Assembly: GCA_965644315.1 (NCBI GenBank)
Contig: CBFFRQ010000044.1
Span: forward strand, 62,001-126,000
Source of the DNA: Caecitellus pseudoparvulus
Taxonomy: Eukaryota > Protista > Bigyra: Bicosoecida
Length of the DNA: 64,000 nt
Reading direction: 5' to 3'
The notes under the pieces: generated by a model
What the model saw: the letters and a program-made list of their open reading frames with translations, nothing else
Told to the model about the DNA's origin: nothing
The model's database searches: none
Made by a program: the position numbers and the translations under genes
Part shown: piece after piece, positions 1-64,000 of the stretch
Layout: each line of letters starts with the position of its first letter
How positions within the stretch are numbered: position 1 is the first letter of the stretch

Positions 1-1003
1 GCGCGCCAGCGATAAGATGGACGACGGCAGCGTCATCAACCTGACTGTCACCCTGCAACGCGCCACAGGTGAGGCGCATTTTGACTTCACCGGCACCAGT
101 CCCCAGGTGCTTGGCAACACCAACGCGCCCCCAGCAGTGACGGCGTCTGCGGTCATTTACTGCCTGCGCTGCATGGTGGGGCGTGACATCCCCATGAACC
201 AGGGCTGCCTGGCCCCTGTCACCGTCACGCTGCCGCCCGGCTGCCTCCTGAACCCCTCCCCCACCGCCGCAGTGGTGGGGGGCAACGTCCTCACTTCCCA
301 GCGAGTCACCGACGTCGTCCTCCGCGCCTTCAGCGCTGCCGCTGCCAGCCAGGGCTGCATGAACAACCTGACCTTCGGCGACGCCACCATGGGTTACTAC
401 GAAACCATCGCAGGCGGCGCTGGGGCTGGTCCCACCTGGGTCGGGCGCTCCGGCGTGCATACGCACATGACCAACACCCGCATCACAGATCCAGAGATCC
501 TTGAACGGCGGTACCCCATCGTCCTCCGGGCATTCTCCTTGCGGCAGGGCTCTGGGGGCTCTGGGCGCCACCCCGGCGGGGATGGTGTCGTGCGAGCCCT
601 GGAGTTCCGCAAGCCACTCAAGTGCAGCATTCTGTCAGAGCGGCGGTGCTTCCAGCCGTGGGGACTGAAGGGCGGAGGCAGCGGCGCAGTGGGCATGAAC
701 CTCCTGTTCCGGGCACCGGCTCCAGGTGGGGAGAGCGCAGAGCCAACCAGTGTGCTTGGCGTGCAGGTGTGGGAGGGCGGCCAGGGCGGTCGGGTCGTGA
801 ACGTCGGCGCCAAGAGCACATTTGACGTGGCTGCCGGGGATGTATTTGTCCTGGCCAGCCCTGGGGGGGGTGGGTATGGGTCACAACCTGACACGGGCGC
901 CGGCGACGCTGCAGCTGCCACACTGGACAGCCCAGCGCCACCCACTGCTGTCGGCAGTGGCGGAAGTCTCGGGCTGCTCAGAGCCGAGCAAGCATCCTTC
1001 TAA
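1..1003 (+). CDS. OPLAH: 5-oxoprolinase (ATP-hydrolysing), C-terminal hydantoinase B domain; 5'-truncated by the window
   Basis: Motifs [67 protein letters not shown]. Confidence 0.95.
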
Positions 1004-1077
1004 GCAAGGCAGGCACGTGGGCCTGCCAGCAGCTGGCGCCACGCTCTCTGCGCGCTCAATGCATGCACGTGCTCCTT

Positions 1078-3174
1078 CTAACTCTGCCCCGCGTGGTAGG
1101 ATTGTGCGTGTTCCTTCATCGCCTTCACGTAATCCATGCGCCGGTGCTGCACCGACTGCAGCATGTCGCCAAAGCCGCCCCGGAACTCGCCCAGGGGCAC
1201 GGTGGTGTAGTCGCCGTTCTTATCGGTGCGGAACTGGGGCGCAGTGCCGCTGGCAGCCAGCCGCCCGTAGGCCAACCCCGCCCAACGAGCCATGTGTTCA
1301 AAGCAGCGCCACATGTCCGTCGGCTTGGGCCACAGCTCAAACACGCCACCCCACGGCGGCATGGCCAGCATGTGGCTCAGCGCCGCGCCGTGCATGCCCA
1401 CCAGGACGTCGGAACGTGCGATGAGACGCACTTGCTCCTCCAAGCTCAAGTGCACCATGTCTACCAGTTGCACGTGCAGTGTGGCCTTGCGAAACCGCCC
1501 CGTCTCCAACATGGCCCCCACGAGCTCGGCTTCGTTGTCGACCTGGCGCCCCACGAAGGCGTGCGAGACGTGCTTGTTATAGGGCCGGCGGGAGATGAAG
1601 GTGACGGTGATGACGTCACCCACGGGGGCGCCCCGCTGGTTGGCAGGCACGGCCAGTGCGGAGCGGGGCAGCATGTGTCGCACCCCCATGCCTGACAGCA
1701 GGAACCTGCGGAATGCCCGCATCAAGTGCGTGGCGGCGGTGCAGTGTGCGTCCTGCGTCAGGGTGCTGAAGAAGAAGGAAGTGTAGCCTGGGGGCGAGTA
1801 CACCACGTGCGGGAACTTCACACTCTGTCCGCCTTGCACATACTCCCCTCCACGGTGCATGCCGTGTGATGGCGCGTACACTTTGCTCCACACACTGTCA
1901 AACGGCCCCTCTGCCTGCTCGTCCATAATGAGAACACCCACGTTGCCAGCCACGGCAGCCCGCATGGCCTTCAAGCCAGCGCCGTGAGTCGTCAAGGGCG
2001 TGCACGTGGCTGGTCCAGACTCCAGCGCCCACCAGGGAGTGCCGTGCGTGTGGGCAGCGTCATCGATGGGTTCGGGCGTGTCGCAGACATCAATGGCTTC
2101 GTCGTAGGCGTCACCGTCCGCCTCCCCATCAATGACGCCGGTCGTGTGCAACGCGATGAATGCGTTGAGGAAGTCAGTCATGGTGTGGAAGAGGTTCGCG
2201 TGCTCGCCACGCTCACGAGTGACCAGCAGCGTCACCTGCGATGGTGCTGACACTGACGTGGGCGGCAGCGCGTCCACTGTCCCCCAGCCGTCGAACAGGT
2301 CGCGCAAGTGGTCCCGGGGCCACTTCGTGTTCACGTCAAACTCCGCAGTGTTCTTGCAGGCAGCCTTCGTGAAGGCGCCCGAGGGGTACCTCCAGAACAC
2401 CTTATCTCCACCACACTTGTACCCCGGCCTGTGTTTCAGGCAGTCTGCTGGTGCCAGGTGCGAGAAATCCATGACCACCTCCTCCGCGTCGCAAATGGTG
2501 TGTGGTCGCGTCGGCGTCGGCATGTGGTCGTCCACGATGACCCGGCACGTCAGCGCCGACGTCCCGCCCTCGCAGAACGCCTTGCTGGCCGCCCTCCACT
2601 CGCTGGCCAGCCCAAAGTCGAAGTGGTTCTTGCACAGTGCACTGCGCCCCTCCACGTGCAGCAACGGCGCGCCGCGCCCCACATGCCCTTGCGCCGTGCC
2701 TGTCTGCAGCCAGGGGATGTCCACCATCTCTGGACCCGCCTCAGCTTCAGCTCCACCATGGATCTTGCCGCTCGCGCTGTTGTCCTCTGCTTCACCGCCG
2801 GTCCCAGAGCTAGAGTGACTCGACCCTGCACTGCCTTGGATGTCTGGCTCGGCAGCTCCCACCTCCACTGGCCCCGCACCCAGGGCCGCCTCATCCTTGG
2901 GCACGCGCTCAGGTGCTTTGGAAGGAACAGCGATTTTAGACACGCCAACTGGCGCAGGCTTGCGCTCAGCGCCTTCCGGCACGCCGCCACTGAGGCTCTG
3001 GGAAAACAGCTTATGAGCCAGCTCACTGCTGGCAGCCGAACCCAAGGCCCCTGACGACAGCAGGAAGAGGCCGATGGCTGCCACAGCCAGCAACACTACC
3101 CCAAACACCACCAGAACCTGCCCTCCTCCAGGTTTGGCGCCCTTGCCATGTCCACGCGTCCTGGAACCGGCCAT
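1078..3174 (-). CDS. Glycosyltransferase family 61 (EOGT-like), type II membrane protein
   Basis: N-terminal TM anchor (VLVVFGVVLLAVAAIGLFLL); ANLFHTMTDF; C-terminal SLEEQVRLIARSDVLVGMHGAALSHMLAMPPWGGVFEL typical of GT61. Confidence 0.85.
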   Translation of the reverse strand: MAGSRTRGHGKGAKPGGGQVLVVFGVVLLAVAAIGLFLLSSGALGSAASSELAHKLFSQSLSGGVPEGAERKPAPVGVSKIAVPSKAPERVPKDEAALGAGPVEVGAAEPDIQGSAGSSHSSSGTGGEAEDNSASGKIHGGAEAEAGPEMVDIPWLQTGTAQGHVGRGAPLLHVEGRSALCKNHFDFGLASEWRAASKAFCEGGTSALTCRVIVDDHMPTPTRPHTICDAEEVVMDFSHLAPADCLKHRPGYKCGGDKVFWRYPSGAFTKAACKNTAEFDVNTKWPRDHLRDLFDGWGTVDALPPTSVSAPSQVTLLVTRERGEHANLFHTMTDFLNAFIALHTTGVIDGEADGDAYDEAIDVCDTPEPIDDAAHTHGTPWWALESGPATCTPLTTHGAGLKAMRAAVAGNVGVLIMDEQAEGPFDSVWSKVYAPSHGMHRGGEYVQGGQSVKFPHVVYSPPGYTSFFFSTLTQDAHCTAATHLMRAFRRFLLSGMGVRHMLPRSALAVPANQRGAPVGDVITVTFISRRPYNKHVSHAFVGRQVDNEAELVGAMLETGRFRKATLHVQLVDMVHLSLEEQVRLIARSDVLVGMHGAALSHMLAMPPWGGVFELWPKPTDMWRCFEHMARWAGLAYGRLAASGTAPQFRTDKNGDYTTVPLGEFRGGFGDMLQSVQHRRMDYVKAMKEHAQSYHAGQS

Positions 3175-3996
3175 GGCCAAGCTCCAATTTCCGCCACCTG
3201 CTGCGCAGGTAGGCACTGGCTCTGCTCGAGCGCTGGGGGAGAATTGCTCGGGAGTCCAGGCTGGGCTGCCCCAGTAGCTTGTCAGACTTTGATTTCAGCC
3301 TGGGACAAGGGCGGTTGGACTGGTAAACCTCGTCCACTTGCTCGGCCGCTGGCCAGCTTCCTCGCAGCGGTGTTTTGAGCAGTGCGTTCCAGTGACAGGG
3401 CGCCAACAAGCGGCCCCTCCTCCAGCGCTCCAGCAAGCCGTGCGTGATCGGCTTCATACCACCCCTGGCAGTGTTTGTCCTACACGGTGGCCAGCCATTC
3501 GCAATGCCTACCGACACTTGCGCAGCCTGGCCATGCTCGCGCTGGATTCGGCCACGACGCACCTGCTTTGTGGTGCCTGTCGGAAACACTGCGCTGTCAG
3601 GCGAATGGGGGGGGGTGAAACCTCTGGCGTGTGGTACTTCGCCCCGCTCTCGGCTGGCGTGCATCTGCGCAGCCTTCTCGCTGGGCAGTTTGAGGGCTGC
3701 CGTTGGGCGGGCCCCCGGCGCCGCGAGCCAGGCAACAAAGTCACGCGCCCGCAAAATCTAAACACTGAATCACTGCACAATCTGCGTGACGTGCCTGTGC
3801 AACGCTTGCCGCCCTGCCAAGCTGCCTGCCTCGCTGCACCACGCCTTGCTGCGAAGTAAAGCGGCCAGCCGCCCCAGTCGACGACCACGCCTGAAGGTGC
3901 AGGTGCCAGGACCTCATTTGGTACTTCACAGCCTAAGCCCGCTGAGGTTTCCTCCCTGTGCTGTCTTTCACGCACACAAGCCTCACAGCACACACA

Positions 3997-4478
3997 ATGG
4001 TGCGGAAGTCGATGCGAGATCGTGGCATGCAAAATCCGCACGCTGCTTCCCCGCCCGGCACGCCTCCAGACTGACGTCGAGGAGACCATCGAGCGCATCA
4101 AGGGGCAGAAGGGCGTGGAAGGCTTCTTCATCGTGGACGATGAAGGCACGCTGCTGCGGTGCAAGAAGCTGAGCAAGGAGGGAGCCACCAAGCTGGCTGC
4201 GGACATTGTGGCCCTCGTCAACAAGGCCAAGCACTCTGTGCGCGACATCGACCCCACAGTGCGTCTTCACCTCCATCAGCGGTGCATTCCTGCGCATTCC
4301 CGTCTTCACCTGTGCTCGTGCTGCACCCTTTCCGCAGAACACTCTCCGCTTCTTCCGCATGCGGAGTCGTGACATGGAGGTGTTGGCGGCGCCAGGGCCT
4401 GGCTTCACCGTCGTCACCTTGCAGCGCTGGATGCCTGCTGCCCAGACAGACATGACCGGCGGTGAAGCGCAGGGCTGA
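3997..4478 (+). CDS. DYNLRB: Dynein light chain roadblock/LC7 (3 exons: 3997-3999, 4070-4258, 4338-4478)
   Basis: Spliced product M-TDVEETIERIKGQKGVEGFFIVDDEG...VRDIDPT-NTLRFFRMRSRDMEVLAAP; GT-AG introns 4000-4069 and 4259-4337. Confidence 0.92.
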
Positions 4479-4594
4479 GGCGTCCCGCCAGCACTGCAGC
4501 AGTCCCAGCATGGCGCCAGAATGGCACACGCCAGAGCCACGGCCCCACGCTCAAAACACCCCAGACACACTGCCCACTGCTCAGCCAGGCCCTG

Positions 4595-5749
4595 TCACCT
4601 GTTGCTCGCAGTGCCCAATGCACGGCCGTACTCCACGAGGCTCCACGTGATGCCAGACGACAGCGAGCGTTTCGCGACGCGCAACGCAGCACCTCGATAC
4701 AGAGCCAAGGCGCCCTCTGATGCCACCACGCTGCGCAAAATAGACACCATGCCCACTTCGCCCTTGGCCACATCGGCTAGCTGTGCTCGGGTGCGCAGCA
4801 TGTCAAAGGGCTGCGTCAGCAGCGTTGCCGCGCCACCTGCTGCGAAAGCTGCGGAAAACGTGGCAGCCGAAGCGGCGTGCCCGCCCCACGCTGCGTCCGC
4901 CAGAGGCAGCAGGCGCTGGTACAGCATGAAGTAGACGCCAGAGTACGGCGCGTCGCGGAGAATGGAGGGGCCGAGCCCTGCGAACAGCCCTCGCCTGCCC
5001 TGTGCCCACACCTGCCGCAGCGCAGCTGACATGGACGGCGAAGTGGCGCCTGCGCTGGACATCGCAAACTCCATGCGGGTTTTCACGACGGTGATGGGGC
5101 TCAGCAGCACCGAGGCAGTTGCTCGGGCTGACGCTCCCGCTGCGAAATGCTCCAGGGAAGACGCTTGGCGCTTGCGCCCCATGCCGCCAGAGAACGCTTC
5201 CAGGAGCGCGAAGTACACGCCTGCACCAAAGAACACCCGCACGGCAGTGGGGAGCAGGCCCCGGTAGAAGTTGGCCAATCCGCCAGCTGCGTACACCTCC
5301 TTCACGAGGGCCAGTGTGGACCTGTGGTGGTAGGGGGGTTGAACGGGGGGGGCAGTGTGCGGACCAGTGGAGCAGGGCAAGCGCCACCACGGCACGCACA
5401 GTCGGGGTGCAGGGACACCTGGCGAAGTGCGCAGTTGAATTCCCTGTTGTACCGTGCGCAGGCGGTCGAATGGCTGCAGGGCGCATGCTGCGGGGGCGCG
5501 GGAGGCAGAGGCGTGCGTGGGCCGCGTTTCGCCTTCGTTTCCGGCTCCGTGATACGCGCCGCACCTTGCACAGTGCCCGCCAAAGCGCCCCGTACAAACG
5601 CATAGCCTGTGCAAGAAAGTGGTAGACGACCCTGAGATTCCGCCAGGGGAACCCTGCACTCGCAGCCTGTCTGGCGCACCTGAGCTTCGCTGCGCTGCTG
5701 GTGCGTCCGATTGCCTCGCCACGCCAACGGCCGGAGCTGGCGATGCCAT
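4595..5749 (-). CDS. Mitochondrial carrier (SLC25 family; SLC25A38/Hem25-like glycine carrier is the best guess), multi-exon
   Basis: Three carrier signatures QPFDRLRT, SPITVVKTR, QPFDMLRTR; RDAPYSGVYFMLY; spliced N-terminus GYAFVRGALAGTVQACALQPFD. Confidence 0.88.
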   Translation of the reverse strand: MASPAPAVGVARQSDAPAAQRSSGAPDRLRVQGSPGGISGSSTTFLHRLCVCTGRFGGHCARCGAYHGAGNEGETRPTHASASRAPAACALQPFDRLRTVQQGIQLRTSPGVPAPRLCVPWWRLPCSTGPHTAPPVQPPYHHRSTLALVKEVYAAGGLANFYRGLLPTAVRVFFGAGVYFALLEAFSGGMGRKRQASSLEHFAAGASARATASVLLSPITVVKTRMEFAMSSAGATSPSMSAALRQVWAQGRRGLFAGLGPSILRDAPYSGVYFMLYQRLLPLADAAWGGHAASAATFSAAFAAGGAATLLTQPFDMLRTRAQLADVAKGEVGMVSILRSVVASEGALALYRGAALRVAKRSLSSGITWSLVEYGRALGTASNR

Positions 5750-5931
5750 GCGGGCAGGAGCGAAGTGCAATCGCTACAGCCTGGAGGTGGCGGATAGGAA
5801 TCGGAGAGAAGATGCGACCACAGCCACGTTCATGTATTGAAGGTTCCGTTCTTGGTCGGAGAATGGTTCGGATTCGTGTGAGTTGTACACAACGGCACTG
5901 TGCACCGCACCCCCCCCTCTGCACCCCCCCC

Positions 5932-7886
5932 CTACACCAGCTCGGGAATGGGCACCTCTGTGAGCCACAGGTGGTGGATGCGCTGGTACAGCTCCGAGGA
6001 CACGCTGACCTTGTAGGGGGTGGGGTTGCTGTGTCGCAGGTGGTCTTCGCGCAGCAACGCCAGCTGCTGCGAGACGAACTCACGCGTTGCCTCAGGCGGC
6101 GCCACTGGGCTGCGCAGGTTCACTGAGCGGGGCGTGGACATGGCTGCCTGCACCGCCTCTGCTGACGCGGGGGCTGCGCCGGACACTGCCTGCGCATCCT
6201 TCACATCTTCCGGCGTCACGGCCGCATTCTTGCCCAACCACACCAGCCCCAGCAAGGGCACGACACTGGCAGGCGTGACAAAGCACCGCAAGTGCTCCTC
6301 AAATGCGTGCCTGCACAGCACCTTGGTGCCGGCAGACGGCCGTGCCTCGCCGGCTTGCACCATGAGGTCAAGGAGGGGGACGCCCTCAGCGCCGAGGAGG
6401 CGGAAGGCCTCCTTGCGACCTGGGATCGTGACTTTCGCGATCTCCTGGCTGATTTTCATGCGTGGCTTGCCCTTGATCTCCACCAGCTTGTACACCATGC
6501 CCAGCGCAGGCTGTGCCTGGCACGTGACGAGGTTCGTGCCAATGCCAAACGTGTCGATTTCGTGCCCCTGCTCGTTCAGGGCACGCAGCACCCCCTCGTT
6601 GATGGAGTTGGACGCGACGATGTTGCACTTTGCCAGGTCGGTGCCGAACACCTTGTCTGCCTCCCGCAGCATGCGGCGCGCTTCCTTGGAAAGGTATGCG
6701 AGGTCGCCAGAGTCCAGGCGAATGCCGACTGGCGCAATGTCCAACTTCAACTTCAGGACGAGGGCCACCGCGATGAAATTAGGCAGGCCGGAGTTGAGGG
6801 TGTCGTACGTGTCCACCAGCGCCAAGAAGCGGTCCGGGAAGGCGATGGCAAAGGCGACAAACGCCGCCAACTCCGAGTCGCTGGCAGTGCTGTAGCCGAG
6901 CTGGTCGCGGTACTCCTTGGCAGCCGCCACGACGTCCACGTCGCCAATGGTGGTGACGGTCAAGTCGCGCAGGGATTCGTATGCTGAGACAAAGGAGTGG
7001 GCGTGTGTTCCCTTGGGCGTAATGCCCAGCGCCGCGCCAGCAGCGACGTTTGACGTGCCGTCAAACCCGCCCAAGTACGAGTACCGACTGGCACTCATGG
7101 CGCCGTCTGGGCCCTGTGCCCGGCGCAGGCCGAACTCCAGCAGAGTCTTGTCAGGCCCTGCCACCAGCCTGAAGCGTGCCGCGTTGGTGCACATGAGGCT
7201 GGCGTAGTTGCACGCGTTGAGCAGGGTGGTTTCCAGCAGTTGGCACAGCAGCAGCGGGCCCTCCAGACGCAGGACGGGGACACGGGGGAAGGCGATGCTG
7301 CCTTCTGGCTGTGCGTACACCTTCAAACTGGACGCATCCAGCCCAGCCAGGTACTCGAAGAACCCGGGCTTGGCTTGAGGCATGATGCTCCTGTGCAGCC
7401 GGGAGAAGGGTGTGGGTCGCTGCTCGGGCGCGGCGCGCCACCAGGCTGCACCGCACGCACTGTAGGTAGGAAATGTCGTCCTCTGACAGCTTGAAGGTTT
7501 GGATGAGGGCCAAGCACTGGCGTGCAGGAGGGGGGCTGAAGGTGCACAACCAGCCCAGGTGGCCAGCGGCAGCAGCCACGCACCTCCTCAATGCCAGCCA
7601 GCACTGTGAACTCCCCCTTGAACGGGTTCTTGCGGAAGAACATGTCAAAGACAGACGGGTCGTCGGCGCGCCCGTTGAGCCAGTACGCGTATGACATGGA
7701 CACCTGTGGAGAGTGCGGAAATTTCATGCAACCCACCACGCCGCAACTCCCGCCTGCGCCACGCACCTGGTACATGTCTGTCAGCAGGGGCGTCGTGGCA
7801 CTGTTCCAGGGCTTCTCGTCCGTGGCGGGCACGAGGTTGCCCCACCCCCCTGCACTGGCTGCGCCTTCGGCAGCAGCAGCAGCCAT
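5932..7886 (-). CDS. NAPRT: Nicotinate phosphoribosyltransferase, multi-exon
   Basis: [71 protein letters not shown]. Confidence 0.96.
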
Positions 7887-8028
7887 GGCAGAATCTGGCG
7901 CTTGACGTGGTGGCGGCAGTGTGCCAGGTGCGCAATTGTTCGCGGCGTATTACAGCCTTCAAACCAGGCAAGGAGCATCGATGGCAGAGTGTTTGTGTTT
8001 TGTATTGCCAAGTGCTGCGCCTGTTACA

Positions 8029-11000
8029 CTACCGGCCGTACAAGGCGCCCAGCCTGCTGCCGCCACGGCCCCCCTTACGCTGGCCCACTCTGGACGCCTT
8101 GCGTGAGGGCTTGGCGGAGGTGGGGGCTCTGGCGCCGCCGCCTGCCGCTGGCGCACTGCGCTTGGCAGCAAAAACGAACGCCCTGCCACTGCCAGACTTC
8201 ACCGCGCCTGTGTCCTCCGCGTCGTCGACTGGCAGTGCGCTGGGCGTGCCGGTGCCGCCCAGGCCAAAGCCAAAACTCAGGCTGGCGCCACCCACGCCCC
8301 GAGACAGGGAGTCCAACCCTGTGCCCAGGCTGGACATGGCGCTGGGAAGGGAAGGCGCTCGCTGCAGCAGGCCCAGTCGGCTCCCGCCATCAGGCTGCAG
8401 GAGGCTCTTGAGGTCAATGCCGTCAATGCTGCTGGCTCGCGTGAGGGGGGGTGGGGGGGAGCCGCTTGACGCAGCGCTCGCGCCCCCCTCCAGACACCGA
8501 TCACCCCCCTCATCCTCCTCCTCCACTGCCCCACCTCCCACATTGCCTGCCCGCATCTCAGCCCGCAGTGCGCCTGCCAAGGTGAGGGGCGCCCCCGTCC
8601 CCTGCCCCTCGCCACCCACGCCACCTGCTGTGTCACCGGATGCCGCCGTCCCTGAGGGGGGGACACCGCCCCCTCCCCCCGCTGGTCGGGAGGTAGAGGC
8701 AGGGTGCAGCAAGGATGCTTCGCGGGCCGGCAGCGAAGCGGCGCGGATGGTGTCCACGTTCACCGCCGTCAACGCATCAGCCACCTGCTGCGTTTCGTGG
8801 TCCATGCCCCACGCCGCATCCATGTGCGAGTTGTGCCGCACCAGCCCCCCCGGCACAGCTTGCAGCACACCTGTAGAGGCTTGCTCCTCCCCACCCTCGC
8901 CACCCACCTGGGCAGGCACACTCTGCACACTGACGAGCGGCGGCAAGGCCTCACTCTCAGCAGCTGTTTCCCCTTCGTGTGCTAGCAGCAGGCCACGGCG
9001 GCGCTTGCCTGTGCGAGTCAAGCCGACTGCGTCGCCGGTGCGTTTCTGTCCGCGTTTCACACGCAACTCCAAACTCTTCCCCCCTCCATACTGAGTGGCC
9101 CCATCCCCCGCAGCACCGGCCGCCTGTGCCTCTGCCGCTGCAGCAGCTGCCGCAGCCTCAGCCTCTGCTCGAGCCCGCGCTTCCGCTCTGCGCTCCAGCT
9201 TGGCGCGTTTGTTCAGGGCGTGGGTGAGGACTTTGGTGGCGTCCAAGTGCCCTTCCGAGTCATACTCGTCGGAGTCAGAGTCAGACACGTCGCCCCCCAC
9301 ATACCGCCCGGCCTCATCGAACTCCGCGTCTGACGCGGCCAAGTCTGCATCCAGCGCCGTGACGGTCCCAGCGCCCACTTCCCCCATGGCCATCTGCCGC
9401 GCGTAATACGCCGACAGCGCCTCCTCGTCGTCCTCCATGGCAGCCGCAGCAGCCTTGTCTGCACTGTCCATGCCCCCCGCCACACGCCGAGCCGCAGCGC
9501 CCGACCCGCGCATCGTGCCCATGCCGTGCTCCACGCCCTGGGCCAATTTCCGCAGCGCCTCGTCGTCTGCCAGGCGCTGCTGCTTGCGCAGGAACGCCGC
9601 GTCCATCTTGTTCTTCCCCTCCTCGTCCGAGTCCAGCGCGTCCACGACGTGCTTCAGCTCCTCCTCCAGGTCCAGCCCCTCGTCGCCGTCCTCGTCGTCG
9701 TCCTGGTCGCTGCCGCTGACCTTGCGACCGCCGCGACCGAACACGCCCACCTCCAGCGCCCCCCCCTCCTCTTCCTCCTCCCCCTCACTGGCCTCATCCT
9801 GGATCAGCTCCTCCTGCCCTGCCGCCTTCCGGGCTGCTCGGGCCGCCTTGGCCTCTGCCGCTGCGCGCATCTCAGCCAACACCATCTCCTTGTACGTCGG
9901 CGCCGGCCTGGACTCCCTGCGCACACGCTCGGGCTTGGGCGTCGGACTGCCATCCCCCGCACCATCCCCACCCTCCTGGCCGCCGTCGGAGTGCTCACTC
10001 TCCCCTGCGGACCCGGCAGTTTGGACACCCCCGCCCTGGACACCCCCGCCCTGGGCATTCACATCCGAACCCCCCTCAGCGGCAGGAGCGGAATCCACAC
10101 CAGCATCACGCGAGGGTGCCTTGGTGTTGAACATGGCGTGCAGAGCAGCCTGCTTGCTGCTGAGGGGGGGGGCTTGCACGCCAGGGGGTGTCGACCCAGC
10201 CACACCTGCCACCTCACTCGTGCTGCTGTGGTTAGAGGCAGGCGGCGAGGGCACTGCGCCACCACCCTCCCCGCCTGTGGCAGCGCCTGCCTGGGACCCC
10301 CCGCCCCCGCCTTCCTCGTCTTCTTCCTCCGAGTCGAAAACGCCTGACTCCGCGGCTGACTCGTCGGCTGACTCGTCGGCTGACTCATCGCCCTCCTCCG
10401 CCGCCACCAAATCCGCGCTGTCCACAGACCCCACACTGCTCACATCCCCCGCCTCCCCATCCGAGGCTTCCACCTGCTCCTCACGCTCATCGGCACCGGC
10501 CCCTCCAGCCTCCTCTGGCTGCGCGCCAACGTGGTCCTCTGCAGCTGCCACGGTGGTGGCGTCGCCCCCCCCCGCCGCACGGGCCGCCAAGGCAGCCAGC
10601 TTCTCAGCCCGCAGCGCCGCTAGGCGGGCTTTCTGCCGCTGGGCTTCGCGCCTGCGGGCCAGGCCGGCTGCCACTGCGTTGCGGTAGCCCCCTGCTCGGG
10701 CCTGTGCGTGCGCATCCTGCAGCTGGGCAGTGCTTCGCAAGGAGGCACGCAGCTGCCCCCGCCCGGCCAGACCAGCCAGGCCCACAGTGCTGCCCACGCT
10801 GGAGCGCTGCACTGCTACGCCGGCGTACCGCTGCCGCAGCAACGCACCAGCCTTGGACAGGTGACTCGCAGCCAGGCCCGTTGACCCGGCGCCTGGCAGC
10901 TTGCCCAACTCCAGCACTGCCGTGGCGCCAGAGGTCGGGTCAGCCTTGGCGCTGGCTGACTGGCCCGACAGGGTGGCGTGCAGATCCGCCCCCCACAGTC

Positions 11001-12509
11001 GTTCGGCGGCCTCCACGTTGAAGTTGCTGTGCGTGGAGCCGTTGGCAGCCAGAACAGCGGCCAGCACGGGGTCGATCGTGCTGAAGGCGTCGCCCAGCGC
11101 CAGGGCGGCGTGGGTGTCGTCTTCCCCAGTGGAGGGGGGGGTGCCCTGAGGGGGGGTGGAGCCCCCCTCCCCACTCTGCACACTCACACTCGCGTGGGGC
11201 GTGTCCACCTCCGGTGAGGCCGTTGGTGCGTGCTGCTGGGCTGCAGCGGGAGCAGGGGGGGCTTCCTCTGACTCGGAGTCACTCAGATTGATGAGGGCAG
11301 GCTGACGCACTGTGCGGGGCGGCGGGCGCACGACGAGAGCGGGTCGCACACCCCGACGGCGACGACGAGCCTCCAGCCGCGACATGCCTGCTGCTGCTAC
11401 TGTGTGTGCGTTCCGTGCCTGCCGTAACGCAGCAAGCATGGAGTCAGCCTCCTCCCGCCCCAGCGCAGGCACGGCCAGCTGCTCCAGATACGCCTCCTCC
11501 AACGCAGCCTCCTTGGCCGCTGCCGCTGCGGCCGCCTGCTCTGCAGGGGAGCTCTTGCCCCGGGCGGCGCCTGCGTCACTGCCGCTGTCGTCGTGATTCT
11601 GCTCGCCGGTCGTGGGGGGCGGTGAGGCGGGGCTGGAGGCCGCTGCCGCCTGCCGCCCCGGCAGCACCACATCCCCCTCGCTGTCCGACGAACCGTGGTC
11701 TGCACTCTGGTCGGAAGCCTCAGCAGTAGGCTGGCCCGGGGCTGCTGCGGGGGGGGGCGGTGAACCCCCCTCAGCAGCGCTGCTCAGGGGGCTGCTGTGT
11801 CGATCGCCAGTGGAAGGCGGCGAGGCGCCCGCCGCAGGCGGCGGCGGGGTGGCGCCAGCCAGCGGCACCTTCACGGCACTGGGTGGGCTGTCGGCGAAGA
11901 TGGTGCCCTGTGCCGCTGCCTGCCCGGGGCTGGGCGGCACGGCATCCGACTGGCGGGGGGGCGTTGCCTGCGCAGGGCTGCTGCGCCCCTTCGGCGATGT
12001 GCCTGCTGCAGCGACTTGGGCGCTGCCTTCGCTGTCACTGTCAATGGCAAGTCTTTGTGGTCGGTGCAGCAGGTCTCGAGCTTGGGTGCGTGTCGCAGCG
12101 GGCCGGGGCGCAGGGGAGGCTGATGGTGTAGGTGCGGAGTTTGCCTCGCGCCGTTGAGGCGTGCCGTGCACGCCCGATGCGCCTGCAGTCTGCACAGGAG
12201 GGGTGGGGATCAACCATGTGCCACACTCCGTTCCAATCACTGACATCCCCTGATGCTGGGCATTGGTCCGGCCTGTAGCACCCTGTGGCGCCCGGAGACT
12301 GCCACCCACCGGGCTTTCAAATGCACCACGCGTAACGCTGCCACTCACTCTGGGCGCCTCCCCTTCCTCCCCTCGCGCAGCTGCAGAGCCTGACGCTCGC
12401 CCGTACGTCTTAACTCTGCATTTGGAAACGCATTGCGTGCATTGGTGCGGCTGGGAGGGCTGTGGTGAGGCAGTGGCATAACTCACGTGGTGGCAGTGGT
12501 GTCAGGCAT
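8029..12509 (-). CDS. Large acidic low-complexity protein with MRC1/Claspin-like domain
   Basis: Exon 1 MPDTTATT + GTGAGT intron (12486-12416) joins VKTYGR; segment ELIQDEASEGEEEE...LEEELKHVVDALDSDEE...FLRKQQRLADDEALRKLAQGV resembles the MRC1 domain. Confidence 0.55.
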
Positions 12510-12830
12510 GGCGACGGCGCGAGCTGGAGACGGTCAACGACCGCTGCATCAAGCAGCCAGCGCTGCAGTAGTCCTGAGAACCACACGCAGCTTTGATCTA
12601 CTTGGGGATTTTGAATTGTGCGGCCGGCTCGCATGTCGAGCTGTGCTGCGAGGTGGCCAGGTTTGATGTCAAATTCCGCGACTGAGTTGAGAGGCTCACG
12701 GCAGCCTACGCCACTGCAGCGCAGCCTGCCAGCGCCAATGCACACATGAAACACAAGGGACAGATGCGGCGCTATCGGGCTGTCGCTAGCAAGCGCAGCC
12801 CGAGAGCTGCAGCGCCACAAGCAACGCCGC

Positions 12831-14088
12831 TCAAGCCTTGTCAGCCTCCGCTGCCTCTGCACAGGCGCCAGAACAGGCCACCGGGGAGGCAGGCGCCATG
12901 CAGGGCACACTGTCGGGGGTTCCCTGCCCCTCCACATCTGTGATGCTGCAGCCTTCGTCCCTGGTCGAGGAGGGGTCATCGTAGTGCACGATGGAGCCAT
13001 GCTCCGAGTGGAACGTCACCACCGGCTTCAAGATGCGGGCAGGGTTCTCAGGGTACAGCCACACACGGCACTGGGAGAAGGGCGGTGCGTACAGGTGCAG
13101 CGTGATGGCGGGGCCTTCCTCTGTGGCTGCCACCTTGTGCAGGCCCAGGTTGTCGTCGATGTAGGCCACTTCTGGGCAGTGCAGCGTTGTGACTCGGGTC
13201 TGCTGCAGCGGCCCGCTGGGCGCCTTCGTGTCGGGCATGGCATAGCGAGTCTCTGTGATGCCGCCCTGAATGCACCGCATCCAGCAGCCGTCACAGGGGT
13301 GGTCATGGATGGGGCTCTCCTGAGACGGCACGAAGGTGTGCAATCAGTGAGCAAGGCGCGGTATACCGCTAGCGGCCAGCCCCCTAACGCACCTTTGCCG
13401 CCGTCCAGCACAACAGCATGAGGGTGTATGACTCCCGATCCGTGGAGATCAAATTGCGCGCTGTGCAGGGGGGGGAGGTATGAAGTGCAGATGGCCTTTC
13501 GACGGTTGGTGCACTGGCCGAGCCAGACACATCGCCCCAAGCCGGCCCTTCCACCAGACGACAAGCCTCAGGACACACTGAAAGGTGAACCTAGCTCGGG
13601 CAGGGAGCGGCCCCGCGGTCTCCAGGCGCCGCCACCTTTCAAGGCGCTGACCATGTTGAGGAAGTGCAGTGCAGCACCAGGCAGAATCAGAAACGCGGGC
13701 GAGGCCAGGCCTACCCAGGTGCGCAAGGGGCACGTCACGCACTGTAGTGCTTCTTCTCGTCAAACAGGGCGTAACGCTTCCAGTCGCCCATGGAGGCATC
13801 GTAGTTCCTGCGGTCGAGCAGCGGCGAGTTGCCTGCCGCCAGCCAAAACGTGGCTGTGAGCGGTGCGCCTCACCTCAGCAAGTCCTGCAGCTGCTCAGAC
13901 AGCTCTTCCTGGCAGGCATCCTTCCGCCGCAGGGCTTTGGCAATCGCCCGCACGAGCTGCTTCAGGTTCAACCCGGGCTCACTGCCTGCCTGGCGCACAT
14001 CTGGCCCTGTCTCAGACGGCGTGCCAGCATGGCGTACCTCCTGCTCGGCCTCCTCCCGCGGCACGGCGCCTGCCTGCGCCACAGCCAT
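12831..14088 (-). CDS. CDO1: Cysteine dioxygenase type 1 (4 exons; introns 13808-13873, 13461-13742, 13320-13392)
   Basis: Spliced DWKRYALFDEKKHY-TRNLIS..LMLLCW..ESPIHDHPCDGCWM..YIDDNLGLHKV..TLHLYAPPF: 3-His iron site plus Cys/Tyr crosslink residues. Confidence 0.92.
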
Positions 14089-14300
14089 GAGCTCGTTGAA
14101 GGTGGGTGGAAGAGTGCGTACAATGGGCTTATCGTGTGTGCAGATTGTGGTGCGTTTTGGTTTTACACACACGCCCTCTTGGCCCGGGCACGCCTCACTG
14201 GCCATTCGATCTGCTTTCCGCTCGGCAGGCGCAGAAATACTCTGGCCTGCCGCACTGACACGGCACGCCGCCAGCCGCGCGCAAACACGCCCAAGGGGCT

Positions 14301-15230
14301 TCACAAAGAGGACGCCGCCTTGGCAATGCTGTCAACGTCTTCCAGACCCAAACGCACCCTCTCTCGGCCAGCGTGGTCTGCTTGGCGAATGGCTTCCGGC
14401 ACCCGGTGCTTGGACAGTCCAACAGCCACCTCCACCGCAGACTCCAGCGAAACGCCAAACCCCACAGAGATGAAGGTGGGGTTGTGTCCTTTCGTGCCCA
14501 GACGCACGGCGGCGCCATGCACGGTGCCGGACTGCCCCTCCAGCGCCACGCTGGCACCACGGTGTGGCAGCTTGCCCTCGGGATACGCCTCCTGAATCGC
14601 CGTGGCCAGCCATGCCTTGCTCAGCCCGTCCACTGCCAAGAGGGACTTCCCCACGCCAATGGTGGGCGTTTCCAACAACGTCCCCAGGTGGCACGCGAGG
14701 CCAAAGCCTCGTGGGTGCAGTGCGCCATTGCCGTCCACCAGCACCACATCAGGCCAGGATAACGGCAAGCTGGCGTGGCGCCACGTGACAACCGTGCCGC
14801 CTGCAGAGCTGCTTGCACTGGACGTACCAGGGGGAAAAGCCTCGCATGGTGCACCTGACGGTGCGCGCGCAGCGCATTCCTCCCGCAAAGCAGTGGCAAT
14901 GTCCAGAAGTGGCTGCACCTCACGAAAGGCCAGGAAGCCAGGGATGTACGGCACGCAAATGCGCACCACCCGAGTCTGGCACCACACAAGAGTGTGCTCG
15001 GGGGGACCTGTTGTCACTGCAATGCAAGACACCGACACATCGCTGCCCTTCACAAAGGAAATGTCCGTGCCTGCCACACGCTGGATGCTGTGAAGACTCA
15101 GGCAAGCTGCCGGTGTGCTGGCTGCCCTCGCCGCCAACTCGTCCTGCTCCTTGGTCCACTGTACCTGCAACAGCTTCAGCTCATCTTCAGATGGACTTCT
15201 GATACTTGCATCCTCCACAGCACTTGCCAT
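14301..15230 (-). CDS. ENDOV: Endonuclease V
   Basis: VAGTDISF, PYIPGFLAFRE, VLVDGNGALHPRGFGLACHLG, TIGVGK, PEAIRQAD. Confidence 0.95.
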   Translation of the reverse strand: MASAVEDASIRSPSEDELKLLQVQWTKEQDELAARAASTPAACLSLHSIQRVAGTDISFVKGSDVSVSCIAVTTGPPEHTLVWCQTRVVRICVPYIPGFLAFREVQPLLDIATALREECAARAPSGAPCEAFPPGTSSASSSAGGTVVTWRHASLPLSWPDVVLVDGNGALHPRGFGLACHLGTLLETPTIGVGKSLLAVDGLSKAWLATAIQEAYPEGKLPHRGASVALEGQSGTVHGAAVRLGTKGHNPTFISVGFGVSLESAVEVAVGLSKHRVPEAIRQADHAGRERVRLGLEDVDSIAKAASSL

Positions 15231-15469
15231 GGCGAGAGCAGCTCCAAGCAGGGCAGGGCGTGGGTGAGGGTGGACGGCGTGGTGGGACGATTTCCGCAAG
15301 TCAAGCTCCGACCGGCGTGCCGTCTCCAGTGCATGGAGCGAGTCAAACAGCAGGGGCCAATGATGCACTATGTTTGTCGCTCAAAACGGCAGACGCAGGT
15401 CCACTCTGCCGCAACTCTGCATTTTGAACGGCCAGCTGGCTCCGAGGCAAAAGGCACTGCCGAGCACTC

Positions 15470-16276
15470 TCAACACGGAGCACGACCGCCATGCGCCGAC
15501 CGCAGCAGCACCATGCCACGCCGCCCACGTCGGGTGCTGGTGCCGCCCCACACAGCATCCTTGGCGGGCTGCACAGCCACTGGACCAGCCTCCAGCCGAG
15601 TCTGGAGGGGAATGGCTCGATGGCCGGTGAGGCCCAGCAGCTCACGCAGCACACCAGCATGCCCTTCAGAGCACGCCTCCAGGAAACCACTTTCGGGCTC
15701 ACCCTCAGGGGCAGCATGCACGTCCACCTCCCGGTCACCCGTCAATGCCAGCAGCTCACGCACCACATCCGCATGCCCATTCTTACAGGCAAGCTGGAAG
15801 GCACCTTCAGGCCCGCTCTCATACTCCGCATGCACATCCACCTCAAGTTCGCCCGTCAGGGCCAACAGCTCATGCACCACCTCCACATGCCCCTTTGTAC
15901 AGGCGGTTTGCAAGCCAACCTCATGTGCCTCACGCACATCGCCCAACTCGATACCTGACAACCCCAACAGCTCACGCACCATGTCAACGCGGCCCATACA
16001 ACACATCTCATGAAGTATACCGCAATAATACAATCCGACGCCAATACCCTGAGATCCAGCCACTTTCAAGGCCTTCCCCAACAACCCAACTTCACCAGTT
16101 CTGCACCCCACAACCACGGCATCTTGAACAACCGACGACCATATCGGCTGTGCTCCCGGCTTGCCGCCAGAGGATACATCCTGCAACAATGTAAACAAAC
16201 ACTCTACATCATCGGCGGAACACGCTGCCCTCCAACGATCCATCCACGGCTTCTCACCGCTACTCAAAACAGCCAT
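15470..16276 (-). CDS. Ankyrin-like repeat protein (intronless), paralog A
   Basis: Repeats ACxxGHxxVVRELLALTG.REVDVHA; C-terminus shared with neighbour. Confidence 0.85.
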   Translation of the reverse strand: MAVLSSGEKPWMDRWRAACSADDVECLFTLLQDVSSGGKPGAQPIWSSVVQDAVVVGCRTGEVGLLGKALKVAGSQGIGVGLYYCGILHEMCCMGRVDMVRELLGLSGIELGDVREAHEVGLQTACTKGHVEVVHELLALTGELEVDVHAEYESGPEGAFQLACKNGHADVVRELLALTGDREVDVHAAPEGEPESGFLEACSEGHAGVLRELLGLTGHRAIPLQTRLEAGPVAVQPAKDAVWGGTSTRRGRRGMVLLRSAHGGRAPC

Positions 16277-16777
16277 GGCGTGGTGGCCCCAATATCCGCA
16301 CCCCCCACACGACAATGAGAGTCTGCAGGCCAAGTGAGACGAACATGCACAGGTGCCCCTGCACTAATATTGCCTTCCCCTCACTAGGCCTGGGTACTGG
16401 CTTGCTGTAAATTTGTCCCGCTGGCGCTTCTGCACTTAGCACGGCCACGACCCCCTCCTGCTCCACACCGGACACCCCTCCACCTCCTCCGACCGCGAGC
16501 ACGACTCACACACTCACCACCACCGCCCCTGACCTTCGCCATGCCGCGTACAAACTGCAATGGCAGCCCCCACATGGCGCGCGGTCGCTGCCTGGACCAA
16601 TCCGATGTGGCCGCACTCGGCAACGCACGACCAGGTCCTGTGCCCCACCAGACACGGGCCAAGGTAGCGGCGGTAGTGATCACCATGGAGCGCAGAAACC
16701 TGCATTCAGGCACATCCTGAGGCTCAGCGCACCCCACCGCCCACACTGGCAGCCACACCCCACTCCTCATCACCCCA

Positions 16778-18022
16778 TCACACCACTTCAGCTGCCCGCA
16801 GCAGCACCATGCCCCGCCGCCCACGTCGAGTGCTGGTGCCGCCCCACACAGCATCCTTGCCTGGCTGCACAGCCACCTGCCCAGCGTCAAGGCGTGCCTG
16901 GAGGGGAATGGCTCGGTGCCCTGTCAGGCCCAGCAGCTCACGCAGCACACCAGCATGCCCTTTCATGCAGGCACTCCTGAAACCATACTCAGGCAAAACC
17001 CAGCCTTCAGCATGAATATCCACCTCGCGATCACCCGTCAATGCCAGCAGCTCACGCACCACATCCACATGTCCACATACACAGGCAGCGATGAAGCCAA
17101 ACTCAGGAACAGCATTGAAACAAGCATGCACATCGACTTCGCGATGCCCACTCAGCGCCAGCAGCTCCCGCACCACATCGGCATGCCCATTCGCACATGC
17201 CCACCGGAAGCCAGCCTCAGGCCCGTCAGAATCACTTGCATGCACGGCCACCTCACGAGCACCCGTCAAAGCCAGCAGCTCCCGCACCACACCAAGGTGC
17301 CCAGACTTGCAGGCAGCGCGGAAGCCAGCCTCAGGCCCGTCAGAATCACTTGCATGCACGGCCACCTCACGAGCACCCGTCAAAGCCAGCAGCTCGCGCA
17401 CCACACCAAGGTGCCCAGACTTGCAGGCAGCGCGGAAGCCAGCCTCAGGCCCGTCAGAATCACTTGCGTGCACGGCCACCTCACGAGCACCCGTCAAAGC
17501 CAGCAGCTCGCGCACCACATCAAGGTGCCCAGACTTGCAGGCAGCGCGGAAGCCAGCCTCACGCCCGTCAAAATCACTTGCGTGCACGTTCACCTTAAGA
17601 GAACCTATCCCATCCAGCAGCTCGCGCACCACATCAAGGTGCCCATCCTTGCATGCCTGCTGAAAGCACTCGGCAGACAAGTTCGGCACTGGGCGCCAGT
17701 GATAGTGTCTAAACGCAAGCAACTCGTGCACCACGTCACCGTGACCTGCCCCACACGCTTTGCGAAGTAAAGGGGCAAACTCTGACTCCGCATTGAGGCC
17801 CCTTCTCTGTACCATTCTCAACGCCTCTCGCACCAGCTCAGCGTGTCCCTTCACACAAGCCAATCGTAAGGCCTTTAGCACAACCAACTCCACCGTGGGG
17901 TAAAAGGTCCATGAGTGTTGTCCTTCCTGCATCAGCGCTAACATGCCTTCCATATCCTCATCGGCGCAGAACGTTCCTAACTGACACTCCCAAGTGAAAC
18001 GACAAGTACTTGCGGATGCCAT
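16778..18022 (-). CDS. Ankyrin-like repeat protein (intronless), paralog B
   Basis: About 8 repeats of ~38 aa (GFxxACxxGHxxVVRELLALTGxREVxVHA); same 5' context (GCCACCACGCCATGGC) and C-terminus as paralog A. Confidence 0.88.
   Translation of the reverse strand: MASASTCRFTWECQLGTFCADEDMEGMLALMQEGQHSWTFYPTVELVVLKALRLACVKGHAELVREALRMVQRRGLNAESEFAPLLRKACGAGHGDVVHELLAFRHYHWRPVPNLSAECFQQACKDGHLDVVRELLDGIGSLKVNVHASDFDGREAGFRAACKSGHLDVVRELLALTGAREVAVHASDSDGPEAGFRAACKSGHLGVVRELLALTGAREVAVHASDSDGPEAGFRAACKSGHLGVVRELLALTGAREVAVHASDSDGPEAGFRWACANGHADVVRELLALSGHREVDVHACFNAVPEFGFIAACVCGHVDVVRELLALTGDREVDIHAEGWVLPEYGFRSACMKGHAGVLRELLGLTGHRAIPLQARLDAGQVAVQPGKDAVWGGTSTRRGRRGMVLLRAAEVV
17207..17590. repeat. 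Near-perfect 114-nt coding tandem repeat (~3.4 copies)
   Basis: GAAGCCAGCCTCA recurs at 17207, 17321, 17435, 17549 (period 114 = 38 aa). Confidence 0.95.
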
Positions 18023-18425
18023 GGCGTGGTGGCTCCAATCTCCGCAAACAAAAAACAACAACGCAAGCCTGCAGGCCTTCGAACACACTCCAGCTCTGAA
18101 ACCCCCGCAGAAGGCATTCAGATCTACACGCATAAGAATGGGCGTTGTGTGAGTCGGATTTGCCCCACGGGGTGGCACTGCACTCCACGGCCAGAACCAC
18201 CATACCCGCACCCCACCGTCCCGGTACTTGAAACCCTCAGCCAAGTGGCACAGTGGCAGCTTCCGCTCGGACCGGCGCAGCCGGAACCCAACCGTCAAAA
18301 CCACACGCTGCATCCCACAGCACCGGACTGGCTGCGTTCAACCACTGCCGCCGGGCGCTCCGATTACCGCTTGCTTCCCTTCGTGCTAACAGTCATTGAC
18401 CATGCCTCTGGTCAGTCTCGTGGGC

Positions 18426-21400
18426 TCAAGGCAAGTTCAAAACTTTCCAGCGCCGCCGCTTGTACAGCCAGAAACCGGCAACAGACACCAGCGCAGCGGC
18501 CCCCGCCGAGAGTCCAACGGCAAGAAACACTTGCTCTGACTCCAGATTGGCGCTGTTCTTTCCCACTTCACGTTGCGCTGGCACACGTGCGAGGCGCACC
18601 CTCGACTGGGCGTCCATGCGCATGCTGAACTGGCGCGGCTCTGCAGCCACCACCGTAGCATGAGTGGCGTGGAGTGCCTCGGAGCAGCGAGAAATGGATG
18701 TCCGCAGCCAGTCCATGTACACTCCCTGCCCTGCGTCGCTGAGGGTTCGCAGCGTCAGCATGACCAAGACGTTGCCGTCCATGGTGACCAAGCGCGGCGA
18801 CAAGTACTCGCTTGGGAGGCCTGTGCACGCAGTGAGGTCCGTCAAAAGTGACTGCGGTAGCTCTTCGAGTCCCCGCTGGCCCATTCCCTGCAGCTGCGCG
18901 GGGCTGAGGTTCACCAGTCGTAGTGGCAGCACCTGCTCAGTCGGGGCCGAGCACGCTGCCACGTGCGTTTCACCGCTGCACTGGTCCGCAGAGGACGCCC
19001 CTTCCCTCCCCAGGCGCGGGTTCGTCCAGTTTCCATCAGCACCCTGCTCTGCGAGGACGGCCACTTGTTCCATCTCGGCACAGAAGCTCCCGAGCGTGGC
19101 AAGCGCTTGCTGTGCTTCGGCTGGAATACTGCCCCGCATCTGCTCGCTTTCGGCATGCAGCGCGCACAGCCTGCGCCCATGGGGGGCATACACCCTGCCC
19201 GCTTCCAAGAAGGCGGCGTCCATGTGCGCCAGCCATATGGCCGTATGGTCAAGGCAGCAATCAGCACATGTGGAAGTGGCTAGCATGCGCCCGGCCACGT
19301 CCCCGACACAGCCCGCCAGGCCAGCAGCCTCGTCCCAGCACGGCAGGGGGAATCCGCTGCTGGCCCAGGGGAACCGCTTGGTCTGCAGACTCGCGAGGGC
19401 TTCCCACGTGAACTGGCACCGCACGCGCTGAGGTCCGAAGCGGGCGTCGCATGCGAGGTCGTCCAGCGTGCTGACCGCCCTCGCTAAGCCCCACATTCGA
19501 GCGTGCCAGCTGATGTACAGCATCACCGTCAATTGCATGTCAAGGAACATGCCCCATGCCATGCGCGTTGCGCGGCCAGCCGCGCTAGATGGTGCTGTGG
19601 CTGGCTGGAGCTGCTGCAGCAGGCGCAGGCGCTGGGCGCTGGCATCCAACCAGGCCGCCATCCGCCACCGATCCCAGCCAAAGGCAAGGTGCAGGGACGA
19701 CATGGCGGACGCGGCGCGACTCCGGGAGCACTGAGAGCACATGAAGCTTGTCATGGTGGAGGTCCCGCCGAGCAGCTCGAAGGGCAGGGACTCTGGCCTG
19801 GGCGGCTGCAGGATACGGTCGGTCGTGGGGGCGGGGTCCAGCGACGTGGCGACGGAGTCGGCTGCCATGATGCGGAACATGTTGTCCTGCTCCACCAAGC
19901 AGAACTGTGCCGCCAGCATGTTCGGGGAGCGCTGGCACGCTGCGCTCATGGCCTGCATCTTGGCGGCAAACATGCCGTCCACCTGCTGCAGGGAGGCGTG
20001 CAGGCGGAAGAGCCCCTCCATGACTTGGGAAAAGCACTGGGACTCGCACATGAGGTTGAGCAGGTCCGGCGTGAGGGCGACATTGGCGGTGCTGCTGACG
20101 GACTCCTGCAGCTCGCTGCTGCTGGTGCGGTTTTCGCTGGGCAGGATGAGGCCTTGGGCAACGTAGTCCGTTTGAATGGTGTATGCCAGCTCCATGCCCA
20201 GGGACGACGCGGCGCACAAGTTGCCCCCGTCGTCCACCATGCACAGGTTGTTGGCGAAGCTGAGTTGGGACATGTCCTCCAGGCAGGCCCCGGGGCCAAG
20301 CTGCAGAATGTGGGCTTCCCACTCGGCGGCGACGCTCTGCACGACAGCGGCGCAGGCAGGTATGGAGCAGGCAGCGGTGGCGACGAAGTAGTCGAAGTCG
20401 GAGGCCCTGATGTACGCGCTGAGCATGGCGCACTCTGGGATGGCAGACATTCTGCGTGTGATCTCCCGCAGCGCTGCACCGCCCTGCACGTCGTGGATGC
20501 TGGAAGTGGCATTGCACCGGCTGCGGAACGAAACGTGCGTGGCGTACTCCGCTCGGCGCAAGCGCTGCGTCTCGTGGAGCTGCAGCTCAAGTGCAGAGGC
20601 GGCATCTGGCATGTCTTGGTGCCGTGCATCCACAAGCTGGGGAGCGGCAGTGCCCATCAGTCGCACGGCGGCTGCCAGCGATGCCTGACTGCACGCACGT
20701 TTGCTCGAGTCAGCCCCCTGAGAGACAGCAGTCCATGAATCGTGCGCCACGCTGTGCAAGGCAGCGACGGCGCACTCAGGGGCCGTCAATGCAAGCTGGG
20801 ATATGGTTCCATGGAGAGATGTGCCTTGCTCAGCTCGAAGCGTGGGGCATGTGGCCGCTGTGCTCGTGCCCAGCCGCTCCAGCGCGCCCCCGAACACCCC
20901 GGACCACCACGCGGAGGCATTGGGCGCGGAGCATGCGGACTGGGAATGGCACAGAAGCATGAGATCATGAGCTGTGGTGTTCAAGGGCGCGCCCCCTGTC
21001 AGCGTCGCGTTGCGCACTGCCGCTGAAACGCAATTTGAAGTGCAAATGGCCGCGGTTGCACCGTTCTCACCCGCCAGTGTGCGGGTCACATTCGACGAGG
21101 AACCAGGGCAGGCGGCGTCTATGAAGTCCGCCAAGGACTGTCGATGGCGGACTTCCTTTCCATCCTGCAAGGTTGGGGGTGAAAGTTCACTTTTGACGCG
21201 CCTTGCGCTGCGTTTCTCTCACGTTTCGTCGCCTTCCCTGCGAGCGAACGCCAAGGTGGGGCAGCAACGCCGCCGTCAACTTGCCCTGCGATGAAACGGC
21301 AAGGGGCACATGCTGAGGAGTCAATGTCCCTTTGCCTTTCGCTGCTGGAAGGTAGGGGCAGCCTTACGAGTGTGTGGCTGCCAGGGTGTGCGCGAAGGTT

Positions 21401-21532
21401 CACTGCCCCTGCCACCGCCCGCTTTGCCGCGAGGACTTCTGGCCGCAGCTGTGGAAGCGCCGCGCAAGTGCTTCCCACAAGGAGCAGTCCGAGGCTCAGG
21501 AACATGGCTGCCTTTGCCAGTGCTCTTGCCAT
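18426..21532 (-). CDS. Cys-rich type I membrane/surface protein of unknown family (3 exons)
   Basis: Signal peptide MARALAKAAMFLSLGLLLVGSTCAA; GTAAGG and GTGAGA introns join to the 914-aa ORF; C-terminal TM VFLAVGLSAGAAALVSVAGFWLY followed by KRRR. Confidence 0.75.
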
Positions 21533-21847
21533 GGTGAGGTGAAGCCAAGCCCTGTGGCAGGTGGCGGGAGTGTGACCTGCCGGGGTTTGAGGCTCATGTG
21601 CTTGGCCAGCCGGCACCCTTGCAATGCGCTCACAGTCCCAACAGTAAAGGAAAGCGCACTGCAGGGCATTTGCATGGCCAGTCCGGTGTACAAGCATCAC
21701 ATGCAGCGCCCCTCGCGTGCGGTGGAAGGCGGAGCAAATTGTGCGCGTTGGCATGAATTGACAGCACCCCACCTTGTGGGATGGCTGGTGAGAAAAGGTC
21801 AAGCCACAGCTGCGTGTGCGACGACGCAGCGCGCGAGGCACTGCACA

Positions 21848-24800
21848 CTACGCGTGGCGAATCATGTGCAGGGCGTCGTCGTGCTGGGCCCACTTCGTGT
21901 TGAGGCTTTCCGTGATGAGTTGCTTGAAGTGCTGCGCTGCTTCGTCGCTTTCTTGCGTCAACAGCAGCATGTCCCGCATGTAGTCAATGTCCGACGGAGC
22001 CTCCAGTTCTGGCAGGCCACAAGACACCATGAGGGAAAAGAGCGTGAGCAGCAGATCCCGGTTCTCGCGAAGGATGTTGAAGGCCCGAACAGCGTAGCGC
22101 TGGAAGGCGGTGTAGGGCTTGGCAGACGTGCCGCCCAGCACCATGGCCATGGCTGGGGTGAACTTGAACGGCGCCCGTTCGCGCTTGAAGCCCATCTTGG
22201 ACTTGAAGTTGCCCAGGAAGTGCCCGAAATCGATGTGGAAGAAGCGTCCGTCCTTGCGGATCATGTAGTTGTCTGAGTGGCGGTCACCCACCCCCATCAC
22301 ATACGTTGCCACACAGTACCCCGCGCAAGATCGTGCGAATGTGTCCTGCGCCACAGCGTACGCGCGAGCCACAGTGGGGATGCCGTGCCGCCCCACCATG
22401 GAGCCAGCCCGCCCTCGACGCGAGACGACAGTGGGTGGTGCTCTGCTCTGCCCCGTGGCGCTGCCTGGCAGGCGCTCCAAGGCACTGCCCGTGCTGGGGG
22501 TGTGGCTGTGCACGCTGTGGCTTGGGCTGGGTGGGTGAAGGGGTGTGGCGAGGGGGGTGCCGAGGGGGCTGGGGCGCCCCGGTCGCATGACGGGCGACCC
22601 GTGCACATCCCACGTCGCCTGCGACGCGCCGTCATCCACCTCCCCCCGCTCGCGCCGGCGTGCCATCACCGTCGCCTCGGCCGCCTCCACCCGCTCCGTC
22701 ACCTGCTCCCTCAGCCACAGCGCGACGACTTCTGGGCGGTACACGGCCCGGGACGCCTGGTACTTCCGCCACAGTGCACTCGTGGAGGCGGCTTCCCCCC
22801 GCATGGCCGCTTCGTCACGCTGCTTGGCTTCGATGGCGGCTTGCACGACCCGAGCGAAGGTGGCGGAATCCTCCACCACCTGCAGCATGCCCAGGTTCAG
22901 CCCCACCGCCACACACTCGTACGGCAGCATACAGCAGTCCAGGCCCTGCTGCCCCCACAGGCGCTGCATCACCCGCAGCACCTGCAGCGTCAGTTGGTCC
23001 TGTCGCAGGTCGTCCCCGTTCTTGTACATGACGGTGAGGTGGTCGGCAGTCGGGTCGGCCAGAACGTCCCCTGGCACAGGCCCCACGCTGCTGTTCATGC
23101 TGGCCATGCTGCTGGAGCGAGCACGTGCCACGGGCAGGGAGGGTGGTGGGGTGGGCGGCAACGAGTCGGACGCACCGCTGGCCTCCTTCCCTGCCCGTGC
23201 GAACACCAGCATGAGGGGGCGTTTCTTGGAGCTCATGACCCGGCAGCGGTCGATGACCAGCCCGCCCGCTTGGAACCAGGGGCACACTGGCAGGCGGAAG
23301 GTGACCGGGAAACGAATGCGGCTGAGCAGGCGGCGTGCCCGTGCAGTGCGCTCAGCCCGGCTTCCCTTGCACTCCTTCACCGCCACGCTCACGTCAAACA
23401 GCCTGGACATGATGTACACTTGATGCCCCAGCTCCAGGCGGTGCCGGCCGCAGTGCTGCAGGTACAGCTGCAGCAGGGCGCCGTACCGTTCGCTCACCTC
23501 TGCGTTGCCCAGCTCCGCCTTGAGGTACCAGAAGAGCACCTGCCCCACCACCTCTGGTGACGCCAGCGAGCGGCGCAGGAGGAAGCGCGCCAGGGCGGAG
23601 TCCGTGAAGGCCTCGTACTTCAGCACTTGTGTCAGCTGCAGCATGTACAGCACGAGGTCTTCGTCTGACAGGGCCTCCAGGCACGTCACGGCGTAGGCGC
23701 GGATGACGGGGTCCGGGAACTGCGAGTCCAGCAGCTGCAGGGCCGTGACAGGGGAGGGCCGGCGCCACTCATGCAGGGCGGCGTACAACTCCGCCACCGC
23801 CGCACGGTCGCCCCAGTCCGCCGCCTGGATGACCTTGGGCAGGGCGGCGGGCACCTCCACCAGCGCGTGCCGGCAACTCCACAGCAAGGCCCGCTCCTCA
23901 TCCGACAGCGTGTACAGCGCGTCCGTTTGCAGCAGGGCCTTCACCTGGGGCGGAACCTCTGCAGTTGCCAGGGCGCTTGAGCTGGGTGCTGTGGCGCCAG
24001 GGGGGGCGTCGTTCCCCCCTTGCAGGGGGGCAGTGGGCACCGCCATGCCTGTGCCGGTGTCCAGGGTGAGCTTGGTACCCACTGCCCGCCCCCCACCAGG
24101 TCTGCCGCTGCTCTGCTTGACGTGTGAAAAAATGACGGGGCGGCGGTCAGGTGTGAGGTGCGGGAACATCACGTGCAGCACTGCTGGAGCGGTGCCGAAG
24201 CGGTTCTGCAGGGACGGCACCATGGGGTAGGGACAGGCCCCGCGCCACAGCAGGAGTGACGTCAGGCCCTGGCGCAGGGTGCGGTCTGCCAGGAAGAGAC
24301 TGCAGCCGGCCCAGGCGACGTCGGCGCCGTCCACAGACACTGTGAAGATGATGCGTGTGGCACGGGGCAGGTCGGCCACCTGCACGCTGGACTGCAAGTC
24401 GGAGCCAGAGGCCCCCTGACACCCCTGCAGCACCGCCACGGCTACGGGGTGCAGGAGGTCCCCCCCCTCGCTGCGACGGGGGCGTCCGGTGGACACGCCC
24501 TCCCCGCCGCTGCCCCAGGCCGCCTGCAGGAGGTGGGCAGGTGGCGCGGCGGCGGCGGCATCCCCGCTGTGTGTCCCCGACCCAGCCAGCTCCTCGCCCC
24601 CCTCCCCCACGTACGCTCGCCCCAGCACCGCCTCGCGCCGGGACGCGTCGTGTCCACCGACGGCGCTGCCAGCCCCATCCGGCACGGCGCCCGGTACGCT
24701 CCCAGGCAGGAAGTCGCGGCTGGCAGCAGACAGGCGTGCCTGGCGCTGGGCCAGGATGGCGGATGACCCCCCCGCACCCCCCCCCTCGGCTGCAGCCACC

Positions 24801-27800
24801 ACGGCACTGCCAGCGGCATGTGCCTCGGCAGGCGCGAAGCGCGTGCCCTTGGCAGGTGCCGTGCTGAGCTGGGCTCCCAGCGCCGTGTTGCCGTGGTACA
24901 GCGTCGCGCGCACAGTGACTTTGTGTGCGCCAAACGCCAGCATGCCCCGACTGGGCGCCGGCAGGTCCTGCACGCCCAGCACGCGCAGGGAGAAGGGCTG
25001 GGACATGCTGGCAGTGGGCACGCCCTGGCGCCCGCTCTGCAGAGACACCTCCGCCTGGCGTAGGGCCATGACCTGCCCCAACTGGGACCCCATCGCCGCC
25101 AACAGCTCCTCGTCCTCTGCGTCAAAGGCCTGCCCCCCCCGCTTGTTCAGCACCTGCAGCACGGCGACACTGCGGGCGCCGGCGCTGGCGGAGGACTTGC
25201 CCACCTTGCGCGGAGAGGAGGGGGGGTGGCCCTGGGCGGCGGGGGTGCGAGGCACGCTGGGCGCCACCACGGATGCCGACCGCAGCGCGCTGAGACCCCA
25301 CCCCCTCCAGCTGTGCAGGGAGGAGGCCCCGGCGCCGTCCTGCAGCTGGGCCAAGGAGGCATTGGAGCGCTCCAGGGCATTGTCCATGATGGGCATGGCC
25401 AGCAGGGAGCGTGTGCGGTAGCCTGTCTTGGCGTCGAACTCCTTGTTGAACCGGGGGTCTTCGTACACGTCCTCGATGGCCTCGGGGCAGCAGGAGACGG
25501 CGACGGCCCCCGCGATGCCGGAGATGGGCATGGTGATACCGGGTCCCCCCGTGGCCAGGCGCAGGGTCATGGTGCCGGCGGCGTGGTCAATGAAGAACAA
25601 CCCCACCCGGTCCGCCTGGAACATGCTGTACGCCACTGAAATCAGGCGCTCGATGATGTCATCCACCGCCAGCTCAGGGCTGAAGCACGCCATCATGGCT
25701 TGCAGGGACTGCAGGCCGCTGGCCAACTCCAACTGCCGGGAGGGGGCGCTCAGCGCACCACGGTGCATGAGCAGGTACCCATCCACCAGGTCCCTGAACT
25801 GGGTGATGTGGGCACGCAGGGTCGTCTCGGCGGCGTCCAGGCGGCTACTGTACCCCTGCGCATGGGCCACGAGGGCTTTGTGCACGGGGCCCCCTGCCAG
25901 AACACTGAAGAACACCTCTGCCGGAATGCGCAGCAGGCGTGTGACGGTATTCCCCGCCGCAGCCACAGTGGCCACCCGACGCCCCGTGAGGGGGATGGTG
26001 AGGGGGGCCTCCGGCTCGGCTGACCCCCCCCCCGCCCGCAGCTCCCGCCGGGACGCCTGTGCGGCCAGGATGGCGTTGGCGTACGACTTCAGCAGGGAGC
26101 GCTCCCCGAAGAAATCTCCGGGGGTCAACAGCGCCACGGAGCGCGTGCTGCGACCAGACGGCGTCGCACCGCGACCTGCCAGCTCCGGCGCAGCCAGGGA
26201 CCGCTTGTCCAGCCCAGGCGTGTGGGGTGTGGGGGGGGGCGCCCATCGTGCCAGCACCTCCTCCGCCCTGGATGCGGGGGGGGCGTCAGGGGGGAGTCGT
26301 GCCGCCGGCTCCAGGTCCAGCGGCGCCACGTTGGCCTTGTTGTTCTTGCGGAACACGCTGGCCTTGCCGGAGTACAGCAGGTACATGCCGTCCCCCAGGG
26401 CACCCCGCCGCACCACCACCTCCCCCGGAGCGCGCTCCTCCACCTCCACCCCCTCCACCAGCGCCTGCAGCGCGGCTTCATCCAGGGAGTGGAACAGCGG
26501 CAGGGACCGTAGGAAGTCTTCCACCTCCTCCTCCGCCAGCACCGCCTGGCCTGGCGGGGCGGGGGGGCGGCCCACCTCCTCAGCGGGCGGGAGGAAGTAA
26601 CGCACCGTGGACATGACTCCCGACACAGCCTTCTCCAGGGCGAGGGGGGATGTGGGGGGGGGTGAGGGGGGGGTGGTGCCGCCGGTGATGCGCTGGGAGT
26701 GTGGGGGTGTGGGGGGGGGCCACCGGGGGCTGTCACCGGCTCGCCCCCCTCCTCACTGCTGGCGCTGCTGCCGCCCACTGACTCCACCTCCACCTCCACC
26801 ACTGACTCCGAGTCACTGCCTGCAGACCCCGCGAAGGTGAAGGCTGATGGGGGCTTGGGCTGCAGGGGGGGGGGCGGTGCCGCCACCCGAGCAGGGGGGG
26901 GGGGAGGGGGGGGGGATGCCCGACCCCGCACCCCCCCTCCCGGGGACCCCAACGTCTCCGGCGCCTGGCGTGTGAAGGTCACACTTCGCCCTGCCGTGGT
27001 GCGGGCGGGAGGGGGGGGCTGTGGCGCGGCACCCCCCTCCCCCCCCTCCTCCTCCTCCTCCTCCACGGAGATATCCCGCTCTGAGGTGGGGACTGACAGT
27101 TCCCGAGGCGAGGTGGGCGGAGCACTGCCGCTGCCTGCCGTCATGACAGACACGTCTCGGAAGCTCTCGTCTCGCAGGCTCGCATCCTGGCTCCCGCCTT
27201 CGCTCTCGCCACGCGGGTCACCCACGGGCGCCCCGAGCGTGGCGCGGCGGCCTGCCAGAGGGGCGGTGGCTGCAGTCTCCTCCCTGGCCCGTGCCTGGCG
27301 GGGGGGTGGAGGGGGGGTCAACGCAGGCACTGCACGCACACCCTCCTCCACCCCCTCTCCACGCCTGGAGGGGGGGTGCGCTTGGGGGTCCGTGCCAGCG
27401 CCATCTACAGACGCAGTCTCAACGTCTGAGGCGGCGTCGCTGGGTTTGGCGCCCTTGCTCTCGCTGTACGACAGGCGTGTCTGTGGCCCAGGGTGCGGTG
27501 GGCCAGACGCCTCTGCTTCGGCTGCGTGTAACGCTCGTAACGCCGCCGCACCGCCCTTTCGGGGCGTGGGCGAGCTGGACAGGGTTTCGATGAGAGCCCG
27601 TGCCCTGGCTTGGGGTGTGTGGGGGGCTGGGCGTCGAGGGGACGTGCCGTGGGGCCCTTTCCGCAGCCGGTCGATGGCGGAGTTGCGGCCGCCCCCAGCT
27701 GGCAGCAGGCGTTTCACGCCAGAATGCACGTTGCGAGCTGAGCGCGGGGGCGTCTCGGCAGCAGACCCAACAGCACTTGGACTCTGAGACGTCTGCATGA

Positions 27801-28712
27801 CGTACTGTGCCATGAGCTCTGCCAGCTCGGCGTTCTGCCGGTGCAGCTTGAAATTCTCCGCTTCCAGCTTGCCCAAGCGCTCCTCCAACGCCGCCGCAGC
27901 TTCGGCACTGCGCCCCGCCGCCGGCGGCGTGGCATGCTGAAGAACGGAGCGAAGCTTGTCAAAGGCCGGCGAAGAGGTGGCGTCCCCCTGCACCCCTGCC
28001 ACCGGCTGCTGTGCCGACACCACCTGTGCGGCAACTTGCTGCGTTGCCGCGGCGTGCTGTGCTAGCTGCCGGCGCAGCTCCTGAATCCACTCCTGCTGCC
28101 CGGCGATCTGGTGCTTCAGCAGGTTGATCTCTGCAGCACTCGCGCCTGTGTCCTGGGTCGGTGTGGAGGCCGGCTCCTGCCGTGCAGCGTGGGCTTCTGC
28201 CAGCTGCCGCCGCAACGCCGACACACGGCTCTCCGCTTCACGCAGGAGCGACACCGCCTCACCAAGCATGTGCTCTCGGGAAGACAGCGTGCGCTCCAGC
28301 TGCCCAATGCGTCGCAGGAGCATGGGCCGAGAAGACTCCCTGCCCTCCTCCAGCAAATGCCGGTGCACTGGCGTGCGTGGCTGTGTCGCCGCCGCTGTTG
28401 GCGCCGGCCGCCGTCTGCTGCAGTGCACTTGGGCCGGCGAAGTGGCACGCGAACGAACGCCGGCAACCTGCGCAGGAGGGGACACGCCAGGTTGTGCGGG
28501 AAGGGAGAACACAGACATGAATAACAGTCGTCACACACCTCGCGCGTGGAGAATGCCTGGGCGCTGGCCGCACGGGGCGCCGTGCCCGCGTGCCGTGCTG
28601 GGCGGGCGTTGGCCCGCTGTCGCTGCGACGGCACCGGCGCTGACGGCGAGCGCCACGGCGCAGCGCTGGGGCTGGCATACCGCAGGGCGTATGGAGGCGA
28701 TGATGCGTCCAT
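21848..28712 (-). CDS. Class I-type phosphoinositide 3-kinase with cNMP-binding, GAF, C2, PIK-helical and kinase domains; probable N-terminal coiled-coil/Pro-rich extension (26.7-28.7 kb)
   Basis: Kinase: [113 protein letters not shown]. The join to the upstream ORF is inferred (core 21848-26626 is secure). Confidence 0.88.
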
Positions 28713-29020
28713 GCCAATGGCAGCCGCTGCCGCTTGCTCACTGCGCAGGGCCCCTCGCCGCTACTCGGCGAGGCACAAACTGACGAAGCAGCGAGCCTTC
28801 TTCCCCGCAGGCAGGCTGCAATGTAGGGAGTGCGTGGCGCATGGGCGGCAGGAACGCGGCAAGGGGTACATCCTGCATCGTTGGCCTGCATTTTCCCAAG
28901 TGCCACATGTAAATTGCAGTGGCGCGCGCGCTGAGCAGCGCCTGCCAGGGGTGTGGTGCGAAGCTGCCGGCTGGCACACCGACGAGCAAGCAAGCAGCAC
29001 ACGTGACACCCCCCCCCCTC

Positions 29021-30541
29021 TCACCGCGCCGTCTCCTCACGCAGCAGCTCAGCCAGCCCGGCCGTTGCCGTCTGCATCTGCTCAGGTGTGGCGGTGCTGA
29101 AGGCGGCACGGACGTGGGGCGACGTGGTGCCGCGGGGGAAGAAGGAGGAGCCGGGCACCATGAGAAATTTCTTGGCCGCCGCCTTTTCCTCAATCAGCGT
29201 CGTGGTGTCGGAAACGCCCAGGCACTCCATCCACACGAACATGCCGGCAGAGGGGCGTGTGTACCGCGCCAGGTCGGGCAGGCCTGCAGCCTCTGCTGCG
29301 CTCATGAACGCGTCACACTGGGACGCGTAGAAACGCACCACCTCCTGCAAGTGCCCGTCCAGACCGCCCAGCGCAGAGGTGTCACTCTCCCCCACTCCCC
29401 AGTGCTGGAACAGGGCCAGCACAGCTGCTTGCGACACACCGCTGGGGTGCAGGCAGCTGGACTGTGATGCGAGGTTGATGTTGTCCAGCAGCGCTGGCGG
29501 ACCAGACACCACCCCCACGCGCAGGCCTGACGAGAGCACCTTGGAGAAGGAGTCGAAACGCAGCACGCGGCCGTCGGTGTCCCGGCTCAGCAGGCTGCGG
29601 CTGCGTGTGGGCGCGTACTGCAGGAAGTAGTACGGGTCATCCTCAAGCACCAAGCAGTCGTGCTGCGCTGCGATGCCCAGCAACGCATCACGGCGCCCCT
29701 CCTCCAGGCTCGCGCCAGTGGGGTTGCTGCCTGTGGGGATGGTGTAAATGACACGCGGCTTGGGCTTGCCCGGATGACTCGCCTCCCAGCCCTCCAGGCA
29801 CGCTTGCAACGCGTCAGTGTCCATGCCGCCGCCGTCTGTCGGCACAGTGACTAGTTTGACTCCCATGGGCTCCAACGCCGCCAAGCTGCCAGAGTACGTG
29901 GGCGCCTCCACAATCAGGCTGTCCCCCTCACTCAGCAGCATGGCAAAGGCCTTGGACAGCAGGTCCTGAGAGCCCGTCCCCACTGCCAGGCTGAGAGGCC
30001 GCTCGCCCAGGCCGTGCTCAGACCGCTGCACCGCCTCCAGCCGCTGCAGGAGCTCAGGCAGGCCACTGTGCAGGGGACGGCGGTGTGTGGGCGAGCATGG
30101 TTCATAGTTTGCATGGCCAGGCGCTTCCCTGCGCGCCAGCTGCGACGCACGGTGTGTTGGAGTACTGCAGCGCAGCGGCCACCGCTGCATCGTCCAGCTG
30201 CAACTGCGTGCCGTCGGCCAGCGTGAAAGACATGCCGGTGAAGGGGAAGAGCTTGGGGTTGGGCATGCCGCCGCCTAGGGAGATCATGCCAGGTGTTGCA
30301 AGCAGCGGCTGTGGGAGTGGGGGAGGACCCGCAGGGCGGCGTGCATGCGCGGCATGCCTCGGCTGTGGCGGGCCAAATTCCGCACCTGCAGCCGCCGAAT
30401 GGGCGACGGCCTGCGCCCCCGAGCCAGCTTCGTCAGCCACGGCGTGTAGTCTGAAATTGTGGCCATGGTGGCCCGTTGTGGTGGGCACCCTGGCGTGTTT
30501 GCGATGAGGGTGCGCACGCTGCGTGCTGCAACGGACGCCAT
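29021..30541 (-). CDS. AADAT: PLP-dependent class I aminotransferase (2-aminoadipate/kynurenine aminotransferase II-like), multi-exon
   Basis: RRPSPIR, MISLGGGMPNP, ALQYS, YTIPTGSNPTG, LEDDPYYFLQY, RFDSFSKVLSSGLRVG. Confidence 0.88.
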
Positions 30542-30704
30542 GTCGGGCGGCGTGGTGAGCGCAGCTGAAGAAGCACTGGTGCGTGCTCGTGAGGCGAAGG
30601 GATGCGGGCGGCTGCAGCGCGCAGACACGTCAAGCGCAGGTGGCAGAGGTTTGAATGTGGACGCGTGCCCCATGCCGGCGCCGTGCAGCCTGCATTGCGC
30701 CCAC

Positions 30705-31509
30705 CTACGCCTGGCTCTGCGGCGCACTGCCTGCCGTGCGAGGGCTCTTGGCAGACCGCTCTGGCGCTGCGTCCGCCGGAGGTGCGTCGCCCTTGGGCAG
30801 AGCGCGCTTGGCGCCGCCCGTGGCCGCACCCCGTGTCGCGCCAGCGGACGCAAGAGTCACCGTGGCTGCCGCTGCTGCTGCCAGGAAACGCTCCCGCTCC
30901 AGCTCGCGGGCTGCACGCCCCACCGCCACGTCAGCGGGGTGCGGCAGGCTGGCTGTGGGGCGCACCATCTCCCCGCCTGGCCCCGTGGAGTCCATGAGCT
31001 CGGGCCACGCCAGGGCAAGGTAGGCTTGCAAGTCAGCTGGGCTGGCGGCAGTGGTGCCCTGCGCCCGAGCACCCTGGCGCCGGCTGACTGCCATGGCCGA
31101 CTTGCAAATGCCCTGCACGATGTGCTTGACGGTGTCGTGGATCATCTGCCGCGGAGAGGGCGGGGAGGGGGGTTCATGCCGCTGCGAGCTGCCGTGCCAG
31201 CGCCAGCACCTCGCACCTCCACAGCCGTCTCGTCAATGCTACCACCAGGAAACACTTCCTGTGTGAGGGGAGGGGCACAGGGCAGCTGCCTGGCACAGAC
31301 AGGCTGTGCCGATGCGTGCAGCAATGCCCACCTGCTGCATGCGCTTGATGTCCTGACGCCAGTCGCTGCCGTCCGCCTGTGAGGTTCAGCATGCGGGTGT
31401 GCTGGTGTTGTGCCGGGTCTGACGTTGGAGGGCCACGCACGGGCCGGGAGGGTGCCGTGTGGCCGGAGCTGCCGCCCATGACGGGCTTTGACAGGTCCAG
31501 GCCATCCAT
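30705..31509 (-). CDS. Histone-fold protein, TAF12/H2B-like (4 exons)
   Basis: Spliced DWRQDIKRMQQ-EVFPGGSIDETAVE-MIHDTVKHIVQGICKSAMAVSRRQG...SPADLQAYLALAW follows the TAF12 pattern (EVxP..DE..EM...D.Q..L...W). Confidence 0.62.
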
Positions 31510-31798
31510 GGTGGCGCTTCGGCAGGGTGGGCGAGGCAGCAGGCGTCGGACGCAGGCGAAGGCGGCGGGCGGAGTTTCGTGCACGTTTCAACGAGGAGCG
31601 TGCCTTGTGCGCACGGCTGCACAGGGCAGCAGACGCCTGTCAACGCCGGGCTTGCCCTGCAACAGAACATGTGCCAGTGGGCGGGGAACGCGGGATTATG
31701 TATTGTGGGGTGCGGGCAGCAGGAGGGCCTGCGTGTCAGCCACCCACGAGTGGACACGGCACAGCAAAGGAGGGTGGAGGCGGGCAACTGGAGGCTCC

Positions 31799-34700
31799 TC
31801 ACCTCTCCGGCACCTCCTCGTACAGGGACAGGGGTGGGCAGGAGCACTGCAGGTTGCGGTCGCCGTACACGTTGTCCACACGCCCCACAGTGGGCCAGTA
31901 CTTGTTGTCCTTCACCCACGGCAGCGGGTACACCGCCTGCTGGCGCGTGTAAGGGCGGTCCCACTCATCTGCCGTCACGGCCTGCGCCGTGTGGGGCGCG
32001 TGCTTCAGCGGCGAGTCCTGCACTGCGATGGTGCCGTCCATGACGTCCTGGATCTCCTGGCGGATGCTCAGCATGGCCTCCGCAAACCGGTCCAGCTCCG
32101 CCTTGTCCTCACTCTCCGTCGGCTCGATCATGAGCGTGCCGGGGACGGGCCAGGACATGGTGGGGGAGTGGAAGCCGTAATCTGCCAGGCGTTTGGCGAC
32201 GTCCTCCTCCACAATGCCGGCCTTCTTGAAGGGGCGCAGGTCCACGATGAACTCGTGCGCGACGGTGCCGTTGGGGCCCCGGTACAGGATGTCGTACCCG
32301 CTCTCCAGGCGCTTGGCAAGGTAGTTCGCTGACAAGATGGCGGTCTCGGTGCTGCGCGTGAGGCCCTCATTGCCCAGCATGCGCAGGTACATCCAGGTGA
32401 TGGGCAGGATCATGGAGCTGCCGTAGGGCGCCGCCGCCACGGCTCCACTGTTCTTCACGGGCACGTCCATGACGTGTGTGCCGTCGCCGGCTGCGGCAGC
32501 AGGCAGGCCGCTGACGTCAGGGCCGTGGGGCGTGGCACTGCTGGTGGCGTTGCCGCCCGTGGGCACGACGCTGTGGCCGGGCAGGAAGGGTGCCAGGCGG
32601 GCGTTGACGCCAATGGCGCCGACACCCGGCCCGCCGCCTCCGTGGGGGATGCAGAAGGTCTTGTGCAGGTTCAGGTGGCAGACGTCGGCGCCGATGTGGC
32701 CGGGGGACGTCAGGCCGCACTGCGCGTTCATATTGGCGCCGTCCATGTACACCATGCCGCCCTCATCGTGGATGCGCTCGCACAGCTCCGCCACGCCGTC
32801 CTCGTACACGCCGTAGGTGGAGGGGTACGTCACCATGACGGCGGCCACCTGCCCCGCGTGCTTGGCCAGCTTGGCGTCCAGGTCCTTGTTGTCGATGGCG
32901 CCGGTGGCGGGGTCGTTCTTCACCACAACCACCTTCATGCCGGCCATGACAGCGGAGGCGGGGTTGGTGCCGTGGGCAGAGGCGGGGATGAGGCAGATGT
33001 TGCGGTGCCCCTGCCCCTCCTGCTCCAGGCACTGCTTGATGGCCAACAGGCCGGCGTACTCCCCTGCCGCGCCCGAGTTGGGCTGCATGGACACGGCCTG
33101 GAAGCCCGTCACGTTGGCCAGCCACTGGGACAGCTGCTGGATCATGGTGGCGTACCCCGCCGCCTTGGCCACCGGCACGAACGGGTGCACGTCAGTGAAC
33201 TCGGGCCACGTGACGGGGGCCATTTCCGCGGCGCTGTTCAGCTTCATGGTGCACGACCCCAGCGCGATCATGGATCGCGTGAGGGACACGTCCTTCCCCG
33301 CCAGGTAGGACAGGTACCGCATCATCTGCGACTCCGTGTGGTGCGTGTTGAACACGGGGTGCGTCATGAACGAGCTCGTGCGCTGCAGGTGCCCCGCCAG
33401 CGGCGTCGCGCCCTCAGCCGCCTCCAGCACTGCAGCCTTGGGGCAGGCGCCCTCCGCCGCGCCCAGCGCCTGTGCCACCCGCCCGACGTCCTCGGGGGAC
33501 AGCGCCTCGTCCAGGGAGATGCCGAGGGTGACGTCATCCACCCGCCGGGCGTCAAAGCCCGCCTCAGACAGGGCTTGCAGGGCGATGTCTGCGGCGTGGC
33601 CCTCCACGGGTGCGCCGGGGATGACGGCGGGGTTGATGGCCACGGTGAAGGTGTCGAAGTACGTGCCATCCTCAGGCAGGACGTTGTGCCCTGCCGACCG
33701 CAGGAGGCTGGCCAGGGCGGCGGTGCGGGCGTGGATGCCGTGGGCGATGCTGCGCAGGCCAGCGGGGCCGTGGTACACGCCGTAGGCTGCAGCCATGTTG
33801 GCCAGCAGCGCCTGCGCCGTGCAGATGTTGGAGGTGGCCTTGTCGCGGCGGATGTGCTGCTCGCGCGTTTGCATGGCCATGCGCAGGGCGGGGTTGCCGG
33901 CGGAGTCCCGGGACACGCCGATGACGCGGCCGGGCATGCGGCGCATGTGGGCCTCCTTGGTGGCCAGGAAACCCGCGTGGGGGCCGCCATACCCCAGCGG
34001 CACGCCGAAGCGCTGGGCACTGCCCACGACCACGTCCGCGCCCCACTCGCCAGGGGGCGTCACGTGCGTCAGCGCCATGAGGTCGGCAGACGCGACCAGC
34101 AGGGCCCCCGCGTCGTGCACTGCGCCTGCCAGGCCCAGCAGGCCGTCCACCTCGGGGGTCCGGTGCAGGCCCGCCGGCACGAGGCTGCCGTAGGTGTTGG
34201 GGTACTGTACCAGGACGCCACAGACGTCACCAGCGGCGAGGTCCAGGGTGTCCAGAGGGCCCACCTGCACGGTGATGCCCATGGGCTTGGCCCTGCTCAG
34301 GATGACGTCGATGACTTGAGGGTGTGTGTCCTCCGCGACGAAGAAGCGGTTCTTGCCCTTGCCCGTCGCGTTGGCGGCGAGGGTCATGGCCTCGGCAGCA
34401 GCCGTGGCTTCGTCCAGGAGGGAGGCGTTGGACACCTCCATGCCCGTGAGGTCCGCCACCATGGTCTGGAAGTTCAGCAGCATCTCCAGGCGCCCCTGGC
34501 TGATCTCAGCCTGGTACGGCGTGTAGCTGGTGTACCAGTCTGGGTTCTCCGTCATGTTGCGCTGGATGACGGAGGGCAGCTTGGTGCCGTAGTACCCCAT
34601 GCCGATGAGGGACTTGGACGGCGTGTTCATGCGGGCGATGGCCTTCATCTCGGCCAACGCCTCGGACTCGGTGGCGGCTTCAGGCAGCGCCAGCGCGTCC

Positions 34701-35393
34701 CGCTTCAGGATGGAGTTGGGCACGGTGGCGTCGATGAGCTCCTCCAAGGAGGAGAAGCCGATGGTGTTCAGCATGGCCCTCACCGTGCTCTCCTCGATGG
34801 CCCCCAGGTGCCGCTTGAGGAACTGCGTGGGGGAGGGGCGTGTGCAATGAGTGGCCGGCAGCGCACGGCGTGGTGATGAAGCAGGGCACGGCGAGCCCGC
34901 GTTGTCGACCGAATGCCACTTGTTCTTCGCCCATTTCACCCAGCACGCACCGAGTCCTGCTGGACGACCTCTTCGGCAGTGAATGCAGGCCGGTGTGGGG
35001 TCACTTCACCCGCCACGTCAACCTGTGCAGGGGCAGGCAGAAAGGAATCTCAGAACTGCTGCCGTAAGTGCGGAAAACGCAGATGTGTTGCGCGCCGCGG
35101 CGCCCCACGCCGCCCCCACGCTCCAGGCGATGGGTGGAAGCCACACAAGTGTACTGTCTATGTCTCCATCACAACACCCGCGCAGCAATGGACGTACCTC
35201 GCCTGTTACGCTGGGCACTTGGCCCAGGGTGCCCGCCGCGGCGGCAGTGTGCTGGCGCTGTGCAGGAAGAGGCGAGCGCTTGAGGCATGGCAAGCGCACA
35301 GGCGGCGCCTGGAGCACCTACAGCTGCGTGTTGTGCGGCCCGTGCACTCCGGCAGGCAGCGCCCACGGCGCGGCGGCTGGCTGCAGTGAGCAT
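31799..35393 (-). CDS. GLDC: Glycine dehydrogenase (decarboxylating), glycine cleavage P protein, with mitochondrial presequence
   Basis: YTPYQAEISQGRLE, NASLLDEATAAAEAM, REQHIRRDKATSNICTAQALLAN, LGSCTMKLN, HLNLHKTFCIPHGGGGPG; N-terminal exons joined through GT-AG introns. Confidence 0.97.
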
Positions 35394-35660
35394 GGCAAGA
35401 AACGGCCTGCCTTGGCGGTGCAGAGGTGACGTCTTGTGGCAGATGCGCGCTGCCCGGCAAAGCACAAACGCGCAACGGTGCACAGGAAGACCACATGCAT
35501 GCCAAAGGTGGTAGTTTTGTGTGTTGTGAATTGGGAGTCTGGCGCACAAGTGCTGCGAGGTGCAGGGGAGGAGCCAGGCAGCCCCCCCTCGCTTCAGAAA
35601 CACTGGCCCCAGTGCCCAGAGCGCCAGAGGGTGGTGTGGACGCCCTGCTGAGGGGCCAGC

Positions 35661-37381
35661 ATGGCCACTGCTCGCCTCATCACGACGCCCATTTATTACT
35701 GCAATGCTCGTCCCCACGTGCGTGCTGGCGCTACGTGGGGCAGGTGCGGAAATCGACACCAGACCAGAGCAAGCTTCACGCCGCCCCTGCCCCGCTGCAG
35801 ATTGGGCACGTCTTCTCCACGGTGCTGGCAGACACGTTGGCTCGATACCAACGCATCGCTGGCTTTGAAGCGGTGCTGTCCACGGGCACCGACGAGCATG
35901 GCATGAAGGTGAGGCGTGCGCTGGCACTTGATGCTTCGCGGATGCCACGGCGCTCCCACCGCTCTGCACAGGTGGCGCAAGCTGCCGCCGAGCGCGGCAT
36001 GACCCCTGAGCAGCACGTGGCAGACACGGCGCGGTCCTTCCAGGACACCTTTGCTGCGTTTCACGTGCACCCCGACCGTTTCGTGCGCACCTCCTCGGCC
36101 GAGCACACTGACGTGGCGCAGTGGCTGTGGCGCCGCCTGCAGGATCGGGGCGCCATCTACCTCGGCCAGCACGAGGGCTGGTACTGCATGTCGGACGAGA
36201 CGTTCGTGCCTGAAGCCAGCACGCGGGTGACCTCGACAGGGCAGCGCGTGGTGGACTCCCCCACTGCCCCGGCCGTCACCTGGACCAGCGAACCCAACTA
36301 CAAGTTCAAGCTGGCGCAGCACATCCCCGCAGTGCAGGCATGGCTACAGGGGGGCGCCCTGTCCCCGTCCTCCCGCCTGCCTGAGGTGACGGGCATGCTG
36401 GCCTCCTTGGGCGCCGGCAGTGACTTGAGCGTTTCTCGCCTGGCCTCCTCAGTGCCATGGGGCATCCCCGTCCCATCAGACCCCGCCCACACCATGTACG
36501 TGTGGCTGGACGCCCTCGCGAATTACCTGACGGCGGCCGGGTACACGACAGGGTCGCCGGTGGCCGCCTGGCCGCCCTACACGCAAGTGCTGGGCAAGGA
36601 CATCACCAAGTTCCACGCCGTGTACTGGCCAGCCTTCCTGGCCGCAGCGGAGCTGCCCCTGCCCCGACACCTCCTCACGCACGCGCACTGGACGGTGGAG
36701 GGCGTGAAGATGTCCAAGTCCTTGGGCAACGTCGTCACACCCCAGCAGCTGTTGGACGCGTACCCCGCCGACCAAATCCGGTACTTCCTCCTGCGGGATG
36801 GGGGGGTGGTGAAGGACGGCGCTTTCTCGCCCGACGCCCTGCACGCCCGCGCAGAGGCAGAGTGCGCCAACACCCTCGGCAACCTGGCTTCCCGTGTGAC
36901 CAGTGCACGCCTGCTGCCGGGCCAGGTTGTGCCGGCCTGTGGTCCCCTCTCTCCACAGGCCCAGGAGGCCATGTACACTGTGCGAGGGGCGGCGGTGCAG
37001 TTCGAGGAGAGCATGGAGGAGGAGGACGTGTCGGCGGCCCTGGCAGCGGTTATGGACGCGGTGAGTGACGTGAACCGTTACTTCTCAGCGGCCGAGCCGT
37101 GGAACCTGGTGCCCGGCAAGGCACGAGAAGACGCGCCTGCCCTGGCCACTGTCCTGTACGTGACGCTGGAGACACTGCGGTGGGCAGGCATCGCCCTGCA
37201 GCCAGCCATGCCCCTTGCTGCTGCTGCGTTGCTGGACCGCCTGGGCGTGCCGGCCGACCAACGCAGCCTGGAGCACGCTGAGCCGTTCGGGGAGTGGGCG
37301 CTACTGGCCGATGCCCCCCTGGGGCCGGTCCCGGAGGGGGGCTTCAAGCTCTTTCCCCGGGCTGGACAGCACCTTTCCTGA
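35661..37381 (+). CDS. MARS2: Methionyl-tRNA synthetase, organellar/bacterial type (3 exons)
   Basis: ITTPIYYCNARPH-IGH (HIGH motif split by an intron), GTDEHG, WGIPVP, YVWLDAL, GKDITKFH, KMSKSLGN. Confidence 0.93.
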
Positions 37382-37540
37382 CGGGCCAATCCAACACAGG
37401 CGCACAAGTGCTTCACCACACTGACTTTGCCGGCGGTACAGGCCAAGCCAGGGCTGGTTTACCCCTGCGCAAGAACTGGCTCAAACGGCCAGTGCCACGG
37501 TGTTGAGGGCGCTTTCGCAGGCCACCTGACCCCCAGCATC

Positions 37541-38595
37541 ATGGATCGCACAGCTGATTTTATGTCCATGGTGCAGCAGGAGTCCGCTGCCTTGGGCGGG
37601 CAGGCCGCCACACGGGTGAGTGCGCCACGTGAAACGCCGCTGGCACGCCAGCACGCCACGGCCCGTCCCCCACAGGCTGCGCCACCGCCGCCACCACCCT
37701 CGCAACTGGCCCAACGAGTCGGCACCATATCGAAAGCGCTGCATGAGACGTCCCTGAAGCTGGCTCAGCTGACGAAGAGTGCGTCGTGCGGCGGCGCTGC
37801 CTGGCCCAAACCCAACCTCACGTCGGCCGCCGCTCCCCCCCCCCTCCCTGTGCAGTGGTGCGGCACCGTGGCATGCTGCGAGACGCCTCCACCGCCATCA
37901 ACTCCCTCACCGTCGGCATCAAGCGCGACATCACGACGCTGGACGAGCACCTGCGTGCGCTGGAGCGGTCCCCCGTGGCTGGCCCGCCCGCCCTGGCTGC
38001 CCACCGCCACAGCATGGTGGACACACTGCAGCACAAGCTGTGCTCCACCACTGCAGACTTCCACGCCATCCTCAAAGACCGCACAGCCGCCATCGCCTCT
38101 GTCTCCCAGCGCCAGGCTGTCTTTGGCGGCGCAGCGGCGCTGGGCAAGCCCCTCGCCTACACAGCCGCCCCCGCCCCCCCCGCGCCCACCGATGAGCAGA
38201 CACCCCTCCTGCCACAAGGCTCGCCGAGGGGGGGGGGCGGTGCCACGGCGCCCCGGGCAGAGGACGCCTTCGCACAGGTGAACCTGCAGGCTGTCTCGGC
38301 GTCGCGCGGCACGCAGCAGTACTTCGACGCACGGGCGCAGGAGGCAGCGGCAGTGGAGGGCATGGTGCGCGAGATGGGGGGGCTGTTCCAGCGCCTGGCG
38401 GGGCTGGTGGCGGAGCAGGATGCCGCCGTGGCGCGGCTGGAAGACCAGTCTGCCAGTGCGCTGGAGGCGCTGGAGGCGGGGCAGCGGGAACTGGTGCGGC
38501 ACCACGAAGCTGTGTCGGACAGCAGGTGGCTGGCAGCCAAGGTGGCGGGGGTTCTGGTCACGTTCGGCGTGGTGTTCACCATCTTCATTGCGTGA
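37541..38595 (+). CDS. STX5: Syntaxin-5/Sed5 Qa-SNARE, multi-exon
   Basis: N-peptide MDRTADF, TSLKLAQLTK..INSLTVGIKRDI, SNARE motif and C-terminal TM RWLAAKVAGVLVTFGVVFTIFIA. Confidence 0.88.
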
Positions 38596-38739
38596 GACTG
38601 CGTGCTTGGCAGCGCCAGCGCCATGCACTGCAGGCACGCCCTCACAATACAAACCGCCGCGCCATGCACACACTGCACTGCTCGGTCTGACAGCCTTGCG
38701 CTCTGCAGACACGCCCTGCGACCCCTCGCGCCGGTGGCC

Positions 38740-39110
38740 ATGGCGTACAACCCCAGCACAAGTGGCCACGGGCCAAGCACGCAGCACTTCACAGACTCCC
38801 TGTACACGTACCTGCAGGTGAGTACACATGCGTGTGTGGCAGGGGGCAAGGCAGTCTAGTTTGCAGTATGCGCTGTGCAAGGCTGCGTGCGCGCCCTCCC
38901 ACGCAGTATGTCAAGTTGACTCGATCCGGCGGGGCGAGCCAAGCAACGCCAACTTCCGCAGGCGCCCTGCCAACCAAGCCAGAGCCCCCTGGCGCCATCC
39001 CGACGCTTGTGTACGATTTCGAAGAGGACAGGCGTGTTGCCGGCGTCATTGAGAGGAGTTTGAGGGCTGATGCCAATGAGGAGGAGACGTGGGCCAGCAT
39101 GCGCGGGTGA
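38740..39110 (+). CDS. Small hypothetical protein (~93 aa, 2 exons)
   Basis: GCCATGG start; strong GTGAGT..CAG intron 38818-38906 preserves frame to stop at 39110. Confidence 0.55.
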
Positions 39111-39486
39111 CGGGGAAGTTGCAAGGCAATGGGCTGGCGGCTGCGAAAAAGGGCGCCCAGCACGCCTTGGCATTCAGGGGGGGGGGGGTCCGGAGGCAGC
39201 CAAGCTCTGGAACCATCACTTGCACACAACTTGAAGTCCCGCTGCATATCGCTGACCTGCACTGCTGACCCGCACGTCGCTCTCGTGGCACTGCGCCTGG
39301 TGCCGAGTGTGGCAAGAAATTCACCACCGCTGCACGCCGAGCCGTCGCGCCGGCCCGCTGCCGTGCCGACCCCGCATGCTTGCTCGCTGCTCAAGGGCAG
39401 TGTGTCTTGCACTTCGAGGGCCGCGCTTCACCAAGCAGCCCCGCCTTGCTGCGGCTGTGAACACGCAGCCATTCGAAGGGGGAGGC

Positions 39487-41477
39487 ATGGCAAATTCCGC
39501 AGGGGAGCCCATCCCGCCCACCCTGGCGGCGGAGGAGGGCCTGAAGACCATCACAGAAGGTGCGGCAAGATAGTTCCCTGGTCAATTCCCATGCTGGGGG
39601 AGCGCGCCACCCACATCCGCGCCAGGCATGAGCTTCGAGCATGCACGACTGTCCTGCCCCTCACAGGTGCTGCCTCGGTCGTGTACGGCGCCACCAGCGA
39701 CGTCTTCTACAACCCGGCCCAGGTGTTCAACCGAGACCTGACCGTGCTGGCCATCGCCCAGCATGCAGCTGACCGTGCTGCCGCCATGGACGCTGCCGCC
39801 CAGGCCAAGGAGGCCCGCCGCCGCGCCAGCCGGGACACGAGCACCGCTCTTGGCGCCATGCACGCAGCACGGTGCGCCAAGGCGCCAGGACAGGCGGAGA
39901 CACCCCTGCCGCCGACAGACCCTGCCTCCATCCTGGGCATTGAAATCCTGGAGGCCCTCGCCGCCACAGGCCTGCGCTCAGTGCGGTACGCGAAGGAGGT
40001 GCCTGGTGTGGCGGGCGCGCTGGCCAACGACCTCAGCTCGCTGGCAGTGCAGAACATGCACCGGAACATCACCTTCAACGGACTGGACCCGGACATCGTC
40101 CGCCCTGTGCAGGGCGACGCAGTGGACCTCCTGCGTGCCCACGCCGCCCGCAGTGCGCGAGTGGATGTCGTGGACCTGGACCCCTACGGCACAGCGGCGC
40201 CCTTCCTGGATGCCGCCATCGGCGCCGTGACAGATGGCGGCATGATGTGCATCACCTGCACCGACATGCAGACGCTGGCAGGGGGCAACCTGCACACGGC
40301 CTGGAGTCGGTACGCCAGCATGCCGCTGAAGACATACGCGTGCCACGAGCTAGCCCTGCGCATGCTGCTGAACGCGGTGGCCAGTGCGGCGTCCCGGCAA
40401 CGGGCGAGTATTACGCCCCTGCTCAGCCTCAGCGTGGACTTCTACATCCGCGTCTTCGTCAAGGTGCACCAGAAACCTGCCAGCGTGCACGCCCTGCCCG
40501 CCCAGCTGGGCTTCTTGCGCCAGTGCACAGGCTGCCACACCCTCACGCAGCAGCCCATGGCCCGTCCCAAGAGCAGCAAGAAGGCCACTGCCCCGCCGAA
40601 GTGGGGGGCAGGCAAGGTGTCAGGGGCTGGGCTGGCGGTGAATGCCGCCGGCGAGGCTGTCTGTGGCCACTGCGGGGGGGGGCTCCTGCAGGGGGGTCCG
40701 TTCTGGTTGGGCCCACTGCATCACCCGCCCTTCGTGAAGGGGGTCTTGGACCGCCTGGTGGAGGGGGGGGTGGAGGGGGCGACAGGGGCCCCCCCAGCTG
40801 GGGAGGACCGCTTGGCCCCTCGTGGTGCCGTGTGGGGCAGTGCCGCATCCCCCCTCACGCAAGCGCCTGAGGGGGGGGGGAGTGGTGCCACCCCCCCCCT
40901 CACAACCCTCACGCGGGGTGCCGGGCAAGACGCGGGCAGCAACAGTTGCCAGACGGTGGCAGCCAGCCGTGCGCGCCTGGTGGGCGTGCTGCGAGCCATG
41001 CAGGCCGAGCTGCCGCATGCGCCTCTGCATTGGGATGTCTCCAACATGGCCAGCGTTCTGAAGGTAACGCCGCCCAAGCAGGACTGGGTGGCGGACCGCC
41101 TGGCCGCGGCAGGGTACGCCACCTCGCCCACACACACAGCAGCTGGCTGTCTGAAGACAGATGCGCCTGGTGTGGCTGTCTGGGATGCCATGCGGCAGTG
41201 GGCTGCGGAGAACCCGCCCTCCGAGTCAAGCCGTGCGTTGGAGACGCCGGGAAACGCCATCCTGGCACAGGAAGTCACCACGGACTTCACTGCAGGCGCC
41301 GGCGCGAGCAAGGTGGGCGGATCCAAGCGGCGTGGCATGTTCAAGGCGGCGCCCACTGCGTCCTGGGGCCCTCGCTCCCGGGCAGTGGCTGGCGTTGCTG
41401 ACGTGCCAGCGGCTGCTGCAGGTGGCGAAGCGGCGGCGCCTGAGCCCTCTGCCAAGAAGCCCCGCAGTGAGGCCTGA
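39487..41477 (+). CDS. TRM1: tRNA (guanine26-N2)-dimethyltransferase
   Basis: VFYNPAQVFNRDL, ILEALAATGLRSVRY, DLDPYG, CTD, HELALR, PLLSLSVDFYIRVFV, CxxC..CxxC zinc ribbon. Confidence 0.95.
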
Positions 41478-41497
41478 CGCGATCTGTAGGGCGCACT

Positions 41498-41905
41498 CTA
41501 GCCCAGAATCAAATCCACACAAATGATGAAGATGTTGGCGGCGATGAGGGGCACTGTGGCGGGCAGAGGGCGTCACGTGGAGCGCGGCCTCCCAACGCTC
41601 GCGAAACGCTGCCAGCACGTACTCTGCATGTACCGCATCGTGAAGAGCAGGCCAGAGGCCTGCTTCTTCAGGCTGTCTTCCCCCCCATCCATCGGTGCTC
41701 CGAAGCCGTCCATCTGCTGTGTCGTGGCTTGCGGTGTCAAGCCATCTGTGTGCGCAGCGCGGAGTGCACTGTGTGGTGGCGCAGGCGCTCCCGACCCCGC
41801 TGCCACGAACGCACACTTGGACAGGAAGCGCTTCTCATTCAGCACAGTGAGTGCGTTCATCACCAAGAGCGCCGCCTTCAGCAAGCTGTACAGGGTGAAG
41901 CCCAT
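41498..41905 (-). CDS. YOS1: Yos1/IER3IP1-like ER-Golgi membrane protein (3 exons)
   Basis: LLKAALLVMNALTVLNEKRFLSK...SLKKQ...PLIAANIFIICVDLILG*. Confidence 0.88.
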
Positions 41906-42156
41906 CGTTCCCGGTCGTGGCAAGCTGGTGTATGGGGCTTGTTCACACCTTCCTTGGCGGGGGGTGCACAGGGTGAAGAAAGGGAAGTGGGGGGGTGCAG
42001 AGGACTAACTCTGGCACTTTTTAGGTGTGTGAAATGTGCCAGCCCTGCTCCAGTGGTCGAAGCCAGCCCTGCACCGGCCCGCGTCACGCCTCGCCACCGA
42101 AGGCTTGACAAGCACCTCCTCGAAGGCCTGCCGGCACAGCAGAGGAAACGATCGCG

Positions 42157-43058
42157 ATGGCTGCTGCGACGGACGCAAAGCAGATCCATGCGGCTGTGTA
42201 CCAGTTTCTGGTGCGCAGTGGCTTGAATGGTGCCGCTGAGGCGCTCCTGAAAGACCTGCACGCTGTGAGTGGTGTTCCCCATGCGGAAATTGCCTCCTTC
42301 CCTTCCTGCGCCGCACCGAACATGCGCCGGCCTGCACCTGCTGCACACCCCTCCCGCGTGCCTCCCAGAAAGCCACCGACTTTCATGATGCCCCTGACCT
42401 CATGACCCTCGTGCACCCCCCTGCTGCTGCCCCAGCAGCAGCTCCCTTGGGCGGCTCCAAGCGCGGGCGTGCCGAGGAGAGCTCGTCGGACAGCGACAGC
42501 AGCAGCGACAGCAGCAGCGACAGCAGCAGCGAGGAGGAGAGCTCTTCCTCTTCTGAAGAAGAAAGCTCCAGCGATAGCAGCAGCAGCAGCAGCGAGGAGG
42601 AGAGCTCTTCCTCCTCGTCTGACTCCGACTCCGATTCGGACTCGGACTCAGACACGGCCCCCCCCGCCGCCAAGAAGTCTCGCAAGACTGACTCCAGCAG
42701 CGATGACTCCAGCAGCGATGACTCCAGCAAGAAGGCAGCCAAGACGCCTGCACCTGCACCTGCCCCCGCCGCCGTCACACCGGCGCCACGCAGCAGCGGC
42801 AAGAAGCAGCGAGGCTCCGGCACGCCCTTCCGGCGGGTGAAAGACGAGGACTACGAGGAGTTCCTGAGCACCAATGCGGACTTGGCGGACAACAGCTACG
42901 ACGCGGCCTTCGGCGAGTCGGGCTGGGGCAAGCGGGCCAGCGACATCCTGGTGCAAGTGCGCGGCAAGGACTTCCGCCACGGCAAGACCAAGATGAAGCG
43001 TGGCTCCTACCGTGGTGGCAAGATCGACTCGGGCGCCGTGCGCTCCATCAAGCTCTGA
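42157..43058 (+). CDS. SRP40: Nucleolar phosphoprotein Nopp140/SRP40 (2 exons)
   Basis: LisH-like N-terminus (VYQFLVRSGL), Ser/Asp/Glu tracts, C-terminal PFRRV..DNSY..WG.RA..L..VRGKDFRHGKTKMKRGSYRGGKID. Confidence 0.92.
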
Positions 43059-43118
43059 GCCGGCAATGCATTCACACACACGAGCCAGCAGCAGGCAACG
43101 ACTCAGGGAAGACCAAGC

Positions 43119-43710
43119 TCAGCCAAGCACGATGGAGCTGCGGCCGCCAGGCGCTGAGAGCACGCGTGAAGAAGGGCGGTCGGAGATGAAGTTGCCTGTG
43201 CAGTGCCAGCGGGCGCGGGGACGTGCGGAGGGTGCGCAGAAGGCCAGCGTTTCTGCGGCACAGCGTTGCGAAACGCCACACGCACCTGTGTTTTGGCTGG
43301 CGCCGTTCGCGAAGGCGTTCTGGGACACACCACGACGGTATGCAGCAGAAACGATGGGGTCCTTGTTCTCCTTGGCGGGAGGGGCCGTCCCAGCGGGAGT
43401 GTACGCGGCAACAGGGGCTGTTGGCTTGGCGATGACCGCAGGCGCGCTGGTTGGCTGTGCGGCAGGGGTCACCTTGGGCGCTGTGTGGGCAGCCTGGGCA
43501 GGGGGCTCAGCCCAGCCGAAGGAGATACTGCTTGCACCGCCGGGAGGCGCCAGGCGGCGCGTCGTGGAGCGGCCAGTCATGACGTTGCCTGTGGGGTGGC
43601 GCGGTGGCGTGTCAGGGCAGGCGTTACGGTGGCAGGCACGCAGCGAGCGCACCTGTGTTCTGGCTGGCACCAGAGGCGTAAGCGTTAGCAGACCGAGATG
43701 AGTATGCCAT
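43119..43710 (-). CDS. SPIRAL1-like small microtubule-associated protein (3 exons)
   Basis: Two copies of N(A)(Y/F)AxGASQNTGNxxxxRxxxRxxxxPGGxSSI; introns 43589-43652 and 43196-43285. Confidence 0.75.
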
Positions 43711-44214
43711 GGTTCTCTGCGAATGGGCGCGGGGCTTGCCTGGCTTGCCTGGCCTGCAGGAAGCGCGCGCAGCGGTGTCACTCACGGGAGTGGCGGGCGT
43801 GAAACGCGAGGATGGAGCACGGACGCTGAAAGCGCTGTGGAGGTGTGTGAGGAGGTGAGTGGGGTGCAGTGTGGTGAGGTAGGGGTGCAAATGTGAGAGT
43901 TTGTTTTTGACTCACAATGTCTGCGGTGCGGCGCTTTAGCACATGCAGCAGCCGGCCGAGGCAGTCTTAGATTTGCCTGTGAACTGAGCGGCCCTACTTT
44001 GCTTGTGACATTTTACGCAAGAGAACACCCTGCCCCAACAAAAATACAAAACGCACGCCACCAAGAGCAGTGATCGCACGATCTCCAGGCATTTCTGCGC
44101 TTGCAGCTCTGTGCCCTGCCTGGACACTGCAGAAGGCAGCTGCGTCGGACACGTGTGTGTGCGGAAATTGGTCCCCCTCTGACGAGCCTGCGTTCTCGGC
44201 AGAGACGCCGCACC

Positions 44215-46380
44215 ATGCATGGCAGCCGCGCCACAGCGGCGGCAGGCCTCATCAAAGCAGCAAAGGCCTCCAATGCACAGGTGCTGAACGCTTTCGCTGC
44301 CCTCATGGGACACGGTGAGCCTGCCCTTGGCCAGGACTCCGCCGTGCACTTGGAAGGCAGCCAGCCGTCCCTGTCCATTGGCACACAGCACCTGTCGCAG
44401 CGGGAGGTGCTGCGGCTGCTCGCCTGTGGCGGGGTGTACACCCAGCCCAGCATCAGGGTGTGCCTGCCCTGCGGTGGCGTGCTGGAGCCTGCAGAGGCAC
44501 ATGTGACGACGCAGCTGGTGGCCTGCTGCCAGCACGTGCTGGCGCTGAGCCACGTGGCTCTCACCTTCCGCTGCCCCGAGGGCGCGGCAGACGTCACCGT
44601 CGCGCTGTCCACTCCACAGCCACCCTCCCACCCTGTGCACGAGGGGGCTAGTGCACTGCAGGCTGCCCAGTCGGCTGTGCTGCGCGCTTCCCTGTGCGTG
44701 GCCAGTGGAGCGGCGCGTCAGGAGCCACCCACTGCGCCTGTGGCCCTGGACAGCCCCCTGAGCCCGCCTCTGGACAGCGAGCGCACCTTCACCCTCTCCT
44801 ACCGGCTGCCAGTGCCGCCTGGGTGGGAGGGTCACGTCGCCATGCTAGCCCTGCCTGCACCTGCCGCAGCCCGAGGCAGTGCCAGCCTCTGGTGTGCCGA
44901 CCCCTGCCCCCTCATCTCAGTGGAGGGCTTCACACAGCCGCTGAAGGCGCCGTCAGCCCAGTCCCCCGCCTGCCCACCCTGTCTGGCGGGGGCTGCGCAG
45001 CCCTGGCGGTGTGTGGCGGTGGCGCAGTGGGGTGCTAGCTCACCCGACCATGGAGCGTGCGTGCTGGGCGTGTGTGCTGCGCTGGCGCCGTCCCTGGCAC
45101 ACGCGGCAGGGCTGTGGAGTGACCAAGCACGTGGGCGGGGTGAAGAGTCTGTGGCTCACATGCCGCTGGTGGAGGGGTCGTTGAGCCCCCCTCCGGTTGG
45201 CCCCTTACCCCCCCTCACCCTGCCCCGGCACCTGGCTCTCATCATGGACGGCAACGGGCGGTGGGCCAAGCGCCACGGCCTGCCGCGCAGCAAGGGACAC
45301 ACGGCAGGGGTGGACAGCATCCACCGCGTAATACGCGCCGCCCGGCGCCTCGCCATCCCCACCCTCACCCTGTACGCCTTCTCCTCCCAAAACTGGGCCC
45401 GCCCAGCCGGCGAGGTGGCGCACCTCATGCAGCTGCTGGAACACTTTGTGTTCCACGACTGCCAGCAACTCGTGGACAATGGCGTGCGCCTGGTGACCCT
45501 GGGGGACACGGGGCGCCTGCCGCCTGCGGCTCGAGATGGACTGCGGGCACTGGCCGCCACGTCAGCGGGCAACACCGCCCTCACCCTTGTGCTTGCACTG
45601 TCCTATGGCGGGCAGGAGGAAATCGCAGCGGCGGCAGGAGAGGCGGCGCAGGATGTCCTGGACGGCAAGCTGTGCCCTGCTGCGCTGGGGGAAGACGTGG
45701 GGGTGTTGGGCGCGTACATGCCCTTGCACCGGGCGGGCCTGCCAGATCCCGACCTGCTCGTGCGCTCGTCGGGGGAGCTGCGCCTGTCCAACTTCCTCCT
45801 GTGGCACATGGCGTACGCGGAGATCTGCGTCACGCCCGTCCTGTGGCCAGACTTCTCCGAGGCGCACCTGGTCGCTTGCATCGCAGACTTCGCCAGCCGC
45901 CAGCGCCGCTTCGGGCTGACAGGGGAGCAGGTGAACGGGGAGGACACGGGCGCACTGCCCAGCACGCCGCCTGCTCTGCCGCCCAAGCTGCCACCGCCCT
46001 CGCCCTCTGCAGCACGCGCCACCTCTCCCACTGCCGCCCATGTCCTGGCGGCGGCACAGCGCACGGTGGGGGGCAGTGGGCCGGGGTGGTTGGCGGCCTG
46101 GGCTGGCGTGGCGGCACTGCTGGCCACAGCAGCACCACTATGCTCCCTGCCCGCCTTCAAAGCGCCGCCGTTGCCAGCTTGCCTGGCCCCTGGCCCTGCC
46201 CTGGGTGGGGCGGCGTGTCTGCCCATCACACCCCAAGCGGCCGCTCAGGCGGGGGGGGTGTGGCTGGTGTCATGCCTGTGGGCAGCGCTGGCTCAGGGCG
46301 GGCTGGGGGTGGTCTTCTTGGTGCTGGTGGCAGTGGCCCTGGTGGCTGCGCCCCATGCGCTGGTGGGTGGCAGTGTGTGA
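44215..46380 (+). CDS. cis-prenyltransferase (UPPS-type) with unknown ~330-aa N-terminal domain and hydrophobic C-terminal tail
   Basis: PRHLALIMDGNGRWA..GH..G, TLYAFSSQNW.RP..EV, ALSYGGQEEI, PDPDLLVRSSGELRLSNFLLW, RQRRFG. Confidence 0.9.
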   Translation: MHGSRATAAAGLIKAAKASNAQVLNAFAALMGHGEPALGQDSAVHLEGSQPSLSIGTQHLSQREVLRLLACGGVYTQPSIRVCLPCGGVLEPAEAHVTTQLVACCQHVLALSHVALTFRCPEGAADVTVALSTPQPPSHPVHEGASALQAAQSAVLRASLCVASGAARQEPPTAPVALDSPLSPPLDSERTFTLSYRLPVPPGWEGHVAMLALPAPAAARGSASLWCADPCPLISVEGFTQPLKAPSAQSPACPPCLAGAAQPWRCVAVAQWGASSPDHGACVLGVCAALAPSLAHAAGLWSDQARGRGEESVAHMPLVEGSLSPPPVGPLPPLTLPRHLALIMDGNGRWAKRHGLPRSKGHTAGVDSIHRVIRAARRLAIPTLTLYAFSSQNWARPAGEVAHLMQLLEHFVFHDCQQLVDNGVRLVTLGDTGRLPPAARDGLRALAATSAGNTALTLVLALSYGGQEEIAAAAGEAAQDVLDGKLCPAALGEDVGVLGAYMPLHRAGLPDPDLLVRSSGELRLSNFLLWHMAYAEICVTPVLWPDFSEAHLVACIADFASRQRRFGLTGEQVNGEDTGALPSTPPALPPKLPPPSPSAARATSPTAAHVLAAAQRTVGGSGPGWLAAWAGVAALLATAAPLCSLPAFKAPPLPACLAPGPALGGAACLPITPQAAAQAGGVWLVSCLWAALAQGGLGVVFLVLVAVALVAAPHALVGGSV

Positions 46381-46508
46381 GAGGCGGCGTGTGTCGCGCA
46401 GTGCGGCAGCGAGCTCACAACACCCTCCACCAGCACTGCCAGCAAGGCTTGTGCCTTGGCCAATGCACCGCACCACCACTGCCTGCGCACGGAGCACGTG
46501 GCACCAGC

Positions 46509-48323
46509 ATGGCCAGCGAAGCAGCAGGGGCCCCTGTGCCCCGTGCAGTGGACAGCTCCGCCATCGCCACTTCGCCAAACCACCTGTCCAGCTGCGCCAT
46601 CTCCAGCTGCGTGACGCGGTATGAGGACGAGGAGAAGAAGAAGGGCAAGTTCACGGCGTTTGTCATTGAAATCAAGACGCATGGCGGCCTGTCCTGGACC
46701 GTGGAGCGCCGGTACCGGCAGTTCTACAACCTCAACAAGGTACGACACAGCGGGGCGGTGGAGCGCGGCAGCGCCAGGTGCCACCCGCCGCCCTGCCGCC
46801 TGCACAGGAGCTGAAGCAGTCCTACGCCCAGCTGAAGCTGTTCAAGTTCCCCCAGAAGAAGTGGTTTGCAAACTTCGCGACGTCCACCATTGAGACGCGT
46901 CGCAGGGACTTTGAGGACTACCTCGGGGAGCTGGTGAGGCCTGCGAAACGCCGGGTGGGGCAGTGCAGCACCCTGGGCAACCCACCCCGCCCCCGCGCCC
47001 TCGCAGCTGTGCCTGCAGCCACGCCCATCCCAGCTGAACCAGTTCTTAGAGGTGGCCAGCCACATTTGGGGCTTGGAGGGCGGCGAGGGGGGAGAGGGTG
47101 CCAGTGGCGGCCGTGCCGCGCAGAGCCTGGCTCGCCTGGCGCGGGGTGAAGTGCAAATCGAAGACTTCGAGCTGCTGAAGGTGCTGGGCAAGGGCAGCTT
47201 CGGGAAGGTGTTCCTGGTGCGCCTCATCCCCACTGGCGCCGTGTACGCGATGAAGGTGCTGAAGAAGAGCGAAGTGGTGCGGCGGCGGCAGGTGGAGCAT
47301 ACCAAGGCTGAGCGGCGCATCATGGGTGGCGTGGGGCACCCCTTCATCGTCGGGCTGCGCTTCGCCTTCCAGACGGCCGACAAGCTGTACATGGTCACGG
47401 ATTACTGCCGTGGCGGGGAGCTGTTCTTCCACCTCAAGCGTTTCCGCACGTTCACGGAGCCCATGGTGAAGTTCTTCGCTGCGGAGCTGGTGGCGGCCCT
47501 GCAGCACCTGCACTCCTGCCACGTCGTCTACCGCGACCTGAAGCCGGAGAACGTGCTGCTGGACGAGGAGGGGCACATCATGCTCACGGACTTCGGGCTG
47601 AGCAAGGAGGATGTGGCGGACCCCCGAGGCGCCACCACTTTCTGCGGCACGCCAGAGTACCTAGCGCCGGAGATGCTCATCAACCGCAAGAGCAGGCAGG
47701 GGTACGGCAAGGCGGTGGACTGGTGGAGCCTGGGCACGCTCATGTTCGAGATGCTGACGGGGTGGCCGCCCTTCTACGACAAAAACCTGCGCAAGATGTG
47801 CGAGCAGATCCTGCGGGGCAAGCTCGTGTTCCCCCCCGACTGCACCGCCTCGCCCCAACTGCAGGACCTCATCGCAGGGCTGCTGCGACGCGACCCCGTC
47901 TCGCGCCTGGGCAACGAGACCGGCACGGTGCCGTCCCCCGCCGGCTCCAAGGCTGCCTCGGAGGGCGTCACGCGGGAGGTGGACGGTATGGATGTGCGGG
48001 CACACCCCTTCTTCGAGGGCATTGACTGGGAGGCGCTGGAGGGGCGGCAGGTGGAGCCGCCCTTCAAGCCAGCTGTGTCGGGGGAGGACGACATCTCCAA
48101 CTTCGACCAGACCTTCACGGCGGAGCCCGCCATGCTCACCCCCCCTGACGACAGCGGCATGGGGGGGGGTGAGGACTTCGGCGACTTCATGTACGCAGAC
48201 GCTGGCGCGGTGGCGGCGGCGGGTGGGGGGGGGGCGCAGGGGGGGGAGGGGGGCGTCGCTGCGGCGGCTGCAGAAGGCGTGACGCCCCCCCCTCCCACTG
48301 AGGGGGTGGCCTCCAGCGACTGA
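46509..48323 (+). CDS. PX-domain AGC Ser/Thr kinase (SGK3-like), 3 exons
   Basis: PX: WTVERRYRQF..FPQKKWF..IETRRRDFEDYL; kinase: GKGSFGKV, YRDLKPEN, DFG, TFCGTPEYLAPE; AGC tail PPFKP..NFD..FT. Confidence 0.92.
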
Positions 48324-48489
48324 GGCGGTGCCGTGCCACGGCCTGTGCGGAATTCACGTGACTAGCTTGCACTGCGCCGCCAAAACGCACCTGACTCGCC
48401 ACCATCACGTCAACCCCCGGCCTGCACTGGTGCTCACTTGGGACGACGTGTGGCCTGCCCAGCGCAGGCAGTGGCAGTGCAGTGGCAGC

Positions 48490-51165
48490 ATGCAGGCAGT
48501 AGACTGGGCAGTGGACGTTGCTGCCGAGGCAGCGCGCACGTGTGTGCTGGAGTGCTGCCGCCTGGGCAGTCGGGCGTCCAATGGCGCCAGCGCGACAGTG
48601 CTGGCGGCCGTCTTTGGCACCTCCTACGCCCACTCCCGGCGCCGGCGCATTCTGGCGGGCGGGCCTTCACAAAGCGTGTCGGCGGGGCCAGGCAGACGGC
48701 GAGCAGGCGCACCAGCTGGCCCAGATGCCGACCACGGCATGTTATCAGGGGCACTGAATGCCGACACCATGAAGCACGCCAGCATGGGGGGCTTGACAGA
48801 CACTGAAGGGCAGCGCCGGCCGCCTGACGTGGGTGTGGCGGCTGGCGGTGGCTGCGTGGCTTGCCTGCGGAATATGGCTTCTTCAGCGGCGGCCGCCAGC
48901 ACGCACAGCGCTGCAGTGGGGGACGTCGTGTGCCCCGCATTGCACCTGGGCCAGTGCAACGCCGCCTGTCTGGGCTGCGTCCGGGCGTGCAGCTGTGGCC
49001 TGCTGCGCCCAGCAGACCTCGGCGTCGGCATGGGGCAACGCGCCTTGACTGCCGGGCACGTCGTGGACAAGGAGATCAGTGTGGGGGCGGGTGACGGGGG
49101 GGGTGCCGCGCACAGCGGGCTGCTGGAAGATACCAAGCTGTCCCTGCTCATGGGCGTGGACAGGTGTGCCGCTGGCACCAAGTCCTGCCTGCGCTGTGGG
49201 TGCTGTCGGCCGGCAACGCGTGTGGCAGAGGAGGAGGGGGGAGGTGGGGGGGGTGAGGCGCCCCCCCCACCCCACGACCCACACGAGGGCATCAGTGTGC
49301 AGACCATTCGCAGCAAGTGGGGCATGCCCGTGCGCACGTACCGCGTCGTGGCGGCGGATGGCTACGTCCTGCAGCTGGTGCGCATCCCCCGCCCCACAGC
49401 GACACAAGCAGTGTACTTCCAGCACGGACTGCTGGACAGTGCCGCGGCATTCGTGGCTACCGGGCACTTGTTCTCCCTCGCCTGCCGCATGTACGCACAG
49501 GGGCATGACGTGTGGCTAGGCAACTTGCGCGGCACGACTGACACGCACAATTTCGACTTTGAAGCTCTGGAGCGCGCTCACGCATACACGCCCAGCCCAG
49601 GCTTAGGAGGGTGTTGGCGCCCCACCAAGGCGCCTGCCACCCCCCCTGCAGAAGGCAGCAAGGGAGGTGGCCCCAGCCGGCAGCCCAGGCGGCCGTCTGG
49701 GGCTTCTTCTGCTGCGTTTCCGCCCCGCCCTGCTGCGTTTCCCAGCCACACCCGACTGTCCCCCATGACGGGGCACTTCTGGTCCTTCTCAGTGGATGAC
49801 CATGTGCTGGACGTGCTGGCGCTGACGAGGGCCATCCACACGATCAAACGTCGCGAGCTCGTGGCGGTGGACACGCACGAACGCCGCCCGCCACCCGACG
49901 GTGCGACCCCCCTGACCCCCCCTGCCCACGTGAGGGGGGGGAAGCCCTTCACCCTCGTGGGAGTGGGGCACAGCATGGGTGGCTATGTCCTGCAGCTGGC
50001 AGTGCTGTACAGCAAGGCGCTGTGCCGGCCCACCCGCCTAGACCGCCTGGTGCTTCTGTCACCTGCCGGGTTGCACTTCAACGTGGGCACGCTGGTGTGG
50101 GGCGGCGTGGCAGCCCTGAACAGCGTGTTCCAACACGCCCCTGAAGGCCCCTTCCCCCTGCGTCTCTCCCTGCTGGAGCGCCTCGCCGCCAAGCTCCTGC
50201 AAGACCTCAAGCGCTCACAGTCCACTTCCGACGTCGTGGCGGCGGCTGGCGCGGCGTTTTTCGGAGGCGACATGCACAGGTGGGCCTTCCGCCACATCAA
50301 GCTGAGTGAATACCCGCTGGGCGGCACCTCCCGCCGCGTCATCCGGCATGGAGTGCAGTGTGTCCTGGTGGGGGACATGCAAGCGTACAGTTATGGGCGG
50401 GCGGGAAACCTGCACAGGTATGGGTGCCACCCGCCACCCGTGTACCGGCAAGACCTGGGGCTGTTCAGCGTGCCCGTGCGGTTCATGGCAGGTGGACAGG
50501 ACTGGCTCATCCCCCCTGCCGACATCGCCGTGCAACACGCCAGCCTGAACGCCGTGCGCCCAGGCCTCTCTGCCATGCACACTGTGCATGCCGCTGGGCA
50601 CCTGGATTTCACGCTGGGCATGAACGACCGCATCATCGGCTACGCGGTGCGCCTCATCGCAGGGGGGGGAGCGGCGGGTGCACCAGGCACTACTGGTGCG
50701 GGGAGTGGGGGGGAGGAGGTGGAGGGGGGTGGAGGGGAGGATGCACCCCCCCCCGTCCCCCCCCAGCACCTGCGCCCCATCACGGAGGTGGCAGTGCGCA
50801 AACGCCACCCCCGCCCAGAGGCGTTTGAAGCGGCGTGGGGCGACCTGCAAAGTGCCCTGGCGCGGGGTGTGCATGGGGATGACCCCGTGTCGGCCGGCGT
50901 GGCGGCGTGGCGTGATGTGACGACTGCCGCACAAGCGGTGCAGAGCCAGTGGATGCCAGCCGCGGCACAGGCTGACACGTACCCATGGCTGCGCGCGCCT
51001 GACAAGTACGAAGCAGCCTTTCGCACCCTGGACGCGGAGATGCAGGAGGACATGGCCAGCCTTCGGCGCCGTGTCGAGGGGTACCGAGTGTGGCTAGTGA
51101 GGGAGGTGGGTGTACCAGCCACCCACCTGCGTCACTGTGACGCCCCCCACGCACAGTCGCTGTAG
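48490..51165 (+). CDS. alpha/beta-hydrolase lipase/sterol esterase (acid lipase family with N-terminal extension)
   Basis: DGYVLQLVRIP, QHGLLDS, GHDVWLGNLRG, GHSMG nucleophile, DWLI acid, GHLDF His; start codon uncertain. Confidence 0.88.
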   Translation: MQAVDWAVDVAAEAARTCVLECCRLGSRASNGASATVLAAVFGTSYAHSRRRRILAGGPSQSVSAGPGRRRAGAPAGPDADHGMLSGALNADTMKHASMGGLTDTEGQRRPPDVGVAAGGGCVACLRNMASSAAAASTHSAAVGDVVCPALHLGQCNAACLGCVRACSCGLLRPADLGVGMGQRALTAGHVVDKEISVGAGDGGGAAHSGLLEDTKLSLLMGVDRCAAGTKSCLRCGCCRPATRVAEEEGGGGGGEAPPPPHDPHEGISVQTIRSKWGMPVRTYRVVAADGYVLQLVRIPRPTATQAVYFQHGLLDSAAAFVATGHLFSLACRMYAQGHDVWLGNLRGTTDTHNFDFEALERAHAYTPSPGLGGCWRPTKAPATPPAEGSKGGGPSRQPRRPSGASSAAFPPRPAAFPSHTRLSPMTGHFWSFSVDDHVLDVLALTRAIHTIKRRELVAVDTHERRPPPDGATPLTPPAHVRGGKPFTLVGVGHSMGGYVLQLAVLYSKALCRPTRLDRLVLLSPAGLHFNVGTLVWGGVAALNSVFQHAPEGPFPLRLSLLERLAAKLLQDLKRSQSTSDVVAAAGAAFFGGDMHRWAFRHIKLSEYPLGGTSRRVIRHGVQCVLVGDMQAYSYGRAGNLHRYGCHPPPVYRQDLGLFSVPVRFMAGGQDWLIPPADIAVQHASLNAVRPGLSAMHTVHAAGHLDFTLGMNDRIIGYAVRLIAGGGAAGAPGTTGAGSGGEEVEGGGGEDAPPPVPPQHLRPITEVAVRKRHPRPEAFEAAWGDLQSALARGVHGDDPVSAGVAAWRDVTTAAQAVQSQWMPAAAQADTYPWLRAPDKYEAAFRTLDAEMQEDMASLRRRVEGYRVWLVREVGVPATHLRHCDAPHAQSL

Positions 51166-51365
51166 ACCCCCCCTGTCAAGACAATGCATGCTTAGCGACA
51201 TAAATGCTTAAATCAATTTACGCAAGTGCAAGCCTGCCTGCCAGACGCGGGCGCAACCAGCAGCACGCGGCGGTCGAAAACAGTGCTGCTTGGGACTTGC
51301 CACGAGACGGGAACACGCAGGTCTTGACCGCTCCAGCGCCGTCTCACGCCACGTTTCTTCGCCTC

Positions 51366-53642
51366 ATGGCAGAAGAGGGTGATCTTGTTCTGGGCTTTGC
51401 AGCGGATACGGCGCCCGCGCCCCCTCGCCGTAGCGTGAAGCGGCGAAGGGAAAAGCCAGGGCGCGAAGCAAATTCCGCAGCGAAACGCGCCTCCCGCCCG
51501 CCTCCCAGCCGCGCCCAAGAGCGGCACGGAGAGCAGCAGCCTCTATCGGCTTCTGAAAGATCCGAGGCGGCGAGGGGCGCAGGCGCCGCGCAAGCACCTG
51601 CAGTGCCGCAACGTGCCACTGCTCACTCAACACATGCTCGTGGCAAAGGCCCCCCCTCACGCCGTCTCGAGCACTCCATCCTCGCCAGCAGCCGTGGGGC
51701 AGGCAGTGTGGCTGCCGACGTGCTGGGGCAACGGGCAGGCGCCGCCCCCGTGGTGCCTGCTGCTCTCCTGTCCGGCACCAGCGTCGTGGAGCTGGGGGTG
51801 CAGGGCAAGCTGGTCACTGCGGCAGCTCGCACAGCGGGGTTGGCACCACGGTACAGCGCTGATGACCCCTCCACACACGGCGTGAAGGACTTCAAGCCCT
51901 CCGTCATCCAAGCACTGTTCATCCCCCCCGCCTTGACCCCACACCACACCGTGGGCGTGGCTCCCACCGGCAGCGGCAAAACGCTCGCGTTCGCCCTGCC
52001 CCTTCTGCAGCACCTGCTGAACGCATCGGCCACCTCCCCCATCAAGCGAGAACACGGAACATACGCCATGGTCATCACCCCCACGCGGGAGCTGGCCCTG
52101 CAGGTGGGCAGTGTCCTGGAGGCACTGGCCACCGCTGCGCCCTGGCTGTGTGTCGGCGTACTGACAGGCGGTACGAGGCGCAAGACGGATAAGGCGCGCC
52201 TGCGTAAGGGGTTGAGCGTGGTGGTGGCCACGCCGGGGCGCCTGCTGGATCACCTGCAGCACACGTCTTCCTTCCGCACGGGGCGCATGAGCTGGCTGGT
52301 GCTGGATGAATTCGACCGCCTCCTGGACATGGGCTTCTCGGACACCATCTCCGCCATCCTGGCAGAGCTGCAGAAGGTGCAGACACGCGGACACCGCCCA
52401 GTGCAAGTCCTCGCCACCTCTGCCACGCTGCCACCCGCCTGCTCCAAAGCCTTGGATACGCTCCTGCAGACAGCGGCGCCTGATCGCACTGCGACGGTAG
52501 TGCATGCTGGCTTGCGCACGGCGCAGGTGGTGCAGCACGTCGCAGACGCCGAGGCAGTGGGCGCCAAGGCTGGCGCAGCATCTGCAGCCGTCACCGTGGG
52601 CGGCACCGCCACAGCTGGGTCCTGCGACCACCACTGGGCAGCCGTGAACATCAAGTGGCGCATGCCGACGCTCATGGCCATGGCTCGCTTCTTCGTCGGC
52701 AAGTACGGTCGCAAGGCGCTGCTGTTCCTGTCCACGCGTGATGAAGTGAGCCACGTCACGGCTGTGCTCAAGGCCCTGTGGCCTGCGCTGTCTGCTCGCC
52801 CCAAGGGCTCTGATGGGCCACAGGAGGACGCCTTCCTCGGCGGCCTGCACGGCGGCATGGAGGCAGGGGACCGCCGAGCAGCGTGGGCAGGCTTCGCAGC
52901 CGCTTCGCATGGCCTGTTGGTGGCCACAGACGTCGCGGCGCGGGGGCTGGACGTCCCGGCAGTGCACGTCATCGTGCAGTGCGCGCTGCCCAGCGACCCG
53001 GCCGACTACGTGCACCGAGCAGGTCGCACAGCGCGCATGGGACGCAGGGGCATGAGCATCCTGCTGCTGCAGCCGCATGAAAAAGACTACTTGAAAGTGC
53101 TGGCCAGCATGGGGGTGCAGGCGTCCGAAGTCACCACCACCAAGTGGCTGAAGGGGCTGGTGGGCAAAGTGCCCCCCGTCGCGGCGCTGCCGGAACCCCC
53201 CCCACCAGGGGAAGAGGGGGAGGACTCCACAGGCGAAGAGACGCCCCAAGCCCGCGCCGTGCGCATCATCACAGGCGTGGTGGAGGAGAGCGAGGCGGCC
53301 AAACCCGCCTTCGCCGCTGCCTGTGCCGCCAAGCGCTGGCAAGTGTGGCACGAGTGCTGGGTGGGGTGGCAGGCAGCTCGCGCACGGCAGGCCACAGCCG
53401 CATACACAGCGTACACCCGGGCGTACAGCACACACGACAAGCGCCTGAAGGCGTTCTTGCACGTCAAAGCACTGCACTTGGGGCACGTCGCCAAGGCGTT
53501 TGGCCTGCGCAACCCGCCCACGTCAGCAGTGGGAGCGGAACGGACCGCACGGGCGGCAGAGGCGCCAGCGCCCCGCCGCAGCGATGGCGTGAAGAGCTAC
53601 GCTCGCCGCAAAGTGGACACTCTCTCTGAATTCGCCTCATAG
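51366..53642 (+). CDS. DBP7: DEAD-box RNA helicase, DBP7/DDX31-like
   Basis: TGSGKT, PTRELA, KARLRKG, TPGRLLDHL, DEFD, SAT, TDVAARGLD, HRAGRTARMG, LHLGHVAKAFGL. Confidence 0.85.
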   Translation: MAEEGDLVLGFAADTAPAPPRRSVKRRREKPGREANSAAKRASRPPPSRAQERHGEQQPLSASERSEAARGAGAAQAPAVPQRATAHSTHARGKGPPSRRLEHSILASSRGAGSVAADVLGQRAGAAPVVPAALLSGTSVVELGVQGKLVTAAARTAGLAPRYSADDPSTHGVKDFKPSVIQALFIPPALTPHHTVGVAPTGSGKTLAFALPLLQHLLNASATSPIKREHGTYAMVITPTRELALQVGSVLEALATAAPWLCVGVLTGGTRRKTDKARLRKGLSVVVATPGRLLDHLQHTSSFRTGRMSWLVLDEFDRLLDMGFSDTISAILAELQKVQTRGHRPVQVLATSATLPPACSKALDTLLQTAAPDRTATVVHAGLRTAQVVQHVADAEAVGAKAGAASAAVTVGGTATAGSCDHHWAAVNIKWRMPTLMAMARFFVGKYGRKALLFLSTRDEVSHVTAVLKALWPALSARPKGSDGPQEDAFLGGLHGGMEAGDRRAAWAGFAAASHGLLVATDVAARGLDVPAVHVIVQCALPSDPADYVHRAGRTARMGRRGMSILLLQPHEKDYLKVLASMGVQASEVTTTKWLKGLVGKVPPVAALPEPPPPGEEGEDSTGEETPQARAVRIITGVVEESEAAKPAFAAACAAKRWQVWHECWVGWQAARARQATAAYTAYTRAYSTHDKRLKAFLHVKALHLGHVAKAFGLRNPPTSAVGAERTARAAEAPAPRRSDGVKSYARRKVDTLSEFAS

Positions 53643-53809
53643 TGCGTGCCGTTTGCTTGGGCGGTGGCGAACTGGCCAAAGAACCCGCTTGGTATGTTGC
53701 TTCCGCCGTACGCACAACACACGCCTCTACTGCATTGCAGAGCGCGGTGAGAGCATCGTCAATTGCCACACACACAACACCACGCAAGGCGCAAATGCAA
53801 CACACTGCA

Positions 53810-55215
53810 TCACTCCACATCTGCACTGCGCTGTGAAGCTGAGTGCTGGCTGCTCACATCACTGCACTCGTCACCGCTGTCAACAGGGCCGGCGCTCTGC
53901 CTCACCCCACCGTGCAACGAGGCAGCCGAGGGAGCCTCGATGCGAGGGCTCTTGCTCGGCCTCTGGGCTGCCTCCATCGAAATAGCAGCACCCCGTGACG
54001 GAACAGCCCTGCCCCCCCCCGTGGCGTTGGCGGTTGCGGCTGGGGTCAAAGCGGCAAGACCACCTCCCCCCACTGCGGCGGAATGTGGGGGTGCGCTGGA
54101 CTGTGGCGCAGGGGGTGGGCATACGCGCTGCAGGAAGCGCATGAGGGCCTGGGCGGGCTGTGGCGGACGGCAAGGGTGTTCCGGCGGCATGCTGCGTTCC
54201 GCCGCCGCCACGCGCTGGGCGTATGCGGTGGCGGCAGATGGCCCCGCTGCACGGGTGAAGGCCTGGATGGCTTGCAGAGTCGGAGCAGAGGGAGTGGTCA
54301 GGGCTGCCGGGGAGATGTCAGCGCCAGTGCCTTCCCCCCCCACCTCCACATGAGACGGCACCCACTGCGTGCTGCAGCAGGGACACCGAGCACAGTCAGC
54401 CCGAGGGCGCTTGGAGCCACCTACGTGGCCACCACCCCCCGTCAGTAACTGCACAGCGCAGGGCCAGCAAAAAATGTGGCTGCACGGCAGCACCACAGGG
54501 TGCACGAACACCTGCAGGCACTCAGGGCAGGTTGGCGGAGAGTGGCTGCCGGTGGAACTAGCACCTCCTGCCGACGCGACGACGGCTCCCCGGATGTCGG
54601 GGGAAAACACGAACTTGTACCATTTGGCATCAGCGGTGCCAAGTGTCAGGACGTCGCCTGCAACCCTGTGCGCCGAAAACGCGCGCGAATCGTGCACCGG
54701 TGCGTTTCGCCAGAGTTTCGGGACACGCACAACTCCTGCCACTCCCGCTTTGGCAGCTGCTTCCTGTTCACAAACGTGCCCCAAACGGAGACATCCTTGA
54801 TGAACCACTGCGATCCCCGGTGCTCCACCATGACATGCTCCCTGTGAACCGCAGGAGCAGGCAGTACGTGCCCTCAAACACAAGCTGCGCAAGCGACTGC
54901 CCACACCCAACCCGATTCAACCTCACCCACCTCGACACTGACTCGTACTCCTCACAAAAGAACACCTGAATTGACGATCGGTGGCCACGCCCAAGAGATC
55001 CCTGCAAGCAAAACCACTCCACGACCTTGCGGCACGGCGAACGTCAGCAGCCCCACCGCACACATAACACGCACGCTGAACGCTGGCGGCAGTGGGATGA
55101 GCGCTGGAGCCAGCTCCACCCCCTCAGGTGGCTGCCAGTGACGGGGAAGCGCAGCCTCCCACCTGATAAGCCCTGCGCATTTCTCTGAGGAACTCTCCGC
55201 CACTACCGCCGCCAT
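53810..55215 (-). CDS. FHA + RING E3 ubiquitin ligase (RNF8/CHFR-like), 4 exons
   Basis: Spliced FHA: GSLGR..SVSR-EH..WFIKDVSVWGTFVN..L-VAGDVLTLG; RING: CPEC..LPCSHIFCWPC..CPCC. Confidence 0.85.
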
Positions 55216-55329
55216 TCTGCTCCGTGCCTTGCAGCGCAGTAGCTTGCGGAACGCGGCTGTGACCCAACAACGAAGCCCAAGAGCGTAAACGAATCTGAAG
55301 CACGCGTGAGAGGAAGCTGAAACGGAGCT

Positions 55330-57900
55330 CAATGCCTGAGCAGTATGAATTGATTTTGCCCGACCAGCCCCAATGCGAGACCAGTTCTCAAACATGACGA
55401 AGAGCAAGAACTCAGCAATCCACCCAACCGTGCATGCGACACACAGCCCATCGAAAGGTCTTCAACCGAGAGGCTATGGAATCTTCTCGTCTGGTAATGA
55501 GGTACTTGGGGGAGCAACAGGTAGAGTCACACTGTCTCACCCACAACTCAGCAATCAATGCCCCGTGATTCAAGTGCAAAGACGCAACGAGTAAACTACC
55601 TCGTTGGATTCCTAGAAAGATACACTTGCTTGCGACAAAACAAACTGGGCAACAGAAAACGAAATCCGACGGGCCCGAAGGCTCAGCAGTCGCAACACCA
55701 CAGAACCTTGTGCGAGGCTGCCAAAGCACAGGACACTCTACCAACAGAAGTCATGTATCAAGAAGAAGTGGGGAACACAAAGCCACCAGTGAAAGACAGA
55801 TACAACTGAAGTCGCGCACGATATGCAAGGTTTTCCATGCTCTTGATTCGCGCAAACAACGTACACGTTTGCATGCAAGAGATGAGAGAAACTCGTTCGC
55901 CACTGCAAAATGGCGTTTTGATATCGTCCAGTAAAGGTTGAAGATTCCGACGCAACAAAATTGTGTTCTGCGCGAAGAGCCAAACATGCGACAAAGACCA
56001 GCTTGCTTTCTTATGGTTTGAAGCGCCATCCTCCCGTTTAGCCCCTGAAACGTGTGAAAATTGCCCCTTCTCCGGAAGGCCTGGGGCTCATGCTCGCTGC
56101 AAAGAAATCACATTCGACCGCTCTGGCTGTGTGCGCATCAAATCTGCTGCTCACTGTGACGGATTGATAGACTGGTGGGGCACGACAGAGTATTGATGGC
56201 AAAGTACAAGCATTTTGCGAGAGAGAACCCTGGCAGTCCCATGTTTGACACACTTTCCTCCCCAATTCGAAGACTTGCACACAACTCTCACGATTCTTTG
56301 TTTGATCGCCCACATTTCGAACGAAGGGTGGTTTCAGAAAAATGAAGATGAAAGGTATGCAATGTGTGGTCCAGAAAGCTAAGACTCACCGTACACCTCA
56401 ATGCATATGCGACCATCAAGCTTTGACATAAACTTGCAGTGCCACCACAGCTTTTCAAACATACTGTCATTCACAGTGGTAAAGTCATCGCAAACTTAGG
56501 GGAGTGGAGTCCTGGGAGCTTGCAATTTCAATCTTGAGTGGAGGGCTGCATCTTCAGACACATGCTTCTTTCGGCATGTAGTGAAGATTTTCTCGTCTAC
56601 ATTCAACTTTTCCCGCTATTGAAGAAAAGTCACTGCATATAGATCGAAATACAAAGTTCATTCAAAGGACAATGATTCATACGCTGAAAGCCGACGTCCG
56701 AGTATGCAACTTTGCGCTTGGATATTGTGGTGACACATGTGGAGTGTGTTGACGCATGAAGTCTTCAAAGCATGAATTGGTTCCAACAGAAAGCAGAGGT
56801 GTTGGATCCATCGAGCTCGTGCACCAATCCGATGCCCATACACAGCATTCATCGCACATTCCACTTCGATCTGAATCAAAAAAGCAAGTTTAATAGATGC
56901 AATGATGAGCAAACCTGAATCCTTGGAGAAAGATTGCGAGCCATCAAAACAGAAGTATCGGCACGAAAAACAAATGCTTGCAACGCCAAACATGCTACGC
57001 TTTCCCTGTACGGATAGCCCAAGTTGCCTGAACAAGAACGAGCTGATGGTTGGTGCAGTAGAAGCGAGACACTTCTCTTTGATATTGGCGTCGTGCACAA
57101 AGACTCTGATTGAACCATTCTCATTGGAACGCTTGTCTGAGTGCATGCAAGTGCATCAAAGGCGGTTTGATCGACTCAGTATCCTTTCCTCCACATGATG
57201 GCGAAAGTCAATTGCTTGTATCTTCTGTTGCAAGACTGACTGGATTTGTGAAGATAGCCTTCCAACAGGTTGCAAGTGTGGAATCAGCTACTGACTTGAA
57301 GATGATCTGGATGGTGCAAAGTGCAAAGTCCTACAATGAAGTATTCACCTGCCAAACTTGTCGGCTGCTATCGATGGAGATAGTGAATTGGCGGGGATGT
57401 CTGCCAATGTAGAACGAATGGCTTCATGACCACCTGCCGGTTACCATGTTTGAAACCACAAGATGAAGACTGTCTACCGTCAATCTGCACGTCCTGTGGC
57501 AAGGTAGTCAAGCTTTGCCGCGGGCTCTACGCGAGGCAATGACCACGCCCATGCATGAAGCATGCGAGTTTCCTTGACCCATTGATTACCTGGACAGACT
57601 TGAACTGTATCGTGGACAATGGTGACCATTTGGCAAGAGAAGAGGCCCGGGATTCTCATGGTTGGCGCTAATATCCTCCCAGAATAGTGTTTGTCTTGAA
57701 GTATGTCGTAATGGCGGCATTTGGAGGAGTCGGCATGTTCCATTTCCGGTCAGACGCATCAAGAATCCACATTCAAGCACATGCCACGGCACTGCATTCA
57801 TTTGGCTGTACTGTTGTTTGCGACTTGAGGCACTTTTCATTCGAGGATACTCGGCAGTGCGTTCTTGTGCCGTGAGTGGTCTTCCAGAGCCCGCTGCCTC
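55330..57900. other. Low-GC, apparently non-coding island
   Basis: Abrupt drop in GC (line 56581-56640 is 22/60 G+C, versus roughly two-thirds in genes); no recognisable ORF. Confidence 0.8.
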
Positions 57901-60626
57901 CTCTGTTTTGGCGCCGGCAGTCTCCAAGTACAGTCCTTCCCCCTTGCTTGCTTTCTGCAGGATATCCCAGTGACCTCGCAGGTTGGTCCCGTCCACAACG
58001 CGGATGCCCAGCTGCCCTTCCACATGCTCTCGCATCCTGTCTGAGACTGTGTGTGTCAAGGCAATCATGGCGCCGCCATCCTCAATGCGGAGGCTGCCTT
58101 GCTGCCGGTACCCTTCAAAGCCTTCCGCTCACTCGGACATTTCCACAGGTTTTGACATTTTATCCTTGTGCAACATTAGAGCGGCAGCAATCAAGTCACC
58201 CACAGCACGCACAGAGGGCTTGTGCTTCCGCCTGATGTCCTCCCGCTTCGCTTCGCCATACGGCTTCACACCCATCAAGCCTTCCACTGCCTTCTGCACT
58301 GCGGCAGCCCCTGCATTGTTGACATCTCCGTTCTTTAGCGTCTTCTGGTTGGCTCGCTTCACCTGCACACGCATGATCCACACAGTCGTCACGCCGTCCT
58401 TCACTTCAAAGGACACCCGAATCACGCCGCCACCGTAGACATCTGGGAGCTCCTTCATCCAGAATGCACATCTACGGAGAGCCAAGTACTCCCACAGACT
58501 CTCATGAACCTGCTCAAGCGCCTCGTACGAAGCCCGTGCACGTGCACGCCAATCTGCCTCAGCCCCGACTGCCTGGCCCCCACCACCTGCTCCACCAGCT
58601 CCCGCTGGGGCGTGTGGTGGTCCAGCACTCTCCGCTGGTGCAGCCGCTTGTGCAGGCGGGTCTGCTGTGCGGCCTGTCACGACTGTCATGCGCACTCCCG
58701 CTAGCTTCCCGCCTTCGGTGTCGCTGTTGCTGGCCTTCACTTCACGGCTTGCTTTTTTCCCTTCACCGCTTGCATCTTTGCCTTCGTGGCTTCCACTTGG
58801 GCCATCCCCATGACATTGTCGACTGTCATGAGAATTTCCCCGTCTTGGCCTGGCATCCTCGCCAGAGCGCGGGCAATGGGCAGCGCGGCCTCCTGTCCGT
58901 ACCCGTTGTACCGTATCCACGTCATGGCTTGGAAGTGCACCTTTCCACGCGCATAACTGCGGTACACTCCCAGACTGCCCAAGTCCAAGTTTTTCCCGTA
59001 CTCCACAAGCCAACCCTTGTCGATAGCGCTGTCAATGTGATGTGTGGCCGCTGGAGTGGTTGCAGCTGCCCCCTGCGCCGCGCTGTCGCCTGCTGCTGCC
59101 GCGGGCGGCTGCTCAGGAGACTCTTTTTTCTCTCTTGCGCGTCTGTCTCTTGATACAACGTAGCGTGTGGGGCGAAATCAAAGTATGGTAGCGTTTGGCA
59201 GCTCTGCTCTTACTTCATCCGCAACGAGAGCAAGGAATGAGTGCATTACCTACTTGAGGTCTTCACTTGACTTGTCCAGGCCCTCTGTGACCTCGGAGGC
59301 TTGGCGTTCTGGCCATGGAGATGATAGCTCCCATTCTTGGAAAAGTGTGGATGCAGCATGTGCCAGCTCCCGGGGTGTGTGCCCGTACAGCTCCAGAGCA
59401 CGTTTCAGCGAAGATGCAAGCCTTTCCTCGTCGCTCATCTCATCCTCCCCCTCCAAGCGCTGCAGGAACATTTCGTCAAGCTTCCTCGCCATTTCCAGCG
59501 CTGCTTCTGAGGGCTGCTTCTCCTCCTTCGCCGCCGGTGCACCTGGTGCCTTCTGTGCTGCGTCCACAGCTGCGCCGGGCTGCTGCTTCTTTGTTTTCCC
59601 TCTGTATAGTGTGAATGAAGGGTCGACCGCTTTGCACGCGTGCGAAAGCAGGAAGGACTTGAGGGAGTCCTGCGTCCACATGGCACCCTCCAGGCGTCTA
59701 CCTTTAAGCTTGGTCTCATTCCAGTTTCCTCGCAATGACCAGTACGTAAACTCAGGTGGGAAGTCATGGGGCTTTCCGTCAGATAGGAACAGCTGTCGGG
59801 CGTGTTGAGAACTGGAGCAGACCACCATGCCAATGGCGGGCTCAAACAAACAAAGAACACCCTCCATTTGACTTTGCCATCGACAAGTGGTTGGGAAGTC
59901 AAACTTCTGTTCCTGAAAGAGGTTCTCTGCCTCATCCACGACCGCAATCACCGCGATGTTGGCCTTCTTTAGCAAAGCGCTTGCGATGCCCAGCCGGCCA
60001 AGAGTACTGGCGCCCAGCATCTCTTCATCCAACTCGGATGACTGAGCCTTGGTGCTTTCATGCAAGGTGAAGATGTCAGATAATTGCTCATCTTTTACTT
60101 CGTCGTCTAACGAAACTGTAGCATGTGCGGCGAGGTTGCGGAGCACCTCTGCTGCTTCTGGGTGACGATCCAGATCTTCGAGCTTTTCAGCAATCGACTT
60201 AAAGAGCCATTCATGGAAGTTTCCAGTGTCTGAGGAACTGCGGTCTTGAAGATCAGTGATACAGCAAATGGTGAGCCTTCCGTCCGCTGCGCTCATGTTC
60301 ACCTTGTCCAAGACATCAGCAAACGTGTTGAAAAGGTGGGACTTCCCGGTGCCCTTTGAGCCGGTGAACAAGAATGCCTTCGGTGTTGGCGGTGATGAAT
60401 GCAAAGTTCTCGTCATTGATGCCATGGGTTTGAAGGCTCGTGCCAGGTGCCCCATGGGCAGAAAACCGCTCTTCTGGTGCAGCACCATCTTCTTCCACAA
60501 GCCTCCATAAACCCTGGGCACCCCGGCTGGGCGGCTCACGCGCAACCCAGACCTGCACAGCTTCTCAAACGGCCCTATCTTGTGCCCACTGGCTTCAGCC
60601 TCCGTGGGTAATTCCGCTGCTGCCAT
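57586..60626 (-). pseudogene. Disrupted P-loop NTPase + restriction-endonuclease-fold (Mrr-like) gene, Crinkler/RHS-effector-like architecture
   Basis: Walker A FLFTGSKGTGKS, Walker B VIAVVDEAE; frame continues past TAG 59250-59252 and TGA 59178-59180; one frameshift near 58.8 kb; PDVY...RVQVK; TGA 58129-58131 then ALTHT..GIRVVDGTNL..HW. Confidence 0.7.
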
Positions 60627-61778
60627 GCCTGCGAGTCACAGCCCGGAACGTGGCCGCTCAGCCACGTGCATCCAAGTACGGCGGTGTTGCAAGTCGCAAA
60701 CCTGCACTCACTTCTTGTTCTTTGTAATGTTCAGTCACCTCTACTGTACAACGGGGACGTTCCGCTTCGAGCTCGACTCCAACGCTGCTTGCAAATGGTG
60801 CAATGCGGAAATCGAGCCGCCACACACCACGCAACGCCAGCGCCGGCCGCGCCCAGTCAGGCGCAAGCAAGTGCAAGCAACCTCGGAAAACCACGATGTG
60901 CTGTGCAAGAAGTGTGACGGGTCGAGTTGGAGGCGGGGGATGGGCGTGCTGCGGGGAGTTTGGCGTTGTACAGTGAATGGCGTTTCCAGGGAGAGTGCTG
61001 CTGCGCTGAGGGAGGGGGTGTCAAGCCCCCTCAGACGTGTGCACAACGACACAGGGTGAGCGTCCAAGCTCCCCGTACTCCCTCATATCCCAGACTCGCG
61101 TGATATCGACAGTTCATGGTCTCAAGCTCCAACAGTGCCCTCCCGCGCAGCTCTACTGCCAGGTCAAGACTCAATGGCAGCTCTCACATGCTGCTTCTCA
61201 AGCTCATGGCGAGGTGCCCGAGCAAGAGGAGCCCATGATTGACCTTTATCACCTTCTGCCGGTGGTTGCAGCCTAGGGGCTCGGTGCTAGCACACTCCTA
61301 TCCGCCCCGTGCGACTCTGTGACTCTCAGTCGTAGACTGAAGTAATGTCATCGTCTCAGGCAGATTGGATATCTCAGCAGCTATGCGGTCGGCAGGACTC
61401 GCCTCCAACGCGAGGCAGTGTCCTCACATGCTTTTGGAGGTATGTGCTCAAGTCCGTCACGCAGCCACACGGCGCCACGGGCCCCTGAGGACTTGCGATC
61501 AGCGACAAGCGCTGCTCTCGTGCCGGCATGCACGGCGATGTCACGGCTACCCCCTATGCGCCCTCAACCCGATCCAAGTGCATGACGATCCTGAGAAGGA
61601 GCTCGGGCATATCTCTGCAGCACAGGCAACCCACCTGTGAGGGGGAGTTCCCCAGAGCTCCGCGCGCCCGATCAAGTCAGCGATCTGCTGCAAAGGAGTC
61701 AGAGTGATGCAGCAAATGTGCGGCGCGGTCGCAGCAAATGATGACAGAGCGATCAATGCATTTCAGTCGCATCTCAAT

Positions 61779-64000
61779 TTACAATGCTACACACAGCACC
61801 CCGCGGACATCCTCCACGACACAGGAGGCGTCCTGTGCTGCATCACACAGGGCTCGGGCGCCATCCGACGTGATCCAGGCGCCCCACGTCCCAGCTCCAT
61901 TTTGGGCCCGCACACTCACGAAGAGCGTGCCACCAGACGGCCACGTGAAGCCATCTTCATCTTGGTCTGGCCCAGCCAGCAGCGCACTGGCCTCGAGGGA
62001 GTCGCCCACGAGCCTGCAAGGCATGATGTCATCCCGCCCGGCGTCAGAGCCAGTGCTGCCAATGCACCACTCGTACTGCAGGATGCCCGACTCTTCATCA
62101 GCTGCTGGTGTCCATGAGGCTTGGAACACTGCACCAGGACTGCCCAAGATGCAGTCCGCGTCAACGTTGCCGCCGTCACGCACTTCCACTTCGTCGCTCC
62201 AGGTGGGCACCGTGCCGTCCAGCAACACAGGCTGCCCCAGCACGAGCTGCTGCGAGCCCGCACCGTTGGCCACCTGGGCAACAGGGAAGAGGCGGTCGGC
62301 ATGTCCCCATGGCATAGGCGGTACGGCGAGTGTGAGCGCGTTGGGGCTGGGGGCCAAGACAAGCGTTGCGGGGGCGCTCAGAGGGTGGGATGTGGCACTG
62401 GGTGTGCAGGAGCACAGGCCACCCTGCAAGGCGAGCACGGCGCCTGAGTCAACTGCTGCGCTTGACACTTGAGATACAGTGGACAGTGCACAGGACTCAT
62501 CCACGGGACCAGCTTCAATGCGCAGCAGGTCGGAGCTCAGCTGTGCTGGACCTGAGCCGTTCCACTGGCCAGGCACAACGAGCACGGACAGGGCGGCGCT
62601 GGCCAGTCCTGATTGGGCATCTCCCAGGCCCTCCATCCTCAGCACCAGCCCGGCCTGCACAGACTCCACAGTCGTGAAGGACGCAGGCTCCAGGCCAGGC
62701 ACGGTCTGCACGGCGCAGGCGGCCGCGGCGGCCTCCGCCTGTGAGGATCCGGGACCTGGCAGCAGTGCGTGGCCGCCTCGTGGCGTGAAGATGCGTGGCG
62801 TCAAGGCAGGCGGTGTCACATCCAACACACCCAGAGGGGCGATGACTGCTGTGGACAGGCCTGCGAAATTCGTGGCGACAGCTGTGAGCCACAGCGTGTC
62901 GCCGCCCTCCAGTGCGCTGGAGTTCAGGGTCACTTGGGCCAGGCGGCCGCTCTCCACCTGGTCAAGGTCGGTCCACGAGGCGCTGGATCGCACGGCGTCC
63001 CAGCTGCCCACTTTCCGCATGTGCGGCATGGCTTGAGACCCCAGAGCCGTGGCACCCACTGTGAGGGTGAGGGAGCTGAGGCCGGCACCAGAATCGGCCC
63101 AGTCGTCCAGGGACAGCTCCACGTGGCTCATGGGCACGATGAATGGCAGGTCGCTGCCAGCCTGCGCCACCGCCTCTGCAAGCTGGCCAGCTGTGATATG
63201 GGCTGCACTTCCAGCAGGCAGAGCCGAGACCTGCAGCGTTCGGGGTGCACAGGCGCTGGCGGTGAGCGCAGGCATGCGGAAGGTGCGGGTCCACGGCAGA
63301 GCTTGCTGCAGCGCGGCAGCTGGCACGGAGGCGGCGGTGGTGGTGCCACATGCTTGCACATCTGGGAGCAAGGTCAGTGTGCCAGACAGTGGGTTTGAGC
63401 GCACGAGGCGGACAGTGGGGGAGGACAGCTGCAGGAGCCCGCCACCCGCCTTGCTCACCACGACTTGCACCCGGAAGCCTTGTGCAGTTGCCAAGGTGGC
63501 ATCCAATGGCACACTCTGCAGCAGTCCTTCCGAGGCGGAAGCCACCTGTAGCAGTTCATGCGATGCCACGGACCCTTGAGCCACCACTTCTTCTCCCGCA
63601 GGTGACACAGCGAGCAGCGTCCACGCCATGCCTTGCAGCGGCACAGACACAGCCGAAACAAGTGGCAGGCGGAAGGCAATATCCCGTGAGCCACACTGCA
63701 CCCAGCGCTGCACTGGAGGCGCCCAGGTAGCACTGACAACCGGCACTGGGACGGACGGCACGCCAGGCTGTGGGGATTGGTCACGTACACGTGCATCATT
63801 GCCGTCCACGACGAGCAGGGGCGACGGGTACACTGACTGCTGCCCGGCGCCGTTCGCTGCTCGCATGAGCAACACAGTCACACGTCCGGCCAAGGCTGAG
63901 GCAGGCAGCGTCAAGAAGGTGGCATCCGCGCTGAGCTGCACAAAGTCGGCCTCGCCAGCAGCGTGCCACTGCGGGGAGGAGAAGCTTCCACCGGTGCACG
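61779..64000 (-). CDS. Large beta-sandwich (FN3/Ig-like) repeat protein, probably extracellular; 5'-truncated by the window
   Basis: Recurrent W..D..SG(L/I) ... V.A.N.AG ... D.T.P units (WADSGAGL..VATNFAGLS..DVTPP; WTPAADEESGILQYEWCIGS..VRAQNGAG). Confidence 0.65.
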   Translation of the reverse strand, partial: CTGGSFSSPQWHAAGEADFVQLSADATFLTLPASALAGRVTVLLMRAANGAGQQSVYPSPLLVVDGNDARVRDQSPQPGVPSVPVPVVSATWAPPVQRWVQCGSRDIAFRLPLVSAVSVPLQGMAWTLLAVSPAGEEVVAQGSVASHELLQVASASEGLLQSVPLDATLATAQGFRVQVVVSKAGGGLLQLSSPTVRLVRSNPLSGTLTLLPDVQACGTTTAASVPAAALQQALPWTRTFRMPALTASACAPRTLQVSALPAGSAAHITAGQLAEAVAQAGSDLPFIVPMSHVELSLDDWADSGAGLSSLTLTVGATALGSQAMPHMRKVGSWDAVRSSASWTDLDQVESGRLAQVTLNSSALEGGDTLWLTAVATNFAGLSTAVIAPLGVLDVTPPALTPRIFTPRGGHALLPGPGSSQAEAAAAACAVQTVPGLEPASFTTVESVQAGLVLRMEGLGDAQSGLASAALSVLVVPGQWNGSGPAQLSSDLLRIEAGPVDESCALSTVSQVSSAAVDSGAVLALQGGLCSCTPSATSHPLSAPATLVLAPSPNALTLAVPPMPWGHADRLFPVAQVANGAGSQQLVLGQPVLLDGTVPTWSDEVEVRDGGNVDADCILGSPGAVFQASWTPAADEESGILQYEWCIGSTGSDAGRDDIMPCRLVGDSLEASALLAGPDQDEDGFTWPSGGTLFVSVRAQNGAGTWGAWITSDGARALCDAAQDASCVVEDVRGVLCVAL

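Follow-up and report, generated by a model that had tools for sequence, protein, structure and literature searches.

A decayed gene copy from an apparently lineage-specific family of ATPase, winged-helix and putative nuclease proteins in Caecitellus pseudoparvulus

The window, meaning the whole stretch of 64,000 nucleotides of Caecitellus pseudoparvulus DNA that was analysed, carries a single gene on the minus strand at positions 57586-60626. The gene is a decayed copy (a pseudogene) and lies in four pieces. Open reading frames 59250-60626 and 58737-59006 lie in the same minus-strand frame; the sole interruptions are a TAG at 59250-59252 and a TGA at 59178-59180. Open reading frames 58129-59013 and 57586-58068 occupy a second frame, with one TGA (58129-58131) between them. 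We compared four intact paralog proteins with the window using frame-aware tblastn. The pieces aligned as one collinear gene, with E values of 0 to 1e-117, far beyond chance. Paralog residues 1 to ~630 matched 60626->58740 in one frame and residues ~620-938 matched 58779->57814 in the other. The overlap of the two frames places the frame change inside 58740-58785. Intact paralogs collinear with the window copy are 920-952 amino acids long and lie elsewhere in the genome. The original prediction had read the open reading frames as one broken, intronless gene with three in-frame stops and a frameshift. All of this was borne out, and the true size is ~950 amino acids. The features of the locus are as follows, and the motifs cited in the original prediction are among them.

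60627..61778, minus strand: upstream region of ~1.1 kb, part of a repeated cassette and presumed promoter/5' UTR, flanked by the start codon of the window gene and the 3' end of the giant repeat-protein gene
59253..60626, minus strand: piece 1 (458 amino acids), covering the N-terminal helices, the core of the AAA+ ATPase and some of its helical lid; Walker A GSKGTGKS (60339-60362), Walker B VVDEAE (59925-59942) and conserved R/Q after strand 4 (59787-59813)
59250..59252, minus strand: break 1, in-frame TAG, also in scaffold L037 and the diverged C37 paralog; this position is open in the intact C39 copy (L003)
59181..59249, minus strand: piece 2, 23 codons in the piece 1 frame, equivalent to a well-modelled helical segment in intact paralogs
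59178..59180, minus strand: break 2, in-frame TGA, common to L037 and absent from the C37 paralog
58786..59177, minus strand: piece 3, in the piece 1 frame, covering the last part of the helical region plus the winged-helix module; motifs AIDKGWL (59007-59027) and LGVYRSY (58953-58973)
58740..58785, minus strand: break 3, zone of reading-frame change relative to intact paralogs, placed by the tblastn frame overlap and outside L037; the old frame then meets a stop at 58737-58739
58132..58739, minus strand: piece 4a, in the second frame, where an Ala/Gly/Pro-rich disordered linker precedes the opening half of the nuclease-like C-terminal domain; helices from 58557, KELPD (58441-58455), GGGVIRV (58414-58434) and RVQVK (within 58345-58371)
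58129..58131, minus strand: break 4, an in-frame TGA that falls within the C-terminal domain's helical insert
57814..58128, minus strand: piece 4b, the closing part of the nuclease-like domain, comprising its final two core strands and helices; MIALTHTV (58045-58068), GIRVVDGTNL (57979-58008, with GIRVVDG inside it) and HWDILQKA (57949-57972)
57586..57813, minus strand: run-on tail, an open frame that continues past the end of paralog homology into a unique low-GC island

Homology to intact paralogs stops at ~57814-57860, and the sequence from 54800 to 57600 occurs nowhere else in the genome. The independent metagenome scaffold L037 is 97.9% identical to the window copy over 2.9 kb and has the TAG and the first TGA at identical positions. 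Hence, the first two stops are real and not assembly errors. Coverage by L037 ends before the frame change and the third stop (58129-58131), which were seen in one assembly. Since the two strains split, the window copy has evolved neutrally (omega 0.96; 29 nonsynonymous and 9 synonymous changes; p = 0.85). Conversely, omega was 0.42 for intact orthologs (p = 1e-5 against neutrality), although the contrast is borderline (Fisher p 0.052). Intact paralogs are also constrained (omega 0.39-0.58), and one control pair gave 0.88. The GC content of the window copy is the lowest in the family.

The window copy is a mosaic formed by exchange between paralogs. Its N-terminal part, the tract with the first stops and the C-terminal part each have a different nearest paralog. 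The tract with stop 1 is 84% identical to the broken, diverged C37 paralog and shares that stop with it, whereas identity in the N-terminal part is only 50-62%. Stops 1 and 2 are older than the ~2% strain split. The original prediction of a recently inactivated gene was therefore only partly right. With three in-frame stops, a frame change and the loss of the normal family 3' end, the window copy is predicted to be unable to make the nuclease.

We considered whether piece 1 is retained as a working NTPase-only protein of 458 amino acids, only the nuclease part having been discarded. Intact short forms, NTPase-only or with the nuclease deleted, are common in the family; ~12 copies are near 556 amino acids, and another 5, which are conserved, are near 714. 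The other strain has the stop after residue 458 as well. It is also found in the C37 paralog, whose first open reading frame is still open (463 amino acids), and omega for piece 1 alone is 0.71, under 1. However, this value comes from 17 changes and is indistinguishable from neutral. The tract with the shared stop has its own history, and stop 1 is explained without selection because that tract was exchanged between paralogs. Furthermore, natural short forms keep the winged helix and a portion of the lid that would both be missing from the 458-residue product. Retention of piece 1 is thus unlikely, and decay of the entire gene is the reading that we favour.

Intact members begin with short N-terminal helices, followed by an AAA+ ATPase with canonical Walker A/B motifs, a helical lid and a winged helix. 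These are joined to the C-terminal domain by a disordered Ala/Gly/Pro-rich linker. Structural models place the N-terminal half among AAA+ ATPases of the ORC/Cdc6, archaeal ATPase_2 or TnsC type, with a predicted helical lid and winged helix. Across 25 members, Walker A residues G89, G94 and K95 are invariant and D231 is nearly so; Pfam AAA_22 matches 21 of the 25 and AAA_16 matches 20. Foldseek gave a probability of 1.00 to ORC/Cdc6, PAB2304 and SSO1545. For the full-length paralog model, the best VIA matches were the ATPase_2 proteins PAB2304 (2qen; Z 14.5, 324 of its 350 residues aligned, model residues 46-559) and SSO1545 (Z 14.0). Scores for TnsC (13.8-14.0), Cdc6/ORC (~13), an NLR (12.6) and MuB (11.7) followed. 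Matches to 2qen, 2fna, 1w5s, 2v1u and NLR NB-ARC modules run through the winged helix to residue ~559. The P-loop NTPase and possible winged helix of the original prediction are thereby confirmed. In Pfam searches ATPase_2 was not above the cut-off, and matches to TniB and IstB were weak.

The ATPase core and lid superpose on ORC/Cdc6, TnsC and MuB at Z 12-14, as does the winged helix on that of Cdc6/ORC. The Walker A/B motifs and conserved Arg after strand 4 of these proteins are present in the family. ORC/Cdc6, TnsC and MuB are AAA+ ATPases with DNA-dependent assembly and no nuclease; TnsC works with a separate nuclease, TnsA. A replication role is disfavoured because of the copy number, restricted distribution and decay of the family.

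The C-terminal domain spans ~200 amino acids. In two models it has a REase-like strand order and a helical insert of ~85 residues, and pLDDT is ~85-92 in the full-length model. The conserved pattern is E-x-P-D…G-x-D…R-x-Q-x-K, with D45 and Q-x-K at canonical strand positions. The top 50 matches of an exhaustive structural search were mostly PD-(D/E)xK nucleases. They included AF1548 (Z 6.3), CdiA-CT (Z 6.1), Cdn1, FokI, NucS, LlaBIII, R2, Avs3/4 and McrC. Named Atlas neighbours were HamA, PDDEXK_GAPS4, Mrr_cat (three clusters) and DUF4365, and PD-(D/E)xK nucleases led three independent structural rankings. The scores are modest (Z 4-6.3, where Z <=6.3 is in the tool's 'middling' range; TM 0.28-0.41), and Foldseek against the PDB was not significant (best E 0.046). 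The domain had no match in Pfam, PADLOC, NCBIfam or PDB sequence searches. Language-model neighbours of the whole protein were prokaryotic ATPase_2+Hjc and ATPase_2+HTH+Mrr_cat clusters. Taken together, topology, motif pattern and structural neighbours indicate that the domain is probably a PD-(D/E)xK nuclease.

The original prediction had called this domain Mrr-like and proposed a check of the fold. Structure searches returned the AAA+ fold strongly and REase-like neighbours at modest scores. At the sequence level, the Mrr_cat HMM matched nothing in the genome, and hhalign against a shallow Mrr profile was not significant (probability 1.6-6%). The piece 4b half aligned weakly with the Mrr 'hhTT…hhhDG..L' region (pairwise E 0.0065). 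Thus, the REase-like part of the claim stands, but 'Mrr-like' is a resemblance and not membership.

Alternatively, the domain may not be an active nuclease, being either a chance look-alike of the three-strand core or an REase that has lost its activity and serves only in DNA binding or oligomerisation. Besides the modest scores and missing sequence-level link, active-site losses are consistent with this. Gly replaces D45 in the window copy and in C121b and C121c, two close paralogs that are intact; the C134 copy lacks D45, and another residue takes the place of K68 in 7 of 27 members, several of them distant. NTPase-attached inactive REases are also a known category, represented by a language-model-neighbour cluster with Pfam NA-iREase1. 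However, the structural rankings and canonical strand positions argue for a nuclease, as does conservation of E37, G43, R64, Q66 and K68 across members only 19-25% identical. Counts among the 27 were 26 for E37, 27 for both G43 and R64, 22 for D45 and 20 for K68. Loss of K68 accompanies loss of D40/D45, and such correlated losses would be expected if a genuine active site had decayed in part of the family. We regard a domain that is not an active nuclease as distinctly unlikely for the family, and prefer a PD-(D/E)xK nuclease, part of the family perhaps being catalytically inactive.

The 30-Mb genome has at least 39 NTPase loci of the family. The C-terminal domain is present at 19, and 11 have open full-length frames, in line with the intact paralogs originally predicted. 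Intact members are ~885-950 amino acids long and intronless. No prokaryotic or viral relatives were detected by sequence. When the C-terminal domain profile was run exhaustively with HMMER against 1.84 billion representatives (a library without names), only 32 proteins were found. In most of these the domain is terminal in a protein of 850-1014 amino acids with the family's own architecture. Judged by these searches, the family appears to be protist-specific and lineage-specific. The original prediction had also described the gene as compositionally foreign. GC is indeed lower, but by only 6-8 points relative to host genes, and this holds for the whole family, including subfamilies ~35% identical. 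With no viral or prokaryotic relatives detected either, the description is weak.

The protein could instead belong to a mobile element, as a TnsC/MuB-like AAA+ regulator fused to a TnsA-like nuclease, with the window copy a dead insertion. Consistent with this are the likeness to TnsC and MuB, the weak TniB and IstB matches and the number of loci, many of them at contig ends, with a tandem array on C121 (period ~5.2-5.9 kb). In prokaryotes, NTPase-REase pairs have been linked to transposons, as relayed in PMC5289972. Nevertheless, ORC/Cdc6 and ATPase_2 likeness equals or exceeds that to TnsC. Shared flanks and target-site duplications had been proposed as a check. The upstream region is common to ~9 paralog loci at 70-79% nucleotide identity, and is 97.7% identical in L037, but the flanks of the window cassette have neither target-site duplications nor terminal inverted repeats. 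No transposase or integrase adjoins the cassette, and the RT open reading frame found close to the C134 copy is not conserved as a neighbour. The copies are deeply diverged (34-73% protein identity) and not near-identical, orthologs of individual paralogs can be found in other samples at 96-97% identity, and neighbours are unrelated from one subfamily to another. A mobile-element origin is therefore very unlikely, and a chromosomal gene family is the better description.

The original prediction related the gene to the Crinkler/RHS-type (CR) class. As a member it would be a delivered toxin with an NTPase, HTH and REase module aimed at the DNA of another organism. This order is the commonest C-terminus architecture of Phytophthora CRN proteins (PMC5289972), and headerless Crinkler-like proteins have been reported as selfish genes in free-living eukaryotes (PMC12957317). 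The family is multicopy and fast-evolving. It is also, like the CR effectors of Zhang et al. (2016; relayed in PMC5289972), eukaryotic with the same domain order; there the REase is proposed to be the toxic part and the NTPase its regulator. Conversely, the class-defining header domain (Ubl/LxLFLAK) and other delivery signals are absent. There was no Pfam Crinkler match at E up to 5, and none of 25 members had LxLFLAK/HVLV motifs or a signal-like N-terminus. In the model, the residues ahead of the ATPase core form helices that run into it without a break. Searches with named output gave no CRN-named protein or cluster, and no sequence relationship was detected, the CR-NTPase/CR-REase modules being compared by description only. 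The proteins recovered by HMMER mostly had the family's own architecture, and relatives in protists sit among ordinary housekeeping genes. The class assignment is thus not supported beyond domain order, and we give it only a slim chance.

The window gene is probably best explained as a single decayed copy of a lineage-specific ATPase/winged-helix/probable-nuclease family with a putative role in genetic conflict. The ATPase/winged-helix module would bind DNA, and nucleotide-dependent assembly would license or position the C-terminal PD-(D/E)xK nuclease for DNA cutting. A conflict role (defence or a selfish toxin-like system) seems a better fit than housekeeping because of the copy number, tandem cassettes, paralog exchange, moderate constraint and frequent nuclease-less derivatives. 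Avs/NLR-type STAND proteins likewise couple a nucleotide-switch ATPase and winged helix to a PD-(D/E)xK effector, and Avs3/Avs4 nuclease domains and plant NLR NB-ARC modules are among the structural matches. However, the domain order is reversed: the family nuclease is C-terminal and the protein ends just after it, with no C-terminal TPR, LRR or WD40 sensor repeats seen in Pfam scans or the model.

Prokaryotic DUF1703-type fusions have an N-terminal AAA+ domain (related to archaeal ATPase PF01637), a helical middle and a C-terminal PD-(D/E)xK domain (PMC1913061). The family shares this three-part architecture in the same order, and the ATPase_2+Mrr_cat and ATPase_2+Hjc clusters neighbour it. 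Bacterial proteins of the defence type, like Crinkler toxin modules, are known to have this arrangement. It has no Pfam-level match to DUF1703-derived families, Mrr_cat or, above cut-off, ATPase_2. Unlike these fusions, the family is eukaryotic, intronless but chromosomal, ~300-400 amino acids longer and expanded to at least 39 loci, with a long disordered linker and the 85-residue helical insert in the nuclease core. DUF1703-type AAA+/REase fusions are equally as close a precedent as Crinkler modules.

The broken gene occupies positions 57586-60626 on the minus strand of the window, and we refer to its pieces as 1, 2, 3, 4a and 4b. Its reading frames and breaks are as follows.

59250-60626, minus strand: open reading frame, first frame
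59250-59252, minus strand: TAG, stop 1
59178-59180, minus strand: TGA, stop 2
58737-59006, minus strand: open reading frame, first frame
58740-58785, minus strand: interval containing the frame change
58129-59013, minus strand: open reading frame, second frame
58129-58131, minus strand: TGA, stop 3
57586-58068, minus strand: open reading frame, second frame

The two segments in the first frame are split solely by stops 1 and 2, and the two in the second frame by stop 3. Frame-aware tblastn, with four intact paralog proteins as queries, returned one collinear gene. Paralog residues 1 to ~630 aligned with 60626->58740 in one frame, and residues ~620-938 aligned with 58779->57814 in the other. 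The two alignments overlap. Hence, the frame change falls inside 58740-58785. ORF frames, stops and collinearity all agree with the original prediction of a single gene in pieces. Paralog homology stops beyond ~57814, and the open frame continues to 57586, where it enters a low-GC island. The island (54.8-57.6 kb, ~46-53% GC) lies directly downstream of the broken gene and is unique in the genome. No known RNA was matched by Rfam models in window 54-62 kb. All folds and profile searches described below used natural intact paralogs, chiefly the 952-aa product of L003:1501-4356, the intact copy on contig C39 of the same genome; no stitched or repaired window gene was made.

An ortholog of the window copy is present on an independent metagenome scaffold, L037, which is 97.9% identical to window 61701-58780. 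The product encoded there, of 458 aa, terminates at the residue where piece 1 does, and the second stop is also present. Therefore, both breaks are real and older than the split between the strains. The gene had been described as recently inactivated; the inactivation stands, and 'recently' overstates the case. We compared substitution patterns between the window copy and L037. Omega was 0.71 for piece 1 (12 nonsynonymous and 5 synonymous changes) and 1.33 for piece 3 (17 and 4, respectively). The pooled value, 0.96, was not different from neutral (p = 0.85). As controls, we used the intact C19 and C134 copies against 96-97% counterparts of similar divergence, for which pooled omega was 0.42 (p = 1e-5 against neutrality). 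Values for pairs of intact paralogs were 0.39-0.58. These counts indicate that the window copy evolves neutrally, with a contrast to the controls that is borderline (Fisher p = 0.052; one control pair stood at 0.88).

Stop 1 is at exactly the same position in a diverged paralog on C37, which is ~56% identical in the N-terminal part and has different later breaks. A sliding-window comparison accounts for the common stop through a mosaic history. The N-terminal part of the window gene is nearest to the C39 copy and to C121c, a tandem paralog on C121. The tract at 59.3-59.1 kb is nearest to C37, with 84% identity where the other copies reach 52-72%. The linker and C-terminal domain are 87-96% identical to intact paralogs. 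Taken together, the sequence comparisons indicate that the window gene is a mosaic, shuffled by exchange between paralogs, and the null tract was probably carried between copies in this way. The alternative, that splicing rescues the gene, we consider unlikely because three separate introns would be needed, each removing well-modelled conserved segments. The window locus is an ordinary pseudogene of its family. It is itself of limited importance, as a dead copy that marks family turnover and exemplifies a null tract common to paralogs. Within it, the DNA encoding an Ala/Gly/Pro-rich disordered linker (window 58300-58700) is the best conserved among close paralogs, at 87-96%, against 62-80% for the flanking domain-coding parts. 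This may reflect a hotspot of sequence exchange or constraint.

Intact paralogs had been anticipated, and a genome search located them. The assembly comprises 30.6 Mb in 215 contigs with a GC content of ~65-67%, and the window corresponds to C44:62001-126000. The N-terminal piece matches at least 39 loci, and the C-terminal piece at least 19; both counts are lower bounds. Three forms of the protein are encoded.

Full-length form: open frames at 11 loci, about 896-1053 aa; five are close paralogs, on C39, C33, C86 and C121 (two copies)
~714-aa form (702-746 aa): five conserved copies, L039-L043, on C99, C144, C115, C81 and C190
~556-aa form: ends inside the winged helix

The ~714-aa form keeps the ATPase and winged helix and has lost the nuclease core, so that the C-terminal domain is reduced to its last strand and helix. 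At its end is a basic tail of KRKAR type, resembling a nuclear localisation signal. The GC content of the window copy, 55-59%, is the family minimum. The range is 58-61% for other members and 64-68% for host genes. The label 'compositionally foreign', as applied to the window gene, is thus too strong, since the lower GC content is found in other family members too.

In the cassette to which the close paralogs belong, the 3' end of a giant repeat-protein gene is followed by a common spacer of ~1.1 kb and then by the ATPase-nuclease gene. On C121 (G000:C121:1-14000; loci L031 and L002), three family copies are arranged in tandem with a period of ~5.2-5.9 kb and fragments of the giant repeat-protein gene between them. 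In other cassettes, such a fragment occupies the place of the low-GC island at 54800-57600. Hence, the window copy is at the edge of the repeated unit. Transposon ends and a subtelomeric location were both rejected: neither terminal inverted repeats nor target-site duplications border the window cassette, and the ends of copy-carrying contigs have no telomere repeats. Contigs C121, C86, C33, C55, C84, C35 and C123 start or finish inside family copies, and so the family probably breaks the assembly.

In a distant subfamily, a short gene (~556 aa) lies ~1-2 kb downstream of a long gene on the same strand (C113, C119 and C83). On C113 and C119, the short paralog is ATPase-only, ~556-610 aa long and ~1 kb downstream, and its N-terminal half almost exactly repeats that of the long neighbour. 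Three loci of this subfamily, L025 (C113), L026 (C119) and L028 (C31:840000-849999), also have a further ORF upstream of the long ATPase-nuclease gene, in the same order and on one strand. This ORF has no Pfam match, and at the L028 edge it is open for 1021 aa and ends …SSRPKRGK. It is unrelated to the giant repeat protein, and a conserved partner gene was therefore rejected.

We next consider the N-terminal half of the protein. Among 25 members, Walker A residues G89, G94 and K95 are invariant, and Walker B residue D231 is nearly invariant (full-length numbering). So too are R275 and Q278, an Arg/Gln pair after strand 4. The window copy itself has the Walker A sequence GSKGTGKS and the Walker B sequence VVDEAE, which fit the patterns GxxGxGK[ST] and hhhhDE. 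With Pfam models at E up to 0.01, AAA_22 matched 21 of the 25 members and AAA_16 matched 20. The C39 copy scored 25.4 bits against AAA_22, for which the cut-off is 27, and a short paralog exceeded the cut-off at 28.1 bits. Weaker matches were to ATPase_2, TniB, IstB, NACHT and ORC-CDC6-like models, mostly under curated cut-offs. On these profile scores, none of the Pfam ATPase families seems clearly to be home for the N-terminal half.

The full-length AlphaFold model of an intact paralog had a pLDDT of 77.8 and a pTM of 0.75. The Foldseek comparison proposed with the original prediction, made here with intact paralogs as queries, recovered an ORC/Cdc6-type ATPase: matches to ORC/Cdc6, PAB2304 and SSO1545 had a probability of 1.00 (E ~1e-5). 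Using VIA-align, the best match was to PAB2304 (2qen), with a Z score of 14.5 and 324 of 350 residues aligned to model residues 46-559. Scores were 14.0 for SSO1545 (2fna), 13.8-14.0 for TnsC, ~13 for Cdc6/ORC subunits, 12.6 for a plant NLR and 11.7 for MuB. Full-length Cdc6/ORC chains 1w5s and 2v1u aligned through residue 558 at 12.4-12.5. The model thus predicts an AAA+ core and helical lid followed by a winged helix, the arrangement that defines the ORC/Cdc6 / ATPase_2 / TnsC grouping. The winged helix had been offered as a possibility. Since the structural matches reach residue ~559, and so cover core, lid and winged helix, it is now supported.

The C-terminal domain, of ~200 aa and numbered separately here, was blank in Pfam, PADLOC, NCBIfam and PDB sequence searches; Pfam has no model for it. 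Modelled alone, the domain had a pLDDT of 74.7, and the same region reached ~85-92 in the full-length model. Both models have the order helix, helix, strand, strand, strand, three long helices, strand, helix, strand, helix. The strands are at residues 33-36, 46-54 and 57-68, followed by the helical insert, a strand at 157-168, a helix and a strand at 186-190. With moderate confidence, we read this predicted order as a restriction-endonuclease core carrying a helical insert of ~85 residues.

Structural comparisons point in the same direction. An exhaustive VIA search covered 48,161 chains, and PD-(D/E)xK nucleases made up most of the 50 best matches, with Z scores of 4-6.3 that the tools used rate as middling; a second look agreed. 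The best matches were AF1548 (Z 6.3; 98 residues, rmsd 3.1) and CdiA-CT (6.1), and others were Cdn1, FokI, NucS, LlaBIII, R2, SdaI, PaqCI, Avs3/Avs4 and McrC. Named ESM-Atlas neighbours were HamA, PDDEXK_GAPS4, Mrr_cat (three clusters) and DUF4365, with TM scores of 0.28-0.39. Foldseek found nothing significant for the domain model in the PDB, the best match being MspJI (E 0.046). Language-model atlas scores for the domain alone were below 0.8 and uninformative. The argument for a PD-(D/E)xK nuclease is that three rankings converge on one superfamily, and not the value of any single score.

Conservation was assessed in 27 members, with identities down to 19%. G43 and R64 are present in all 27 and E37 in 26. 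P39-D40 is found in most, and D45, just before strand 2, in 22. Position 66 is Gln in 19 members and His in five; K68, which closes strand 3, is retained by 20. The alignment therefore contains what appear to be the hallmarks of a PD-(D/E)xK site: an upstream Glu, an acidic residue where strand 2 begins and a (D/E/Q)-x-K motif in strand 3. Members without K68 mostly also lack D40 and/or D45, as expected if a coupled active site has decayed in some members. Gly occupies position 45 in the window copy, as it does in two intact close paralogs. We consider it very probable that the predicted fold is PD-(D/E)xK; that every family member is catalytically active is less likely.

The nuclease had been assigned more specifically as Mrr-like. 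The three structural rankings favour the PD-(D/E)xK fold, and the Mrr assignment fares less well. Mrr_cat (PF04471) did not match the domain at E up to 5. The same HMM found nothing in the six-frame translation of the whole genome and matched 10 of 14 control genomes. With hhalign, the 27-member domain profile and a 13-member Mrr profile gave a probability of 1.6%, which is not significant; the latter profile is E. coli-type and shallow (Neff 1.5), since its homologs are all at least 77% identical. In a pairwise comparison (E 0.0065, probability 6%), only the last two strands aligned, corresponding to the 'hhTTH … hhhDG..L' half, and the D…QxK half did not.

Several known systems combine similar parts. 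The commonest C-terminal architecture of Phytophthora CRN proteins is NTPase, HTH and REase, and their class-defining N-terminus is the header domain (PMC5289972). The family has the same parts in the same order as in that description. Conversely, it has no header domain and no Pfam match to one; the N-terminus is modelled as helical and continuous with the ATPase. No LxLFLAK or HVLVxxP motif, and no signal-like hydrophobic N-terminus, was found in 25 members, and name-bearing protein and cluster searches returned no CRN-named match or cluster. Membership of the Crinkler/RHS class, as first proposed for the window gene, is thus unsupported. A second comparison is with DUF1703-type fusions, which have an AAA+ module, a helical middle and a C-terminal REase (PMC1913061). 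The order of parts again agrees with our models; however, there was no corresponding Pfam match at E up to 5 for full-length and C-terminal parts, or at 0.01 for 25 members. STAND/NLR-type (Avs-like) proteins differ in that the family has no C-terminal TPR, LRR or WD40 repeats in Pfam scans, and the modelled protein ends just after the nuclease-like domain. Whole-protein language-model neighbours were prokaryotic clusters annotated ATPase_2/AAA_22 with Hjc, Mrr_cat with HTH_IclR and ATPase_2, and Mrr_cat with nSTAND1 (scores 0.93-0.95, 185-201 features in common). No Crinkler cluster was among them. We conclude that the family is an uncharacterised new version of the known NTPase-wHTH-REase design.

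Outside the genome, relatives are few. Among 5.8 billion proteins, a word-indexed search recovered three. An exhaustive HMMER search of 1.84 billion representatives, in a library that carries no names, found only 32 proteins with the C-terminal domain. In most, the domain is at the end of an 850-1014-aa protein of the same architecture as the C. pseudoparvulus family. Two outside relatives are single ORFs amid ordinary eukaryotic genes: one neighbours PUF/NOP9, FGAR-AT, CRAL-TRIO and WDR90/Cfap43, and the other a dynein light chain and an ABC transporter. A viral origin was rejected, as no relative was detected in IMG/VR. A pattern-limited scan of prokaryotic genomes found no relatives of the C-terminal domain. 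In these searches, the family is chromosomal and belongs to a narrow lineage of protists. One protein, CAE7698441.1, is labelled Symbiodinium sp. KB8, lies on a 4.4-kb contig and is 89% identical to the C121 copy. The contig is probably from a co-occurring protist related to C. pseudoparvulus, rather than from Symbiodinium.

By analogy with ORC/Cdc6, TnsC and MuB, the ATPase and winged helix would bind DNA and assemble in a nucleotide-dependent manner, and this assembly would control the C-terminal nuclease. The expansion and the pseudogenes of the family, together with derivatives that lack the nuclease, the pairing of long and short genes and the moderate omega values, point to a role in conflict, as either defence or selfish behaviour. 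Bacterial anti-phage defence and Crinkler toxins both make repeated use of proteins that join an NTPase to a nuclease. In eukaryotes, to our knowledge, such proteins are poorly mapped except as secreted effectors. Tentatively, and with more doubt than conviction, we suggest that the protist lineage has, independently of Crinkler headers, built an ATP-controlled nuclease system by joining an ORC/Cdc6-like AAA+ module and winged helix to a divergent PD-(D/E)xK domain, and that the three forms of the protein work together. Full-length proteins would be the killing or restricting component. The ~714-aa paralogs, with their basic tail, and the ~556-aa paralogs would be co-assembling regulators, decoys or antidotes. 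Diversification would proceed by tandem duplication and exchange between paralogs. If true, the family would be the equivalent, in a eukaryote, of the NTPase-nuclease systems that serve bacteria for defence or as toxin and antidote. The family is uncharacterised and clade-restricted, and it is present at 39 or more loci in a compact 30-Mb genome, with three protein forms, tandem cassettes, exchange between paralogs and pseudogenes. It is therefore a candidate immune or selfish system, specific to protists, that is tractable to study, and it offers a clean setting in which to ask how an ORC/Cdc6-like switch couples to a nuclease.

One copy has a putative mobile element as its neighbour. On C134 (~15.9-19.3 kb; L029:898-4329), an open frame of 1144 aa lies 0.5 kb from a long family paralog and clearly encodes a reverse-transcriptase domain (RVT_1, E 8e-25). 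The frame starts within telomere-type (CCCTAA)n repeats, at L029:959-976 and 989-1012, and may belong to a telomere-associated or Penelope-like retroelement.
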